Below are positions 1 through 64,000 of a stretch of DNA of 64,000 bases, one piece after another; position 1 is the stretch's first letter, and every line of letters starts with the position of its first letter. The notes beneath the pieces were generated by a model that was given only the letters and a program-made list of their open reading frames with translations, was not told the DNA's origin and ran no database searches. The stretch spans positions 128,001 to 192,000 of the forward strand of contig CAWJMT010000005.1 of NCBI GenBank assembly GCA_963844035.1, given 5' to 3'. This DNA comes from an uncultured Gemmatimonadales bacterium (GTDB taxonomy: Bacteria > Gemmatimonadota > Gemmatimonadetes > Gemmatimonadales > GWC2-71-9). Position numbers and translations under genes: made by a program.

Positions 1-752
1 TCGGCGTGATCCGATCCGGCAACGAAGACAACTACATCGTTGTGCCCGAGCGCGGGATTTTCGTGGTCGCGGACGGGATGGGGGGGCACGCGGCGGGTGA
101 GGTCGCGAGCGAGATGGCGGTCCACTACATGACGCGGGAGCTCGGTTCCCTGTGGAGTCTGGGCGACGAGCAGGTGGCTGAGCGGATGCGCGGGGCGATC
201 CGCGCCGCGAATGGGGCGATCTTCCAGCGCACGCTCACCGAGATCGACAAGCGGGGCATGGGCACGACCGTCACGGCTCTGGCGCTATACGGCACGCGGT
301 TCCTGGTTGGGCAGGTGGGGGACAGCCGGGCGTACCTGTTCCGCGACGGCGCGCTTACGCAGATCACCAAGGATCACTCGTACGTCCAGGAGCAGGTGGA
401 CGCCGGGTACCTCACGCCCGAGCAGGCGCGCTCCCATCCCTACAGCAACGTGATCACCCGCTGCGTCGGCGCGAACAGCGACGTGGTGCCCGATGTATAT
501 GCGGGGGCGGTGCGGCTGCGGGACCTGTTTCTCCTCGCGTCCGACGGGCTCACCGGGATGCTCGACGATCCGGAGCTGGCCAAGGTGCTCATGTCGGATC
601 GGACGCTGGCGGAAAAGGTCGACGATTTGATCAACGCCGCCAATCGTAACGGCGGACTCGACAACATTACGGCCATCGTCGTGCGCGTCGACTCCGTCGA
701 CACACCGAGCGGCGGGGCGTCCAAGACCCAGCCTATCCCCGCACGGAACTAA
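1..752 (+). CDS. PP2C-family Ser/Thr protein phosphatase (Stp1/PrpC-like), 5' end outside window
   Basis: Motifs RxxNED, VADGMGGH, GMGTT, GDSRAY, LASDGL, DNIT. Confidence 0.93.
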   Translation, partial: GVIRSGNEDNYIVVPERGIFVVADGMGGHAAGEVASEMAVHYMTRELGSLWSLGDEQVAERMRGAIRAANGAIFQRTLTEIDKRGMGTTVTALALYGTRFLVGQVGDSRAYLFRDGALTQITKDHSYVQEQVDAGYLTPEQARSHPYSNVITRCVGANSDVVPDVYAGAVRLRDLFLLASDGLTGMLDDPELAKVLMSDRTLAEKVDDLINAANRNGGLDNITAIVVRVDSVDTPSGGASKTQPIPARN

Positions 753-2012
753 TCAGACTCCGTTCCGCGGCGAGTCGGGCGCTCACCTCGTCGCCGGGGA
801 GCATGATCAAATCCACGACGGCCTGCATCGGCACGCGCACCGGCCGCAGCACGAATACACGCAACCACCTGGCGCTGCGGTACAGCTCTCCGGCCACCCG
901 CGGCAGGCCGAGGTGCGCCGTCGCATCGGCGCCCGCGAGCTGAGTCACCGAGCCGTCCCGCTTCACCAGCGGCAGGTCGAGCGCCAGCATCTCCCGCTTG
1001 GCCGGGAAGTCCAGAAACAACTCCCCCGGCGCCAGTCCCAGCTCCTGAGCCAGGCGGTCTTCCACACGCATGCACAACGCGGGATCGCTGCCCGGCCACG
1101 CGGCGGTGTCGGCGGGGAGATCGGTCGCGGGGATGTCGAGTGCGCGCTTGGCGAGGCGGCGTTCCCGTAAGCCTGCGCCAGGCCCGTGACGTCTTCACGC
1201 TGCAGCTCGTGGATCAAGCCATCGTCGGTGGCGAGGGCGACGTCTCCCAGGCGGAGCCGCTGCGCCGCGAGTGCCGTCAGCACCAGCCGCTTGAACATCG
1301 CCGTGGCGCTGCGAACGGCATGGTGCCAGTACACGTTGCGGTACATCTGGTACTTGGCGAACAGCAGGGATTCGAGCGCCGACAGGCCTTTGTCGTGCAA
1401 CGCGAGCACCGGCCCCGCGGGTCCGGGGACGAACGTCAGAGACGTGAGCAGCCGCTCGACGTCGATGACGCCGTAGGGGACCCCGCACATCCAGGCGTCG
1501 CGCGACAGGTAGTCCAGCTTGTCCACGTCGAGCGAGCCCGACACGAGCCCCGCGAGCGGGCCGTCGCTCGTGCCTTGAATCAACGGCAGCAACGTCTCGG
1601 CCGGTGCGCCTAAACGCTCGAGGCGCAGCGCCAGATCTCCCGCCCCGAGATGGCGTGCGGCCAGGGATTCGTGGCGCGGCAAGCCCGCCTCCTCGAGCGC
1701 GTGGGAGAAGGGGTAGTGTCCGATGTCGTGGAGGAGCGCCGCGAGCTTGAGGCGCAGCACGGTTGCCGGGTCGAGCGCCGGACCGTCCGCCGTTTCCTCG
1801 AGGTGCGCGAGGACGCGGCGGGCCAGATGGTAGGTCCCCAGCGCGTGCTCGAACCGGGTGTGCGTGGCGCCGGGGTAGACGAGGAAGGCATGTCCGAGCT
1901 GGCGCACGTAGCGCAGGCGTTGCACCGCGGGGGTATCCACCACGGCGAGCGCCTCGGCATCGAGCCGAATGTTGTTCCACAACGGGTCGCGGACGACCTC
2001 GAACCGCGTCAC
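733..2012 (-). CDS. HD-domain phosphohydrolase (dNTPase/SAMHD1-like); frameshifted near 3' end
   Basis: RLRYVRQLG, HTRFEHALG, LLHDIGHYPFSH, DVDKLDYLSRD, MYRNVYWH; C-terminus continues in ORFs ending at 733. Confidence 0.85.
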
Positions 2013-3582
2013 GCGCGCGGGCCGGCGTCCCGCACGGCTGCCGGCGCCGCGATGTGCTCGAAGTTCTCCCGGAACAGGTGCGCCACGCGCGCCGCCTGCG
2101 CGTCGTAGGCCGCAGGGTCCGTCCACGTGCGCCGCGGATCCAGCATCTCGGCGGGCACCCCCGGGACCGCGCGTGGGATCGCGAGCCCAAAGACGGGCTC
2201 CGGCACCGTCGGCGTGCCTTCGAGCGCTCCCGACACGGCGGCGCGCACGATGGCGCGGGTCAGCTCGAGCGGAATGCGCTTACCCACACCGTAGGGACCG
2301 CCGGTCCAGCCGGTGTTCACGAGCCAGATCGCTCACGCCGTGCCGGGCGACCTTGTCGCCCAGCATGTTCGCGTACACCATCGCGTCGAGCGGCAGAAAC
2401 GGGGCGCCAAAGCAGGTGGAGAACGTGGCGGCCGGCTCGGTCACGCCCGCGCTCGGTCCCCGCGATCTTGGCCGTGTACCCGGACAGGAAGTGGTACAGG
2501 GTCTGATCGCTCGACAGGCGCGCGACGGGCGGCATGACACCGTACGCGTCGCACGTCAGGAACACGATCGGAGGACGGGTGACCGGCCATGCCGCTCGCC
2601 ACATGGTTCGGGACCACGTCGAGCGGGTACGCACGCGCGCGTGTTCTCCGTGATGGCGGCGGAGTCGAAGTCCACCGCGCCGGTCGCGGGATCCACGACG
2701 ACGTTCTCGAGCACGGTCCCGAAGATCCTGGCGGCCGCGTAGATCGTGGGCTCGCGCGTGGGCGAGAGCCCGATCGCCTTGGCGTAGCAGCCGCCCTCGA
2801 AATTGAACACGCCCTGGTCGCTCCAGCCGTGCTCGTCATCGCCGATCAGGGCACGCTCCGGATCGGTGGAGAGCGTGGTCTTGCCGGTTCCGGAGAGTCC
2901 GAAGAACAGCGCCACGTCCCCTCCGGTCCCGCGCGTGGCCGCGCAGTGCATCGGCAGCACGCCGTGGGCTGGGAGCAGGTAGTTGAGTGTCGTGAACACC
3001 GCCTTCTTCAATTCCCCCGCGTAGCGGGTTCCGCCGATCAGGATCGTGTGCGCGGCGAAGTGGATGACCACAAAGGTGCCGGACCTGGTGCCGTGCCGCG
3101 CTGGATCGGCCTGCAGCTCCGGCGCGTGAAGAATGTGCCACTCAGGCGTGAACGTCGGGAGGTCGGCGGCAGCCGGGCGGCGCAACATGTTGGACACGAA
3201 CAGCGCGTGCCAGGCGTTCGGGGTCACGAGCCGAATCGCGGTGCGGTACCGCGGGTCCACGCCGGCGAATACGTCGAGCACGAACAGCTCCTGTCCGTTC
3301 AGGTGCCGCACCACGTGCTCGCGCAGCCGCGCGAAGTGGTCCGGGCGCCATCGGCTGATTCACCGGACTCCAGTGCACGCGCTCGTTCGACTCGGGGTCG
3401 CGCACGATGAACTTGTCGCCGGGGCTGCGGCCGGTGTGAGGCGCGGTCACGACGCAGAGGGCTCCGTCCTCCGCAACCACGCCCTCGCCGCGACGCACCG
3501 CGTGAGCGTGCAGCTCGGCGGCCGCTTCGTTCCAGTGAAGCGCCCCCCGGGGTGCGAGTCCGGCGTCGAGGAGCGACGTCAT
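2009..3582 (-). CDS. pckA: Phosphoenolpyruvate carboxykinase (ATP); several apparent frameshifts
   Basis: [62 protein letters not shown] across consecutive frames. Confidence 0.92.
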
Positions 3583-4239
3583 TGTGGCGGCGGCGCCACT
3601 GTTGCGGCGGTGTGATAGAGGACTTCCACGGTGCGGCGGTCGGCGCTGCTCGGGGCGTAGACCGTCGGCGTCTGGTTCATGATGTCGAGCGGGGCCGGGC
3701 TGTGCTTGAGCAACCCGAGTGCATGGCCAAGCTCGTGCACCGCCACGCGTTGCAGGCAGGCGGCGACCTGGGCCGGGGTATAGCCCGCGAGCGTGCCCAG
3801 GGTCACCCGGACCGCCCGTCCGGGGCGCCGAACCGCTCACCCACGACGGGTAGTCGGTTGGCCCGGCGCAGGCCGTGACCGGCGGACCGGGATCGGGCGG
3901 CACGTCTGGAGGGACCCACTCGCCCACTGCACGATCACGTCCGCCTGGCTCGAGTCGGTACACCGCCACTCCGCCGCAACTCGCCGTACAGGAACTGTGC
4001 CTCCCACGCCTCAATACCCAGCGTCACGAGCGATGGGCATCGCGCCCTCGCGGGTCGGCGTAGAAGCGCACGGGCAGCGCCGTGGCGGGCCAGTGGAACA
4101 CGAGGATGTCGGGCGGGACGGTGTCGGCAAAGTCGTAGGTGCATCCCGGACAATCGCGCACCGGGGTGGACGGGCTCGCAGCGGCCGCGACCACGGCGGC
4201 GCCGAGCAGGATCGCGGCTACGCGGCACGCCCGGGTCAT
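3579..4239 (-). CDS. Secreted matrixin-family zinc metalloprotease; frameshifted
   Basis: N-terminal hydrophobic signal (ORF 4024..4239); HELGHALGLLKHS zinc motif and Met-turn (DIM) in ORF 3579..3806. Confidence 0.75.
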
Positions 4240-4860
4240 TGGCCCGCGCGTCCGTGCGCGCGCACGGTGAGCGCCACGCGGTGGACGGTCTGAGAGGACG
4301 TCGAATCCCTCGTCGCGCAGGGCGGGCGTCGTGAAGCCATGGATGTCGTAGCGGAGCTTCGACGGCGCATCCGAACCGCCTGCCGACCGGCAGCGTGTGG
4401 GCGAGTGCGAGCGTTCCGAGGCCCGCGAGGATCCGCTTCCCAGGCGGAACAGGCCGGTCTCCTCGGCCGGGAAGTACTTGATCCCGCCGACGCCGATCCA
4501 GGTGGAGAAGCCCCGCGGGCAGCGCGCGCTCCAGGCCGACGGTGAATGCCGCGGTGCTCACCCGGCCGAGTGCGACGCTCGAGCCGTCGGCCTCATGCCG
4601 CTGGAGCTCGCCACTCGAAAAATCGACGGCGACACGCGCGGCCCAACTGCTGTCGAGCGGCACGACCAGCGCGACTGCGACGACGGGGGCGAGGGCGGGG
4701 CGTACGTCGAACGGCGTCACGATCGAATCGTGCACCAAGCGCGGTGCTGTAGCGCGCACCGGCGGAGATCTCCACCATCAAGTTGGCCGGTCCCCGGCCT
4801 CGGCGCGAACGCGCAGAGCGCCGCGACGAGCAGGACCACCGCGTTCCTGCGGCGTAACAA
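4236..4860 (-). CDS. Hypothetical secreted/outer-membrane beta-barrel-like protein; frameshifted
   Basis: Signal-like N-terminus followed by amphipathic beta segments (ISAGARYST, ARVAVDFS, AFTVGLER); fills the operon gap. Confidence 0.5.
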
Positions 4861-4864
4861 TCCT

Positions 4865-5699
4865 CTACGTCCTCCTCACGACCACGAATCCGCTCACGAC
4901 GGCCAGCAGCAACCCGCACGCACACACGATCGCCGCGCCCGTCGGCAAATCTAGCCGGTACGACGCCCACAGTCCCAGCAAGCTCGCGGCCGTCGCGATC
5001 CCGAACCCGATCAGCAGCCGTCCCATCCACCGTTGCGCCAGCATGACCCCGCACACGGCGGGCACGATCAGGTACGCAAACGTGAGCAGGACGCCCGCGA
5101 TCGCGCACGAAACTCACGACCACCAGCGCAAACGCGGCGTAGAACAGGAAGTCCCACAGCCGCACGTGCAGCCCTTGCTGGTACGCCTGCTGGTGGTCGG
5201 ACGAAATCAGGGCGAAGCGGCGGTGGAAGGCGCCGAAGAACGCGGCCAGCACCGCGAAGAGGGCGGCACGCTGGCCGACTTCGGCGCCGGTCACGTTGAG
5301 AATATCGCCGGTCAGGAGGTGCTCGAGCTCCTCCTTGCCCCCGGCGACCCGGCTCAGCAGCAGGATCACCCCGGCGGCGGCGACCACGAACGTGATGCCG
5401 ATGATCGCCTCCTGCGGGACCTGGTGCTTCTCGCTGCTCCGGGACCAGCTGAAGAGCGCCGCCGCGGCAAACGTCACGCCGAGCGAAATCCAGAACGTGA
5501 TGCGATCATCGAAGTGGTACCCCAGGATCAGCGCGACGCAGGTACCCAGCGTGGCCACCTGGGCGAGCGCGAGGTCCACAAAGATCACTTCGCGCTTCAC
5601 CACGTGCAGGCCGAGATAGACCAGCAGGGGCGGCAGGATCAGGCACGCCGCCAACGGCCACTTCATCACCGCCCAGACGACTTGGAAGTCCACGGGCAT
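4865..5699 (-). CDS. Metal (Mn/Zn) ABC transporter permease, ABC-3 family; one frameshift
   Basis: LGLHVVKREVIFVDLALAQ, EAIIG, LLTGDIL, DLPTGAAIV. Confidence 0.85.
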
Positions 5700-6628
5700 C
5701 ACTTGGTCCCTCCCAGGGCGGCCGCCAGGGTGCGCACGATGTAGTCCATCAGGTCGAAGTAGGTCTCGGTGCCCGGGATGGCGCCGGGCTGCTGCGGAAT
5801 GTCCAGGACCTGCGCGTCGGTCTGCCGCGCCACCGTTTCCGCGGTCTTGCGATTCTGGAATGGTTGCACGAGGATCACCCGCGCCTTTTCGGCCTTCATC
5901 TTCGCGATCACCTTCGCCAGATGCGGCGGGCGACGGCGCGATGCCCGGCTTTGGCTCGAGCGTCTCGACGATCTCCAGGTTGAACCGCTCCGCGAGGTAG
6001 ACGAAGTCCTTGTGGTAGGTGACGATCTTCGCCCCACGATACGGAGCCAGCTGCTTTTGCCAGTCCGCGAGCTTCGCGTCGAGCGTCGCGTTGAACGTCT
6101 GGAGGTTGGCCTTGAACAAGCTCGGCGTCTGCCGGATCCACCTGGGCAAGGTGGTCGGCAATCTGGCGGACGATCAGCTTGACGTTGACCGGGTCGATCA
6201 GGAAGTGCGGATTGCCGAGCGCGTGCACGTCGCCCATGGAGCGGTCCAGCGTGCTTGGCACTTCGAGCAACGTCACTCCTTGGGACGCGGAGATCCGTCC
6301 CGGCGCGCCGGCGGCGATCTTGTCGTTGCGCGCGCTCTCGAGCAGCGGCGGCAGCCAGCCGATCTCGAGCTCCGCGCCGCCCTCGATCAGCACATCGGCG
6401 CGGTTCAGCGTCACGATGTGGCTGGGCTTGGCGTCCACGAAATGCGGATCTTCGGTGGGTTTGGCGAGCGCTTTGACGTCGACGGCACTCCCGCCGATGG
6501 CGCGGGCCAGCGCGGCCAGGTCGGGCGTCGTGGCGACCACGTTGAGTTGGCGCGCGGGGGGCGTACTCGCACCCAGCGATGCCATCAGCGAGACGGCCGT
6601 GCAGGTCCGCAGGATCCATGATGGTCAT
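5699..6628 (-). CDS. Metal ABC transporter substrate-binding protein (ZnuA/TroA type); frameshifted
   Basis: VVATTPDL, EDPHFVDAKPS, GDVHALGNPHF, TYHKDFVY, EPKPGIAP. Confidence 0.88.
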   Translation of the reverse strand: MTIMDPADLHGRLADGIAGCEYAPRAPTQRGRHDARPGRAGPRHRRECRRRQSARQTHRRSAFRGRQAQPHRDAEPRRCADRGRRGARDRLAAAAARERAQRQDRRRRAGTDLRVPRSDVARSAKHAGPLHGRRARARQSALPDRPGQRQADRPPDCRPPCPGGSGRRRACSRPTSRRSTRRSTRSSRTGKSSWLRIVGRRSSPTTRTSSTSRSGSTWRSSRRSSQSRASRRRPPHLAKVIAKMKAEKARVILVQPFQNRKTAETVARQTDAQVLDIPQQPGAIPGTETYFDLMDYIVRTLAAALGGTK

Positions 6629-6643
6629 GGGAGGTTCTCGCCT

Positions 6644-7855
6644 CTAGAACTTGTGAGCGGCGTGTGCGCCGAGGAGGAACTCGATTTGCAGCCAGACCGA
6701 GTGGTCGACGCCGAGTCCCTCGCGATGGTCGAGGTTGTACTGCAGCCGCACTTTCGAGAACTCGCTCGGATACCAGGTCACGTTGGGCGACACGCGATAG
6801 CGGTCGGCGCGCAGCTCCGAGTCGAAAGAGGCGGTGTCGCCGCCCGCGAACTCCCCCCGCAGACCCTGCCACGAGCAGCGGCTTGATTCCCCACAGGACC
6901 TGCGCGTATGCACCGCCGTCACGCAGCGTCTCCTCGGGCAGCGTGACGATGGGATCGGCGGCCGACGGGCGCTGCTGCCGCGTCATAGCGGCGCGTGAGC
7001 GCCTCGGCTTGAAATGAGACGAAGGGGAATCCCTGATGCGCTTTCAGGGACTTCCATTTCCAGTACAGGTCGGCGCCGTACACCTGCGTTCCGGCATCGG
7101 GCCCGGAGTTGTTGGGGCCGAACGCTCCGGAGACTCCCATCACCAGGGTCTGCGTGGCGGTCACATCGAACGAGGTCGCGAGGCGCGGGACGATCAGCAG
7201 GTCGCCCACCGAGCGTACCGCGCGCTCGATCGGCTCACCGCCGTGGATCTCCTCCGATTCGTCCGACCGAAAGCTGTACGCCGTTCCGCCGGCGCTGTTG
7301 AACACGCCGACCATCGCCTCGGCGTACCACGGGGTGGGCGCGAGCCAGGACACCCGCATCCCTGGCTGCGCAGTCCCTCGGGGCCGAACATGCGATTGAG
7401 GACGAGCGGCTGGTCTGCAAACGCCCAGGCGTGGGGGTGCTGGGCGTTCTGGCGGCCGAACTCCGCAAAGAATTGGCCGCCCTTGAGCTGCAGGTTCGCC
7501 GGGGAGCGAGGTGGTCAGGAAATACATCTCTTCCAGCTCGACACCCGTTTCCCCTTTGTCATCCAGCTTGTAGACGATGTTGGCGAATCCCTTGAAGTGG
7601 GAGTCGACGGTACCGTCGAGCGCGAGCTCGCCGTTGGGGATCGAAAAGCCGCGCACCTTTGGGTCGTGGTCGCCGAGCTGCAGCGAGCCCACATCGGGCT
7701 CGGTCGACCAGCCGACGTCCGCCAGCCCGACGAAGCTGAGGTTCATGTAGGACCCGGCAGCACGGCCCGGAGCGGTGCGGCTGCTGCGCGACGGCCGCAC
7801 CCGCAGCACACAAGGCTACTGCCACCAGGATGGCGACGTAGGAAACGGGAGACAT
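6644..7855 (-). CDS. Outer-membrane metal receptor/porin-like beta-barrel; frameshifted
   Basis: Signal peptide, His-containing motifs (GDHDP, QHPHAW), C-terminus YPSEFSKVRLQY...LGAHAAHKF; lies upstream of the metal ABC genes. Confidence 0.7.
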
Positions 7856-7926
7856 GTCATCTCTCCTGTGTTCGCGATGTATGAGCATCCGCCCCCGCTC
7901 GTTCCGAGCAGCGGTGGCGCGCGATG

Positions 7927-7950
7927 TCGGGACCCCGCGCGGGGCCCCGA
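7927..7950 (-). promoter_or_regulatory. GC-rich stem-loop between the RAPP leader ORF and the receptor gene
   Basis: tcgggacccc-gcgc-ggggccccga inverted repeat; the single irregular pair is G-U on the minus-strand transcript. Confidence 0.55.
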
Positions 7951-7956
7951 GGTTGA

Positions 7957-8288
7957 CTAGGAGAGGTGGAGCGGTGGGGCGCGGGGCTGGGAGGCGACGT
8001 AGGTCGCGCTGCCCATCCCAACGTGTTGCAGCCAGCGGCGCGGGGTGCGCCGGGACCGATGCCCGCAGGGCGACCTTCAAAGGCCGGCGGGGGCGCCGTG
8101 AGCGAGTTGGCGTAGAGACACAGCGCGCAGCGCATCGCGTCGTGGATGACGACGCAGCTCGCATCGTGGTGCGCTTCGATGGTCGTCGGCGCGGTCTCGC
8201 GCTCTCCGGCGTGCGCCAACGGCACCGCCCCGCCCGCTACGAGCTGCAGCAACAGCAGCAGGGCGGAGATGGGAGTCCGGATTGGCAT
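7957..8288 (-). CDS. DUF2946-like leader protein (signal peptide, CxxC, C-terminal RAPP); reconstructed across frameshifts
   Basis: MPIRTPISALLLLLQLVAGGAVPLAHA...HHDASCVVIHDAMRCALC; an alternate frame ends SATYVASQPRAPPLHLS-TAG at 7957. Confidence 0.7.
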
Positions 8289-8320
8289 CAGTCGATCATT
8301 GCTCTTGACGGTCGTCCTTG

Positions 8321-9205
8321 TCAACGGGCGTTCACGCGCGCCGGGCGCGCGTAGGCACGCAGTCTCCTGAGCATGCGCCGGTCATGCCGCACCGGATCGT
8401 CCGCCTTCGGGGTCTCGATGATCTTGATGACCGAGGCGAGCCGGGGGTCGCGCATGATGCGGCGAAATGCCGCCGCGCCGATTTGCCCCTCGGCGATCCA
8501 CTCATGCCGGTCGAGGTGCGACCCCGGAGCCGCCTTGGAATCGTTCAAATGGAGACACTTGAGATGCGACAGGCCGATCTCGCGGTCGACCCGATCCCAC
8601 ACCCCCTCGACATCACCGGCCACATCATACCCCGCGGCGTGCAGATGAGCCGTGTCGAGGCAGAACCCCACGCGTGCGCGTACCGCGGCGGGCAGGGCAT
8701 CGCGCAGTGCCCGCAGCTCCTCGAACGTCGCTCCCAGGGCGGTCCCGGCGCCGGCCGTACCTTCGATCAGCACACCGACGTCGCCGGGCACGGCCGCGAG
8801 GCAGGCCGCGTATTCCCGCGCGTTCCGATCCAATCCCGCCGCGCGCTCGTCCATGAAGTTGCCGGGATGCGATACCACCCAGGGGATGCCGAGCGCCAGG
8901 CACCGGCTCAGCTCGCCGACGAAACATTGGGCGCTGCGCGCGCGCAGCACGGGGTCGGGCGAGGCGAGGTTGATCAGATAGCTGTCGTGCGACACGACGG
9001 CGTGCACGCCGCTCCGGGCGAGCGCCGCGCGGTACTCGGCGACGTGCGCCGCCGTGAGCGTCGGCTCGCGCCACTGGTTGGGTGTCTTGGTGAAGATCTG
9101 CATCGCGGTCGCGCCGATCGCCGCTGCGCGAGGAGGGGCGGTGGCCACGCCCCCCATGGTCGATACATGTGCACCGAGCAGGTCGGCGTGGCGCCGCCGG
9201 GTCAT
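8321..9205 (-). CDS. nfo: Endonuclease IV
   Basis: LGAHVS, QIFTK, HDSYLINLAS, HPG, CLDTAH, HLNDSK, DRHEWI, IETP. Confidence 0.95.
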   Translation of the reverse strand: MTRRRHADLLGAHVSTMGGVATAPPRAAAIGATAMQIFTKTPNQWREPTLTAAHVAEYRAALARSGVHAVVSHDSYLINLASPDPVLRARSAQCFVGELSRCLALGIPWVVSHPGNFMDERAAGLDRNAREYAACLAAVPGDVGVLIEGTAGAGTALGATFEELRALRDALPAAVRARVGFCLDTAHLHAAGYDVAGDVEGVWDRVDREIGLSHLKCLHLNDSKAAPGSHLDRHEWIAEGQIGAAAFRRIMRDPRLASVIKIIETPKADDPVRHDRRMLRRLRAYARPARVNAR

Positions 9206-9870
9206 TCTTGCTCGACGAATGCGTGGCGCGAGATGAGGGGCACGAACCGCACGCTCCCGGCGCTCCGCTCCTGCACCCCCTCGACGGTGCGGCGGTAGAC
9301 CACCAGGTCCTGCGCGCGGCGATCGCCGATCGGAATGACCATCCTGCCGCCGATGGCGAGCTGCTCCAGGAGCGGCGCCGGGGTTGCGGGTGCGGCGGCG
9401 GTGACGACGATGACGTCGAACGGTCCGGCATCCGGCCACCCGTGCGCGCCGTCCCCCAGCCGGGTCTCAATGTTGGTCAGTCCCAGCCGACGGAACCGCT
9501 CCTCGGCCTCCACCAGGAGGTCCGGGAGCCGCTCGATCGTGTACACGCGCCCCCCGGACGCCAGGCGGGCGAGAATGGCGGTCTGGTATCCCGTGCCGGT
9601 GCCGATCTCGAGGACGCGGTCGCGGCGTCGCGGGGCGACCCACGCGGTCATCAAGCCGACGATGTACGGTTGCGAGATCGTCTGCCCGCTCCCGATCGGG
9701 AGCGGGGTATCGGCGTACGCCTCGTGCTGCAAGTACGGGGGGAGGAACCACTCGCGCGGCACACGGGCCATGACGGCGAGTACGCGCCGGTTGCGAATTC
9801 TGCGCTTTGCGAGTTGCGTCACCACCATACGGCGGCGGTGCGCCCGTGTTTCCGGTGCGTGCACGCCCAT
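9202..9870 (-). CDS. pcm: Protein-L-isoaspartate O-methyltransferase
   Basis: AYADTPLPIGSGQTISQPY, VLEIGTGTGYQ, PFDVIVVTAA, VRFVPL. Confidence 0.95.
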   Translation of the reverse strand: MGVHAPETRAHRRRMVVTQLAKRRIRNRRVLAVMARVPREWFLPPYLQHEAYADTPLPIGSGQTISQPYIVGLMTAWVAPRRRDRVLEIGTGTGYQTAILARLASGGRVYTIERLPDLLVEAEERFRRLGLTNIETRLGDGAHGWPDAGPFDVIVVTAAAPATPAPLLEQLAIGGRMVIPIGDRRAQDLVVYRRTVEGVQERSAGSVRFVPLISRHAFVEQE

Positions 9871-9876
9871 CCTTGA

Positions 9877-9930
9877 AGGTGTGAGGTGTTAGGTGTCAGG
9901 TGTCAGAAATTCCCTGGCACCTGACACCTG
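9877..9930. repeat. (AGGTGTN)n heptamer array with inverted arm
   Basis: aggtgtg aggtgtt aggtgtc aggtgtc ... gcacctgacacctg. Confidence 0.8.
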
Positions 9931-9934
9931 TCTT

Positions 9935-10342
9935 TCAATTGCCGTTGCATCCGCGTTGCTCGGGGTGGTCACTGCAATCGCCACTTCCGCCCGGTAGCGG
10001 GGCCTGGGCACGACTTTGGCCGGTGCCTGAGACCGTGTACAGGACTCCGGCGAAGCCGACGACGAGACCGGCCGCCAGCAGCATCGTGCGTCCCGGAGCC
10101 GACTCGCGGACGTGCAGGTGCCGGATCTCTGCGGTCGGCAACTTCGTACGCTGGCTGCCGACGTACCCCACCAACGTGTCTCGCACCACCCTCGGCTCAT
10201 ACAGGAGGACGACGGAGTGGTCACTCTGCGTCACCCAAATACACTCAGGTGCTTGCTCCGGGATCTGTTGCAGGGTACGGGGCTTCATGGTCGTGCACGC
10301 AGTGCAACAGAGGAGTACCGCGGGGCCGATCAGTGGACGCAT
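9935..10342 (-). CDS. Hypothetical lipoprotein with C-terminal TM helix and Cys pair; paralog of 52624..53018
   Basis: Lipobox-like CCTAC, WVTQSDHSVV, DTLVGYV, TM segment, C-x8-C tail. Confidence 0.7.
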   Translation of the reverse strand: MRPLIGPAVLLCCTACTTMKPRTLQQIPEQAPECIWVTQSDHSVVLLYEPRVVRDTLVGYVGSQRTKLPTAEIRHLHVRESAPGRTMLLAAGLVVGFAGVLYTVSGTGQSRAQAPLPGGSGDCSDHPEQRGCNGN

Positions 10343-10384
10343 GTTCTCAAGTATACCGCAACTCCGCGCACCTGACACCTGCTG

Positions 10385-11498
10385 CTAATCCAGCGTCTTA
10401 TGGAACCGTCGCACCGCCACCACAATGAGCAGCCCCGCGAACGCGCCGAGTATCCCCACCTCCCGCCACAACGCATCGAGCCCCACCCCCTTTAAGAGGA
10501 TGCCACGCAACACCGTCAGGAAATGGGTCAGCGGGAGCATGAACCCCACCCACTGAAACAGCGACGGCATCGCCTGCCGCGGGAACATGAAGCCTGAGAG
10601 CAGGATGTTCGGGCAGGACGAAGAAGAAGCTCACCTGCATGGCTTGTTGCTGGGTGCGCACCAGGGTCGAGATCACGAGCCCCAACGCGAGGCTCGCGAT
10701 AATGAACAGCAGCGCGATCGCGTACAGCAGCAGCACGTTGCCCGTGAGGGGGACGTCGAACACGTAGCGGCCGATGATCAGCACCGCGGTCATCTGGAAC
10801 AAGCCGACCCCCACATACGGGGCGATCTTGCCGAGCATCAGCTCGGTGCGGGTGATCGGTGTGACGATGAGCTGCTCCAGCGTGCCGCGCTCACGCTCGC
10901 GCACGACCGCCATGGCCGTCACGAGCACCATCGTGAGCGTGAGGATGACTCCCACCAGACCGGGGACGATGTAGTTGGGGCTGCGCAGTCCCGGGTTGTA
11001 GAGCGGGCGCACGCGGGCATCGATCGGGATGCTGGTGCGACCCGCGGCCGCGCTCAGAATCGCGAGGTTGCGGACCTGCGCCACGCCGGCCGCGGCCGCG
11101 ATCGCCGACTGCGACGATAAGGGATCGGCGGCGTCGACCACGACCTGCACGGTGGCGGCCTCGCGGCGGGCCAGCCGCCGGGGATAGTCGTAGGGGACGA
11201 TGATGCCGGCCTGAGCGTCGCCGCGCGCGATCGCCCGATCCAGCTCCGGCCGCTCGTCCACGAACCCCACAATGCGGAAGTTGCCGGTGTTCTCGAACGC
11301 CCGCACGAGATCCCGGCTCTCGGGCGTACGCGATTGGTCGAGCACCAGCGTCGGCAGGTGGCGGACGTCGGTCTGGATGGCGAAGCCGAACAGCAAGAGC
11401 TGGGCGACGGGGAGGGCGGTCATGATCATGAGCGTGAGCCGGTCCCGCCGCATCTGGATGAATTCCTTGCGGAACATCGGCCAGAAGCGGGGCATCAT
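10385..11498 (-). CDS. ABC-2 exporter permease (YbhR/YbhS-like); one frameshift
   Basis: KEFIQMRRD, YIVPGL, RERERGTLEQLIVTP, LPLTHF. Confidence 0.9.
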
Positions 11499-11551
11499 CG
11501 CTCGGGGCGTTCCAACTCTTGGTGCCATGTGCATCGGACCCGTATCCTCAT

Positions 11552-12298
11552 CTAGTTGGAACGCCCCTCGCTGCGCTCCTGCAGAATGATGAACGCGTCC
11601 TCGAGCGTCTTCCCGCCCACCTGCGCCGCGACCTCGGCGGGTGTCCCCATCGCGATCAGGTGCCCTGCGCTCAGCATGGCCAGGCGGGTGCAGCGCTCCG
11701 CCTCGTCCATGTAGTGGGTCGTGACGAGCACCGTCGTGCCCTGCTGCGTCAGGTCGTAGATCGCCTGCCAGAACTTCCGCCGCGCGGCGGGATCGACGCC
11801 GGCCGTGGGCTCATCGAGGAACAGCACCGGCGGCTTGATGGATCAGAGCGCAGGCCAGCGCCAAGCGCTGCTTCCAGCCGCCCGACAGCTGGCCCACGAG
11901 CTGTCCCAGGCGCTCGCCCAATCCGAGGAACGCGATCACCTCCGCCAGGCGGCCGGTTTCGACTTTGCCGCTCACACCGTAGATCCCGGCATAGAACTCG
12001 AGGTTCTCGGCGACGGTGAGATCTTCGTACAGGCCGAAACGCTGCGACATGTAGCCGATGTGCTGCCGGACCTGCTCGGGCGCCTGCGCGACATCGATGC
12101 CCGCCACGGTCGCCGACCCCTCGGACGGTTCGAGCAGACCGCACAGCATGCGGATCGCCGTCGTCTTGCCGGATCCGTTCGGGCCCGAGCAGGCCGAACA
12201 CCTCGCCGCGCTCGATGTCGCAGGTTGAGATGCTGCACGGCGGTGAGCGCGCCGAAGCGGCGCGTGAGGTCGTGCGTCTCGATCGCGCTTGGCGTCAC
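11552..12298 (-). CDS. ABC exporter ATP-binding protein; frameshifted
   Basis: Walker A GPNGSGKT (split frames), LSGGWKQRL, LFLDEPTAGVDP, TTHYMDEA. Confidence 0.88.
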
Positions 12299-13170
12299 GG
12301 CATCAGTGGGACGTCCAGTGTGACGGGCATCCCCGCCTTGAGGCGACCTCCCGCGTCGGCATCGGTGGGCTCCACTTTGATGCCGAACACCAGATCGGCG
12401 CGCTCACGCTCCGTGAGTGCGACCCGCGGAGTGAACTCGGCCTGCGACCCGATCTCGATGATCCGCCCCGGGAATGTCTGATCGGGATATGCGTCCACGT
12501 GCACCGAGGCTGTCCCACCCACCTTGAGCCGGCCGATGTAGCGATCGCCGATGTACGCCCGGATCCAGGGACGGTGTACCAGGCCCAGGGACAGGACCGG
12601 CGTACCGGTCGCGAGCGCCTCTCCCGGGTCCGCGTAGCGGGAGAGGATCACACCGTCCTCGGGTGCGATGATGGTCAGCTCGTCGCGCGTGGCGAGGACC
12701 GCGGCCACGGCCGCGCTCGCCACCGCCACCTCGCTCGACGCCGCGCGGCGGGCCGCGAGGCGGGCGGACGCCGCAGCGGCGGCCGTCTTCATCCCGTCGT
12801 ATTGCTGTTGGGAGATGATGCTTTGCTGCAGCAGGCGCTCGGCCCGGGCGAACTCGTTGGCCGCTCGCTCGCTGTCGGCCTGCGCGGCGGCAACTTCGGC
12901 GACCCGCAAGGTGGCCGCTTCCACCTGGGCGCGCCGTTGGGTGATGAGGGCATCGAGTCCCGGCTGACTGAGCACGGCGAGGGTATCGCCGCGCCGCACC
13001 GTGTCGCCCTCGTCCTTGAGCAAGCGCTCCAGACGACCGTAGGTGAGGGGCGCGAGGCGGAGCTGGCGGATCTCGATCGTGCCGGACACCTGCAACCGGT
13101 CGGTCGCGCCGCGGCAGCTCGCGGACAGCAGCACGGCAATCCCCGCGAGGGTGCGGGCAAGGGGCGTCAT
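12295..13170 (-). CDS. HlyD-family efflux periplasmic adaptor (YbhG-like)
   Basis: Lipoprotein-like signal, SGTIE, APEDG, AEFTPR, LKAGMP. Confidence 0.88.
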   Translation of the reverse strand: MTPLARTLAGIAVLLSASCRGATDRLQVSGTIEIRQLRLAPLTYGRLERLLKDEGDTVRRGDTLAVLSQPGLDALITQRRAQVEAATLRVAEVAAAQADSERAANEFARAERLLQQSIISQQQYDGMKTAAAAASARLAARRAASSEVAVASAAVAAVLATRDELTIIAPEDGVILSRYADPGEALATGTPVLSLGLVHRPWIRAYIGDRYIGRLKVGGTASVHVDAYPDQTFPGRIIEIGSQAEFTPRVALTERERADLVFGIKVEPTDADAGGRLKAGMPVTLDVPLMP

Positions 13171-13192
13171 GATGTCGACAGTCTCCGGCGCG

Positions 13193-14419
13193 TTAGCGCT
13201 GGCGCTTGAGCCAGTTGATCGGGTCGAGCGCGATCCCGCCCTGGCCACGGATCTCGAAGTGGAGGTGCGGACCCTCATTGCTCGTCTGTCCACCGACATG
13301 CCCGATCACGTCGCCCTTGAGCACGCGCGATCCTTTGGTGACGGACGCGTCGGCAAGATATCCGTAGAACGAGTAGTAGCCACCCCCGTGGTCGAGCAGC
13401 ACCGAGGTGAGGTACGTGCCGAGGGGGCCGGCGAGGCTGACCGTGCCGTTCGCCACCGCCTTCACGGGCGTTCCGACCGGGGCGCCGATGCCGATGCCGT
13501 GCCAGGGAATGCGCGTGTTGTTGGGACCAGTCGCCGTGCCGAACTGATACACGATGCGTCCCGCGACCGGCCAGTCGAGCCGGCCCAGGTCGGCCGTCGT
13601 AATGGAGGCGGCTCCGACGGGAGCCCCCCGCGCTTCGGCCTCGCGGCGCGCGCGCTCGAGCGCGGCGATGCGGTCGCCCAGGGCGCGCTCGTTGCGTTCG
13701 AGCTCCGACAACCGCCGTTCTGCGGCCGTCGAGCTGCGGCGCGTGTCACGCAGACTCGCCTGCCGTTGCCGCTCGAGCGTGAGATAGCGCTGCAGCTCCT
13801 CGGTTCGCTCCGCCTTGCGCCGGGCCAGGGCGTCGCGCGCGTCGAGCAGGCCTTTGCGCTCGCGCGCGATCCGGTCCCGCAGCTTGAACATGTCGTTTGC
13901 GAGCAGCCGGTCCTGGCGGCTCACGAGGTAGAGGTACTTGTATCGTGACAGGAGGTCGCCGAAACTCTCGGCCAGCAGGAGTGCCTGATAGGCGTACAGG
14001 GTGCCGCGCTTGTAGATGTCCACGAGGCGCCGCTCGAGCACGGCGCGCTTCTCTTCCAGCGCGTCCTGGGCCAGCACCAGGTCCACCGTAATCTGGTCGA
14101 TTTGGGTCGAGAGGCCGCCGATCTGGCGGTCGAGCTCATTGACGATCCGGTTGGTCGTGAGCCGCTGCCGCTCGATATTCGACAGCTCGTCCGCGAGGGA
14201 ATGCGCCTCGGTGCGGAGCAGCTCGAGCTGTCGCTCCACCTCGGAGCGCTCGCGGCGGATGTCTTCGAGGCGGCGCTGGTCGTCGCGGAGCTGCTGCTCG
14301 AGAGGTTTGGGACGCTGAGAGGGAAGAGGGAAGGGGGAAGAGGGAAGGGTAAGGCATGCCAGGATCGCCGCGCGCAGCAGTACCCTTCCCCCGTCCCCCG
14401 TCCCCCTTCCCGGTTTCAT
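13193..14419 (-). CDS. envC: Murein hydrolase activator EnvC-like (coiled coil + M23)
   Basis: Long coiled coil, LDWPVAG, HLHFEIR, DPINWL; follows ftsEX. Confidence 0.85.
   Translation of the reverse strand: MKPGRGTGDGGRVLLRAAILACLTLPSSPFPLPSQRPKPLEQQLRDDQRRLEDIRRERSEVERQLELLRTEAHSLADELSNIERQRLTTNRIVNELDRQIGGLSTQIDQITVDLVLAQDALEEKRAVLERRLVDIYKRGTLYAYQALLLAESFGDLLSRYKYLYLVSRQDRLLANDMFKLRDRIARERKGLLDARDALARRKAERTEELQRYLTLERQRQASLRDTRRSSTAAERRLSELERNERALGDRIAALERARREAEARGAPVGAASITTADLGRLDWPVAGRIVYQFGTATGPNNTRIPWHGIGIGAPVGTPVKAVANGTVSLAGPLGTYLTSVLLDHGGGYYSFYGYLADASVTKGSRVLKGDVIGHVGGQTSNEGPHLHFEIRGQGGIALDPINWLKRQR
14321..14411. repeat. (GGGAAGR)n purine arm plus pyrimidine inverted arm within envC 5' end
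   Basis: gggaagagggaagggggaagagggaagggt ... acccttcccccgtcccccgtcccccttccc. Confidence 0.8.
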
Positions 14420-15273
14420 ACGCGCCGCAAATGCCGTCCGACACTCGTCGCGCTTCCAAGCAGTCCGATGAGGGTGCCGAATCCCACGATGGCAAGCGCC
14501 TGCTCGCGGGAGAAGAACGTCGCCTGAATCAACCAGCGGTTGATCAGCGCGTAGGCTCCGTACGAGAACGCCACGGCCACGAGGCCGCCCAGCATGCCCT
14601 TGATGGCGCCCTGGATCAGGAACGGGAGCCGGATGAAGCCGTCGGTGGCACCGACCAGCCGCATGATGGCGATCTCGCGGCTGCGCTGCAGCACCGCCAT
14701 ACGGATCGTGGTGCCGATGATGATCACCGCGACGATCGCGAACGCCGAGCCCACGACCAGACCGACGGCAGCAGCGATCTGCCGCAGGCGGTCGAGCTTC
14801 TCGACCCAGTCTCGTCCGAACCGCACGTCGTCCACGAACCCGAACCCCTTGAGCCGGTCGGCGACGTCGTTCACATGATCCGCGTCCCGCGCGGTGGGCT
14901 TCAGCTTGATCTCGATCGAGGCGGGCAGCGGATTGCGCTCGAGCTCCTGCAGTACGTCGCGGAACTCCACCAGCTCGCCGCGCGCCCGCGCCAGGGCTTC
15001 GTCTTCGGTCACGAAGGTCGCCGACTGCACCTCCGGGAATGCCGCGATGTCCTGCACGCCCAGGGTCACGGTCTCGATCGGCGTGCCGGGGAGCAGGTAC
15101 GCCACGATTTCCACCCGTTCGGCGACGTCACGCAGGGCCCGCTCGAGGTTGACGGCCACCAGTCCGAACAGACCGACGACGAACAGGGAGAAGGCGATCG
15201 TCGTGACGGAGAGCACGGACAGGAGGGGGGCGCGCCGGAACACGAGCAGGGCCTCGCGGAGGACCAGCCTCAT
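14416..15273 (-). CDS. ftsX: Cell division permease FtsX
   Basis: NPLPASIEI, IIIGTTIRMAV, REIAIMRLVGAT..FIRLPF. Confidence 0.93.
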   Translation of the reverse strand: MRLVLREALLVFRRAPLLSVLSVTTIAFSLFVVGLFGLVAVNLERALRDVAERVEIVAYLLPGTPIETVTLGVQDIAAFPEVQSATFVTEDEALARARGELVEFRDVLQELERNPLPASIEIKLKPTARDADHVNDVADRLKGFGFVDDVRFGRDWVEKLDRLRQIAAAVGLVVGSAFAIVAVIIIGTTIRMAVLQRSREIAIMRLVGATDGFIRLPFLIQGAIKGMLGGLVAVAFSYGAYALINRWLIQATFFSREQALAIVGFGTLIGLLGSATSVGRHLRRV

Positions 15274-15971
15274 GTGTTCGCCGCCTGGTCGTGGCCTTGG
15301 CCCTCGTCGATCGCCGAGTCGTACACCAGGGCGCCTTCCTGGAGCTCGATGACGCGGTAGGGCGCTTGGCGCACGAGGTCGAGGTCGTGCGTCGCCATCA
15401 CGACCGCCGTACCGCTGGCGTTGATGTCCCGCAGCAGCTGAAACACGCCGCGCGTGGCACGCTCGTCGAGATTGCCGGTCGGCTCGTCGGCGAGCAGCAC
15501 GGTCGGCTCGTTGACCAGTGCCCGGGCGATCGCCACGCGCTGTTGCTCGCCGCCCGACAACTCGCGGGGGTAGGCCTGCGCCTTGACCGCCAGGCCCACC
15601 TGCGTGAGCACGCGCGTCACGCGCGCCGCGATGCTCGCGTGCCGCGCACCGGTCACTTCGAGTGTGAACGCGACGTTTTCTTCGGCGGTACGGTCCTCGA
15701 GCAGCCGGAAATCCTGGAACACGATGCCGAGCCGGCGCCGCAGCTTGGGAACGTCTCGCGGAGAGATCTCGGCGACGTTGAAGCCCGACACGCGCACCTC
15801 GCCGCTCGTGACCGGCTCCTCGGCGTAGACCAGCTTGAGGACCGTCGACTTGCCGGCGCCCGAATGGCCCGTCAGGAAGGCGAACTCGCCCTTGGCGATG
15901 TGGAAGGAAACGTCCTTCAGCGCCAGGCCGCCCTTGGGGAAAGCCTTGAAGACGCTGGTGAACTTGATCAC
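15270..15971 (-). CDS. ftsE: Cell division ATP-binding protein FtsE
   Basis: [40 protein letters not shown]. Confidence 0.95.
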
Positions 15972-17126
15972 TTACAGTTGCGCCAGCGCGCGCGCGAAAT
16001 CGGCGATAAGGTCGTCGGCATCTTCGAGCCCGAGGGAAAATCTCAGGAATCCGTCGGGAATGCCAGCCTCCGCCCGCTGTTCCGGGGTCAGCGACACATG
16101 GGACGTGAGGCGGGGCTCAGATACGAGCGTCTCGACGCCGCCCAGGCTGGGAGCGTGGATTGCGATCGTGAGGGCGCGCAGGAAACGCTCCGCCGCCGCC
16201 GGGCCTCCCTTCAGCTCGACGCCCAGCATGCCGCCGTAGCCGTTGAACAGGCGCTTCGCGTCTTCGTGGTCGGGATGCGAGGTCAGGCTGGGGTGGTGCA
16301 CGGCGGAGAATGCCGGCTGTCCGGCGCACCAGGCGGCCACCGCGGCCCCGGTCGCGTTCTGGCGCGCGACCCGCACCGCCAGCGTCTTCATCCCGCGATC
16401 GACCAGCCAGGCGGCCATCGGGTCGAGCGCCTGACCCCACACCTGCATCAGGCGGCGTACCTCCTCGATGACCGACTCGGTTCCCACCACCGCGCCGGCG
16501 ATCACGTCGTTGTGGCCGTTGAGATACTTCGTCGCGCTATGGATCACCACGTCGGCGCCGTGCTCGAGCGGGCGGAAGTTGATGGGCGAGGCGAAGGTCG
16601 AGTCGACGATCAGCGCGATGCCTTCCGCCTTGCAGAGCGCCGCAAAGGGCTCGATGTCCACCACGCGCAACAGCGGATTGGTCGGCGTCTCGAGGAAGAT
16701 CGCCCGGGTTGTCTTGCGCAGCGCTTTTTTCCAGGTGCGCGACTCCTGCGGGTTGATGAAGGAGACGTCGATGCCGAAGCGGCCGAACTCCTGGGTGAAC
16801 AGCCGGTGCACGCCGCCGTAGATCCACTCGCTCGAGAGGAGGTGGTCGCCCGGCCGCAGCACGGCGAGGTGTGCGAGCGCGGTGGCGCCCATGCCGCTCG
16901 AGACGAAGATCGCGGACTCGGCCCCTTCGAGCAGGGCGAGGCGCTTCGCGATGGCGACCTGGTTGGGATTGTTGCCATACCGGGTGTAGAGCACCTGCGC
17001 GGTCGAGCCGATCGGGTTGCTGAACGTGCTGCTTTGCACGATGGGCGGGGCGACGGGGGTCCAGTCCGGACGCGCCGCCGGATCGCCGTGGATGGCCCGG
17101 GTGGCCAGGCCGAGGCGACGCGTCAC
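15972..17126 (-). CDS. PLP-dependent Cys/Met metabolism enzyme (cystathionine gamma-synthase/lyase family)
   Basis: YTRYGNNP, SSGMGA, ETPTNP, DSTFASP, HSATKYLNGHND, SLGGVETL. Confidence 0.92.
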   Translation of the reverse strand: MTRRLGLATRAIHGDPAARPDWTPVAPPIVQSSTFSNPIGSTAQVLYTRYGNNPNQVAIAKRLALLEGAESAIFVSSGMGATALAHLAVLRPGDHLLSSEWIYGGVHRLFTQEFGRFGIDVSFINPQESRTWKKALRKTTRAIFLETPTNPLLRVVDIEPFAALCKAEGIALIVDSTFASPINFRPLEHGADVVIHSATKYLNGHNDVIAGAVVGTESVIEEVRRLMQVWGQALDPMAAWLVDRGMKTLAVRVARQNATGAAVAAWCAGQPAFSAVHHPSLTSHPDHEDAKRLFNGYGGMLGVELKGGPAAAERFLRALTIAIHAPSLGGVETLVSEPRLTSHVSLTPEQRAEAGIPDGFLRFSLGLEDADDLIADFARALAQL

Positions 17127-17133
17127 ATCCGGC

Positions 17134-17577
17134 TCACGTGGCGCTGAGCGCGAACGTGCCTCCAGGCAGGCGGCGGGCCAGACGCTGGGTCACGAGCTGC
17201 TCGAACAGTTCGACGGCCGCTGCAGGCAGGCCGAGCGCGTCCAGCGCGCCGTCGGGGAGCTCGACCAGGACCGCGAGGCCGTGCGCGGCCAGCACCGGCT
17301 GGATCGCTTCCCGATGCCCGTCGGTGAGGTTCCGCAGCAAGAGCACCGCGGGCCATTCGCGCACCAGCCGCGCCACGATCTCGTCGGCGCACGAGTAGTC
17401 CATGCAGCCGACGCCGTTGAAATCCATGCGCGCCAGGATGGGCACGCCGCCCCCGGCCGCGAACACCCGCTGAATACCTTCGCGCACCACGCGCCCGGTA
17501 GGGCGTGTGACGAGGTCGGTGTACACCCCGGCAGAGGATTCCTGCAGCACCGAATGGACGTCGATATGCTGGATCAC
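17134..17577 (-). CDS. STAS-like (DUF4325-like) small protein
   Basis: LVTRPTGRVVRE...MDFNGVGCMDYSCADE resembles the DUF4325/STAS pattern; GTG overlaps upstream stop. Confidence 0.6.
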   Translation of the reverse strand: MIQHIDVHSVLQESSAGVYTDLVTRPTGRVVREGIQRVFAAGGGVPILARMDFNGVGCMDYSCADEIVARLVREWPAVLLLRNLTDGHREAIQPVLAAHGLAVLVELPDGALDALGLPAAAVELFEQLVTQRLARRLPGGTFALSAT

Positions 17578-18479
17578 CGCTTTGCGGACCCCTGCTCGGG
17601 TATGATGATGAGCACCTGCGCACCCGGAAAGTTGGGCAGCCCTTCCTTCAACGGTACGTCGTCGTCCCACTTGGGCACGATCGCGATGCGCGCGGTGCCG
17701 CTGCGGATCGCGATCTTGCCGTCCCAACGCGCCAGGTAGCGGCGGATGCCCGCGAGGCCCTGTCCCCGTCCGGGATCCCGGAACCGGCTCACCCCCTGGA
17801 TGAGGGCCGTCTCGAGCGCGGCAGCGTCACCCCAGCGGTCGCCGAACCGTTTCGCCTGCGTCGGCTCGAGTGAATGACGGAATCCGACTCCGGCGTCTCC
17901 CACAGCGATCACCACCACCCGCCGCGCCAGCTTGCGCCGCCAATTGTAGCTCTGCACGGCAACCCACCCGCCGACGCCCGCGTGCTCTACAATATTCTGA
18001 CACGCCTCCGAAAGCGCCATAGCGAATCCCATCGTCGCCTTGGGATCGAGTTGCAGCTCGGACGCCAGGATCGTCGAGGCGCGTTGTTGAATCTTGCTGA
18101 CCACCTCGTGCACGTCCTCGGCCGCGCGTACGGCGGTGACGGGCAACAGTACATCACTCTCTTCCCGCGGTTTGCCCTTGGGCACGCGGCCGTGAATCTC
18201 GAACAACTCCGCCGCCTCCCGGAAGAATCCAGCCCGCACCCAGTAGCTCACCACGTCCGGGTTCGTCGGGGCCGTGAGCAGCGCCGGCTCGCCGCCCCGC
18301 TGACGCGCTGCTGCCCCGGCCACGAGCAGTCCCACCAGCCCGTAGGGCGATGCCCATTCCGCGGCGTGGGCATCGAACAGGAGCCGCTCCCCGTCCTGCG
18401 CCGCTTCGGCGAAGGCGGTCGTGAACTGGTCGAACGAACGGTCGTCGAGCTGCGTCGGGACGTCCACCAAGCGCGTCAT
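17574..18479 (-). CDS. STAS-like + HATPase_c ATP-binding protein (anti-sigma/Ser kinase-like)
   Basis: N box EACQNIVEHA, G1 DAGVG, G2 RGQGL, IRSG, FPGAQV; no His-acceptor H box seen. Confidence 0.75.
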   Translation of the reverse strand: MTRLVDVPTQLDDRSFDQFTTAFAEAAQDGERLLFDAHAAEWASPYGLVGLLVAGAAARQRGGEPALLTAPTNPDVVSYWVRAGFFREAAELFEIHGRVPKGKPREESDVLLPVTAVRAAEDVHEVVSKIQQRASTILASELQLDPKATMGFAMALSEACQNIVEHAGVGGWVAVQSYNWRRKLARRVVVIAVGDAGVGFRHSLEPTQAKRFGDRWGDAAALETALIQGVSRFRDPGRGQGLAGIRRYLARWDGKIAIRSGTARIAIVPKWDDDVPLKEGLPNFPGAQVLIIIPEQGSAKR

Positions 18480-19387
18480 ACGCTTGCGAGGCGTCCCACC
18501 AGGTGGTCGCGGAGGCCGGTCGCGCCACGGTGCGTCACGTTGCGCGCTCCCATCTTCGTGCCGAGACGCAGGGCGTCTTCGAGATCGGCTCCCGCGAGCA
18601 GGGCAGCGACGACCGCTGCGCCGAATACGTCGCCGCAGCCGGTGGGATCGCCGCCCGCCGACGCGCCCCCCGGGATGGGGATCCGCGCCGTGCGGACCGG
18701 CCGCCCGGTGAAATACGCAGCGCCCAGCGGCCCCAGTGTGACGACAAGCGTCTGGCATCCTTGCCCCAGAGCCGATGCGGCGACCACGAGGGGGTCCTCG
18801 CCCAGGTGGCGCATCTCGTCCTCGTTCAACTGGACCACGTCGAAGCAGCCGAACCAGGCGGGGGCGTTGGGGAGCGGCTGCGGCACGCGCGTGCCGTCGG
18901 GCTCCTTGCCGAGGAACAGGCTGTGGAGGTCGGCGTAGAGCAGCCCGCGGAAGCCGTGCCGCAGCATTTGCGCGGTCGTGAGGTCCATCTCGTAACCGGA
19001 GATGAAGTTCACGTACACGGCGTCGAGATCCTGGACCATGGGTCCCAGCTCAGGCCACGTCCACGGGGGTACGCCGCCGGAGAGCTGCTCGGAGCGGCGC
19101 TGCGCCTGGGCGTATCGCAGCGTGACGCGATTGTTCGCCTCCGGCACCTCGAGAAACCGCGCTCCCGCGCCCACGCGCTCGAGCGAGCGCAGAAATTCGT
19201 TGGCCCGGCCCGCCAGGTCGCGTCCGACTTTCACCAGGGGCACGATCTCCCAGCCGGGCGCCAGCGTCGCGTCCAGCGCGGCGAGCGAATACGAGATGCC
19301 ACCCCACTCCTCCACCGCGCGCTGGGCCGGGTCGCGGTCGTAGATGGTGTCCCACACCATCGAACCGACGACGCCCAGCCGTTTCAC
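18476..19387 (-). CDS. PfkB-family carbohydrate kinase
   Basis: QLNEDE, VVTLGPLGA, DPTGCGDVF. Confidence 0.85.
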   Translation of the reverse strand: MKRLGVVGSMVWDTIYDRDPAQRAVEEWGGISYSLAALDATLAPGWEIVPLVKVGRDLAGRANEFLRSLERVGAGARFLEVPEANNRVTLRYAQAQRRSEQLSGGVPPWTWPELGPMVQDLDAVYVNFISGYEMDLTTAQMLRHGFRGLLYADLHSLFLGKEPDGTRVPQPLPNAPAWFGCFDVVQLNEDEMRHLGEDPLVVAASALGQGCQTLVVTLGPLGAAYFTGRPVRTARIPIPGGASAGGDPTGCGDVFGAAVVAALLAGADLEDALRLGTKMGARNVTHRGATGLRDHLVGRLASV

Positions 19388-20349
19388 GGCTTTCCCCACG
19401 TCCGGCGCATGAACACCGCGGCCGCTCCGTAGACGCCGGCCGTGCCCGACAGCTCGCCCGGCACGATGCGGCACGCGTTCGCGGCCGGTTTGAAGGCGCG
19501 CCGCTTGACCTCGCTGCGCAGCGGCACGAACAGGAGGTCGCCGGCGAGTGTCACTCCGCCGCAGATCACCACGACCTGGGGGTTAAAGATGTTGATGATA
19601 TTGGCGACCCCGGCGCCCAGCACCTTGGCGGTGTCGTGCACCACCTCGCGGGCGTACTCGTCGCCGTCATGCGCGGCTTCATACACGACCTGGGCGGTGA
19701 TCTGCGTGAGATCGCCCTTCACGTAGTCCGGCAGCGAGGTATCCGCGCCGGCTTCCACTCCTTCGACCGCCCGCGCGGCGATGGCCGGGCCGGACGCATA
19801 CGCCTCGAGGCACCCGTAGTTGCCGCATTTGCAGCGGCGGCCGGTGGAATCGATGGTCATGTGCCCGATCTCGCCGGCGATGTCCGAGGCGCCGTGGTAG
19901 ATCTGGCCGTTCAGCACGATGCCGCCTCCGATGCCGGTGCCGATCGTGAGCCCCACCACGTGCTCGGCTCCACGCGCGGCGCCGCGCCACCACTCGCCGA
20001 AAATCGCGCAGTTGGCATCGTTGTCGAGGGTGCCCGGCAGTCCGAGCGCTTCGGTGATCCGGTCGCGCAGCGGGAAGTTGGTCCAGCCGAGGTTGGGCGT
20101 GAGCAGGACCAGCCCGCGCGCCGTGTCCAGCGGGCCGGGAGAGCCGATGCCGACTCCGGCGATCGCCTTCCCGTGCGCCGCCGCGATCGAGGCGCGCGCG
20201 AGCTTTACGATCCGGGCAACGACCGCGTCGGAGCCCTGTTCGGGGAGCGTCGGCTCCGATACGAGACCGATCAGCTCCGAGCCGTCCTCGGCGACCGTGC
20301 CGACGACGATATTGGTCCCGCCGAGGTCAATCCCGACGACGTAGCGCAC
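19384..20349 (-). CDS. glk: ROK-family glucokinase
   Basis: GIDLGGT, DNDANCA, TIGTGIGGG, GEIGH, CKCGNYGCLE. Confidence 0.9.
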   Translation of the reverse strand: MRYVVGIDLGGTNIVVGTVAEDGSELIGLVSEPTLPEQGSDAVVARIVKLARASIAAAHGKAIAGVGIGSPGPLDTARGLVLLTPNLGWTNFPLRDRITEALGLPGTLDNDANCAIFGEWWRGAARGAEHVVGLTIGTGIGGGIVLNGQIYHGASDIAGEIGHMTIDSTGRRCKCGNYGCLEAYASGPAIAARAVEGVEAGADTSLPDYVKGDLTQITAQVVYEAAHDGDEYAREVVHDTAKVLGAGVANIINIFNPQVVVICGGVTLAGDLLFVPLRSEVKRRAFKPAANACRIVPGELSGTAGVYGAAAVFMRRTWGKP

Positions 20350-21326
20350 CGGACTCCTCCAGGGCCGTTACCACTGTTGCCACGCGCAGCTCCCGCATGC
20401 AGCGGTGGTGGCCGAGCGGGCAGGTTGGGGGACCGTGATCCGAGCATGGCCGGCACACGAGTCCCATCACGCCGAGGGCCAGGTCCCCGTCACCCACGGG
20501 CCCGAACCCGAACTCGGGGACCGTCGGCCCAAACAGGGCCACCACGGGGGTCCCCAATGCCGAAGCGAAATGCAGCGGCGCGCTGTCGTTGGTGACGAGC
20601 ACGCGTGCCCGACCAATCAACGCGGCGGATTGAAGAAGCGTAAGACGTCCACAGGCGTCCAGCGCCGTCCCCCCGGCCTGCTGCACGGCCGCGGCGATAC
20701 GTCGGCCCAGGCCGCCGTCCTCGGCCCCGCCGACAACCACCACCGGGACGCGCTGGGCGAGCTGCACCGCCAGCTCCTCATAGTATGGCCACCGCTTGCT
20801 TCCCCAGATCGAGCCCGGTGCCAGGGCCACGAAGTCCCCGGCGATTCCGGCCTCGCGGAGGGACGCGGCGACGGCCTGGGTGTCGCGCGGTTCCGGGTAC
20901 AGCTCCGGCCGGCGAGACCCCGCCGGCGCGCCGGCGAGCGCGAGCAGCCGGTCGATTTCGTGTCCGGTGCGCGGTCGCTGGCGCGTCTCGGTGTAGAGCC
21001 AGGGCCACCCGTCGGAGAACCCGACGCGCTTCGGCACCCCGGCGAGGAACGCGAGCGCCGCGCTGCGCAACGAGCGATGCGGCAGGTAGGCGGCCTCGTA
21101 GCGGGCGGTGGCGAGGCGCCGCGCGAGCTGACGCAGTCCGGCGAGCCCGTGATCGCTGCCGCGTTTGTCGAACGGAATCACGTGCCGCACCGCCGGATGG
21201 GCCGCGAGCAACGGCGCGGCGGCCGGCGTGGTGACGACGTCCACCGGTCCGTGTCGGTCCGCCAGCGCGGCGAGCAGAGGCGTCGTGAGCACCACATCGC
21301 CCAGGAACGCGGTCTGAATGACCAGG

Positions 21327-21334
<8 letters not shown>
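20327..21334 (-). CDS. waaF: GT9 lipopolysaccharide heptosyltransferase II
   Basis: [39 protein letters not shown]. Confidence 0.85.
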
Positions 21335-23126
<1,792 letters not shown>

Positions 23127-23145
23127 GTGCGGGGGAATATAGCTG

Positions 23146-23212
23146 GTCAGACGTCAGGCGTCAGCCATCGGCGTCAGTCGTGATCTGGCCGGCTGACGTG
23201 CTGACGTCTGAC
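23146..23212. repeat. (GTCAGRC)n heptamer palindromic element in lepA/rho divergent region
   Basis: gtcagac gtcaggc gtcagcc ... ggctgacgtgctgacgtctgac. Confidence 0.75.
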
Positions 23213-23240
23213 ATCTATCTTCCACACTCACCACTCTCTC

Positions 23241-24323
23241 ATGGCACCCATCACCGGCTGGTACGATTCCAACGCCAAAGGCGGCCAACTGCGCCTAGCG
23301 GAACACGGCTATCTCCCGATGCCCCGGGATCTCGCCGTTCGTTTGCCGGGCCTGCGGCGCGGGGACCGCGTGACGCTCGCTGACGGCCGCGTGACGGCGG
23401 TGAACGGCGGACCGCCCACCGCGCTCGCGGACCGCCCGGAGTTCGCGACGCTCGGCGCGGTGCACCCGTCCCGGCCGCTCTCCCTCGAAACCGCCCAGGC
23501 GTCGAGTCCGCGCTCCGCGGACATCCAGCGCGTCGTCGACCTCATCTGCCCGTTCGGATTCGGCCAGCGCGCCCTGATCGTCTCACCACCCAAGGCCGGC
23601 AAGACCGTCATGCTGCAGGCGGTCGCGGAAGGCGTCGCGCTCAACTATCCCGACGCCGAGCTGATCCTCTTGCTGGTGGACGAGCGCCCCGAAGAAGTGA
23701 GTGAGATGATGGACTGGGGGCGGGGCGAGGTGATCGCCTCGAGCTTCGATCTGCCGCACGAACGTCACGTGGCGGTCGCCGAGATGGTCTTCGACCACGC
23801 CCGGCGCCAGGTGGAGATCGGCAAGGACGTGGTCATCGTGCTCGACTCCCTGACCCGGCTGGCCCGCTCGCATAACACCGCCGGCAAGAGCAGCCGCCGC
23901 ACGCTGTCGGGCGGTCTCGACGCGAACGCGTTGGCCAAGCCGAAGACGCTGTTCGGCGCGGCGCGTGCGGTTCCCGACGGGGGGTCGCTCACCGTGATTG
24001 CGACCGCTCTCGTCGAAACGGAGAGCAGGATGGATGAAGTGATCTTCGAAGAGTTCAAAGGGACCGGCAATGCGGAGCTGCGGTTGGCACGCGCGCTGGC
24101 CGACCGGCGCATCTATCCGGCGGTGGACATCGCGGCGAGCGGCACCAGACGGGAGGAGCTGCTGGCGGACCCCGCGACGGTGGCGGCCCGGCAGGCGTTG
24201 CGACGGGGGCTGGTCGGACTTCCGGCGGAGCAGGCGATGGCAGCCCTCCTGGCCCAGCTGCGAAGGACGAAGACCAACGCCGAGCTACTGGGTCAGTTGG
24301 CGCCCTCGACGACTCGCTTGTAA
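23241..24323 (+). CDS. rho: Transcription termination factor Rho, short form with reduced N-terminal domain
   Basis: GQRALIVSPPKAGKT, DERPEEV, LDSLTRLAR, LSGGLD, EEFKGTGN, SGTRREELL. Confidence 0.9.
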   Translation: MAPITGWYDSNAKGGQLRLAEHGYLPMPRDLAVRLPGLRRGDRVTLADGRVTAVNGGPPTALADRPEFATLGAVHPSRPLSLETAQASSPRSADIQRVVDLICPFGFGQRALIVSPPKAGKTVMLQAVAEGVALNYPDAELILLLVDERPEEVSEMMDWGRGEVIASSFDLPHERHVAVAEMVFDHARRQVEIGKDVVIVLDSLTRLARSHNTAGKSSRRTLSGGLDANALAKPKTLFGAARAVPDGGSLTVIATALVETESRMDEVIFEEFKGTGNAELRLARALADRRIYPAVDIAASGTRREELLADPATVAARQALRRGLVGLPAEQAMAALLAQLRRTKTNAELLGQLAPSTTRL

Positions 24324-25838
24324 GCCGCAGGATCCCACCGCGGTCGCGCCGGCGCCGTCGCGATACTGAGCCCCACGTAGAACACCAGCCGCACGATCCG
24401 CGCCTCTTTCTCCGCGTCGATCTTCGAGACTTCGTCCGACACCATGTGATAATCCGGGTGGGTGCCGCTGAAGAAGAACAGGATCGGAACCCCGCGGCGC
24501 GCGAAATTGAAGTGATCGGACCGCCCATAGAAGTTCTCGTTCCGGCCAGATGTCCCCGATCGTCGTGAGCCCCAGCTCGGGATGCGCGGCGGCGACCCGG
24601 TCGAGCGTGGTACCGAGGTCGGATTGTTCCTTGCCGATCGCCGCGATCGTGTCCTTCCAGTTGCGCCCGACCATGTCGGTATTCAGATCGGCCACCACCG
24701 CACTGAGCGGGACGGTGGGGTGGGTAGTGAAGTACTCGCTGCCCCACAGGCCCTTCTCTTCGCCGCTCACGGTCATGAACACGAGCGAGCGCGCCGGACG
24801 AGGGACCAGCAGCGAGAACGCCTCGGCATTCTCGAGCACGGCGGCGGTTCCCGAGGCGTCGTCGTCCGCCCCGTTGCAGATCGAGTCCGCACCCCGGGCC
24901 CGGCAGGAGCCCCCCGACGCGACGCCGAGATGATCCATGTGGGCGGTGAAGAACACGTACTCGCTTTTCAGCTTCGGATCGCTCCCCTCGAGAATCCCGA
25001 TCACATTGGGCGCCGACGAGGTTGACAGGACCCGCTCCCGAACGCGGAACGTCGCGCTGATCCCATTCAAGGGCTGCGCCTCGCGCGCCGTCTTACGCAG
25101 CGCCGCCGCATCGATGCCGAACACACGCGCGGCGGCCTGGTCCCGGATCTCCACGAGTCCGGGAGCGGCGGAGTCTTCCCGGGACGGCTGTCCCAATGCC
25201 ACCGTGGGCGGGTAGCGGCTGCGCACCCGCGCTTGCCACTCGGCATCCGACAGGTCGGAGATGACGATGAGCCCGACGGCCCCGGCCGCGAACGCCGCCT
25301 GCACCGCCGGCACGTCGATACGCAGCCCCGGCCCGGCGCCGCTCGAGAGCGCCGCGACCCACGCGCCCCGAGCATCGAGGCCCGCGAGTGGCTCGGAAGG
25401 GCTGTTGGCGCGGGTGGGCAGCAGAATCACCGGACCGGTCAGGTCCCGCGGCGGCAGGGGAGTGCCAAGCTGTAGCACGTTCACATCCTGTCCCGCGGCG
25501 AGCGTGACAGGGGGTGCTCCGGCGCGCGTCACCGTGAAAGAGGTTTGGGCGATGTCGATCTGCTTGCGCACGATCGTGTACCGCTGCAGGAAGGTCCCGT
25601 CGCCGGCGCCGGGCTTCAGGCCGAAACGGCGGAATTCGGCGGCGATCCAGCTCGCCACCTTCTCGAGCTCCGGGCTCGGCGTGTCCCGGCCGCGCGTGGA
25701 GTCATCGGCGAGGATGGCGATGCGCCGCCGGACATCGTCGGCCGTGATGGAGTTCACAGCACGCGCGAGCGTCGCGGGCGTCTGGGCCGCGCTGACGCAA
25801 GGGTAGAACAGGAACCACAACGCTCTGAGCCGGGACAT
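24293..25838 (-). CDS. Secreted M28-family aminopeptidase; one frameshift near 24540
   Basis: TAHMDHLG, NGADDDASG, GEEKGLWGS, NTDMVGR, RSDHFNF, HPDYH. Confidence 0.9.
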
Positions 25839-25859
25839 GGATTCCACGGTCGGGGGAGA

Positions 25860-25901
25860 GAAACGTAACGCGCCCGGCCGCGTGCGACTACGACCGGGCG
25901 C
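25860..25901 (-). terminator. Probable intrinsic terminator after DUF4384-like gene
   Basis: gcgcccgg...ccgggcgc stem followed by a weak T-rich run on the minus strand. Confidence 0.4.
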
Positions 25902-25921
25902 CCTGCTCACCCGCCAGGCGG

Positions 25922-27067
25922 CTACGACGGCTTGCGGCGCCGGAGCTCCGGTTCGCTGCGCTTGCCGCCGTCTCTCTGTCCGCCGCGCGACGGCTCCGCC
26001 CGCGGGGGTCGCCTCGGCTGCGCCCGCTCCGTTGACGGCGAGCGGCGCGTCGGCGCTGCACCGCTGCGCTCCGGACGCCGCGACGTGGCGGGCGGGCCCG
26101 AACGCTCTTGGTCCGCTCGGGCTCTGACCACGGCGCACCGTGCGGTCCGGCGGACCCGCGCGGTTGCGTGACGCGTCGCGCTCGCCGGGGTCTCGGCCCT
26201 CGGGAAAGCCGGGCAGCCGGCGTGGCGTGACCGCCCGGGGAGGCGGCACGGTGCCGGGACTGCCGATGTCGCGCCCCCGCACACCCACATCGCGGCGCCG
26301 ATCGTCGTTCACCGGGCGCTCGCGGAATCCGGGTGAAAAAGGCATCGGCCGCGCCACGGTCCCTGAAAATGAAGCGGGGCTCGAGACGCTGCGGCCTCCG
26401 GATGACGGCTCTCGTTCCCCCGTACCAGCGGTACGGGTAGTAGTAAGGATCGTCGAACACGACGACCCGGAACCGCACGCACGTGTAGTCGTACGGGTTC
26501 CAGGTCCGGAATCCGGCGTAGGCATGACAGTCGAAACAAAGGAAGCGCGGATAGTCGTAATGCCGCTGCACGTGATACGGGGCGATGTCGTAGTCCCAGT
26601 CCTGGCTGCCTTCCGGGACGATGCGCGCCGCGAGCTCGGTGAGTGCGGCGTAGGGGTCGCCACGGATCCGGCCGCCGTCAGCGACCAACTCGTAGTTCCA
26701 GCGCTGCTCGCTCTCGATCGGATCGTAGATGAACGGTTCGGCGGCGACGACCGCGAACAGGTATCCCAGCCCGGGGTAGGCGTCGGCACGAAAGCCCGAA
26801 AACCCCCAGGCATCCCGCACCTCGTAGACGCGCCCGCCGCGCGCGAGGTTGTCCTCCCACGGCTCGCGCGGGAACAGGACGCGCACGCGACCGTCCGTGT
26901 CGACCCGCAGCACGGTGACGTAGCCGTCCTGCTCGGTTTGGAACATGACCCGGACGGCCTCGCCCGATGGATACGGATCCTCGCCCCGATTGGTCCAGAC
27001 TGAGACTCTGTGGGGGATGTGGGGCCGCCATCGTGAGGGCGGTGAGTAGAGCGAGGTGTGTGAACAT
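25922..27067 (-). CDS. Secreted DUF4384-like protein with Arg/Pro-rich tail; frameshifted
   Basis: Signal MFTHLALLTALTMAA; GYVTVLRVDTDGRVRVLFP; CFDCH; low-complexity C-terminus ending PELRRRKPS. Confidence 0.7.
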
Positions 27068-27087
27068 GGGACGTCCCGTCCAAGAGA

Positions 27088-27132
27088 GGCAGGTCGCGTG
27101 CCACGTCTTGAGCGTCGCGCGCTGCGTGCCAA
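27088..27132 (-). promoter_or_regulatory. Two tandem sigma54-like -24/-12 elements
   Basis: Minus strand TGGCACG-N4-GCGC and TGGCACG-N4-CTGC, each with GG-N10-GC spacing. Confidence 0.4.
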
Positions 27133-27233
27133 CCTTCAATCCGGCAGTCAGTTAGACCTTTGACGGCAGCGGGCCTTGCACTCCCGTGTCCTCTACCGGC
27201 GACAAGCTGTCGGCCATTAGGTTCCCCCCTGGC

Positions 27234-28116
27234 ATGCCAGCTACGCGTATCGATCTGCTCGATCCTGCCGAAGTCGCCCTGCTCGGCGGAATCGAGATCG
27301 GGGCTTTGGGGGTGGTCGAAGGCTTCCTCGCGGGAATCCACCGCTCACCGTTTCGCGGCTTTTCGGCGGAGTTCACGGAACACCGGGCGTATCAGCCGGG
27401 CGACGAGCTCCGCTACCTCGACTGGAAGATTCTCGCGCGGTCCGATCGACTGTTCGTGAAGCAATTCCAGGAGGAAACCAATCTCCGCGCGGTCATCCTC
27501 CTCGATGCGAGCCGGTCGATGGCGTGGCGCGGCGCGCCCAATCGCCTCACCAAGCGCGCGTACGCTGATCGACTGGCGGCCGCGCTGGCGCTGATCCTCC
27601 TGCGGCAACGCGATGCGACGGGGCTCGTCACGTTCGATGAGGTCGTGCGCCAGGTGGTGCCCGCCGCGCGTTCGGACCGGGCACTGGGCCCGGCTGGTTC
27701 GAGCGCTGCTCGAGACGCCGGACGGGCAGGGGACCGCCGCCGAGACCGCCCTGCGTCAGGTCACGTCGCTGCTGGCACGCCGCGGTCTGGTCGTCCTCAT
27801 CTCCGACTTGCTCCTCGACCGCCAGCAGGCGTTGACGGCGCTGCGGTACCTGCGTCACCGCGGGCACCAGGTCGTTGTGGTTCACCTGATGGATCCGGCT
27901 GAGATGGAGCTGACCGGCCCGCCGGAGGTGCGATACCGCGATCCGGAAACCGCGGCGAGCGTGGTCGTGCGCCCCCGCGAGCTGGCCCGCGCCTACGCCG
28001 CGACCGTCGCGCGCGAGATCACGGCGTGGCGAACTGCCTGCCGCCGCCACGGGATCGCGTACCATCACGTCCTGTCCGACGTGCCGTTCGGCATGGCGTT
28101 GCGGCTGCTCGCGTGA
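27234..28116 (+). CDS. DUF58 (vWA-like) protein; one frameshift
   Basis: GIHRSPFRGFSAEFTEHRAYQPGD, DWK, LDASRSM, LISD. Confidence 0.88.
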
Positions 28117-29826
28117 CGTTCCTGAATCCCCTGGCATTGCTGGGACTCGTTGTCGCCGCGCTGCCGGCGCTGCTGCATCTGTTCGAGCGACGCACCCCGC
28201 CCGACGCCGAGTTTCCACCGCTGCGCTTTCTGACCGAAGCAGAGCGGCGGAGCGCGCGGCGGCTCGAGACTGCAGCACCTGCTTCTCCTTCTATTGCGCA
28301 CGGCGTTGCTCGGGCTTGTGGTGCTGGCGGCCGCCAGGCCGGTGGTGCCGGTCCGTGCGAGCGACGCGCACGAGCCCACCGCGCTGGTGGTCATCCTCGA
28401 CAACTCACTCTCGTCGGGGGTGGTCCAGGACGGCCGGCCGGCGTTCGAACGCCTGCGGGCGATCGCGCGGGGATCGGTCGCCGCGGCCGCCGCCGGGGAC
28501 CGGCTCTGGTTGCTCCTGGCCGACGGCGTCGCGCGGGAGGGCTCGAGGCCCGCCCTGCTCGCGAGCATTGACGAGGCCGCCGTGCTGCCGCGGCGCCTCG
28601 ACCTCGTGGAGGCGCTCCGCACCGCGACTCGCATCGTCGAGGGACAATCCTTAAAGGCGCGGGAGATCCACATCGTCAGCGATCTTCAGCGCAGCGCACT
28701 CGGGAGCGGTCGCGTGGCCGTCCCCGCGGGTGTGCGCGTGCTCGCGCTGGCGCCACTCGCGGTGCCGTCGCCCAATCGCGGACTCGGTCTGATTCGCGCC
28801 GACGATGGCGCGGTGTCGGTCCCGCTCGTCGGAACGCCGGGTGCGCGGCCCGGTGCGATCACGGTGCAGATGAGAGGAAAGGCGGTCGGGCGAGCAATCG
28901 CTGCTCCGCCGTCCGGCGTCTCAGTCCCCCTGCCGCCGCTCGGTCCCGGCTGGTGGGTGGGTGAGGCGATGCTCGAGCCTGACGAGCTCCGGGCGGACGA
29001 TCGCCGGCTGTTCGTTTGGCACAGTGCCCCTCCGGCACGCGTGACGACTGCTCCCGACGCCGGTCCGTTCGTCACCGCTGCAGTTGCCGTGCTGCGGGAT
29101 GCCAGGCGCGTGGCGGCCGGGAACGAGATCACGATTGGCGGTCGCCCGCAGGGTGGCGGCGGCGTCACCGTCGTGTTCCCGCCCGCCGATCGAGCGACGG
29201 TGGGTGAAGTGAATCGCGCGCTCTTGGCCAGGGGAGGCAGGTGGCAGTACGGTGCTCCAGGCACGCCGGGGCCGATTGCGGCGCCCGAGCTGGGCCGGGT
29301 CAGCGGTGCTCTCGTCTCGCAACGCCACCGTCTTGTAATCGGGACGGCGACCGGGGACCGCGAAACCGGACTCGACAGTGCGGTGGTGGCGACCGTGAAT
29401 GGAGAACCGTGGCTGGTGCGGGACGGTGGCGTCGTGTTGGTGGGGAGCCGGCTCGACACGGCGTGGACCGCACTCCCGCGCGTGGCGGAGTTCGTCCCGT
29501 TCATCGACGCGCTGATCAACCGGGTCGCGCGCGGTGCGCGCGCGGTGCGCGCAGCAGAGGGTGAGCCCCGCGTTGTGTTCGACATCCGGGGTGCCGACAC
29601 GGTGGGTGCCACCGTGTACGGCCCCGACCCCAGAGAATCGGACCTGACCCCGGCCGGGGACGATGTCGTGCGGGGCGCCCTCGGCGCTCAGCCGATCGCC
29701 GAGGCGCGCTTTGCCGCTGCGCGGTTCTCCGGAACCCGGCGCGCCGAAGCCACCAGCTGGTTCCTTGCACTCGCGCTGCTGGTGGCGCTCGTCGAGCTGG
29801 GACTCGCTACCCGCACGAGCGGATGA
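28113..29826 (+). CDS. BatA/vWA domain membrane protein; frameshift near 28265
   Basis: TFLNPLALLGL..LPALLHL, FPPLRFL, LAAARP, LDNSLS, VSDLQ, C-terminal TM. Confidence 0.8.
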
Positions 29827-32800
29827 CGCTCGACTTCCTGCTCGACCGCTTCGACGAGTTGCCGGCTACGCGCGCCCTCGCCGAGCAGCTCCCCGCGCGA
29901 GGCGTTCGTCTCGCGATCGGCGGCCTTCCCGGATCGAGTCCCGTCGTACTCGCCGCGACCCTCGTCCGGCGGCTGCCTCAGCGCGTGCTCGTTGTCGTCA
30001 CGCCGACACCCACCGATGCGGAGCGGTGGCTGGCCGATGCCCAGGCGTTGCTCGGGCCGGTCGCGGCGCTGTATCCCCAACGGGAAGGATTGGGAGCGGA
30101 GGAGCCGCACCTCGAGATCGCGGGCGAGCGGATCGAGACCGTCGAAACCCTGTTGTCCGGGGCGGTGCGGGTGCTGGTGACGACCGCGCGCGCGAGCGCG
30201 GAGCGCACCGGCGTGCCCACGGCGCTGCGGTCGAAGCGCCTCGACCTGGTGGTGGGCCGGGTAACGGACGTTGGGGATGGGAACTCGCTGAGCGACGTCG
30301 TGCGCCGTCTGGGTGAGATGGGGTACGCGCGTGTGCCGACCGTGACCGAGGTGGGGCAGTTCAGCGTGCACGGCGGCATCATCGACGCATACGGTTTCGG
30401 CATGGCCGCTCCCGCCCGGCTGGAGTGGTGGGGCGATGAGATCGTGTCGCTGCGGAGCTTCGATCTTGATTCGCAGCGCTCGGGGGACGGCGTCGAGCGG
30501 GTCACGATTCTCCCGGTGAAGACCGAAGCCGCAGGGCGGGCGGGGTCACCGGGCGACGGCGCCGTGCGGTCGTCGCTGCTTCAGCTCCTGCCGCCCGACA
30601 CGCTGTTGCTCTTCGATGGAGAGTCGGCGATCGAGCGGGAGGTCGCGCGCGCGTGGGAGGAGGCGGCGCATCATCTCGAGGTGGCACGCCGGCTCGGAGA
30701 GGAGGCTCCCGGGCGTGAGGCGTTGTGGCTCGACCCGAAGGAGTGGCGGGCACAGGCTCACGGGTTTGGGCTGCTCGTGTTGGATGAGGGCGGGGCGACG
30801 GCGCGGTTCCCCATCTTGCCCCCGGACGCGGTAGATCGCGACCTCAAGCGCCTGCGGCAGGTGGTGGCGACCGACCCACCAACGGTGATCTTGTGCGACA
30901 ACAACGGCCAGCTCGAGCGGTTGGAGGAGCTCATCGGACCGGAGCGCGCGCGCCTCGCCGTGGGGGCGCTGGACGGCGGGTTCGTACTCCCCTCGCTCCG
31001 GCTCCTGACGGACCACGAGATCTTCCGGCGCGCGCGCCGGCTGCGCCGGCCGCGGCGCTACCGCACCGCCGCTTCACGCGCTGCCGCCAGGCCCCTGTCG
31101 GTGGGGGACTATGTGGTGCACCTCGAGCATGGCATTGGGATCTACCGCGGCCTCCAGACGATCGTGGTCGGGGAAGGGGAGCTCGAGGTGGCGGTCGTCG
31201 AGTACGAAGGGGGCGCGCGTCTCAATGTGCCGCTGTATCGACTCGACCAGCTCGAGCCCTATCGCGCGGCCGGGGACGGCGACGCGCCGCCCCCGCGCCT
31301 CCACCGTCTGGGGTCCACGACGTGGCAGCGCCAGCGAGACAAGACGCGCGCCGCCATCCGCGAGATGGCCACGGAGCTGCTCGATCTGTACGCGCGACGC
31401 GGACTCGCGGCCGGCTTTGCCTTCCTCCCCGACACACCCTGGCAGCGCGCGCTCGAGTCGGCGTTCCTGTACGAGGACACGCCGGACCAGCGGCGCGCCA
31501 CGGACGAGGTGAAGCGCGACATGGAGCGCGCCCGGCCGATGGACCGCCTGCTGGTCGGGGACGTCGGATACGGCAAGACCGAGGTGGCGGTGCGGGCCGC
31601 GTTCAAGGCGGTGCAGTCGGGCAAGCAAGTCGCCGTGCTGGTCCCGACGACCATCCTGGCCGAGCAGCATGGCCGCACGTTCCGGGAGCGGCTCGCGGAC
31701 TATCCCGGTCCGGATCGAAGTGTTGTCGCGTTTCCGCAGTCCCGCCGACACGCGCCGGACGCTGGCGCAGCTGGCCGGCGGCGAGGTCGACGTGATCATC
31801 GGGACGCATCGCCTGCTGTCGCGTGACGCCACGTTTCACGATCTCGGCCTGCTGATCGTGGACGAGGAGCACCGCTTCGGCGTGCGGCACAAGGAGCGCC
31901 TGAAGGCGCTGAAGCTCGCGGTCGACGTGCTGACGCTCACCGCGACGCCGATTCCCCGGACGCTGCACCTCTCGCTTGCCGGGTTGCGGGACCTCACGCT
32001 GCTCGAGACGGCGCCCAAGGACCGGTCGCCGGTGCTCACGTTCATCGAGCCCTGGGACGACGCGTTGCTGGAGGAGGCGCTGGCGCGCGAGCTCGATCGC
32101 GGGGGTCAGGTGTATTTCGTGCACAACCGGATCGAAACGATCGCGACGATCGCACAGCGTGTGGCGGCGTTGGCGCCGCCCCGCGCGCGTACCGCGGTCG
32201 CGCATGGGCAGCTCAAGGAGGACGAGCTGGACGACGTGATGTCCCGGTTTGTGCGCGGCGAAGTGGACATCCTCGTGTCTACGATGATCGTGGAGTCCGG
32301 GCTCGACGTCCCCAATGCCAACACGATGGTGGTGGACCGGGCGGACCAGTTTGGCCTGGCGCAGCTGTACCAGCTGCGCGGGCGCGTGGGGCGCAGCCAC
32401 CGGCGGGCGTACTGCTATCTGCTCGCGCCCGATCTCATTGATCCGGATGCGGAGGAGCGGCTCCGCGTGTTGGAGCACCACACCGACCTGGGCTCAGGAT
32501 ACCGCATCGCCCTGCGCGATCTCGAGCTGCGCGGCGCGGGCAACTTGCTCGGCGGCGAGCAGTCGGGTCACGCGCAGGCGGTCGGTTTCGACACCTACCT
32601 GCGGTGGCTCGAGGAGACGGTGCGCGCGCTCAAGCGCGAGGGCGATCGCGCGCCGGCGAAGAGCGAGCCGCCGGATGTGACGCTCGATCAGCCGGCGTAC
32701 CTCCCGGACGATTACGTCGGTGACGATGCGGCGAAGCTCGATCTCTACCGGCGGCTGGCGCGGGCCGACCAAGGGTGCGAGATTCAGGCGGTGCGCGAGG

Positions 32801-33114
32801 AGTTACGCGATCGTTTCGGCCCGGTTCCGGCCGAGGCGGAGTGCCTGCTCCTCGTATCCGAGCTCCGCGCGCTTGGCGCCCAGGTGGGACTGGCGACGGT
32901 CCTGATCAAGGGCGACGAGGCGCGGCTTACGTTTCGGGGTGGTGCACAGCCGCGGCTGGCGGGGCTCACCGCCGCGCTCGACGCGGTGCAGTTCGAGGCG
33001 GAGGTACGCCGGGCGATGCCGTTGTCCCTGCGGCTGCGCCGGCTGGGGGGAGAGGCGGTCGGGCCCGGACTGGTACGCGCCTTGACTGCCGTTCAGCAGG
33101 AAGACCGATCTTAG
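29823..33114 (+). CDS. mfd: Transcription-repair coupling factor; frameshift near 31705
   Basis: GDYVVHLEHGIG, DRLLVGDVGYGKTEVA, DEEHRFGV, TATPIPRTL, QLRGRVGRS, RGAGNLLG. Confidence 0.95.
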
Positions 33115-33121
33115 GAGACGG

Positions 33122-34568
33122 ATGCGACAACTGGGTTGCGCGCTGTTGATGCTGGCGCTCGCGGGGTGTGGCGCGCTGCGCGATGCCTTCTCGGCGCATG
33201 AACGTATCGTCGCTTCGTCCGCAGGACAGGATCTCACGGTAGAACAGCTCGCCGACTGGGTGATCCACGCGAAGAAGATTCAGCCGAGGCCGGAGACGTT
33301 CACGGCAGTCGCGACGCTGTACGTCGACTACATGGTCTACGCCGTGCAGCTTGCCAAGGGCACGGACATGTATGACTCCCTTCTCGTGCTCAAGGCCAAC
33401 TGGCCGCTGGCGTCGCAGCTCAAGTGGGATCAGTTTCACGAGCAGCTGCTGGCGACGCGCTCGGCGATCACGCCGGCGCAGGTGGATTCTGCCTACCAGG
33501 CGGGTACCATGCGCCTGTTCCAGCACATTCTCCTGCAGGTGCCCGCCGGCGCGGCACCCACGGTCCTCGATCAGAAACGCGCCGAGCTGGAGCGGGTGCT
33601 GCGGCAGGCGAAGGCGAAGCAGGGGAGCAATTTTGCGGCGCTGGCCAAGCTCCATTCCGACGATCCCGGGTCGAGGGCGGAGGGCGGGTACCTCCCGGCC
33701 TCGGGGAAGGGGCAGTTCGTGGTGCCGTTCGAAAACGCTGCCTGGGAGCTGCAGCCGGGGGGAATGAGCGGTGTGGTCCGCTCGCCGTTCGGCTTTCATA
33801 TCATCCGCCGGCCGCCGCTCGAGCGAGGTGCGGGAGCACTTCGGTGCCACCCTGGCCCAGCTGGCGGTGCAGCATTTCGACTCGATCTACGTGGACAGTC
33901 TCGCCGCACAGCGAAATGTGAAGGTCAAGGATGGGGCCCCCGCCCTGGTGCGCCAGGTGTTCCTCGACCTGGAGGGGGGCCGGAGGAACACCCGGACGCT
34001 CGTGACGTACAAAGGCGGGGCATTCCGGGTGAAGGATTTCGTGCGTTGGCTCTTTGCGCTCAATCCGGAGGAAGTACGGAGTCTCCCCAAGGCGAGCGAC
34101 GAGCAGCTGCGCAAGTTTCTCTTCGTGGCCACTCAGCGGGACCTGTTGCTCAAGCACGTGGACTCTTCCGGTGTGCAGCTCAGCGCCGACGACTGGAAAC
34201 AGATCCGCACCAGCCATGATTCCTCATTGTCGATTCTCAACGGCCAGCTCGGGATCTCCGCGAGCATGCTCACCGACTCCGGGCCCACGGTCGAGGCGCG
34301 CGTGCGGGTGGCGGCGGATCACGTGAAGGCCTATCTCGGTCGGCTGCTCAGCGGTGACGCGCGGTTTTTCCCCGTGCCGCCGTTCCTGGCCGTCAGCCTG
34401 CGGGAGAAGGAAACGTGGACTATCAATGCGGCGGGCGTGAGTGAGGCAGTCGATCGCGCCAAGGCGCAGCGCGCCTCACAGGACTCCCAGCAGCCGGGCG
34501 GCATGCGGCCCGCGCCCGGGCCTGCGCCGATCCCGCTCGATACGACCCCTCGTCGGACGATTCGCTGA
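33122..34568 (+). CDS. Parvulin-type peptidyl-prolyl isomerase lipoprotein; frameshift near 33825
   Basis: LAGC lipobox, HILL, SDDPGS..GGYL, SPFGFHII. Confidence 0.85.
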
Positions 34569-34569
34569 C

Positions 34570-35889
34570 ATGAGCCGCTCGGTGTGCCCCGTCCTGCTGG
34601 CGTTGCTCCTCGCGGGAGCCGGCACCGCGTCCGGCCAGGGCGAGACGACGGAGCCGCAATTCATCGACAAGATCATCGCCATCGTGGGCAACACGCCCAT
34701 CCTCGCGTCCCAGGTCGAGGAGCAGATCCTCATGGCCCAGTCGCAGGGGGGGAAGCTCCCCGACGATTCGGCCGGACGCGTGGCGATGCGGCGGCAGATG
34801 CTCGACAACATGATCGACGAAGAGCTCCTGGTGCAGCAGGCCAGCCGTGACACGAGCATCCGGCTGACGGAGCAGGAAATCCAGGATCAGGTCGAGAAAA
34901 CGGTGACGAACGTCCGCAGACAGTTCACCAACGAGCTCGACTTCGAGACCCAGCTGCGCGCGGCGGGGTTCGCGTCCGAAGAGGAGTGGCGTCGGTGGCT
35001 GGCGGACACACAGCGCCGCACGATCCAGCAGCAGCGCCTCATCGAGTCACTGCGGACCAGGGGGAAGCTGCGCCCGATCCCGCCCACCGATGAGCAGATG
35101 CGTGAGTACTGGGACGAAAGCGCCGCGCAGCGGCCCAAACACCCGCCGCTCGTTTCGTTCCGGCAGATCGTGATCGTGGTCCAGCCGGACCCCGCATCCG
35201 TGACGAGGACGCGCGCGCTGGCGGAGTCGCTCAAAGTGGCGCTGCGCGCCGGCGCCAGTTTCGCGGAGGTCGCGAGGGGATTCTCTGCCGATAGCGCCAC
35301 GCGGTCTCAGGGCGGCGAGCTCGGCTGGTTCCGCCGCGGCGTGATGGTCAAGGCCTTCGAAGACGCCGCGTTCCGGCTCCGGCCCGGCCAGATCTCCGAG
35401 GTGGTGCAGTCGCCGTTCGGGTACCACATCATCCAGGTAGAGCGGATCGAGCCCGCCGAAATCCAGGCGCGACACATCCTGCTCCAGCCGCGCATCCTGC
35501 CCCCGCAGGTGGAGATCGCGCGCCAGATCGCCGACTCCATCGGGAGGGCGCTCACCAACGGGGCGCACTTCGACACGTACCAGCGTATCTACTCCGATCC
35601 CGAGGAGCCCCCGTTACGGGAATCCGTGCCGATCGGCGAGCTGCATGCCGACTACGTCAAGGCCATCGGCAAGGACACGGTGCCCGGCGTCCTGCCCGCG
35701 TTCGAGATCGACGCGAATACCGCGCGGCCCAGATTCGTCGTGATCGAGATTACGAAGTGGGAGCCGGAGGGAGATCTGAAGTTCGAGGACGTCAAGGAAC
35801 GACTCCGCACCCAGGTGGGCCAACAGCTCGCCATCAAAGCGTACATCGCCAACCTGCGCCGCACGTACTACGTCGCCTTCTACCCCTAG
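34570..35889 (+). CDS. surA: SurA-like chaperone/PPIase
   Basis: DKIIAIVG, GGELGWF, SPFGYHII, ARHIL; directly upstream of pdxA. Confidence 0.8.
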   Translation: MSRSVCPVLLALLLAGAGTASGQGETTEPQFIDKIIAIVGNTPILASQVEEQILMAQSQGGKLPDDSAGRVAMRRQMLDNMIDEELLVQQASRDTSIRLTEQEIQDQVEKTVTNVRRQFTNELDFETQLRAAGFASEEEWRRWLADTQRRTIQQQRLIESLRTRGKLRPIPPTDEQMREYWDESAAQRPKHPPLVSFRQIVIVVQPDPASVTRTRALAESLKVALRAGASFAEVARGFSADSATRSQGGELGWFRRGVMVKAFEDAAFRLRPGQISEVVQSPFGYHIIQVERIEPAEIQARHILLQPRILPPQVEIARQIADSIGRALTNGAHFDTYQRIYSDPEEPPLRESVPIGELHADYVKAIGKDTVPGVLPAFEIDANTARPRFVVIEITKWEPEGDLKFEDVKERLRTQVGQQLAIKAYIANLRRTYYVAFYP

Positions 35890-36833
35890 CCGGCCGGCAA
35901 CCCCGCCTCGCCGTCACGCTCGGCGATCCGCGGGGGATCGGACCTGAAGTTGTCGCACGCGCCCTCGCCTCACCGCTGAACGCCGACATCACCGTGATCG
36001 GGGCGGATGACCAGATCGCGGAATTCGCCGCGGTACGGAAGATCGGTGTCGGAGTTTGGGGAAGAGGGAAGGGGGAAGAGGGAAGGGTGGAGCTCGACGG
36101 TACTCCTCCCTCTTCCCTCGTCCCCCTTCCCGTTCTCGCCGGCCAGATCGCCGGCCGCAGCGTCGAGGCCGCTGTCCGTCTGGCGCTCGCCGGGGAAGTG
36201 GACGCCATCGTGACCGGCCCGGTGCACAAGCATGCGCTGCACCTTGCGGGGTTTCGCTATCCCGGACTGACCGAATTCCTCGCGCATCTCGCGGGCGATG
36301 CCGATGTGGCGATGATGCTGGCCACCGGCGCGCTGCGCGTGGTGCTCGTCACCACCCACCTGCCGCTCCGCGACGTCCCTTCAGCAGTGACCACCGAACG
36401 CACCGTGCGGATCGGACGGATCACCGCGGCGGCGCTGCAACGCTGGTGGGGGATCAGCCGGCCCCGTCTCGCCCTGTGCGCCCTCAATCCCCACGCCGGG
36501 GAGTCCGGGCTGTTCGGCGACGAGGACGAGCGCGTGCTCCGACCGGCGGCGCAAACGTTGGGAGCGGCCGGCCCACTGCCCGCCGATACGGTGTTCGTGC
36601 GCGCGCTCCGGGGAGAGTTCGACGCCGTGCTCGCGCCGTATCACGACGTGGGAATGACCGCGATCAAGGTCGCCGGGTTCGGCAAGGGTGTGAACATCAC
36701 CCTCGGGCTTCCGTTTCCGCGCGTCGCGCCGGATCACGGAACCGCGTTCGACATCGCCGGGAAGGGAGTGGCGGACGCCGGGTCGATGCGGGCGGCCTTG
36801 GAGCTGGGGGTGGAGTTGGCGGGAAGAGGCTAG
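35886..36833 (+). CDS. pdxA: 4-hydroxythreonine-4-phosphate dehydrogenase (start codon not resolved)
   Basis: TLGDPRGIGPE, TGPVHK, TTHLPL, LNPHAGE, YHDVG, PDHGTAFDIAG. Confidence 0.9.
   Translation, partial: LAGRQPRLAVTLGDPRGIGPEVVARALASPLNADITVIGADDQIAEFAAVRKIGVGVWGRGKGEEGRVELDGTPPSSLVPLPVLAGQIAGRSVEAAVRLALAGEVDAIVTGPVHKHALHLAGFRYPGLTEFLAHLAGDADVAMMLATGALRVVLVTTHLPLRDVPSAVTTERTVRIGRITAAALQRWWGISRPRLALCALNPHAGESGLFGDEDERVLRPAAQTLGAAGPLPADTVFVRALRGEFDAVLAPYHDVGMTAIKVAGFGKGVNITLGLPFPRVAPDHGTAFDIAGKGVADAGSMRAALELGVELAGRG
36059..36131. repeat. (GGGAAGR)n palindromic element inside pdxA
   Basis: 30-nt arm identical to 14321..14350, plus inverted arm ctccctcttccctcgtcccccttccc. Confidence 0.8.
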
Positions 36834-36911
36834 ACGCCAAGACGCTAAGACGCGACGACGCTGCGACGTGCCGTCTAGCGTCGTCTTAGCGTCTTACCGT
36901 CGTAGCGTCTG
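36831..36911. repeat. Octamer (TAAGACGC-like) tandem and inverted array between convergent pdxA and hisG
   Basis: tagacgc caagacgc taagacgc gacgacgc ... gcgtcgtcttagcgtctta. Confidence 0.75.
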
Positions 36912-37527
36912 ACAGCTTCTTCAGCAACTGCTGGTGCAACTCTAGCTTCAGTTTCTGGCTCGCCCGATTCACCACCACCACCGCTCCCACGCGCAGGATT
37001 TCCGCCCGCTCCACGAGGCCGTTGTCCTTGAGCGTGCGACCGGTTTCGACGAGGTCGACGATCCAGTGGGACAGGCCGAGCAGCGGCGCGACCTCGACCG
37101 AGCCGGTCACCGTGATCACTTCCACGCCGAGCCCCGTCTCGGCAAAGAATGCCCGGGTGAGGTGCGGATATTTGGTCGCGACGCGCGTGGTCATCCCTCC
37201 CGGCAGCGATGGGAAGGGGACGTGCTCCGGGCTTGCGACCACCAACCGGCAGGCTCCGAACCCGAGGGCGAGCGGCTCGAGCACGTCACTATCGGCCTCG
37301 CGCAGCACGTCCGTGCCGACAATCCCCAGGTCCGCAGCGCCCGACTCGACATAGACCGGCACGTCGGCCGGCTTGACGAGCATGAACGCCAGCGCGCCGT
37401 CCGCCGACGGGACCAGCAACCGGCGCGTCGTGGCCAGGTCGGGGACGTCGACCCCCGCGTCACGGAACAGGGCGAGCGTCGGCTCGAGCAACCGACCCTT
37501 GGCGAGGGCGATGTTCAGCGGCTTCAT
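36886..37527 (-). CDS. hisG: ATP phosphoribosyltransferase, short form
   Basis: IALAKGRL, DVPVYVE.G.AD.GIVG.DVL.E, VATKYP, GSVEVAP, DLVETGRTLKDNGL. Confidence 0.95.
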   Translation of the reverse strand: MKPLNIALAKGRLLEPTLALFRDAGVDVPDLATTRRLLVPSADGALAFMLVKPADVPVYVESGAADLGIVGTDVLREADSDVLEPLALGFGACRLVVASPEHVPFPSLPGGMTTRVATKYPHLTRAFFAETGLGVEVITVTGSVEVAPLLGLSHWIVDLVETGRTLKDNGLVERAEILRVGAVVVVNRASQKLKLELHQQLLKKLSDATTVRR

Positions 37528-38468
37528 GGCACGGCTTCCGTGATGGCGTCGAGGTCGAGCGCCAGCCCGACCGCGGGGAGCGGCCTCCCGAACCGGGCCA
37601 CGAGGTCGTCGTAGCGCCCGCCTGCGCCGACGGCTGCGCCGGCGCCCGCGACGAACAGCTCGAACTGGATTCCCGTGTAGTAGTCGAGCCCCCGGACTTC
37701 ACCAAAGTCGTACACGACGTGGCGCCGCTCGTCGGCGGTGAGCGCGGCATCGATCGCGCGCAGCCGTTCGATCGCGTCGCGGGCCTCCGGCGCCACCTGC
37801 GTGGCGCGGTCCAGCGCGTCGCGCCGGCCGATGACGAACGGGAGGGTGCGGAGCGCGCCGGTGGCGACGGCCGCGAGCCCGGCGGCATCCTTGCGGTCGA
37901 TGAGCCGGCGCACCGCCGCGCGCTCGGCGGGGGGCAGCGCAGCCAGGGCCGGAGCGAGCGCGCCCACGTGGCCCAGGTTCACCTGGTATTCCTGGATCCC
38001 TGCGCCGCGCGTCAGCTCGAGCGCGAGCCGAATGATTTCCACGTCGGCCTTGACGCTGCCGTCCCCGAGCAGCTCGCCACCGGTTTGCAGGATCTCCCGC
38101 GGACGCCTGCCTTCGCGCCCCGGATCTTGCCGGAACACGTTGCCGGTGTAGCAGACGCGAAGCGGCGTGGCGCGGTCCGACAGCTTGGTCGCCGCCAGCC
38201 GGGCGGCGCTGGCGGTGAAATCGTAGCGCAGCGCCAGGAGCTGGCCGTCGAGATCCAGGAACCGAATGAGCTTGTCCGCCACGTCGGGCCCGCCGGCGCG
38301 CACGAACACCTCGGCGTATTCGAACGTGGGCGGGATGATCTCCTCGTAGCCGGCGGCCTCGAGGCGCTCCAGCATCTGGCGTTGCAGCTGTCGGCGGCGC
38401 CGGACCGCTTCCCCCGCCAGGTCGAGGGCGCCGGGCGGGATCGGGGCGATGCTCGAGCGCAGCTTCAC
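37524..38468 (-). CDS. hisZ: ATP phosphoribosyltransferase regulatory subunit
   Basis: PTFEY, LRYDFT, QTGGEL, DYYTG, GGRYD; adjacent to short hisG. Confidence 0.92.
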   Translation of the reverse strand: MKLRSSIAPIPPGALDLAGEAVRRRRQLQRQMLERLEAAGYEEIIPPTFEYAEVFVRAGGPDVADKLIRFLDLDGQLLALRYDFTASAARLAATKLSDRATPLRVCYTGNVFRQDPGREGRRPREILQTGGELLGDGSVKADVEIIRLALELTRGAGIQEYQVNLGHVGALAPALAALPPAERAAVRRLIDRKDAAGLAAVATGALRTLPFVIGRRDALDRATQVAPEARDAIERLRAIDAALTADERRHVVYDFGEVRGLDYYTGIQFELFVAGAGAAVGAGGRYDDLVARFGRPLPAVGLALDLDAITEAVP

Positions 38469-39793
38469 GCCGACACCGCCCGCGTGAGCAGCCGCACCGT
38501 GCCGACCCGGCGGCCCTCCATCGTCACAATCTCGAATTCAGCGCCGGGCAACGCGATACGGTCGCCGATCTTGGGGAGGCGGCCCAGGGTCCCGAACAAC
38601 AGGCCCCCGAGGGTCGTGTACGCCGCGTCGTCGAGCGCGAGGCCGTAGGCATTGTTGACCTCCTCGATCGCCATCGAGCCCGGCAGCACCGGCGCGGATT
38701 CCGCGCCGGGGGTCGCGGGCCGGGGCTCGGCGCGGTCGTACTCGTCGTAGATCTGCCCGACGATCTCCTCGAGCAGGTCTTCCATGGTCACGAGCCCTGC
38801 CGTGCCGCCGTACTCGTCGAGCACGATCGCGAGCTGAATTTTCTGGCGCCGCATGTCGGCCAACACGTCTTCCACCTCGCGCGTGCCGGGCACGAACACC
38901 GCCGGCCGCAGAATCGCCTGCAGGGTGTCGCCGGTGCCGGAGCGTACGACGGCGAGCATGTCCTTGGCGTGCACGGTGCCCACGATGTCGTCGAGCGACT
39001 CGCCGAACACCGGGTAGCGCGAGCGCCCGGCCAGGGCCACGCGATCCGCGGCCTCCTCGCAGGTGAGGGTGAGCGGCAGCGCGATCATTTCGGTGCGGGG
39101 CGTCATCACGTCCCGCGCTTTCTTATTGCTGAATTCGAACACGCCCTCGAGCAGCCGCGCATCGCCCGAGTCGAGGGAGCCGCGCTTCTCGCTTTGCTCA
39201 ACCAGCATGCGGATCTCCTCCGGTGAGTGAATGCGCTCGAGCTCCGACGTGGTCCCGGTGAGACCGATCAGGCGCCCGGCGCGGCGCGAGCTCCAGTCCA
39301 GCAGGTTCGTGAACGGCCGCGTGACCCACGAGAACAGGATCAACGGGGCTGCGATCCAAAGGCTGGTCCGCTCCGGGTGCGTGATCGCCCAGGACTTGGG
39401 CAGCTGCTCGCCGACGACGACGTGCAGGAACGAAATTATCGTAAGCGCCACGGTGGAGGTGACGCCCGCCCGTGTGAGGAAGCTCAGCGCCGGCGGCAGT
39501 GCCGCAAACCACCCGCGAAACAACTCGGCGACCGTATCTTCAGCGACGAACCCCAGCATGATCGAGGCGACGGTGATGCCAAGCTGGGCGGCGGAGAGCT
39601 GACGGTAGAGGTCTTGCAGCGCCTTCAGCACCGTCTTAGCCTTCCGGTCGCCATCGCGGGCCAGCGCCTCGATCCGAGTACGCCGCGCGGCGACCAGTGC
39701 GAATTCTGCCGCCACGAAAAACGCGTTCGCCGCGACCAGCAAGACGACGGCGAGCAGACGGAGCGCGAGGGACCCGACTTCTGGTTCGGTCAT
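38465..39793 (-). CDS. Hemolysin-family CNNM/CBS/CorC protein
   Basis: NAFFVAAEFAL, AQLGIT, GEQLPK, SRYPV, DEYGGTAGLVTMEDLLEEIVG. Confidence 0.92.
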   Translation of the reverse strand: MTEPEVGSLALRLLAVVLLVAANAFFVAAEFALVAARRTRIEALARDGDRKAKTVLKALQDLYRQLSAAQLGITVASIMLGFVAEDTVAELFRGWFAALPPALSFLTRAGVTSTVALTIISFLHVVVGEQLPKSWAITHPERTSLWIAAPLILFSWVTRPFTNLLDWSSRRAGRLIGLTGTTSELERIHSPEEIRMLVEQSEKRGSLDSGDARLLEGVFEFSNKKARDVMTPRTEMIALPLTLTCEEAADRVALAGRSRYPVFGESLDDIVGTVHAKDMLAVVRSGTGDTLQAILRPAVFVPGTREVEDVLADMRRQKIQLAIVLDEYGGTAGLVTMEDLLEEIVGQIYDEYDRAEPRPATPGAESAPVLPGSMAIEEVNNAYGLALDDAAYTTLGGLLFGTLGRLPKIGDRIALPGAEFEIVTMEGRRVGTVRLLTRAVSA

Positions 39794-39815
39794 GAGACTC
39801 GCGAAAAGCTAGCCG

Positions 39816-41115
39816 GTGCTCACTCGACTTCAAGCGCCGCCGTACGACGCCCTGGCGCCGCATCTTGCGAAAGCAGCCGCCGCTGATAGCGAAACGGCTG
39901 TCGCGGTGAGCGCCATCGTCGCCGACGTCCGGGCGCGCGGGGACGACGCCGTGCGGGACCACACCCGGCGGCTGGACGGCCGGGACCTCGCGCCGGCGGA
40001 GTGGGAGGTGCCAGGTGCCTGGCAGGCGGCGTCCGCAGCGCTCGCGCCGGCGCTCCGGCCGCGCTGCGTGCGGCGGTCGCCCGGGTCCGGGCCTACCACG
40101 AGCGCCAGGCGCAGGCGAACGCGGGCTTTCTCGACCGCGATGCGCAGGGCAACACCCTCGGTATGCGCGTCGTGCCGCTCGAGCGCGTGGGCGTCTACGT
40201 GCCCGGCGGCAAGGCTTCCTACCCGTCCACCGTCATCATGAACGTCGTTCCGGCCGTGGTGGCGGGAGTGACGGACATTGTGATGGTGACTCCGGCGGGC
40301 GGAGTGAACGACGCGGTGCTCGCCGCGGCCGAGCTCGCGGGCGTGACGCGCCTGTTCCAGATCGGCGGCGCGCAGGCGATCGCGGCGCTCGCATTCGGCA
40401 CCCGCACGCTGCCCCGTGTCGACAAGATCGTGGGGCCGGGCAACCGGTTCGTCACCGAAGCGAAGCGCCAGGTGGCTGGGGCGGTCGGCATCGACATGCT
40501 CGCCGGGCCCACCGAGGTCCTCATCATCGCTGATCGCACCGCCGACGTGCGGTACGTGGCGGCCGACCTGATCGCCCAGGCGGAGCACGACGAGGACGCC
40601 GCCGCGTGGTGCGTCACGCCGAGCGCCGAGCTGGCCGCCGCCCTCGACGGGGAGTTGGCGCGCCAGGTGGCGCGCTCGCCGCGGCGCGCGATCGTCGAGC
40701 GGTCGCTCGCCGCGCATGGCGTGCTGGTCCTGGTTCCCGACCTGGAGGCGGCCGTCGAGGTCGCGAACCGGCGGGCTCCCGAGCACCTCGAGCTCATGGT
40801 CGCGGATCCCTGGCCGCTGGTGGATCGGATCCGGCACGCGGGCGCCGTGTTCGTCGGCAGCACCACCCCGGAGCCGGTCGGCGACTACCTCGCCGGCCCC
40901 TCGCACGTGTTGCCCACCGGCGGCACGGCGCGGTTCGTGTCCCCGCTCGGCGTCTACGACTTCGTGAAGCGGATCAGCGTCATCTCCTACACGGCGGAGC
41001 GCCTGGCGGCGGATGCTGGCCACATCATCGCGCTGGCGGAGGCCGAAGGATTGCCCGGGCACGCGGAGGCGGTGCGAGTAAGATTGGAAGGGGAAGAGGG
41101 AAGAGGGAAGAGTGA
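39816..41115 (+). CDS. hisD: Histidinol dehydrogenase; frameshift near 40055, 3' end uncertain
   Basis: GVYVPGG, GGAQAIAALAFG, GPGN, AGPTE, QAEHD, APEHLEL, GPSHVLPT, EGLPGHA. Confidence 0.92.
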
Positions 41116-42009
41116 GCGCAACGCTGCCGTTCGAAGTGCAGTGCACGCACCGCGCGCCGCCCAGCCGCGAGAGCCAGCGGCGCATGGGGGTCGTGCTGGC
41201 GATTACTGCGGCCGTGATGGTCGCCGAAGCCGTCGGCGGTTGGCTGGCGCACTCGCTGGCGCTCCTGGCCGACGCGGGGCACATGCTCGCCGACGTGGCG
41301 GCCCTTGGCCTGTCGCTGGTGGTGATGGCACTCGCACGCCGGCCCGCGACAGCGGAGCGCACGTTCGGCCTGCTGCGCCTCGAGATTCTGGCGGCACTCG
41401 TGAACGGGGCGGCGCTCATCGCCATTTCGATCGGGATTGCGATCGAGGCGTATCATCGCTTCCACGCCCCGCGGGAAGTGCACGGCGGGACTGTTGATCG
41501 GCATCGCGGCGCTGGGCTTGGCCGCCAACGTAGCCGGCGCGGCGATCCTGCACCGCGGGCCACGATCACTCGCTCAACCAGCGCGGGGCCTACCTTCATA
41601 TCCTCAGCGACCTCCTGGGCTCGCTCGGTGCCCTCGCGGCCGGTGCGATCATCCTCACGACCGGGTGGGTGCAGGCCGACCCGATCATCTCGATTGTGAT
41701 TTCCCTCCTTATTCTTGGCGGCGCCTGGCGGCTGGTGCGGGAGAGCGCCGACGTGCTGCTCGAGGCGGCGCCGGCGCACATCCGCTGGGGGACGTGCACG
41801 ATCGGCTGGCATCGGTGCCGGGCGTCACGTCGGTGCACGACCTGCACGTCTGGACCGTGACGAGCGGCGTGATCGCGATGAGCGGTCATTTGGTGGTGCA
41901 AAACCCCGCCGACAACCAGCGCGTGCTCGAGGCCGTGCAGCGGCGCCTGGGCGCCATGGGGATCGGGCACGTCACCGTGCAGATGGAGAAGGACCCGACA
42001 TGTGAGTGA
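41112..42009 (+). CDS. Cation diffusion facilitator (CzcD/ZitB-like); frameshifted
   Basis: SLALLADAGHMLAD, AYLHILSDLLGS, VHDLHVW, HVTVQME. Confidence 0.9.
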
Positions 42010-42087
42010 CGGCGGCCCTTGACCGCCCTCCGCCGACCCCCCTATACTGCGCGCTCTCACAGCCTGCCCCCGAAGGATGCTAACTCC

Positions 42088-43935
<1,848 letters not shown>

Positions 43936-43970
43936 GGCTCGTTCAACCACAACCTTAGCTGGGGGTGACA

Positions 43971-44222
43971 ATGTTGTCCCGTGAGACGTCGGACTGGTCG
44001 CTCAAGCGTCGCAGCGGCGGTCATGACGATGAGAGTTTCGAGGAGTTCGAAGAGGACAAGGAACTCACCGACGACTTCGACGACGAGCTGGACGAGGACG
44101 AGCTCGACGACGACGATTCGGACGACCTGGACGAGTACGACGAGCTGGACGACGAGTTCGACGAGGACGACGACGACGACTCCCGCCCGAAGAAGGGCCC
44201 GCGGCGCGAGGGGTGGGAGTGA
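43971..44222 (+). CDS. Small, highly acidic hypothetical protein
   Basis: 83 aa, about half Asp/Glu, basic ends; GAC/GAG codon pattern; followed by a hairpin. Confidence 0.65.
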   Translation: MLSRETSDWSLKRRSGGHDDESFEEFEEDKELTDDFDDELDEDELDDDDSDDLDEYDELDDEFDEDDDDDSRPKKGPRREGWE

Positions 44223-44229
44223 CGACGTA

Positions 44230-44266
44230 GACGGCCGGCGTGCATCCGCCGGCCGTCACGCGTTTT
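44230..44266 (+). terminator. Intrinsic terminator (possibly bidirectional)
   Basis: gacggccggcg-tgcatc-cgccggccgtc then acgcgtttt, between convergent genes. Confidence 0.6.
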
Positions 44267-44292
44267 AGGGCGAGCACTCCGGGTAGGCGGGA

Positions 44293-44796
44293 TCAGACTC
44301 GGATCTGTGGAGGGTGCGCCCGGCGGGCCCGGATGAGCTTGTCGCGCAGCTTGGGGTGCACTTGCTGCACGTACGCGCTCATGACGGCGACCGCCAGTAC
44401 GTTCGCGCTAATGACCTCCCAGATGCTCAGGCCGCTCCACTGAGCGCCCTGCGCCAGATTTACGACCGCCACCGATTCCAACACGATCGCGGTCATCACC
44501 GCCAGCAGCAGAAACGACGGCCTCCGCTCCAGCTGTTCCGCGATGAAAACAAAAACCCAACCAGCCAGGATGAACGCGACGGTATGGACCACCGTGTACG
44601 AGGCGATGATGCGGAGCGTCGCGTCGACCGGCATCGGCGCGTTGCGTCCGCCGACCATCACGAGACCGAGCGCCAAGGGAGTTCGGAACGGACGCCCCGC
44701 CATCAGGTCGAGACCAAAGAACCAAGCCGCCACCGTCGCCGCTCCGAGGAGCCCTGCGATGGCGCCGCGCTTCAGAACTGAGCCGGATCGTGTCAT
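44293..44796 (-). CDS. Hypothetical 4-TM membrane protein
   Basis: Four hydrophobic segments, upstream RBS-like gaggtg. Confidence 0.7.
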   Translation of the reverse strand: MTRSGSVLKRGAIAGLLGAATVAAWFFGLDLMAGRPFRTPLALGLVMVGGRNAPMPVDATLRIIASYTVVHTVAFILAGWVFVFIAEQLERRPSFLLLAVMTAIVLESVAVVNLAQGAQWSGLSIWEVISANVLAVAVMSAYVQQVHPKLRDKLIRARRAHPPQIRV

Positions 44797-44909
44797 GTCA
44801 CACCTCGGTTCTCCTCTCGGGCTCTAGCATCACGAGATCAGATCGTATCGTGTACCCGTTGATCTACCCGGCGGGCGCCGTGGCGTTGCGTGCCCCGGGG
44901 CGGTTGGGT

Positions 44910-44925
44910 TGTGACTCTTGTCACG
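44910..44925. promoter_or_regulatory. CRP/FNR-family-like site
   Basis: TGTGA-ctcttg-TCACG (9/10 match to TGTGA-N6-TCACA) upstream of 44796. Confidence 0.4.
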
Positions 44926-45121
44926 AGCTTGTCGGGCACGCATCCTGATCCCCATGCAACTCCCCACCGTGGGATTTGTCGTCACCGGCGCGCTATGTGC
45001 GTCGAGCGGCACGCCGCCGGCGTCGGGGCCCTGGTGTGCTTCAAGCGGCTGGGGGGCGTCAAGCGGGATAGTGTGGCCAGGATCACCTGGCTCGAAGGCG
45101 AGGCGTTTCTACGGTTGCCCT

Positions 45122-45158
45122 AAACGACAAACGGCGAGCGTCCCTGTAGCGCTCGCCG
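45122..45158 (-). terminator. Intrinsic terminator of RcnB-like gene
   Basis: cggcgagcg/cgctcgccg stem followed by tttgtcgttt on the minus strand. Confidence 0.6.
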
Positions 45159-45183
45159 CCTGTCTTCCCGAACCTCTACTCAA

Positions 45184-45639
45184 CTAGCGGATTGTGAAGT
45201 CGATCCGGAACACGTCCCGCACGAAGTAGTCGCTATCGAGCAGAACGATGTTGCCGCCGATGATCGCGTAGCGATAGCCACGCGGGGCCGGACCGTAGAG
45301 GCGCACCAGATCGCCGGGCAGCCAGTACATCCGGCTGTAGAACATGCGATCGAGCCGCGCGCCGCGACGCAGCCGGCGCTCCATGCTGGGCGACAGCCGA
45401 TCTCTGTGGCCCCAACCCCGCCCGAGGTGATTGCGGTTGCGGAAGTACCAATCACGCGTAACCTGGCGGTCCCGATCATCGAACTTCGGGTGATTCGAAC
45501 GGTTCCAATCGTCCTTGTGCTGCGAGCCGCGCTTGTCATCGTTCCAGTCGCGGCCGCGGTACTGCGCGGAAGCGGTGCTGCCGGACAATGCGAGCAATGC
45601 CAAGGCCAGCGCACCGGTTGCGATCAGTCGTCTGTTCAT
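45184..45639 (-). CDS. RcnB-like periplasmic protein
   Basis: Signal peptide ending ASAQ; PAPRGYRYAIIGGNIVLLD; RBS aggagg. Confidence 0.7.
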   Translation of the reverse strand: MNRRLIATGALALALLALSGSTASAQYRGRDWNDDKRGSQHKDDWNRSNHPKFDDRDRQVTRDWYFRNRNHLGRGWGHRDRLSPSMERRLRRGARLDRMFYSRMYWLPGDLVRLYGPAPRGYRYAIIGGNIVLLDSDYFVRDVFRIDFTIR

Positions 45640-45699
45640 ACACCCTCCTGTCGAAGGACCTGCCGCATGGCAGTGTCTCTGGTTCGACGGCCTGTCCAA

Positions 45700-45715
45700 T
45701 GCGAGAACCGTGCCT
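45700..45715 (-). promoter_or_regulatory. Sigma54-like promoter for RcnB-like gene
   Basis: Minus strand AGGCACG-gttc-TCGCA with GG-N10-GC spacing. Confidence 0.4.
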
Positions 45716-45914
45716 TGTTTGGGCCATGGCCAGGAATTGAGAGGGAACGGTGACGCAGCGCCCTTCGACCGGTGATGTAGCGCACGTCCTGTGAGGCGGA
45801 GGCGTATCGGGCGGAGGACGCTGCGGTGACACCTCCAGAGGACGGGTGCAGTACCGAGGTGCACGAAGCAGCACTATGTTAGGGGTCCGGTTGCGAGATT
45901 TTGGTGCGGTTTGC

Positions 45915-45988
<74 letters not shown>

Positions 45989-45995
45989 CTGAAGG

Positions 45996-46027
45996 CAGGT
46001 GTCAGGTGCTAGGTGTTAGGTGTCAGG
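45996..46027. repeat. (AGGTGTN)n heptamer array right after tRNA-Ile
   Basis: caggtgtcaggtgctaggtgttaggtgtcagg; same family as 9877..9930. Confidence 0.8.
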
Positions 46028-46033
46028 GCCTTG

Positions 46034-46069
46034 GCCCGCCCATCGCTGCGATCGGCGGGCTCTTTTTTT
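46034..46069 (+). terminator. Intrinsic terminator for tRNA-Ile
   Basis: gcccgcc...ggcgggc stem followed by tcttttttt. Confidence 0.8.
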
Positions 46070-46082
46070 AACCGCCAATAGG

Positions 46083-46142
46083 GCAACCGGGGGGTTGCGC
46101 ATCTTGGGCCCCCTCGGCTATCATGCAACCGTGCAGTTGCAT
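46083..46142. promoter_or_regulatory. Two GCAAC-N6-GTTGC palindromes; probable ArsR operators
   Basis: gcaacc-gggg-ggttgc and atgcaac-cgtgca-gttgcat upstream of SRPBCC-ArsR. Confidence 0.6.
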
Positions 46143-46174
46143 GTTGGCAAGCCCGCAAACGAGGAGAATCTGAT

Positions 46175-46649
46175 ATGACGGCCACGGAGAGTCGGACCAA
46201 TACCGATCGCATCGAGAAGCGCGTCACGCTGCGCGTGCCGCGCTCCCGGGTGTGGCGCGCCCTCACCCGGGCGGAGGAGTTCGGCGCCTGGTTTGGCGCG
46301 AAGCTCGAGGGTGCGTTCGCCGAGGGAGCAACCGTGCGCGGCAAAATCACCATCAAGGGCTACGAGCATGTGATGCTGGAGATGCTCGTCGAACGGATCC
46401 AGCCCGAGCGGCTCTTCTCGTACCGGTGGCATCCCTACGCGGTTGACTCCAAGGTGGATTACTCGGCCGAGCCGACCACCCTCGTCGAGTTCCATCTGGA
46501 AGAGGTGCAGGGCAGTACGCTGCTCACGATCGTCGAGTCGGGGTTCGATCGCCTCCCGGCCTCGCGCCGCGCCGAGGCGTTCCGCATGAACGACGCGAGG
46601 GTGGACCGGGCAGGCGAAGAACCTGGAGCGGTATGTCACCACGGGCTAG
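46175..46649 (+). CDS. SRPBCC/AHSA1-family protein; frameshift near 3' end
   Basis: RVWRALT, WF, PERLFSYRWHP, TLVEF, LTIVESGFD. Confidence 0.85.
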
Positions 46650-46977
46650 CGCGGTCCGGCGCGCGGATCCGGCTCCCGTCTTCGCCGCGCTCGGCGACCG
46701 GACCCGCCTGCGTCTGGTCACGCGTCTGTGCGATGAGGGCCCGCTCTCGATCGCTCGCCTGAGCGACGGCGCCGGCGTCACCCGCCAGGCGGTCACGAAG
46801 CATCTCAACGCACTCGGCCGTGCCGGCGTGGTGCGTGGCGCGCGGCGGGGACGCGAGCGCATCTGGGAGCTCGAGCCCAAGCGCCTCCAGATGGCGAGCC
46901 GCTATCTCGACGAGGTCTCGGGGCAGTGGGACGCGGCGATCGATCGGCTGCGGGCGTTTCTGGAGGGCGAGTCCTGA
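46633..46977 (+). CDS. ArsR/SmtB-family regulator
   Basis: FAALGDRTRL, TRQAVTKHL..L..AGVV, GRERIW. Confidence 0.9.
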   Translation: MSPRASAVRRADPAPVFAALGDRTRLRLVTRLCDEGPLSIARLSDGAGVTRQAVTKHLNALGRAGVVRGARRGRERIWELEPKRLQMASRYLDEVSGQWDAAIDRLRAFLEGES

Positions 46978-47002
46978 CCAAGGGACGCCGGGCGGCGCCG
47001 GC

Positions 47003-47936
47003 TCAGAACGCGATCGCTGCCGCGATCTGAAAGGAGTACCCGAGGAACGTCGACGAGCCCGCGAACTCCCCGAAGTACCGGGCGCCCACGCTCACCCTAC
47101 GAGGCGGCAGCAGCACGGTGAAGCCGGCGCCGAGCGCGTTGACCTGGTAGCGCGCGGCGGCCTGCTCCGGGGTCACCGCCGGCCCGCTCTTCGCCGTCGT
47201 TTGCCACTGGCTGTACCCCACGAGCGCGAGCTGCAGGCTCATGTCGGGTTGCAGCGGCACGGTGTGCGTCACGGAATAGTCGATGCTCAGCGTCTGACCG
47301 GGGTGAAGCTCGGTGCCCTCCTGCGTGCCGTGGAACTCGTAGATCTCGAAGGCCGAAAGGGCGGTGGTCTTGCTCTTCGACAGCCAGAAAGTCTCCCCGG
47401 CCGACAGCGTGTGCGTCCAGTAGCCGGAGCCGACATTGTCGCTCGCGCCGGCCTGGAACCGTCCCGTGGGGGCCAGGAATCCGTAGACCGCCTTGAGGTC
47501 CGCGCGGGGCAGCTGCCAGCCGAGGATGGCCACCTGGTAGTAGGAGTCGGCGAACCCGCCGCCCCCGCTCATCGCCCCTAGTTCGTCGGAGGAAAGCGAG
47601 TTGTTGGCGATGGGCAATGTTGCAGCCATGGAGAACTTCGCGTTGCCCAACGCGGTGAGCGGCTTGGCGCTCACCCACACGAAGGTATTCATGTCCATCA
47701 GGACCGAGTTCTGACCCGTGGCGAGCACCTCGCCGTCGGGGCCTACGGACTCATCACGCGCGTAGAACAGAAACGCGTTGACGTAGCTGAAGCCGGGCTG
47801 GGCCAGGACGCCCTGAGTTGATCGCGCTCATGCCGAGCGGGTACACGCCCGCGCACCTGCGCGACGCCCGGGACGGCGGGCAGCGCGGCGGCGCAGGCCA
47901 GCACCCCGGCCGTCCGGATCAGCGCGCGCGGCCATA
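47003..47936 (-). CDS. SphA/MetA-pathway-type outer-membrane beta-barrel; frameshifted at 5' end
   Basis: Signal peptide, APTGRF...NVGSGYW, GYSQWQTT, terminal Phe. Confidence 0.7.
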
Positions 47937-48783
47937 TCAAGCGGGCCCGCTCGGCGTGTGGAGAGGAACCGCGAGAGCCCCATCAGCACCAGGAGTCCTG
48001 CCAGGGCCACGACCGTGATCATCACGACCACCTGGGGATCCGTGAAGTTCTGACCGCCGACGACGAGGGCCGCCGCGATGTTGCGCTGCGCGGTCCCGAG
48101 CCCGAGGACCCACCGCGTATCGAGGTCGGGCCCACCGAGCAGGTAGCCGACGCCGACGCCCCAGGCGAGAAACAGGACCCCTGCGAGGATCGCCCCGGTG
48201 CCGAACACCGCGACCACGTTGCTCGAGATTCGTGATGGTGATCAGCGACATCACGAGGATCAGGCTGATGTTGGCGATCCGATCGAGGGTCGGCTTCACG
48301 GCCGGCGGCCGCGGTCGCGTACCGCGCCTTCACCGCGAGCCCGACGCCGAGCGGAAGCAGCATGAGCAGGACGAGCGAGCGGGCGATCCGCGCAACGTCC
48401 ACCGAGACGCCGGCGAGCAGCATGGGCAAGACGAGCGGCATGTAGCCGATCGTGAGCACCATGAGCAGCACCATCAGGCCGACCGCGACGGCCTGGTTCG
48501 CTTTGGCCACGCTCGCGAGCTTGGGGAGAAACGGCGCCCCGGCCGCGGCTCCGAGCACCAGCAGTCCGGCGGCAGGGCCCGGCTCGAGGTGCAGCAGTCT
48601 CGCGAGCCCGATCGCTCCCAGCGGCATAGCCACGAAGTTGGCGAGCAGCGCGAGTGAGACGAGCCGCGCATTGCGCAGCGGCTCCACGATCTGGCGGACG
48701 GTGAGACTGAGGCCCATGGCGAGCATGCTGGACACCACAAACGCCAGCATCGCGATCGGGACGGCCTTACTCAGCAATTGCAT
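47937..48783 (-). CDS. Bile acid:sodium symporter (BASS) family protein; frameshifted
   Basis: MLAMGL, LANFVAMP, AGAPFLPKL, GTAQRNIAAAL. Confidence 0.8.
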
Positions 48784-48802
48784 CGGTATCTCCGACTGCC
48801 CG

Positions 48803-49819
48803 TCACTTCATGAGCGCGAGGTTGCGCCAGAAGTTGGCGAGGCTGTCCGTGCCGCCGAACAGCGTCGTGAAGTTGGTCGAATCGACGAGCAGGATGTGGC
48901 CGGCGCGCGGGGCCTTGGGCGGCATCCATAGCAAGGTTGTGAACTCCTTGTTGCCGGCCGCAATGAAGGGATGGGGCCGATCGAGGTCGACGGGCTGTCG
49001 TGCGAGCACTTGCACGGCCTTGCTCTCTCCGGCGGTCAGCTCGTAGTGCGGCAGGTGGGGGTGGAAGTTGAACGTGGTGACGTTCCGGAGCAGGCCGAGC
49101 GCGTCCAGGTCCCGAAACGCCGTCAGCGGTGCGATCTCTTTCGTGCCCTTCACCACCGCGGGCCGGAGCCCGTACTTGTTGGTGACGGGGACGTCGAGCG
49201 CTCGCATGAGCGAGCGGGTGTACTGGCCGAACCGCTGCTGACGCGGCACGAGCGGGTCGCCGTGGTGCTGGTACTCCACCTGCCGCTGTTGCATGTCGGC
49301 GGTGAAGCCGACGTCGTGATGGGGCGCGAGCAACAGGCACGTGCCCTCGCGCTTGAGCCATTCCTGGATCGCCGCGACCTCGTCCGCGGTGGCCTCCTGC
49401 TCGGACAAGAGGTGGTCGAGGCCGAAGACCATGAGCGTGTCGGTGTCGGCCAGGATCCGCTCGTCGATGGGCTGCCTGTAGCCCGCCTGATCGATGCGCT
49501 GGAACACCGCGACCGGGTGGCCGGTGGCTTCGCCGGCGAGCCCCTGGAAGCTGAGGGTGGAGCGGTGGAACAGCTCCAGCGTACCGGCAATGCCCTGGAG
49601 GAACTGCGCCGCGCTGTACTCCGGCGTCTCGTAGGCGGGCCAGAGCGCGTTGCGCACCTCGGTGATGGTGGAGAAGCGGTTTTCCATGGCCGCGGGATCG
49701 CGCTGCGCCTCCCACGGGTAGCTCCACGTCCAGTAGATGCTGATGCGCCGCTTGCCCTTCGCGTACTTCCGAGGGACGTGGCTCTGATTGTAGGTGCGTG
49801 CCTGCGGTAGCGTGCTCAT
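48803..49819 (-). CDS. Hypothetical protein of the DyP cluster (in frame with DyP in this assembly)
   Basis: Ordered globular sequence with strong GC3 bias; motifs YWTWSYPWE, LLLAPHHDVG, FNFHPHLPHY. Confidence 0.7.
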   Translation of the reverse strand: MSTLPQARTYNQSHVPRKYAKGKRRISIYWTWSYPWEAQRDPAAMENRFSTITEVRNALWPAYETPEYSAAQFLQGIAGTLELFHRSTLSFQGLAGEATGHPVAVFQRIDQAGYRQPIDERILADTDTLMVFGLDHLLSEQEATADEVAAIQEWLKREGTCLLLAPHHDVGFTADMQQRQVEYQHHGDPLVPRQQRFGQYTRSLMRALDVPVTNKYGLRPAVVKGTKEIAPLTAFRDLDALGLLRNVTTFNFHPHLPHYELTAGESKAVQVLARQPVDLDRPHPFIAAGNKEFTTLLWMPPKAPRAGHILLVDSTNFTTLFGGTDSLANFWRNLALMK

Positions 49820-51147
49820 GCTGCAGTCCTTCCCCAGGGCGGCGAGGTACCGGAGGGCCTTCAGTCCCGGCAGAAAGAAATACGCGCCGCCGCGCACGGT
49901 GGTGAACGCCGGCAGACCCTTGATCGTCTTGCGGATCGGACGTTTCGGGATCTTGTACTCGAGCGTGCCGTCCTGCAGCCCGATGATCGGGTCGCGCTCG
50001 TTGCCGAGCTCGTGGAAGTTGCGGTCGTTGATCCACACGTTCTGCGCGAACTCGAATTGGCGGATCAGGCTCGCACAGATCACGAACGCGGCGATGCCGC
50101 GCTCCACGCCGTCGTCGGGCGCATTCTCGGGCAGCGCGGGGCCGTAGGTGGCGCCGCGGCGAATCATGCGGCGGCGGTTCATGTTGGCGGCCGTGTCGCG
50201 CGGGTTCATGCGGCGGATATGGGAGCCGAGCGGCACGGCGTAGCCGTGCGGGTCCATCTCTTTGTAGTTGAAATCGTTGTTCCGGTTCGGGTCGGCGCCG
50301 AGCGCGGGATCGTCGTGGTCCGGCGCGAGCACGAGCGGCGCGCCGCTGCGCCAGCGTCCCATGAGCTTCGCGGCCACGAGCTCCTGCTCCTCGGGCGTGT
50401 TCCCGTGTTGACGCAGGAACTCGCGGAAGGCGCCGACGTGCTCCTCCATGCGGCGATACGCCATGAAGCTGCCGTTGCGGGACAGGATCTCGGGCTGCGG
50501 CAGCAGGGCCGGGGGTCCGTCTTCGTCGGGGTAGCCGAGGATGAACTCCCCCGGCTTGAGCGGCGCGCCGGAGCCGGGCGTCGGCTCCTCGCCGCTGCCT
50601 TCAATGACCGGCTGCGAGAGCCGATCGCGATAGCCGAAGTGGTCGTGGGCGTAGTCGAACGGCGGCGTCCCTTCGAGGTCCAGCGCGGAGAGCACCTTCA
50701 CTCCCTGGCACCGCGGCGACGAGCTTCTCGTGCTCGCTCTGACACCGCCCGCGCTCGGCGGCGTCGCGCGCGAAGAGGATGACAATGGCATGCAGGTCGG
50801 GGCTCGCGAGGCCTCCCACCCACGTGGGCGGGGTCGTTCGCGCCCGTGTCGCCGAGCACCTCCGCGCGCGCCGCCATCCCCTGCTTGAACTCCTCCGGAA
50901 ACGTCGCGAGCGATGTCTCATCGACGCCGAGCGCGCGCAGCCCGTTCGCCGTGAAAGCGACGGTGACCCAGCGAGCGTCCTTCTCCACCGAGGCCCGGAC
51001 CTGGGCAGCCGACTGCACCTTCTCGAGAATGCCGCTCAGCCACTGCCGTCCGGCGGCGGCGTTTTGAAAGGAGAGAAACTCGTACCGTCCCGTGAGCGCG
51101 GGCACGCGGGTGAGGAGGATGTGCTGGATGTCGTCGAACTCGAGCAT
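49820..51147 (-). CDS. Dyp-type heme peroxidase; frameshifted
   Basis: DDIQ, HFGYRDRLSQP, PGEFILGYP, NGSFMAYR, AAKLMGRWRSGAP, GSHIRRMNPRD, IRRGATYG, QFEFAQ, GGAYFFLP. Confidence 0.88.
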
Positions 51148-51163
51148 GCGAGACGCGCGCCGG

Positions 51164-51730
51164 CTACTGCATCTGGTCGAGCATGTCCGAGAACGCGGCC
51201 TTGAGCTTGAGCGCCTTCTTGATTTCGTCGGCGCTCACGTACGGGTACTCGCCGTACTCGAGGAAGCTGGGACGCTGATGCTCGCGCACGAACTTGATGA
51301 ACGCCGGCGTGTTCGTCTTCCAGTCTTCCGGAAAGCCGTCGAGGTTCTCGAACACCGTGTTGAGCCCGTACTTCGAGAACAGGGCCACGGCGTCCTCGGT
51401 GTACTTGTCGAAGTCCGTGTCGAAGATGCCCTGATACATGAAGTAGGTGTCCTTGCCGATGTCGAAGAGCACCCAGCGCAGGTAGTGCAGCTTGAGCACG
51501 GCGAGGCCGTCCGGCAGGCCGGCGATCGTCTTCTCGATCACGTTGCCGTACTCGCGGATGGCGGCTTCCCGACCGGGCTTGATCTTGGCGATGATGGTGA
51601 ACCCGTAGCAGGCCGGCGTCTTGGGGTAGATCGGCCCGTACCGACCCTGCTCGAGCTTGAAGTATCCCTCCTTCGGGATCGCCATGGCGGCGGGCTGGGT
51701 CCAGTCCTTTTTCTTCGGAGCCTCTGACAT
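51164..51730 (-). CDS. Hypothetical DyP-associated protein (possible alpha/beta barrel)
   Basis: Intact 188-aa ORF with strong codon bias; LHYLRWVLFD...FDTDFDKY.ED. Confidence 0.75.
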   Translation of the reverse strand: MSEAPKKKDWTQPAAMAIPKEGYFKLEQGRYGPIYPKTPACYGFTIIAKIKPGREAAIREYGNVIEKTIAGLPDGLAVLKLHYLRWVLFDIGKDTYFMYQGIFDTDFDKYTEDAVALFSKYGLNTVFENLDGFPEDWKTNTPAFIKFVREHQRPSFLEYGEYPYVSADEIKKALKLKAAFSDMLDQMQ

Positions 51731-51840
51731 GGTGGTGCGCCTCTGGTGGTTGGGGGCCAGGGCGCAAGCTCATCTGGGCACGGGGGGCGGTGGTATTGGA
51801 CGAAAGGGCGATACAGACGAGGCGGGATTGCAGGAGGGAA

Positions 51841-52554
51841 CTACCGGCCGAAGTGATACCGGAGGCCCACGCGAGCACCCCCGTCGAATTCCTCCTTGGA
51901 GTTCCGCCATGAGGCGCCGAGCGACAGGTCCATGCGCGCAGCAATGGGAGCCTCAAGTTCGCCGAACACGCCACCCCCGAACCCCGACTCGTCGGAATAG
52001 GGGCTGGCGCTGAGCCCGGCGAACCAGCGCGTCCCGTGGTGCATGCCCTGATTGAATCCGACGCCGATCCGGAGCACGTCGCCGGTCGTGCCCATCGCTG
52101 TGGTCGGGTAGAACGTATCGGCCCGGAAGTGGAAACGGTCGCGACTGCCGAGCCGGAGATAGAGTGACGGAACGGCGCCCGTGATGCCCCCGCCGTTGAT
52201 GTCCTCAAACTGCACCGATGCGATCCCTACGCCCACCCCGACGATCCTTGCCTCGAGGGCTGCCTGCGCGCCGCCCCATCCCGTGTGACCACCGCGTTGC
52301 GTCAGGAAGCCGCCAAACGCCGAGAAGCGGGCGGTGCCGGAGGGCCGGAAATCGAGCTGGGCGCCACCGGCGTTGAACGGCACTGGATTTGTGCTGAGCA
52401 CGTCCCCCTCGCAGCTCAGCGAACGGTTCTCGAACTGGCCACCGCCCCAACCCAAACCGAGCTGGAACTTGCCTGTCGAATCGGGGCCGACCGAGACGGG
52501 TGCCACCTGCCAGGCGAGCAGGAGCAACGGGCCCTTGAAGGTTGCAAGGCGCAT
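51841..52554 (-). CDS. Hypothetical outer-membrane beta-barrel protein
   Basis: Signal-like start, Gly-rich amphipathic strands, ends VGLRYHFGR. Confidence 0.6.
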   Translation of the reverse strand: MRLATFKGPLLLLAWQVAPVSVGPDSTGKFQLGLGWGGGQFENRSLSCEGDVLSTNPVPFNAGGAQLDFRPSGTARFSAFGGFLTQRGGHTGWGGAQAALEARIVGVGVGIASVQFEDINGGGITGAVPSLYLRLGSRDRFHFRADTFYPTTAMGTTGDVLRIGVGFNQGMHHGTRWFAGLSASPYSDESGFGGGVFGELEAPIAARMDLSLGASWRNSKEEFDGGARVGLRYHFGR

Positions 52555-52623
52555 GGGGTCCTATGATGTGCCTGAAAGCACTGTGGACACAAGAACCCGC
52601 CCTGGGACCAAGCCCAAGGCGGG

Positions 52624-53018
52624 CTACATACAGGCGGGATCTTCCTCGTGCTCCTCGCAGTAGCTGGGATCCGGGCCGCCGTCCGGCCCACCGCCGGTGA
52701 GCGCGTAGGCCATGCCACCGAACCCGACCGCGATCGCGCTCACCAGCAGGACCGTTCGCGAGGTCGCCGGCCGCTCCACCTGTATCTGCTTGACGAGGTG
52801 GCCGGGAGCTCCTCGTACGCCCCGTTGATGTAGCCCACGACGGTGTCACCGACGACCTGCGGGTCGGAGATGATGACCACCGATTGATCGCTCTGCGTTA
52901 GCCAGGCGCGTTCGGGCCTAATGGCATTCAATTCGTCCAGGGTCACCGGCTTTACGGTATGGCACGCCACGCCCGCCAGCGCGGTGAGGAGCAGGGCACA
53001 AGTCCACGTCGGACGCAT
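52624..53018 (-). CDS. Hypothetical lipoprotein, paralog of 9935..10342; frameshift near 52790
   Basis: GVAC lipobox, WLTQSDQSVV, DTVVGYI, TM segment, tail YCEEHEEDPACM; RBS ggaggt. Confidence 0.7.
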
Positions 53019-53130
53019 CGCTACACCTCCGGAATCGAAGACTGGATCACTCTCGCTCGTAGGTTGGCAGGAGCACGCTGGGATTTCAAGGGAGGGTCGA
53101 TCGAGCGAATCGGCTGGTTCGGGGTAGAGG

Positions 53131-53533
53131 ATGAACGTGCGTATGCGCACCCTTCCTCTTGCTTCGTTGATGTTCGTCTCGCTGCTCGGCTGCGCCGACC
53201 AGCCGATCGTCGCTTGCACAGAGTTGTTCGCGATGGTGCCGCTCACCGTACTGACCCAGGCTGGCGCCCCGGTGCCGGGACTGGCCATTTCGGCCACAAC
53301 CCTGCGCACGGGGCAGAGCTTCGGCGTCCCTCAGCAGATCGGGATCGGCGAGCCAGGGGAGTACGTCGTGTTTGACGACGGGCTACACGCTCGGATCCGC
53401 GCGAGCGGCGACTGCCGTGCGCGTCACGGGTTCGGATGCCGCACCGCGGTTCACCGCGGATTTCGTGTTCGATATTCCCGACGGGTGTCACGTGCGGAAG
53501 GTGGCCGGGCCGGACACGGTCCGGGTGCCTTGA
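53131..53533 (+). CDS. Hypothetical lipoprotein; frameshift near 53415
   Basis: LLGC lipobox, CTELFA; alternate frame ends CHVRKVAGPDTVRVP. Confidence 0.55.
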
Positions 53534-53617
53534 GCGAGCGCCATCGAATGGCGATCTAATGTCACGACACTGATCCACACGCGCAGGGTCCAGATTCTCC
53601 CGAGAGCGCAATTCGAA

Positions 53618-53724
53618 GCAAATCTGTGCATAAATTGCATGATATTAGTTACGTTCTGCAGATAGTCATAGCTATCGTAGTGTAGGACGTTGACAAATTC
53701 GTGCACGATTTGCATATTATTTGC
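53618..53724 (+). ncRNA. Candidate structured RNA / long dyad upstream of P-II
   Basis: AT-rich long imperfect inverted repeat; hand folding gives five G-U pairs and no A-C mismatch on the + strand. Confidence 0.4.
53690..53718 (+). promoter_or_regulatory. Sigma70-like promoter for P-II gene
   Basis: TTGACA-N17-CATATT. Confidence 0.55.
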
Positions 53725-53822
53725 GAGTCGACGCTGTTCGGTGGCAGGTCGGGGTCGATCGCATCGGTGTGATTGCTACCAGCACCGTGCTGGCTGGGGC
53801 GAAGGGTCAAATCGGAGGGGCC

Positions 53823-54218
53823 ATGAAACTGATCACCGCCGTAGTTCGCCCTGAAAGCCTGCCGCAGGTGAAGGCGGCCTTGTTTCGCGCGGGAGTTACG
53901 GGGATCACGATCAGCCGCGTGAGTGGGCACGGCGGTGAGCGCGAGCTGCTCGAAACCTATCGCGGGACGACCGTGGTGCTGGAATTCAAAGAGAAGGTGC
54001 GCCTCGAGATGGCGTGCTCCGAGCCATTCGTGGAGCCTACCATCAAGGCCATCCTCTCTTCGGCGCGAACCGGTGAAGTAGGGGATGGAAAGATCTTCGT
54101 GCAGCCGCTCGAGCGGGTCATCCGGATTAGAACAGGAGAACAAGACAACGCGGCCCTCACCGCGGTGAATGCAACGGCTGTCCAACAACGCGCAATAGTA
54201 GACGAAATGACGAGATAG
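53823..54218 (+). CDS. P-II family nitrogen regulator (GlnB/GlnK)
   Basis: MKLITAVVRP, YRG, K58, RTGEVGDGKIFV, RIRTGE; RBS ggagggg. Confidence 0.95.
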   Translation: MKLITAVVRPESLPQVKAALFRAGVTGITISRVSGHGGERELLETYRGTTVVLEFKEKVRLEMACSEPFVEPTIKAILSSARTGEVGDGKIFVQPLERVIRIRTGEQDNAALTAVNATAVQQRAIVDEMTR

Positions 54219-54319
54219 TCGGCCGGCGGGGATGGGGGGAGGGTGTGTATTGGACGTGCGCAATCTTCCCCCTCCCTGCGCGGCGCGAGGTGCTCCTCCC
54301 GGGCCGTTAGATTGGCCCC

Positions 54320-55293
54320 ATGCGTTTCCTCCAAGTCTCCATTCAATCCGAGCAGTACATCGGCGTAGTTGCCGAAACTCCGACCCCGGTTGCGGGACCC
54401 GGCGAGGTCCTGATCCGCGTCGCGGCCTCCGGTCTGAACCGCGCTGACCTGTCGCAGATCGCCGGCCGCTATCCGCCGCCCCCCGGCGAGTCCACCATCC
54501 TCGGCCTCGAAGTCTCGGGAGCGATCGCAACAACCGGTGAGCCGGTCTGCGCGCTCCTCGCGGGGGGCGGGCACGCCGAGTACGTGGCGGTGCCCGTCGG
54601 GCAGATCTTTCCGGCTCCCGCTGGGATGGAGGTGGCGACGGCCGCCGGCATTCCGGAAGCGTTTCTCACTGCCTTCGTGAACCTGGTGCTCGAGGGCAAC
54701 CTGCGCCCGGGCGGCACCGCGCTCGTGCATGCGGGGGCGTCCGGGGTCGGGCTGGCGGCGATCCAGCTGGCCAAGTTTCTCGGTGCACGGGTTGCCGCGA
54801 CCACGCGCAGCCGAGAAAAACTCCCCGCGCTCGAACGAGCCGGGGCGGACCTCGCGATCCACGCCCCCAACGACGACCTCGTGACCACCATCGAGTCGCA
54901 CTGGGGGGCGGGCGCGGTGAACGTGATCCTCGACCCGGTCGGAGCGGCAACGCTCGGTGCCGACCTGGCACTGCTCGCCACCGGAGGATCGGTGGTATTC
55001 CTCGCCACAATGTCCGGGGCCCGGGCGGAGCTCGACATCTCAGCGACTGATGAAACGGCGGGCACGCATCGTGGGTTCGACACTGCGGTCGCGCAGCCGG
55101 CCCGAGAAGGCGGCGATCGTGGCCCGGTTCCGCGATGAAATCCTGCCCGGGTTCGCGTCGGGACGGCTGAGCGTCACGGTCGACTCGGTGCTTCCCTCCC
55201 AACCGGGCGGCGGAGGCCTTTCAGCGGATGCGCGAGAACAAGAACACCGGCAAGATCCTGATCGACTGGGGAGGGCAGCAAAAAGCTCAGTGA
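54320..55293 (+). CDS. NAD(P)H-quinone oxidoreductase, PIG3 family; frameshifted
   Basis: GLNRAD..Q..G.YPPPPG, GLEVSG, HAGASGVG, GSTLRSR, NTGKI. Confidence 0.88.
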
Positions 55294-55751
55294 GGCAGGC
55301 GAGGCCTCATCCAGCCGTAGGCGTAGGTCCCGGCCAGTGCCGCGAGCACCGGGACCAGGATGACCGTCAAGCCACTGCCGACCAGGGCGAACAGCGGACC
55401 CGGACAGGCGCCGGTAAACGCCCAGCCGATCCCGAACAGCGACCCGCCTGCCCAGTAGCGAACCCCGCGTCCCATCGCCTTCGGAGCGATCGCGATGTCT
55501 TCCCCGCGCAGCGTGGTTACGCGGTAACGCTTGATCAGGGCGATCGAGACGCCCGCTACGATGACCGCAGACGCGAGGATCCCATACATATGGAAGGACT
55601 GAAACCGGAACATCTCCTGGATACGGAACCAGGACACGGCTTCGGACTTCGTCAGCACGACGCCGAACAGGACGCCCAAAACAAAGTACAGGGTGAGATC
55701 GCGCGGGCCGTACCGGACGGGACGAGTGGGAGCGGCGAGGGTCGTCGTCAT
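55287..55751 (-). CDS. YeeE/YedE-family sulfur-compound transporter subunit
   Basis: FGIGWAFTGACPGP. Confidence 0.85.
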   Translation of the reverse strand: MTTTLAAPTRPVRYGPRDLTLYFVLGVLFGVVLTKSEAVSWFRIQEMFRFQSFHMYGILASAVIVAGVSIALIKRYRVTTLRGEDIAIAPKAMGRGVRYWAGGSLFGIGWAFTGACPGPLFALVGSGLTVILVPVLAALAGTYAYGWMRPRLPH

Positions 55752-55761
55752 CGATCCGTCA

Positions 55762-56319
55762 TCACAAAATGCGCGGCAATAGGACGAAGGTCGCGAGCAG
55801 GCCGCCGGCAAAGAAGCCCAGCACGGCGACCAGGGACGGCCGCTCGAGGTTCGCGAGCCCGGCGATGCCGTGCCCCGATGTGCACCCTCCGGCATACGCT
55901 GTGCCGAAGCCGACGCAGAATCCACCGGCCACGAGCAACACAAGACCTCGCGCGCTCAGGACGCTTGACCAGGTGAACAGCTCGCGCGGGGCGAGGCCGG
56001 CGAAGTCGTGAATACCCAATGCCGCGAGATCGGCTTGTGTGGCGGCCGAGATGGCGACGGCGGGGGAGGCGAGCAGGTTGCCGCCGATGAACCCACCGAG
56101 CACCACGCCCGCGAGGAAGATGAGGTTCCACAGGCCGGCTTCTTTCCACTCATAGCGAAAGAATGAAACCCGTCGGGGGGCCAGCGCGGCGCAGAGGTGC
56201 CGCAGATTGCTCGAGATGCCGAGCGACTTGTTGTCCAGCACGAGGAGCGCGGGAACGAAAAGCCCGATGAGCGGACCGGCGACGTACCACGGCCACGGGT
56301 GGTGAAGTAGTGTTGTCAC
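55762..56319 (-). CDS. YeeE/YedE-family sulfur-compound transporter subunit
   Basis: WPWYVAGPLIG, GISS, AGGCTSGHGI. Confidence 0.88.
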   Translation of the reverse strand: MTTLLHHPWPWYVAGPLIGLFVPALLVLDNKSLGISSNLRHLCAALAPRRVSFFRYEWKEAGLWNLIFLAGVVLGGFIGGNLLASPAVAISAATQADLAALGIHDFAGLAPRELFTWSSVLSARGLVLLVAGGFCVGFGTAYAGGCTSGHGIAGLANLERPSLVAVLGFFAGGLLATFVLLPRIL

Positions 56320-56395
56320 CCGATGAACTTACCGCCCTTGCTTCGCAGCTTCCATCTTCGCAAACTCCCTGTCCCGTTCCCTCGGAGCTGACACC

Positions 56396-56927
56396 ATGAG
56401 CCCCCGATTCACAACGATCGCCGCGTGCTGCGGCGCTTTCTGCTTCACCAGCCTGCACGCCCAGAATCCCGTCACCAGTGCCACGCAGCGGCTCGCCACC
56501 CGCGCGGCCGGCCATCTGATCGGGGCCGCCGAGGAAATGCCGGCCGACAAGTACGGCTACAAGCCGACGCCCGCGCAGATGACGTTTGGCGAAGTGGTCG
56601 TGCACCTGGTGGAGGGAAACCGCGAGATGTGCGGGTGGGTGGCGGGCACAACGCCCGCCCAGCCGGCGAAGGTCACGCCGCAAGACACCAAGGAGACCCT
56701 GGTGCCGCAGCTCAAGCAGTCGTTCGACTTCTGTAGCACGGCGCTCAGCGGTGTGGACGACTCGAAGCTCGCCGACAGCGTTCCCTTCTTCGGCGGCAAG
56801 AAGGTGACGCGTGCGCTGGCGATGCTGGTCGCTGATCGACGACTGGGCGGACCACTACAGTCAGCTCGCGATCTACCTGCGCTTGAACGGGCTGCTGCCG
56901 CCCTCGGCCAAGAAGAAGCAGGGCTAG
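56396..56927 (+). CDS. Secreted DinB-family protein; frameshift near 56835 fuses it to the SDR
   Basis: AAEEMPADKYGYKPT, HL; alternate frame DHYSQLAIYLRLNGLLPP. Confidence 0.8.
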
Positions 56928-56935
56928 CGACGTCC

Positions 56936-57706
56936 GTGAATCGCGTGAAGGGCAAACTGGCGCTCGTGACGGGAGCGAGCTCGGGGATCGGCGCGGCGTG
57001 CGCGCGTCGTCTGGCCGCCGACGGCGCGCACCTGGTGCTGTGGGCGCGGCGGCGGGATCGCCTCACCGAGCTCGCCGCGGAGCTCGAGCGGGCGCACGGC
57101 ACCACGGTGCGGCTGGGAGCGGTGGACGTGCGCGAGCGCGCCGTGGTGAATCAGGCCGCGGCCGAGCTGGCCGCCGGCGGGCACGTTCCCGACATCCTCA
57201 TCAACAACGCAGGGCTGGCGGCGGGCCTGAACAAGCTGCACGAGGGCGACGTGGACGATTGGGATCGCATGATCGACACGAACCTGAAGGGCTTGCTGAA
57301 CGTGACGCGCGCCATCCTGCCGCACATGGTGGCGCAGCGGCGCGGCCACATCGTCAACATCGGCAGCACGGCCGGGCACATGTCGTATCCCAAGGGGAAC
57401 GTGTACAGCGCGACCAAGGCTGCGGTGCGCTCGCTGACCGACGGGATGAACCTGGACGTCGCGGGGACGCCGATCCGCGTGTCGAGCGTGGACCCCGGCT
57501 TTGTCGAGACGGAGTTTTCGGAGGTGCGGTTTCGCGGTGACGCGCAGCGGGCGAAGGCGGTGTACCACGGCTTCACGCCGCTCTCAGCGGCCGACGTCGC
57601 GGACGCGATCGCCTACGTCGTGAACCTTCCGGAGCATGTCAACATCATCGACCTGATCCTGGTGCCGACGGCCCAGCGGAACATCTACGTCGTAGATCGG
57701 GAATAG
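56936..57706 (+). CDS. SDR oxidoreductase (YdfG-like)
   Basis: TGASSGIG, NNAG, YSATK, PGFVETEFS. Confidence 0.92.
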   Translation: MNRVKGKLALVTGASSGIGAACARRLAADGAHLVLWARRRDRLTELAAELERAHGTTVRLGAVDVRERAVVNQAAAELAAGGHVPDILINNAGLAAGLNKLHEGDVDDWDRMIDTNLKGLLNVTRAILPHMVAQRRGHIVNIGSTAGHMSYPKGNVYSATKAAVRSLTDGMNLDVAGTPIRVSSVDPGFVETEFSEVRFRGDAQRAKAVYHGFTPLSAADVADAIAYVVNLPEHVNIIDLILVPTAQRNIYVVDRE

Positions 57707-58329
57707 CCCCGCCCGTCAGGGCGGGCATGGCGACATCGATAGCCCCGCCGTGAGGGCGGGGCCAGGGAATCAGGTCGGAGCGGTGGGGCTAGTCCGTCGC
57801 CCCATCCTCACGGATGGGGCGACCCGTTTGAGGGTGTCGGCCCTTCGGGCCTAGGTGGTGCGCCTCCTGGTTTCGGATGTACGCGATCAGATGCTCCTCC
57901 GAGAATCTCGACACCGAGAACGCGGAGTACCCTTGCTGCCAGGCAAACTGCCGCAGTCGCGGGAATGTCTCGTGGATCCAGCGCGATGAGTTGGCCTTGA
58001 GCGCGCTCACGAGCTGCGCGATGGACAGGTCGGCTGGGAGCGAGAGGTAGAGATGAACGTGGTCGCGGCATCCCGCCAGCGCAGATGAGCTTCGATCGCT
58101 TCCGTTGTGCCACCGCGCCGAAGTACCGGATACAGCCGATCCTGCCACTCCGGAGCGATCCAGGGCTGGCGCCGATACGTGCTCCACAGACGCAATGGAT
58201 GCGGACGCAGAGATAGGTGTGCGCCACGCGGACAACATTGATGGCGGTACGAGGCTCGACGCATCGTTTGGACGCCGGTCGGGTCAGAAAATTGCGAGAT
58301 CGATAGCCCCGCCCGTGAGGGCGGGGCCA
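57704..58329. mobile_element. IS200/RAYT-like locus with four REP-like hairpins
   Basis: Hairpins at 57704-57726, 57738-57764, 57796-57823 (inverted) and 58302-58329 around tnpA. Confidence 0.7.
57789..58227 (-). CDS. tnpA: IS200/IS605-family HUH (Y1) transposase; frameshifted, C-terminus appears shortened
   Basis: HCVWSTYRRQPWI, DHVHL (HUH), LKANSSRW, FAWQQGYSAFSVS, YIRNQEAHH. Confidence 0.85.
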
Positions 58330-58358
58330 CGCGAGGGACGAGGGTGGGAGAGCGGATC

Positions 58359-59124
58359 TCACGATCGCGCGAACAGCAGCAGCACGTCGTACAGCGCGTG
58401 GGTCCAGGCGGTGATGCCGAAGCCGCGCAACAGGTAGAGCGCGCTGAAGAACACGCCCGCAATCATCCGAAACACAAACGAGTAGAGCGTCAGGCGGTCG
58501 CCGTAGGCGCCGATGTAGTGCGCGGCGGAAAACAGCACGGCGCCGAGCAATGTGGCCCACACGCCCGCGACCGTGGCGCGCCATCCCAGCACCGTGTGCC
58601 CGATCCACGCGAGTGCGGTCACCAGGACCACGCGGAACAACAACTCCTCGTAGATCCCCGCACCGACCGACAACATGATGCGGCTGCCCCAGCCGAGGGT
58701 TTCGGCCGGGGCCTGCAGCATCATTGTCGGGTGGGTGCACGAGCTGCGACGTGAGCGCCGCGACGGCCATGCCGAAGCAGAACGCGAGCCCGCAGGACTC
58801 GACGAGCATCAGGGCGAACACGGTGCCCCGCAAACTGCCGCCATGTTTCCGCATGTCGCGCACAACCAGCCATAGACCGCCGGCGATGAGGCAAGTCATG
58901 AACAAGAGCGGGCCCTGACGTCCCACCAGGGCGACGAACAGGCTCTCGAGCACGACGTCGGCGCCGTTGCGGAGCGACCCCTGGCGCCCCACCGGCTCGA
59001 GGGTCGCGAGGACCTGGTACAGCACAAGCAGCGGGAGTGCGAACAGCAGGCTGTACCGGGGCGCCCGGCTCACCTCCCAGTACGAGGCGCGCCCGAGCAG
59101 GCTGCCGCGCGGCGTGGTTGCCAT
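58359..59124 (-). CDS. CPBP-family intramembrane glutamic endopeptidase; one frameshift
   Basis: AGIYEELLFR, FSAAHY, HALYD. Confidence 0.85.
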
Positions 59125-59126
59125 TG

Positions 59127-61575
59127 TCAGGCTCCGGGTTTCTGCTCCTCGAGCCGCTGTCGCAGCCGAGTGACGGCTTTTTTCGTTTCAGGGTAACGGA
59201 GCGTGGGCTCGACGGCGCGCAGTTTCGCAATCGCGAGATCGCGCCGCAGGGTGGACCGGAAGGCCTGCAACACCCAGCGGCGCACATAGGAGCGCTCGTC
59301 GTCGAGGTGCTGACCCAGCACGTCGAGGGCCCGGGGGCTCCCGCGGTTCGCCAGCGCACCGAGCACATGCGGCGAGGCGCGCAGCTGCCCCATGGTCCCC
59401 TCGACCTGGCCGATGAAACTGGTGTCGTTCGACTGGGCGATGGCCCGCAACGCGGCCGTGGCGATCACGTCCTGGTAGGACGGCTGCGCGAGTCCGTGAG
59501 CGATCCACGCGCGCCGGTTGGTGGAATCGACGTGCGCCAGGGTCGCGACGGCGGCGGCCGCGCACCTGGTAGCTCGAGTCGGCGGTGAGGGCTTGCCGGG
59601 CGAGGGTGACGGCCCGGTCACCGCCGATCTCTCCGAGCGCCGCCATCGCGGCCTGCCGTACGTCGGCGGACGTGTCCCGCAGGGCGACTTCGACAGCGGG
59701 CAGGGCGACCGCGGGCGGGACGGCGGCGAGCGCCTCGACCGCGTGCGCCCGGGTGCGGAAGTAGTCCGCACCCGTCGCCGCCTGCACGAGCGCGGCGGCG
59801 GCGACCGTGTCGGCGCCGCGGGCAGCGAGCTGCTGAATCGCCCAGAGACGGTTCCACAAGTCGGGGTCGCGGCGCAGCTGGGCCGCGAGCCAGGCGGTGG
59901 GCTGCTCGAAGTTCAGCGTCTTGAGCAGCGTGTTGTCGTCGTCGAACACGACCATCGTGGGCGGCGTCGCGACGCCCGGGACGGCGATCGTCTGCTCGCG
60001 GGCATCGAGCATGACGCGCTTCACCACGTCGCCGGACGCAGTGCCGACGCGGATGGTGACGGGCATGCGGAACACGGCGGGCGTCGTGTATCGCAGGCCC
60101 GTGCTGTCGGCGGTGCTCGAGTCTACCTGCGTCTGTTGCACGGTCAGGTTGACTTGCCGGGCCGCCGAGTCGTACGCGGCGCTGACCGTGAACTGGGGAT
60201 AGCCGGCCTGGTAGACCCACTGGTCCCAGAACCAGTCGAGATTTTCGCCGGTCGCGAGCAGCACCGCCTGCCGGAAATCGTCCGTGGTGGCGTTGCCCAG
60301 CGCGTGGCGCGTGAGGTACGCGCGCAGCGACGCCCAGAAGCGCTCGGGGCCGAGGTAGCGCTCGAGCATCCGCAGCACCAGCGCGCCCTTGGGGTAGATG
60401 TTGTTCGACGCGAGCGCGGCGAGCGGCATACGGCGCCGCGCGTCGATGTCCATGAACTGCGCGTACTCGTCCAGGTAGTAGTCGTCTTCCGCGCGCGCGC
60501 CGAGCTTGACGCGCCAATACTGTCCCGGCATGTACTCGGCGAACCCTTCGTTGAGCCACATGTTCGCCCAATCGGCGGTGGTCGTGTAGTCGCCGAACCA
60601 CTGATGCGCGAGCTCGTGGGGGATCAAGACCCACAGGAACCAGGGCCGATCCTGGTAGGCGCGCGCGTCGGGGAGCCAGTCCACCAGCGTCGTGGCGCTC
60701 ACGTTCTCCATGCCGCCGAAGAAGTCGGCGACGGTGGTCTGGGCGTACTTCGCCCACGGATACTTGACCCCCGTGAGGCGCGAGAACACGTCGATCATGT
60801 CGGGGGTGACCCGGAACAGCTGCCGGGCGCGCGCGGTGTCTTCGGGATAGACGTAGTAGTCCACGGGGATGCCGCGCCACGAGTCGGCGAGCCGCGTGAG
60901 CGGCGCGACGATGAGGGACACCAGGTAGGTCGAGCTGGGCAGATCCTGGCTCCACTCCACGGTGCGGGTGCCGTTCGTGTTGCGGCGGTCGAGCACCAGC
61001 CGGCCATTCGAGACGACCGAGTATTGCGCCGGCACCGTCACCCGCATGGCCCAGGTCGCGCGGTCGTTCGGGAAGTCGTACGTGGGGAACCAGTAGTGGT
61101 TGTTCATGTCTTCGCCCTGGCTCCAGATCTGCTGCGGGCGGTGCGGCTGTCCATCGGTGGTGATGAACGTCAGCCCGCGGCCGCTTTCCACTCGGCCGCG
61201 GTACTCGATCGTGAACCGCGCGGTGTCGCGGAACGCGACCGGTTTGGCGGGAAAGACCACGAGCGTGTCGCCGTGCGTCGCGAAGCGCAGGGTCGACCCC
61301 GCGGCGCCGGTGACGCGGCGGATCGTGAGCAACTTTCCGGCGTCGAGGATGATCGAGTCCAGGCCGGGCCGCAGGGCGATCAGGGCCGTCGTCACGCGGC
61401 CGTTGAACGCGGTCGAGTCCCAATCGAAATCCCACAGCTCGATGCGCTGGTGCACGAGATCGTAGTCGTGCGAGCGCACGTAGGCACCCTGCGACACGCG
61501 GACTGCGTTCGACTGCGCGGTGAGGGGCGCAGCCAGGAGGACGCAGCAGGCGATCAGTCGGGCGTAACGGGGCAT
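59127..61575 (-). CDS. Secreted M1 aminopeptidase with C-terminal HEAT repeats; frameshift near 59560
   Basis: GGMEN, HELAHQWFGD, WLNEGFA, YPKGA. Confidence 0.93.
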
Positions 61576-61626
61576 CGGCGGACCAGGAGAATGACGTGAG
61601 TGATGGTGGACGTCGGAGAATCTAGT

Positions 61627-61715
61627 GGGCGGGTAGGCGGGAGGGCGGGAGGTACCACGCGATTCCCGCGTCGGTCATGGGGCTACGCGCCTTCCCGGCT
61701 ACCCGCCTTCCGCCT
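61627..61715. repeat. Octamer (GGCGGGWR-like) array with inverted arm overlapping a stop codon
   Basis: ggcgggta ggcgggag ggcgggag ... ctacccgccttccgcc. Confidence 0.5.
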
Positions 61716-63288
61716 GACATCCCGCAGGATCTCCCGCGCCGCGTTGTAGCCGCACGCACCCATCACCCCGCCGCCGGGATGCGTCGCGGCGCCGCACAGA
61801 TAGAGCCCGCGGATCGGGGTGCGGTAGTCGGCGTAGCCGGGGAGCGGGCGCTGGAAGAACAGCTGGTTCAGGGTCATGGCTCCCTGAAAGATGTTGCCGC
61901 CGGTCAGCCCGAAGCGCCGCTCCAGATCGAGCGGCGACAGCACCTGCCGATGAATGACGGCGCGCTTGATGTTGGGCGCATACTCGGCCAGCACATCGAG
62001 GCAGCGGTCGGCGAACGCCTCTTTGCGGTCGTCCCAGCTGCCGTCCCGCAGGGCGTAGGGCGCATACTGCACGAACATCGACATCAGATGCTTCCCCGGC
62101 GGGGCCACGGTGGGGTCCACCACCGACGGAATGGTGCACTCGAGCACGGGGGACTCGGAGGGACGGCCGTACTTCGCGTCGTCGTAGGCGCGCTCCACGT
62201 AGTCGAGGGTCGGCGCGATGTGAATCGTGCCGCGGTGCTGCGGGCCGGGCGCCGTGCCCGGGAGACAGGTGAAATCCGGGAGCTCGGAGAGCGCCACGTT
62301 GATCTTGAGCGACGCGCTGGCGTAGTCCACGTTCCGCACCGCCGCGACGAACTCCGGGTCCAGCTCCGGCGGGGTCGAGCAGCTTGAGGAACGTCACGCT
62401 CAGGTCGGCGTTCGAGACGACGCGCGACGCGCGGAATTCCGTGCCGTCCTCCAACACCACGCCCGTCGCCTGGCCCTCGCGCGTGAGGATCCTCGCGACC
62501 GGACTCGCCACACGGATCTCCACGCCGCGTTCGCGGGCGGCGGCCGCGAGGGCCTCGCTGATGCCGCCCATCCCGCCGCGGGTGTAGCCCCACACGCCGC
62601 GCACGCCGTTCGTCTCGCCCATCACGTGGTGAAACAGCACGTACGCCGTGCCCGGCATGGACGGCGAGGCCATCGCGCCGATGATCGCGTCGGTCGCGAG
62701 CGTGACCTTGAGCTGCTCCGACTCGAACCAGCGGTCGAGGATCGGCCGTGCCGCCCCGGTCAGGATCTCGAGGGCGCGCGGGCCGTCGGCGCCGAGGCGC
62801 GAGAAGCGCCAGGCGAGGGCGGCGAGGCGCACCAGGTCACGCGGCCGGAGCGACCAGGGGTTGGGCGGAGTCTCGAGCAACGTCGGCTCGACAAAGCGGG
62901 CGATGCGCTCGAGCATCGCTTCGTAGCGGGGCAGGGCGTCGGCATCCCGGGCGGAGAACTTCGCGATCTCGCGCCGCGTGAGGGCTCGATCGGGGCCCAT
63001 CATCAGCGAGCGACCGTCGGGGAAGGGCGTGAACGAGGAGGGATCGCGCGGCAGCAGCTCCAGGCCGTGGCGGGCGAGTCCCAGGTCGCGAATGATCTCG
63101 GGGCGGAGCAGGCTGTTCACGTACGCGGCGGTGGAGACGCGGAAGCCCGGCCAGACTTCCTCGGTGACGCACGCCCCGCCGACGACGTCGCGCCGCTCGA
63201 GCACCAGCACCCGCTTTCCCGCGCGCGCGAGATAACCGGCCGTGACGAGGCCGTTGTGGCCGGCGCCGATGATGATGACGTCGAACAA
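61683..63288 (-). CDS. Phytoene-dehydrogenase-like FAD oxidoreductase (PYROXD2-like); frameshift near 62370
   Basis: IGAGHNGLV, LERR..VGGA, GGMG, GLYLCGAATHPGGGVMG. Confidence 0.9.
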
Positions 63289-63303
63289 GGAAACCGACGC
63301 TTA

Positions 63304-64000
63304 CTACGGTCGCGGCGCCTCGACCAACAGGTCGGCCAGCTCGGGTGGGAGGCCCGGGGGGAACACCTCCTCGGCCGGTACCGTGATGAGCTCCGGCCTG
63401 GGACCCGGCCGCCCGTCGCGGCCGACCGGGCCGGGCGCGCCCTTGCGACCCGCGACACCGGCCACCGCATCGGCGCACCGGGTGTTGTCACTACTGTTGA
63501 CGCCCTGACCGCCCTTTCCTCCGTCGCCCCCCGCGCCAGGAGGACCGCCGGGCCCTCCCGGACCACCGGGCGAGCGCGCCACGACGAGCCCGGCGAGGAA
63601 CGGCTGCTCTTCGGGGACGACGATCGTCACCGACCGCCCCGCCCGCCGGGCGCGCCAGGTCCACCATCGCCGCCGTCTCCACCGGGTCCGCCGGCCTGCG
63701 CCGGGCATCCCGACGCACCGGTGCGCCCGTCACGGCCGCGGGTTCCCTGGCTTCCCACACCTCCCCGTCCACCGCGCGATTCGATCGCCAGCCAGTCGGC
63801 GGGGGGGATGGTCCGGGCGTCGTACAACAGATAGAAGGGGGGAGCGATCCCGACTTCGACGCTCGCGACCAGGAGCTTTTCGTAGAACGGAGAATGTCCC
63901 ATCCCGAGTCGTACGATCACATCGGGGCCGTTCAGGCCGCCCTGCATCGCGTCGCCCCCGCCGCCCGCGAACGCGAACGCGTGCGGCATGCAGCTGTAGT
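63304..64000 (-). CDS. Hypothetical protein with collagen-like Gly-X-Y stretches, 5' end outside window; frameshifted
   Basis: GGPGGPGGPPGAGGDGGKGGQG, GRKGAPGPVGRDGRPGP. Confidence 0.6.

Follow-up and report, generated by a model that had tools for sequence, protein, structure and literature searches.

To our knowledge, copper is the only metal for which control through a stalling leader peptide has been elucidated, in CruR and in CutF. ApdA, ApdP and SecM are Sec-monitoring arrest peptides. The leaders described here resemble the latter, as well as the RAPP/RGPP products of the uORF census of Fujiwara et al. 2025 (PMC12992588), in carrying a putative C-terminal arrest core of the RAPP type on a small, probably exported product. 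Regulation by CruR (Bp2923) of Bordetella pertussis, the prototype of DUF2946, is described as requiring both its RAPP and its CxxC motif (PMC9426467), and arrest has been observed in vitro with the Pro-Pro pair of the motif in the P and A sites (PMC12992588). In CutF of Rhodobacter capsulatus, also of DUF2946, a stalled ribosome opens a stem that shields the RBS (bioRxiv 10.1101/2025.02.05.636593). The census places such uORFs before genes of TonB receptors, before those of RND adaptors (620 with RAPP vs 148 with AAPP) and, in supplement file 8, before at least nine genes annotated as 'zinc-regulated ... outer membrane receptor', of ca. 400-500 aa (PMC12992588). It is based on annotation, and in the section of it examined here it contains no ZnuA/ABC-3 cargo, no rule of 44 residues and no clamp of the kind described below; the name 'Gemmatimonadota' was not found in the supplement files searched, of which file 8 was covered in part. 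Finally, Caulobacter CC2720 (DUF2946) is the first gene before the heavy-metal RND efflux operon czrCBA, and its expression changed in a Zur-regulon data set (PMC4176598).

The locus studied here lies on the minus strand of the window, that is, of the whole stretch of 64,000 nucleotides from an uncultured Gemmatimonadales bacterium that was analysed. As the preliminary description had noticed, an ORF with a signal-like N-terminus and a His/Cys cluster begins here, at ATG 8288. Its N-terminus reads MPIRTPISALLLLLQLVAGGAVPLAHA and contains a stretch that by eye resembles a signal peptide (8208..8288; basic n-region, hydrophobic core, A-H-A) and is conserved in six of six close relatives. An H-x3-C-x3-H-x4-C-x2-C cluster follows (HDASCVVIHDAMRCALC, 8118..8168), all five residues of which are invariant in the alignment of six relatives (A1); the segment is EAHHDASCVVIHDAMRCALC, encoded by codons 8168-8118, with CALC at 8129-8118. 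The initial frame continues to 7857 without RAPP, which lies in another frame and is overlooked by the ORF track, as had been claimed. The reading frame is left twice, at extra bases near 8083 and near 8025, so that the leader is spread over three frames on the minus strand: frame 1 at 8084..8288, to which residues 1 to ca. 74 of the intact ortholog P0089 map, frame 2 at 8026..8082, and frame 3 at 7960..8024, which ends in QPRAPPLHLS before the stop TAG at 7957..7959 and contains the RAPP codons CGC GCC CCA CCG at 7972..7983. The proposal that a net two-base correction leads to this end is borne out, and we adopt the corrected frame because exactly these two bases, one at 8083 and one at 8025, are missing from the contigs of a relative ca. 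94% identical to the window (sequencing runs X1, X2 and X4), which show 79 further letter differences over 7402-8654. A search for sequencing runs of this very strain found none, the best run holding at most 0.16 of the words.

The relative's protein, P0089, has 116 aa, is encoded on a 1688-nt contig and runs without interruption through all three frames of the window to RAPPLHLS, with 44 residues between CxxC and RAPP; the motif is thus in frame in this close relative. Among the copies of the seven closest relatives, six carry an in-frame RAPP at this distance from CxxC, in the arrangement CxxC-44-RAPP-3/4 aa-stop, and the seventh has RSPP. A second, intact copy of the leader is present in the same genome as the window. 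It could be argued that the ORF has arisen by chance or is a dead remnant, and that its out-of-frame RAPP is a coincidence of sequence with 68% G+C, since six-frame reads of this DNA often contain RAPP-like words, a second one being found in the spacer at 7923-7912. A chance origin is nevertheless excluded because six of the seven closest relatives keep RAPP in frame at equal distance from CxxC; the intact ortholog, the fixed spacing of 44 residues, the intact second copy in the genome and the occurrence of the family in 77 of 401 genomes speak equally against this explanation, which is hardly credible. The leader of the window is therefore a frame-broken copy of a conserved leader peptide gene. 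If the extra bases, and the frame breaks of the cargo described below, are real, the locus in the window is dead.

A search of 401 Gemmatimonadota genomes with a profile built from the six intact relatives (A1) detected the family in those 77 genomes and in 41 of the 147 genera sampled. All 91 leaders extracted end in R[AGSP]PP (RAPP in 74, RGPP in 14), and in 82 of them 2-4 residues separate this motif from the stop. A pattern search assigned a CxxC ending of the cluster to 62 leaders, CxxH to 8 and neither to 21; in the 70 leaders with CxxC/H, the distance to RAPP is 44 in 48 and 42-46 in 66. The C, H and C of the cluster are invariant or nearly so across 84 leaders. The conservation in homologs that the preliminary description had asked about, RAPP or RGPP together with a stem-loop just past the stop, was thus found. 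In the alignments of both the six relatives and the 84 leaders, the region between cluster and RAPP is conserved in length and not in sequence, which would be odd for a folded protein and bears on whether the product could be an ordinary small periplasmic metal-binding protein, e.g. a chaperone of the importer, with a RAPP that causes no arrest and an RNA helix that only couples translation. The conserved metal-type cluster in the mature part would suit such a protein, and the helix would also be opened by any ribosome that reaches the stop. However, besides the unconserved sequence of the connecting region, the placement of the motif close to the stop, seen in 82 of 91 leaders, is against it, and RAPP/RGPP are described as depleted across proteomes, with an enrichment at the C-termini of small exported proteins encoded by uORFs (PMC12992588), so that we regard this role as very unlikely.

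The preliminary description had suggested running the DUF2946 model on the corrected protein. Tested against Pfam, P0089 scored 21.1 bits (E 5.6e-4) with DUF2946 (PF11162), its only Pfam match, below the gathering cut-off of 23.7 bits. Of the 91 leaders, 15 matched PF11162, all under the cut-off (best 22.8 bits). The Pfam scan of the window ORF gave no family at E<=1, that of the intact leaders of G002 and G016 none at E<=0.1, the six-frame search of G000 with PF11162 no match at the window's leader locus, and NCBIfam no family name for the leader. Relatives of the leader in databases are all labelled 'hypothetical protein' and carry no Pfam domain. A profile-profile comparison (hhalign) of A1 with A3, a set of 11 DUF2946-positive sequences of the phylum that all match PF11162 at E<=0.01 (best 2.1e-6), rendered a probability of 97.0% and an E of 9.4e-11 over 104 columns, from the signal peptide to RAPP. 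The leader family thus stays under the Pfam cut-off and, on the profile-level match, is distant kin of DUF2946.

The likeness to CruR comprises, beside this profile-level relationship, the position of a small gene at the head of a metal-uptake operon, a putative export signal, a CxxC, a RAPP 3 or 4 residues before the stop, a fixed distance between both motifs (45 in CruR and 44 here) and a long spacer before an outer-membrane cargo gene. On the other hand, the Gemmatimonadota leaders, from another phylum, are too distant for the Pfam cut-off, and their cluster gains two His and a third Cys. They differ also in cargo, a porin-like barrel with ZnuA and an ABC-3 permease instead of the TonB receptor and PepSY protein of CruR, in the metal, likely Zn here and Cu in CruR, and in the RNA, with a covarying clamp on the Shine-Dalgarno (SD) sequence where CruR uses Rho-dependent termination.

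The three cargo genes of the window lie on the minus strand and are all frame-broken. The first (6647..7855, at least three frames) shows 62-88% identity to the 454-aa protein of G001, a porin-like outer-membrane barrel. It is followed by genes assigned by family match to a ZnuA-family substrate-binding protein (5693..6546, three frames) and an ABC-3 permease of the ZnuB type (4904..5678, two frames). The barrel gene matches no Pfam or NCBIfam family; its fold is suggested by a model of the G002-type barrel (pLDDT 80.8), whose best structural matches are OprP and other porins and which is 26% identical to the window's G001 type (E 1e-21). The barrel proteins of G002 and G006 barely match the window itself. 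A TonB-dependent receptor (plug and TonB_dep_Rec, ca. 700-800 aa) was considered for this gene and rejected, given the lack of any such family, the length of ca. 420-454 aa and the porin-like model. Of the receptor, binding protein and permease previously proposed, the latter two hence stand, as ZnuA-type protein and ABC-3 permease, and the first is replaced by a porin-like barrel. The cargo genes scanned include no member of a copper family, in keeping with the claim of a Zn/Mn-type importer rather than a copper system. All 44 ZnuA homologs compared share three invariant His, and the position of the fourth ligand holds no Asp. A set of three His ligands in binding proteins of this kind indicates zinc. 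Zinc is favoured over Mn as the metal of the importer because of these three invariant His. The claim that no example had been characterised in this lineage also agrees with our literature search, which found no paper treating it.

Upstream of the leader, a promoter-like site (TTGACA-18-AATGAT, 8295..8324, minus strand) ends 7 nt before the ATG; it is a pattern match only, found once vs 0.0 expected in shuffles, and it is not conserved in relatives. Downstream, the spacer between leader and cargo has 101 nt in the window and mostly 60-110 nt elsewhere. The 24-nt hairpin previously noticed within a few nt of the stop is present (hairpin 1, 7927..7950): it begins 6 nt past the stop, has a 10-bp stem and folds with -21.4 kcal/mol (z -3.48), as well as only 1 of 200 shuffles does, and a comparable stem-loop follows the leader stop in the relatives folded. 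The element that covaries is another one, a long-range helix of which hairpin 1 forms an inner branch. In the minimum free energy (MFE) and centroid folds of the window, the codons at the leader's end, together with the first stop-codon base, form an anti-SD strand (7959..7968, core CUCUCCU at 7965-7959) that pairs with the SD strand of the next gene (7858..7869, core AGGAGAG at 7867-7861), 5 nt before its ATG at 7855; a branched hairpin 2 (7872..7924), which holds the second RAPP-coding stretch, lies in between. All these elements are on the minus strand. Such a clamp of leader tail and SD appears in the MFE fold of 54 of 75 loci, and in both MFE and centroid folds of the window, G002, G006 and the second copy of the same genome. 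Since the helix sits at differing codon registers, a column-wise count of covariation is impossible, and covariation was measured as the energy of matched vs mismatched duplexes: tails pair with their own SD at a mean of -14.1 kcal/mol vs -10.9 kcal/mol with the SDs of other loci, a value reached by 0 of 5000 permutations, which ignore kinship. Compensating versions of the helix include CUCUCCUGA/UCAGGAGAG, CUCCCGUUCC/GGAACGGGAG and CCUCCUCCGAGC/GCUCGGAGGAG. RNAalifold gave no consensus on 29 spacers, and Rfam no match at E<=1 in 7600-8500. Hairpin 1 was rejected as an intrinsic terminator, as it is followed by CAUCGCG and not by a U-tail, and no terminator-like site was found on the minus strand in 7700-8500.

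The output could also be that of CruR, with an arrested ribosome shielding a C-rich site for Rho loading, release by metal leading to Rho-dependent termination in the intergenic region, and the helix being secondary. An excess of C over G, of 0.22-0.38, spans 8010-7911, where the leader ends and the spacer begins; it resembles the C>G bubble to which the rut region of cruR was mapped (PMC9426467). The long spacers also agree with this output. The codons of RAPP and other Pro-rich stretches are however inherently C-rich, the spacer is strongly structured where the rut region of cruR must be unstructured, and a covarying SD clamp speaks for regulation at the level of initiation. A Rho-based output in place of the clamp is thus rather unlikely, though both could coexist.

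The reading that we prefer, to which we assign a probability of about one half, is that the leader stalls at RAPP and thereby opens the SD-hiding helix of the porin/ZnuA/permease operon, and that zinc bound to the nascent chain ends the stall. By analogy with CruR, the ribosome would arrest with the first Pro codon of RAPP in the P site; standing on or against the anti-SD strand, it would free the SD and allow the tightly packed cargo genes to be translated. Binding of metal, probably Zn, by the exported His/Cys cluster would cause folding that pulls the chain and ends the arrest, upon which the ribosome would terminate, the clamp close and uptake be turned off. The anti-SD strand starts 0-12 nt past the P-site codon across loci and 11 nt past it in the window, where an arrested ribosome would thus open just a few pairs at the start of the helix. 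When the first 22 nt were kept unpaired in the folding to imitate a stalled ribosome, at least three bases of the SD remained paired in 56 of 75 loci, which favours neither view. The RNA logic proposed is that of CutF, an exported leader whose C-terminal Pro-rich stall melts a stem shielding the next RBS. CutF differs in its CxxxC and PPP motifs, its dependence on EF-P and its copper oxidase cargo (bioRxiv 10.1101/2025.02.05.636593; PMC8456105), and in that metal induces its stall, the opposite sign being expected for an importer. The earlier reading of a metal-sensing leader attenuator of a Zn/Mn-type importer is supported, with arrest, metal sensing and secretion coupling as predictions; likewise, we infer the arrest, the metal and the sign of the response.

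The leaders of the family head three types of cargo: porin-like barrel, ZnuA and ABC-3 permease as in the window, TonB-dependent receptors, and RND efflux of the CzcA type. The last type, with the same leader design and clamp, accounts for 8 of the 91 leaders, and in another genus it occupies the same nfo-linked locus; these efflux-linked leaders, which CC2720 parallels in another phylum (CC2720 is not treated as a leader peptide in the part of PMC4176598 considered), are 34-36% identical to the first sequence of A2, have a spacing of 44 and share the clamp. Such efflux operons should respond with the opposite sign, which counts against our main model. A position of the anti-SD strand specific to each class was considered as an explanation of import vs export and dropped, as start positions overlap between classes. 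It can also be the case that the sign is that of CutF, so that the arrest lasts longer, and the cargo is turned on, when metal or a different thiol-binding stress acts on the exported Cys/His cluster; one stress would then induce importers and receptors as well as efflux pumps. The very similar leaders with the same clamp before CzcA-type efflux at the nfo-linked locus agree with this, a single sign for every cargo is simpler, and in the model of CutF Cu blocks disulfide formation and so prolongs the stall (bioRxiv 10.1101/2025.02.05.636593). Yet there is little physiological sense in turning on a Zn-type importer when its metal abounds, and CruR, the importer-linked precedent, is turned off by its metal (PMC9426467), so that we consider a shared CutF-like sign improbable, to much the same degree as the output through Rho. 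We also tentatively put forward a bolder and rather doubtful view: that one nascent-chain sensor family in Gemmatimonadota places a zinc-knuckle-like cluster exactly 44 residues from RAPP as a natural force sensor, and couples it through the same SD clamp to zinc import (porin-ZnuA-permease, TonB receptors) and to export of the CzcCBA type, the sign being set in the peptide and not in the RNA. If true, this would be the first zinc-responsive arrest peptide.

The leader is likely a metal-sensing, probably zinc-sensing, translational switch of an uptake operon in soil Gemmatimonadota. The design known from the copper leaders recurs in a soil phylum that has received little study, in sequences that the Pfam model does not reach; annotation overlooks such leaders, and indel-rich assemblies conceal them further. 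They stand before zinc-type importers and, at this locus in sister genera, before pumps for divalent-cation efflux. With ca. 116 codons and ca. 100 nt of RNA, this is a compact and testable system, which could answer how metal binding outside the ribosome becomes release or persistence of an arrest, and what sets the sign of the response.

The leader ORF of the window (G000:C5:128001-192000, 68% G+C, from a genome of 39 contigs and 3.47 Mb that is 84% complete) starts on the minus strand at ATG 8288, 35 nt past the stop of an endonuclease IV gene. Its N-terminus, MPIRTPISALLLLLQLVAGGAVPLAHA, was judged by eye to be signal-peptide-like and is followed by GERETAPTTIEAHHDASCVVIHDAMRCALC. The first frame extends to 7857 without a RAPP motif, while QPRAPPLHLS-stop (RAPP at 7983-7972, TAG at 7959-7957, minus strand) lies in another frame, and the uncorrected ORF rendered no Pfam match at E<=1. 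A preliminary description had proposed that a net two-base correction would join both parts. This was right, since a 1688-nt contig present in two (X1 and X2) of the four soil-metagenome-labelled runs compared lacks the bases that the window has in addition at 8083 and 8025, and since P0089, an intact ortholog of 116 aa from a 1688-nt contig, recovered by a large protein search, maps onto three window frames in turn: residues 1 to ~74 onto the first (8288 to ~8083), LKVALRASVPAHPAPLAA onto the second, and (N/H)VGMGSATYVASQPRAPPLHLS onto the third (8025-7960).

The 1688-nt record spans 7402-8654 with 79 other letters (~94% identity), and compared with it the window also has one base more at 7941 and at 7906 in the spacer, one more at 7777 and at 7498 in the next gene, one less behind 7883 and 21 less behind 8273/8274. 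Unlike the single-base differences, the last one stays in frame; the relative's 21 extra bases encode RRPRATT, a stretch of seven residues within the signal peptide's n-region. All the genes of window 2100-7860 are read in two to three frames or more (at least 3 for a barrel protein gene, 3 for ZnuA, 2 each for a permease and a small outer-membrane protein, and 2-3 each for a zincin-like lipoprotein and PEP carboxykinase, PckA), and the upstream endonuclease IV and methyltransferase genes (8336-9783) are unbroken. The window copy of the leader is probably broken by this assembly, which seems to be rich in single-base indels; because such indels are dense and a housekeeping gene is hit, the frame breaks point to assembly error rather than to decay. 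Odd C-terminal ends were also seen in ORFs 963-2126 and 10398-11534. Of the words sampled from 7000-9000, no public sequencing run contained a share above 0.16.

Upstream of the leader, a promoter-like TTGACA-18-AATGAT (8295-8324, minus strand) ends 7 nt before the ATG and includes the inverted repeat TTGAC-N10-GTCAA; relatives do not conserve this site. No Shine-Dalgarno (SD) sequence precedes ATG 8288, and a leaderless mRNA might be the template for its translation. A second RAPP-coding stretch (CGC GCG CCA CCG, 7912-7923, minus strand) is located in the spacer at the foot of a second hairpin, in the frame of the leader's end. The related genome G006 likewise has one, ~20 codons beyond the leader stop, and the stretch could be chance, a conserved piece of RNA or a remnant.

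Matches to the window leader at E<=7e-8 were found in 7 of 41 related genomes. In six of the seven, a single frame encodes a signal-like N-terminus, then the cluster H-x3-C-x3-H-x4-C-x2-C-x-YAG, a region of variable sequence, and PRAPP with 3-4 more residues before the stop; the seventh ends in RSPPPARA. A profile built from six intact close leaders (A1) detected the family in 77 of 401 sampled Gemmatimonadota genomes, in 41 of 147 genera, frequently with two copies per genome. From these, 91 leader ORFs were extracted, stretches of >=200 aa whose start could not be set (at least loci L117 and L119) being dropped. The RAPP ending is conserved in homologs, as R[AGSP]PP in all 91 (RAPP in 74, RGPP in 14, RSPP in 2, RPPP in 1), with 2-4 residues between motif and end in 82. 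A pattern search of the cluster gave CxxC in 62, CxxH in 8 and neither in 21, and in the 70 leaders with CxxC/H the distance to the motif was 44 in 48, 42-46 in 66, and 54-55 in 4, for which a Cys further upstream may have been picked up by the pattern. The alignment of 84 leaders shows full conservation of one His and of the motif's R, P, P, and near-invariance of one Glu and two Cys; of the stretch between cluster and RAPP, length alone is kept. The window's own genome holds an intact second leader on contig 12 (G000:C12:28321-28656, minus strand; L114:5495-5857), in which CAFH replaces CxxC, the spacing is 44 and the end reads DSRAPPHLS; a TonB-dependent receptor lies 102 nt downstream. The leader relatives belong to Gemmatimonadales/Gemmatimonadota MAGs, one row being labelled Methylomirabilota. 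Among the 120 listed of 272 relatives in a collection of 5.8 billion proteins, all are unnamed or "hypothetical protein" except for one row otherwise labelled, and none carries a Pfam domain; a protein atlas agrees on both points.

Roy et al. recognise the CruR family by its export signal, its CxxC, a RAPP placed three residues before the end, and a spacing of 45 residues kept within 1-2, and report it mostly from Proteobacteria and heading copper-linked operons (PMC9426467); the spacing in Gemmatimonadota leaders is 44 (48/70). The kinship of the window leader to DUF2946 (PF11162) was partly borne out: P0089 stays below the cut-off (21.1 against 23.7 bits), and DUF2946 is its sole match (E 5.6e-4), the alignment reaching the last position of the profile. 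Neither the window ORF nor the intact leaders of the related genomes G002 and G016 matched PF11162, and the matches in 15 of the 91 leaders were all below the cut-off. A six-frame PF11162 search of the same 401 genomes gave 13 above the cut-off, none of them from the genus of the window or from g11, g30 or g33, genera in which A1 was positive for 4/4, 9/9 and 10/11 genomes, respectively. On the other hand, 11 DUF2946-positive sequences of the phylum, all of which match PF11162 at E<=0.01, were aligned (A3), and hhalign paired A1 with A3 at 97.0% probability (E 9.4e-11); the 104 columns matched extend from the signal peptide through RAPP. Judging from the sub-cut-off scores together with this match, the Gemmatimonadota leader clade is a remote offshoot of the DUF2946 superfamily, beyond the reach of the Pfam model. 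Weak DUF6153 (PF19650) matches were seen in a few leaders; other phyla may have in DUF6153 a further family of leaders built alike.

Typing of the cargo, by a Pfam scan of the nearest ORF downstream and local searches with typed seeds, gave for 51 of the 91 leaders a family-less protein of 405-460 aa followed by ZnuA and an ABC-3 permease, for 29 a TonB-dependent receptor with a CarboxypepD_reg N-domain, and for 8 an OEP-HlyD-RND efflux set, 3 sequences being too short to tell. The family-less protein, modelled for the G002 type (pLDDT 80.8), is a porin-like barrel with an N-terminal coiled coil, whose best PDB match is OprP (E 1.7e-10, TM 0.52), general porins coming next. The window barrel belongs to the G001 type, with 62-88% identity to the protein of that related genome and 26% to that of G002 (E 1e-21). 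Given this fold and kinship, the first cargo gene does not encode the receptor that had been supposed. The barrel with coiled coil (L023:2278-3540 and relatives) is very frequent in metagenomes and well conserved there (of 8000 candidates scored, 2708 clusters reached E<=1e-5, many at ~70% identity), everywhere as "hypothetical" and without a family.

With regard to the metal, all 44 ZnuA homologs compared keep three His and lack an Asp at the place of the fourth ligand; we take three His to mark the zinc-specific members of the class and His2-Glu-Asp the Mn/Fe members. The closest NCBIfam matches, AztC and AztB, scored far under their cut-offs. The RND pumps belong to the CusA/CzcA family (903 bits), and 5 of 7 contain DFG-x3-DGA-x3-VEN, presumably a mark of divalent-cation pumps. 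The importer's locus is nfo-linked, lying after the endonuclease IV gene and before those of the small outer-membrane protein, the zincin-like lipoprotein and malic enzyme. In g11 (L025, L059, L060, L068) a leader with OEP-HlyD-CzcA-type RND efflux genes occupies this place, and, with the three flanking genes unchanged, the cargo has been exchanged behind a conserved leader. In seven loci (L062, L064, L066, L067, L069, L071, L072) a leader-barrel-ZnuA-permease unit is directly followed by a second leader, of another subfamily, with a TonB-dependent receptor and, where the sequence reaches, a gene of ~550 aa. No ABC ATPase gene lies within the importer operon of the window's clade (window 3500-6600, L023, L024), where the permease is followed by the small outer-membrane protein and the zincin-like lipoprotein; at more distant loci, L118 for example, an ORF of 258 aa separates binding protein and permease.

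The hairpin noticed after the leader stop is real (7950-7927, minus strand, -21.4 kcal/mol, z -3.48), and stem-loops of differing sequence lie ~1-12 nt past the stop in the relatives folded. It has no U-tail, no terminator-like site was found on the minus strand here, and no Rfam family matched in the leader/spacer region. Better supported is a long-range helix, or clamp, between the last leader codons and stop (anti-SD CUCUCCU, 7965-7959) and the SD of the next gene (AGGAGAG, 7867-7861, minus strand), 5 nt upstream of the barrel ATG 7855, which surrounds hairpins 1 and 2. The clamp is present in the MFE and centroid folds of the window, G002, G006 and the second copy of G000, where the helix has 11 bp. 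Among the 75 loci whose SD and start could be set, the MFE pairs the SD with the leader tail in 54 (barrel 37/46, receptor 14/22, efflux 3/7), and compensating versions exist as CUCUCCUGA/UCAGGAGAG, CUCCCGUUCC/GGAACGGGAG, CCUCCUCCGAGC/GCUCGGAGGAG and CCUCUCGUAG/(C)GUUACGGGAGG. For 73 distinct tail/SD pairs the duplex energy averaged -14.1 kcal/mol with the own SD versus -10.9 with those of other loci, a mean matched in 0 of 5000 permutations by a statistic that ignores kinship; the own SD is within the best tenth of partners for 30 tails and best of all for just 4. RNAalifold found no consensus fold among the spacers, because the register of the helix varies between groups.

CruR has been shown to arrest with a Pro codon in each of the P and A sites (PMC12992588). 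In the loci studied here the anti-SD strand starts 0-12 nt past the P-site codon, the offset being 11 nt for the window. A ribosome holds roughly the next 11-15 nt single-stranded, and from this reach and that offset it follows that an arrested ribosome would cover the whole anti-SD strand in some loci and just its first pairs in the window's group. Arrest would then open the clamp and allow translation of the closely packed cargo genes, following the SecM/CutF logic, which we take as most likely. Folds constrained by the stall speak, if not decisively, against clamp opening, since 56 of 75 loci kept the SD paired; the C>G stretch at 8010-7911, which would equally fit Rho loading of the cruR type, also speaks against this model. 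The fixed 44-residue tether would place the cluster just past the tunnel and the Sec channel during arrest, so that folding around the metal could pull the nascent chain; a zinc finger has reportedly released an arrest peptide in a zinc-dependent manner in engineered constructs.

For an importer, it would be sensible that metal ends the arrest, the sign that copper has in the CruR system and that we propose for the Gemmatimonadota importer leaders. The efflux-linked leaders share the design, yet should need the opposite sign, which is a point against the model; metal would then prolong the stall as in the CutF model, where metal blocks disulfide formation (bioRxiv 10.1101/2025.02.05.636593). 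The position of the anti-SD was considered as a determinant of the sign and rejected, as it fails to separate the cargo classes.

Two copper-sensing leaders have already been published, CruR (PMC9426467) and CutF (bioRxiv 10.1101/2025.02.05.636593). The census of Fujiwara et al. counted RAPP/RGPP uORFs ahead of genes for copper proteins, TonB receptors and RND adaptors (620 vs 148), one of these uORFs being annotated as DUF2946 (PMC12992588), and a Zur-regulon table lists a DUF2946 gene ahead of Caulobacter czrCBA (PMC4176598). No paper was found on such leaders in Gemmatimonadota or ahead of ZnuA-type importers in the literature covered, which took in part of the census. The leader noted in the preliminary description is real, and its reading as a control of the importer is essentially right: the window leader is a remote branch of the CruR/CutF kind, invisible to Pfam, and a covarying Shine-Dalgarno clamp would connect it to a zinc-type importer.

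What the first reader, a model, noticed from the sequence alone, without database searches (positions are those of the whole stretch)
47003..51730. Uncharacterised five-gene DyP system: partner protein, variant DyP, His-rich protein, BASS symporter, OM channel
Seen: five tightly packed co-oriented genes. The DyP keeps the proximal His (HIRRMNPR) and distal Arg (IRRG), but its GxxDG motif reads GYRDR. None of the three soluble proteins has an evident signal peptide. The third has PHHD and HPHLPH motifs and a segment resembling a class I glutamine-amidotransferase-like fold. Known: SphA/MetA-type barrels and BASS carriers import hydrophobic or anionic small molecules. Inference: a dedicated uptake plus cytoplasmic heme-dependent conversion pathway for an unknown substrate, not a generic dye-decolorising peroxidase.
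Basis: partly seen in the sequence, partly recalled or inferred. Interest (0 to 1): 0.7.

Follow-up and report, generated by a model that had tools for sequence, protein, structure and literature searches.

The report
DyP peroxidase with two unnamed partners
A heme (DyP) peroxidase gene travels with two genes from unnamed protein families in soil bacteria of many phyla, so these poorly understood peroxidases likely work as part of a multi-protein unit, and the two transporter genes here are optional add-ons.

Summary
The five co-oriented genes and all quoted motifs are real. The DyP, BASS and barrel genes carry single-base frameshifts, probably assembly errors.

The conserved unit is three genes, not five: partner A (188 aa), a class V DyP, and His-rich protein C (338 aa). 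In 80 loci seeded with C, DyP was adjacent in 79, A in 76, BASS in 4 and the MetA barrel in 1; 73 hosts were Actinomycetota. In the window's own phylum the barrel recurs in 3 of 4 carrier genomes.

GxxDR marks one DyP clade but is not required for the module. A-like genes also flank more distant DyPs, including Deinococcus DrDyP, which is inactive alone at neutral pH. There C is replaced by catalase-like proteins, P450s or fatty-acid genes. A is predicted to be a ferredoxin-like barrel. C is predicted to have a GATase/ThuA fold, with seven invariant histidines and no conserved Cys.

Best reading: a partner-dependent DyP module acting on a hydrophobic substrate, possibly a lipid peroxide. Ten paper searches found no description. 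This scan noted the same three-gene module three times, and a sister module once, on other DNA.

The parts
51164..51730 (-). Gene A, 188 aa, unnamed family; predicted ferredoxin-like (dimeric alpha+beta barrel) domain with conserved H82-x-x-R85, Y110, P134, Y162; constant neighbour of this DyP class
   Evidence: (7781 homologues); no Pfam, PHROG or PADLOC hit, only chance-level NCBIfam and PDB sequence hits
49817..51147 (-). Class V (former C) DyP-type heme peroxidase, about 440 aa in relatives, motif GYRDR; two single-base frameshifts (about 50824 and 50715) and no in-frame stop before C in this assembly; 3' end approximate
   Evidence: PF21105; TIGR01413, 89 bits on a 300-aa piece, cutoff 100.5; 8RE2, E 4e-90
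48803..49819 (-). Gene C, 338 aa, unnamed family; predicted class I GATase/ThuA/IFT52-like fold; invariant H167, H168, H185, H186, H253, H255, H283, E54, E182, D135, D188, D313; likely metalloenzyme
   Evidence: (5820 homologues)
47937..48783 (-). BASS/SBF-family symporter, accessory; frameshifts at about 48305 and 48222; 3' end approximate
   Evidence: (PF01758, E 7e-14)
47003..47935 (-). SphA/MetA-type outer-membrane barrel with a signal-peptide-like N-terminus, accessory; frameshifts near the 5' end; start approximate
   Evidence: (PF13557, E 4e-35)

Best explanation
Genes A, DyP and C form a conserved, patchily distributed three-gene module whose products likely work together in the cytoplasm, the DyP probably depending on partner A and passing an oxidised or peroxide-derived product to the predicted metalloenzyme C. 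Shown: the three genes stay linked across phyla; A-like genes accompany this DyP class even where C is absent; the DyP keeps its heme and catalytic residues. Predicted: A has a ferredoxin-like barrel fold; C has a GATase/ThuA fold with a conserved His/Asp/Glu set and no Cys nucleophile. Inferred: A (probably a dimer, since distant loci carry two tandem A domains) binds or activates the DyP or handles its product. Inferred: C fills the third slot that catalase-like proteins, P450s or a heme dioxygenase-like protein fill in sister clusters, and cleaves or hydrolyses the product at a metal site. Least certain: the substrate is a hydrophobic organic acid or its hydroperoxide, for example a fatty-acid derivative. 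BASS and the MetA barrel are optional transport parts that would move such a compound in some hosts.
For: Seeded by C: DyP in 79 of 80 and A in 76 of 80 loci; 3 of the 4 misses are cut by contig ends. Seeded by DyP in 351 Actinomycetota genomes: all 4 close DyPs (one is the seed genome's) have A and C adjacent, and 7 of 8 distant DyPs have an A-like gene. Six of 6 further plasmid-collection DyP loci have an A-like gene, including the gene 1 nt upstream of D. radiodurans DrDyP (25% identity to A, E 6e-11). Gene order varies (A-C-DyP in Streptomyces) while linkage holds. A is 88% identical between this genome and Nostoc. DrDyP expressed alone is six-coordinate low-spin and nearly inactive above pH 4, and its authors suggest other proteins govern it (PMC10820274). 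Third-slot genes in sister clusters: catalase-family, P450, animal-type heme peroxidase. 3-hydroxyacyl-CoA dehydrogenase lies beside the cluster in Deinococcus, Sphingobium and Acinetobacter. Fold of C: Z 14.4 to IFT52 and 12.8 to a ThuA-like protein; metal amidohydrolases (dimethylformamidase, N-acetyl-beta-Phe acylase) share the fold at Z about 10 (PMC7686228).
Against: No physical interaction or activity was shown. The fatty-acid clue comes from sister clusters: no 3-hydroxyacyl-CoA dehydrogenase or catalase-like gene was found in the 81 plus 5 A-DyP-C loci, and the P450 hits near C (8 of 81) are weak, 23-28% identity. A distant C clade occurs without DyP or A in 80 of 80 metagenome loci, many of them short contigs, so C does not always need the DyP. 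One C-seeded locus (L038) has two C copies and no DyP. One distant DyP (L099) has no A-like neighbour. The A fold match is middling (best Z 8.4, model pLDDT 73). The 80 loci are the closest of 565 and 73 are Actinomycetota, so they are not independent.
Confidence: 0.5

Rival explanations
1. The five genes are one dedicated import-and-conversion pathway for a specific small molecule, with the transporters as integral parts.
For: The same five-gene order occurs in a Burkholderiales MAG (L001), and related soil contigs bridge C-BASS and BASS-barrel. The barrel is beside the module in 3 of 4 other carrier genomes of the own phylum, once as a distant paralogue (26%), and the fourth is cut by a contig end. 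BASS was recruited from two subfamilies.
Against: BASS in 4 and barrel in 1 of 81 loci, although 73 of 80 had at least 2.2 kb downstream of C. Among the 7 non-Actinomycetota loci the barrel is in 1 and BASS in 2. Nostoc has MarC instead. No catabolic dehydrogenases or dedicated regulator are conserved.
Confidence: 0.18
2. The module is a stress-protection unit (peroxide or metal detoxification): the DyP removes peroxides, C binds metal through its histidines, and a flavoprotein recycles reducing power where present.
For: Distant C relatives sit inside or beside bufferin-like clusters (DUF2282, MNIO/DUF692, DUF2063, DoxX, DUF1109) in 9 of 80 metagenome loci and in Rhizobium sp. T1473; bufferins chelate copper (abstract listing). 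A Cys-less pyridine nucleotide-disulfide oxidoreductase is adjacent in 6 of 81 loci. The module is patchy (0 of 40 relatives) and lies on plasmids.
Against: DR_A0146, the catalase-like neighbour of DrDyP, was reported to lack catalase activity (PMC6300522), and DrDyP is a poor peroxidase, which argues against plain H2O2 removal. The bufferin link concerns a clade only 35-40% identical to C. No shared regulator box was seen upstream.
Confidence: 0.2
3. A is the DyP's protein substrate or heme-handling client: the DyP oxidises Tyr or Trp residues in A, or exchanges heme with it, to make an active enzyme, by analogy with MauG-type cofactor biogenesis (analogy recalled, not from a call).
For: A has many invariant aromatic residues in the close family (Y31, W137, Y162; nearly invariant W86, Y99, Y110, Y159, Y164). 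Heme-binding barrels MhuD, IsdG and HmoB are among its fold matches at Z 5-6. A and the DyP are nearly always adjacent.
Against: Across distant homologues only H82, R85, Y110, G132, P134 and Y162 hold. The heme-protein fold matches do not stand above cofactor-free barrels.
Confidence: 0.09
4. The DyP is an ordinary stand-alone peroxidase and its neighbours are incidental.
For: The catalytic Asp, Arg and proximal His are intact.
Against: Linkage in 79 of 80 and 76 of 80 loci across several phyla and with different gene orders.
Confidence: 0.03

Closest known systems
DrDyP (DR_A0145, PDB 8RE2/8RE3) of Deinococcus radiodurans with its neighbours
   Same: Class V/C cytoplasmic DyP, best PDB hit (E 4e-90; 43% identity to the intact relative). 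Non-Gly fifth motif residue (GYKDM). An A-like gene lies directly upstream.
   Different: The third gene is a catalase-like protein, with a 3-hydroxyacyl-CoA dehydrogenase upstream, and not C. No transporter is adjacent. DrDyP was studied alone; the words operon, neighbor and partner do not occur in that paper.
EfeUOB/FepABC iron-uptake operons (class I DyP plus transport parts)
   Same: A DyP encoded with transport genes (PMC8197335 passages).
   Different: No Tat leader; TIGR01412 score 19.7 against a cutoff of 428; no EfeU or EfeO; transporters optional.
ThuA-like / IFT52-GIFT class I GATase-fold proteins and dimethylformamidase-type metal amidohydrolases
   Same: Predicted fold of C (Z 10-14; atlas).
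   Different: 6-15% sequence identity, no Pfam hit, no conserved Cys, and a His-rich set unlike the 2-Tyr-1-Glu iron site of dimethylformamidase (PMC7686228).
Dimeric alpha+beta barrel enzymes (TcmI cyclase, Abx(+)O decarboxylase, ABM monooxygenases, MhuD/IsdG)
   Same: Predicted core fold of A, residues 37-165.
   Different: Z at most 8.4, no sequence or profile match, extra helices; function cannot be transferred.
Bacterial heme dioxygenase plus catalase-related hydroperoxide-lyase pairs (oxylipin pathways; recalled, seen only as search listings)
   Same: Sister clusters combine a DyP and A-like genes with an animal-type heme peroxidase, catalase-like proteins or P450s.
   Different: None of these genes is part of the A-DyP-C module itself; no DyP role in such pathways was found in the searches.

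Membership tests
DyP-type peroxidases (class V/C) | Two ferredoxin-like domains / DyP profile | tested here: met
   PF21105 above cutoff on the N-terminal piece; 20 PDB hits, all DyP-type peroxidases, best E 4e-90; TIGR01413 at 89 bits on a partial protein, cutoff 100.5
DyP-type peroxidases (class V/C) | Distal Asp, distal Arg and proximal His | tested here: met
   GYRD, MIRRG and HIRRMNPR align with DrDyP and fungal DyPs; D174, H309, R329 and R330 are invariant in 55 sequences
DyP-type peroxidases (class V/C) | Gly at position 5 of GXXDG | tested here: not met
   Arg here and in 77 of 79 parsed motifs. DrDyP has Met there and M190G leaves the spin state unchanged, so this does not exclude membership.
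DyP-type peroxidases (class V/C) | Heme b binding and H2O2-dependent oxidation | not testable with these tools
   needs spectra and assays
EfeB / class I Tat DyP (EfeUOB) | Tat leader, TIGR01412, efeU/efeO neighbours | tested here: not met
   neighbours are BASS and a MetA barrel
Encapsulin-cargo DyP | Adjacent encapsulin gene and C-terminal targeting peptide | tested here: inconclusive
   No such gene among the conserved neighbours and DyPs end right after the last helix, but no encapsulin profile was run
Class I glutamine amidotransferase (gene C) | GATase-like alpha/beta/alpha fold | tested here: met
   model pLDDT 88, pTM 0.90; Z 14.4, rmsd 2.9 over 202 residues to 5FMS
Class I glutamine amidotransferase (gene C) | Conserved Cys nucleophile of a Cys-His-Glu triad | tested here: not met
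   the single Cys161 is not among the conserved columns
ThuA-like / IFT52-GIFT / DUF4350 (gene C) | Profile match | tested here: inconclusive
   0 families for C itself; DUF4350 at E 0.025 in 4 of 69 members; atlas look-alikes at 0.90-0.91
ABM / dimeric alpha+beta barrel superfamily (gene A) | Ferredoxin-like fold and dimeric barrel | tested here: inconclusive
   Z 8.4, rmsd 3.2 over 109 residues to 9LTX; Z 7.3 to 1TUW; no Foldseek E <= 0.001; dimer not modelled
BASS/SBF symporter (gene 4) | PF01758 match | tested here: met
   52 bits against a cutoff of 24.3; below the TIGR00841 and PanS cutoffs, so the substrate class is unassigned
SphA/MetA-type outer-membrane barrel (gene 5) | PF13557 match and N-terminal signal | tested here: met
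   122 bits against a cutoff of 22; signal-like leader read across a frameshift and intact in L001

The most novel reading that the evidence does not exclude
A whole branch of bacterial class V DyPs are not free peroxidases but catalytic subunits of DyP-partner complexes that act on lipid or other organic hydroperoxides. Family A is the missing activating subunit, which would explain why DrDyP is inactive alone, and family C is a new His-rich metalloenzyme on a GATase scaffold that replaces the catalase-like or P450 step.
Probability: 0.28. Interest if true: 0.82.

Novelty: new variant of a known kind. Interest (0 to 1): 0.6.

Why it matters
The natural substrates of DyP peroxidases are an open question (PMC10820274, PMC8197335), and the closest solved enzyme, DrDyP, is puzzlingly inactive at neutral pH when made alone. 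Finding that its gene and nearly all relatives examined here sit beside an unnamed partner family gives a cheap, direct test: co-express the pair. The module also defines two large unnamed families (7781 and 5820 homologues in capped searches), one of them a candidate new metalloenzyme.

Tried and rejected
Complex prediction (DyP + heme + A) was not available: the queue was full, nothing was folded, and there is no verdict on binding. True DyP-C fusion: rejected; 0 of 80 relatives. A search for longer A proteins gave 11 hits; the 9 that were read look like frameshift read-throughs of adjacent genes, and the other 2 were not read. Homology between A and a DyP domain: no profile match (probability 0.5%). 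D-R motif as a requirement: rejected. Defence or phage role: no PADLOC or PHROG match. Sequence searches of the PDB with A and C, single and profile: nothing meaningful. Regulatory box: no sigma-70-like promoter near the operon; upstream regions of 73 loci showed only a short -10-like word in mycobacteria. Reads: no run holds more than 9% of the words; laid contigs come from relatives and say nothing on expression. C was not found in 40 relatives or in 400 sampled Pseudomonadota genomes other than the seed. A TypA search of plasmids did not identify the host. G676 (E 3e-5 for C) showed no module gene; the weak hits G954 and G1103 were not followed. Literature: ten searches found no paper on the A or C families or on this module. 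The library lacks most subscription journals and no supplements were read; supplements of the MNIO survey (PMC12452194) could list the C-like gene.
Full report
Observation. Five minus-strand genes fill 51730-47003: A (188 aa), a DyP, C (338 aa), a BASS symporter and a MetA/SphA-type barrel. The window is contig C5 of a 3.47-Mb genome bin that is 84% complete. A 91%-identical relative of C clusters with proteins of Gemmatimonadota MAGs, which hints at but does not prove the host group.

State of the sequence. Alignment to the intact five-gene locus L001 (83% nt) shows six single extra bases inside the DyP, BASS and barrel genes, plus compensating gaps at the BASS-barrel junction. The DyP frame also runs into C without a stop; 0 of 80 related DyP frames do so. 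A related short-read contig lacks two of the extra bases, and a neighbouring hisD-like gene is split as well (the name is recalled from its motifs). I read these as assembly errors, but no reads of this genome were available.

What is conserved. The DyP was adjacent in 79 of 80 and A in 76 of 80; three of the four misses are contig ends. Over these loci plus the genome's own second copy, BASS was found in 4 of 81, the barrel in 1, a SnoaL-like gene in 12 and a Cys-less pyridine nucleotide-disulfide oxidoreductase in 6. The trio also lies on Nostoc plasmids (A 88%, C 70%) and, as A-C-DyP-BASS, on Streptomyces plasmids. It is patchy: 0 of 40 close relatives, 0 of 400 sampled Pseudomonadota besides the seed, and strong hits in 4 of 400 genomes of the own phylum. 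All four of those carry A and the DyP, and three carry a MetA barrel; the fourth is cut by a contig end. The core is therefore three genes. Transporters are recurrent extras, more so in hosts with an outer membrane.

Seeding from the DyP side. In 351 Actinomycetota genomes there were 12 DyP hits at E <= 1e-60. The 4 close ones (one is the seed's) all have A and C adjacent. Of the 8 distant ones, 7 have one or two A-like genes and none has C. Six further loci chosen from 46 plasmid-collection hits all have an A-like gene; two Rhodococcus and Rhizobium loci found earlier through A show the same pairing. One protein that I had entered as a control proved to be another A paralogue; the other three controls did not score. 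In these sister clusters the third gene is a catalase-family protein, a P450, or an animal-type heme peroxidase with a catalase-like gene. In Deinococcus, Sphingobium and Acinetobacter a 3-hydroxyacyl-CoA dehydrogenase is adjacent, in two cases with TetR. None of those fatty-acid or catalase genes was found beside A-DyP-C loci.

The DyP. Its closest solved relative is DrDyP of D. radiodurans (8RE2, E 4e-90). I read parts 1-2 of 5 of that paper plus passages (PMC10820274). The enzyme, expressed alone, is six-coordinate low-spin and almost inactive above pH 4; restoring Gly at motif position 5 leaves it low-spin at pH 7.5; the authors speculate that other proteins govern it and do not mention neighbours. 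The gene 1 nt upstream of DrDyP is an A homologue (25% identity, E 6e-11). Its downstream catalase-like neighbour was reported to lack catalase activity (PMC6300522, passages). Arg at position 5 occurs in 77 of 79 parsed motifs (3 of 82 rows did not parse), and those DyPs form one clade (100/100, 12 of 25 rows in the tree). A-DyP-C loci with GxxDG also exist (L075, L081, L082), so the D-R change is a lineage marker. A 2026 review reports no change in catalytic activity for M190G (PMC13234801, passages). Class definitions come from PMC9719856 (parts 2-3 of 4) and PMC8197335 (passages).

Protein A. It has 7781 homologues among 7857 candidates and no family name. The model (pLDDT 73) has a ferredoxin-like core resembling dimeric alpha+beta barrels such as Abx(+)O and TcmI (Z 8.4 and 7.3), with heme-degrading MhuD and IsdG lower; this range shows a fold type and no function. 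Across 22 close and distant members, R85 and P134 are invariant and H82, Y110, G132 and Y162 nearly so. Tandem or fused pairs in distant loci suggest a dimer (inference).

Protein C. It has 5820 homologues among 7999 scored candidates and no family name. The model (pLDDT 88) has a class I GATase-like fold closest to IFT52 and ThuA-like proteins (atlas). There is no conserved Cys. Seven His, two Glu and three Asp are invariant in 11 of 11 distant homologues, a pattern that suggests a metal site (inference). Dimethylformamidase shows that this fold can carry an iron amidohydrolase site, though with Tyr and Glu ligands (PMC7686228, passages). A distant C clade (35-40% identical) occurs without DyP or A in 80 of 80 metagenome loci, many of them short. 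In 9 of 80 it lies among bufferin-like genes, as in Rhizobium sp. T1473. A term search of the MNIO survey found no mention of such a gene in the main text (PMC12452194); the bufferin preprint was seen only as a listing.

Mechanism. I commit, at about 0.5, to a cytoplasmic module in which the DyP needs partner A and hands a product to the metalloenzyme C, with optional transporters. Linkage and residues are shown; folds are predicted; binding, metal and order of steps are inferred. A lipid-like or hydroperoxide substrate is the weakest step (about 0.3), because it rests on sister clusters. Rivals: stress or metal protection (0.2), an integral five-gene uptake pathway (0.18), A as protein substrate or heme client (0.09), stand-alone DyP (0.03). 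The complex predictor was not available, so binding is untested.

Novelty. The DyP is a new member of a known class. The partner-bound module and the families A and C were not found in ten literature searches, which miss most subscription journals and all supplements. This scan reported the same three-gene module three times and a P450 sister module once on other genomes. Those are unchecked AI notes and not independent support; the fatty-acid peroxide idea also appears in one of them. Verdict: new variant of a known kind, interest 0.6.

Noticed in passing
L081 (G000:C39:3456-9652): The same genome bin holds a second, different copy: membrane protein, A, SnoaL-like gene, DyP 5' remnant, second A paralogue, GFRDG-type DyP, Cys-less flavoprotein, C. 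Its genes resemble planctomycete loci (flavoprotein 86% identical to L075), so this 10-kb contig may be misbinned or a second acquisition.
   Followed up: partly
L085:7658-12703; L107, L109, L116, L117, L119, L120, L124, L127, L170: A distant C-family gene is inserted in or beside bufferin-like clusters (DUF2282, MNIO, DUF2063, DoxX, sigma factor, DUF1109), usually between the MNIO and DUF2063 genes; possibly an undescribed accessory enzyme of these RiPP clusters.
   Followed up: partly
L075:2701-4140; L002, L038, L056, L058, L081, L095: A pyridine nucleotide-disulfide oxidoreductase lacking both redox cysteines in the usual CxxxxC position (reads GGMAAxDGPVP) recurs beside the module and beside a sister DyP.
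   Followed up: partly
L186 (D. radiodurans), L188, L190: The DrDyP branch keeps an A-like gene, a catalase-like gene and a 3-hydroxyacyl-CoA dehydrogenase together in Deinococcus, Sphingobium and Acinetobacter, with TetR in two and an acyl-CoA thioesterase in one.
   Followed up: partly
P0396: A frameshift-fused record shows twin-arginine-like leaders in front of both C and A, suggesting an exported version of the module in some lineage; rare (1 of 120 A and 0 of 120 C homologues match a Tat pattern).
   Followed up: no
window 51841-52554 (-): A co-oriented 237-aa gene 110 nt upstream of A, with a signal-like N-terminus and a barrel-like C-terminal Phe pattern; no Pfam or NCBIfam hit and absent from 80 related loci.
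   Followed up: partly
window 46175-46977 (+): SRPBCC/AHSA1 gene and ArsR-type regulator converging on the operon's 3' end; an ordinary pair.
   Followed up: no
window 39816-42009: hisD-like and cation-diffusion-facilitator-like genes (names recalled from motifs) are split over reading frames, showing a general indel load in this assembly.
   Followed up: partly
L083:747-9969: In Rhizobium leguminosarum a C-like gene follows M28 and M4 peptidases, emfourin and a PLP decarboxylase, with a divergent DyP-domain gene and an unknown gene.
   Followed up: no
L038:5281-8328: A Pirellulales locus has two C copies around a flavoprotein gene and no DyP or A within the fetched 12 kb.
   Followed up: no
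upstream of A in mycobacterial loci (e.g. L004, L017, L021, L076): A short word like GTAGTGTT or GTGCTACGTT lies about 30-45 nt before the start codon in many loci; probably a -10 element, untested.
   Followed up: no
window 53721-54218 (+) and 55287-56319 (-): A P-II-like gene and a YeeE/YedE-like membrane pair (labels recalled from sequence, not scanned) lie upstream of the operon.
   Followed up: no
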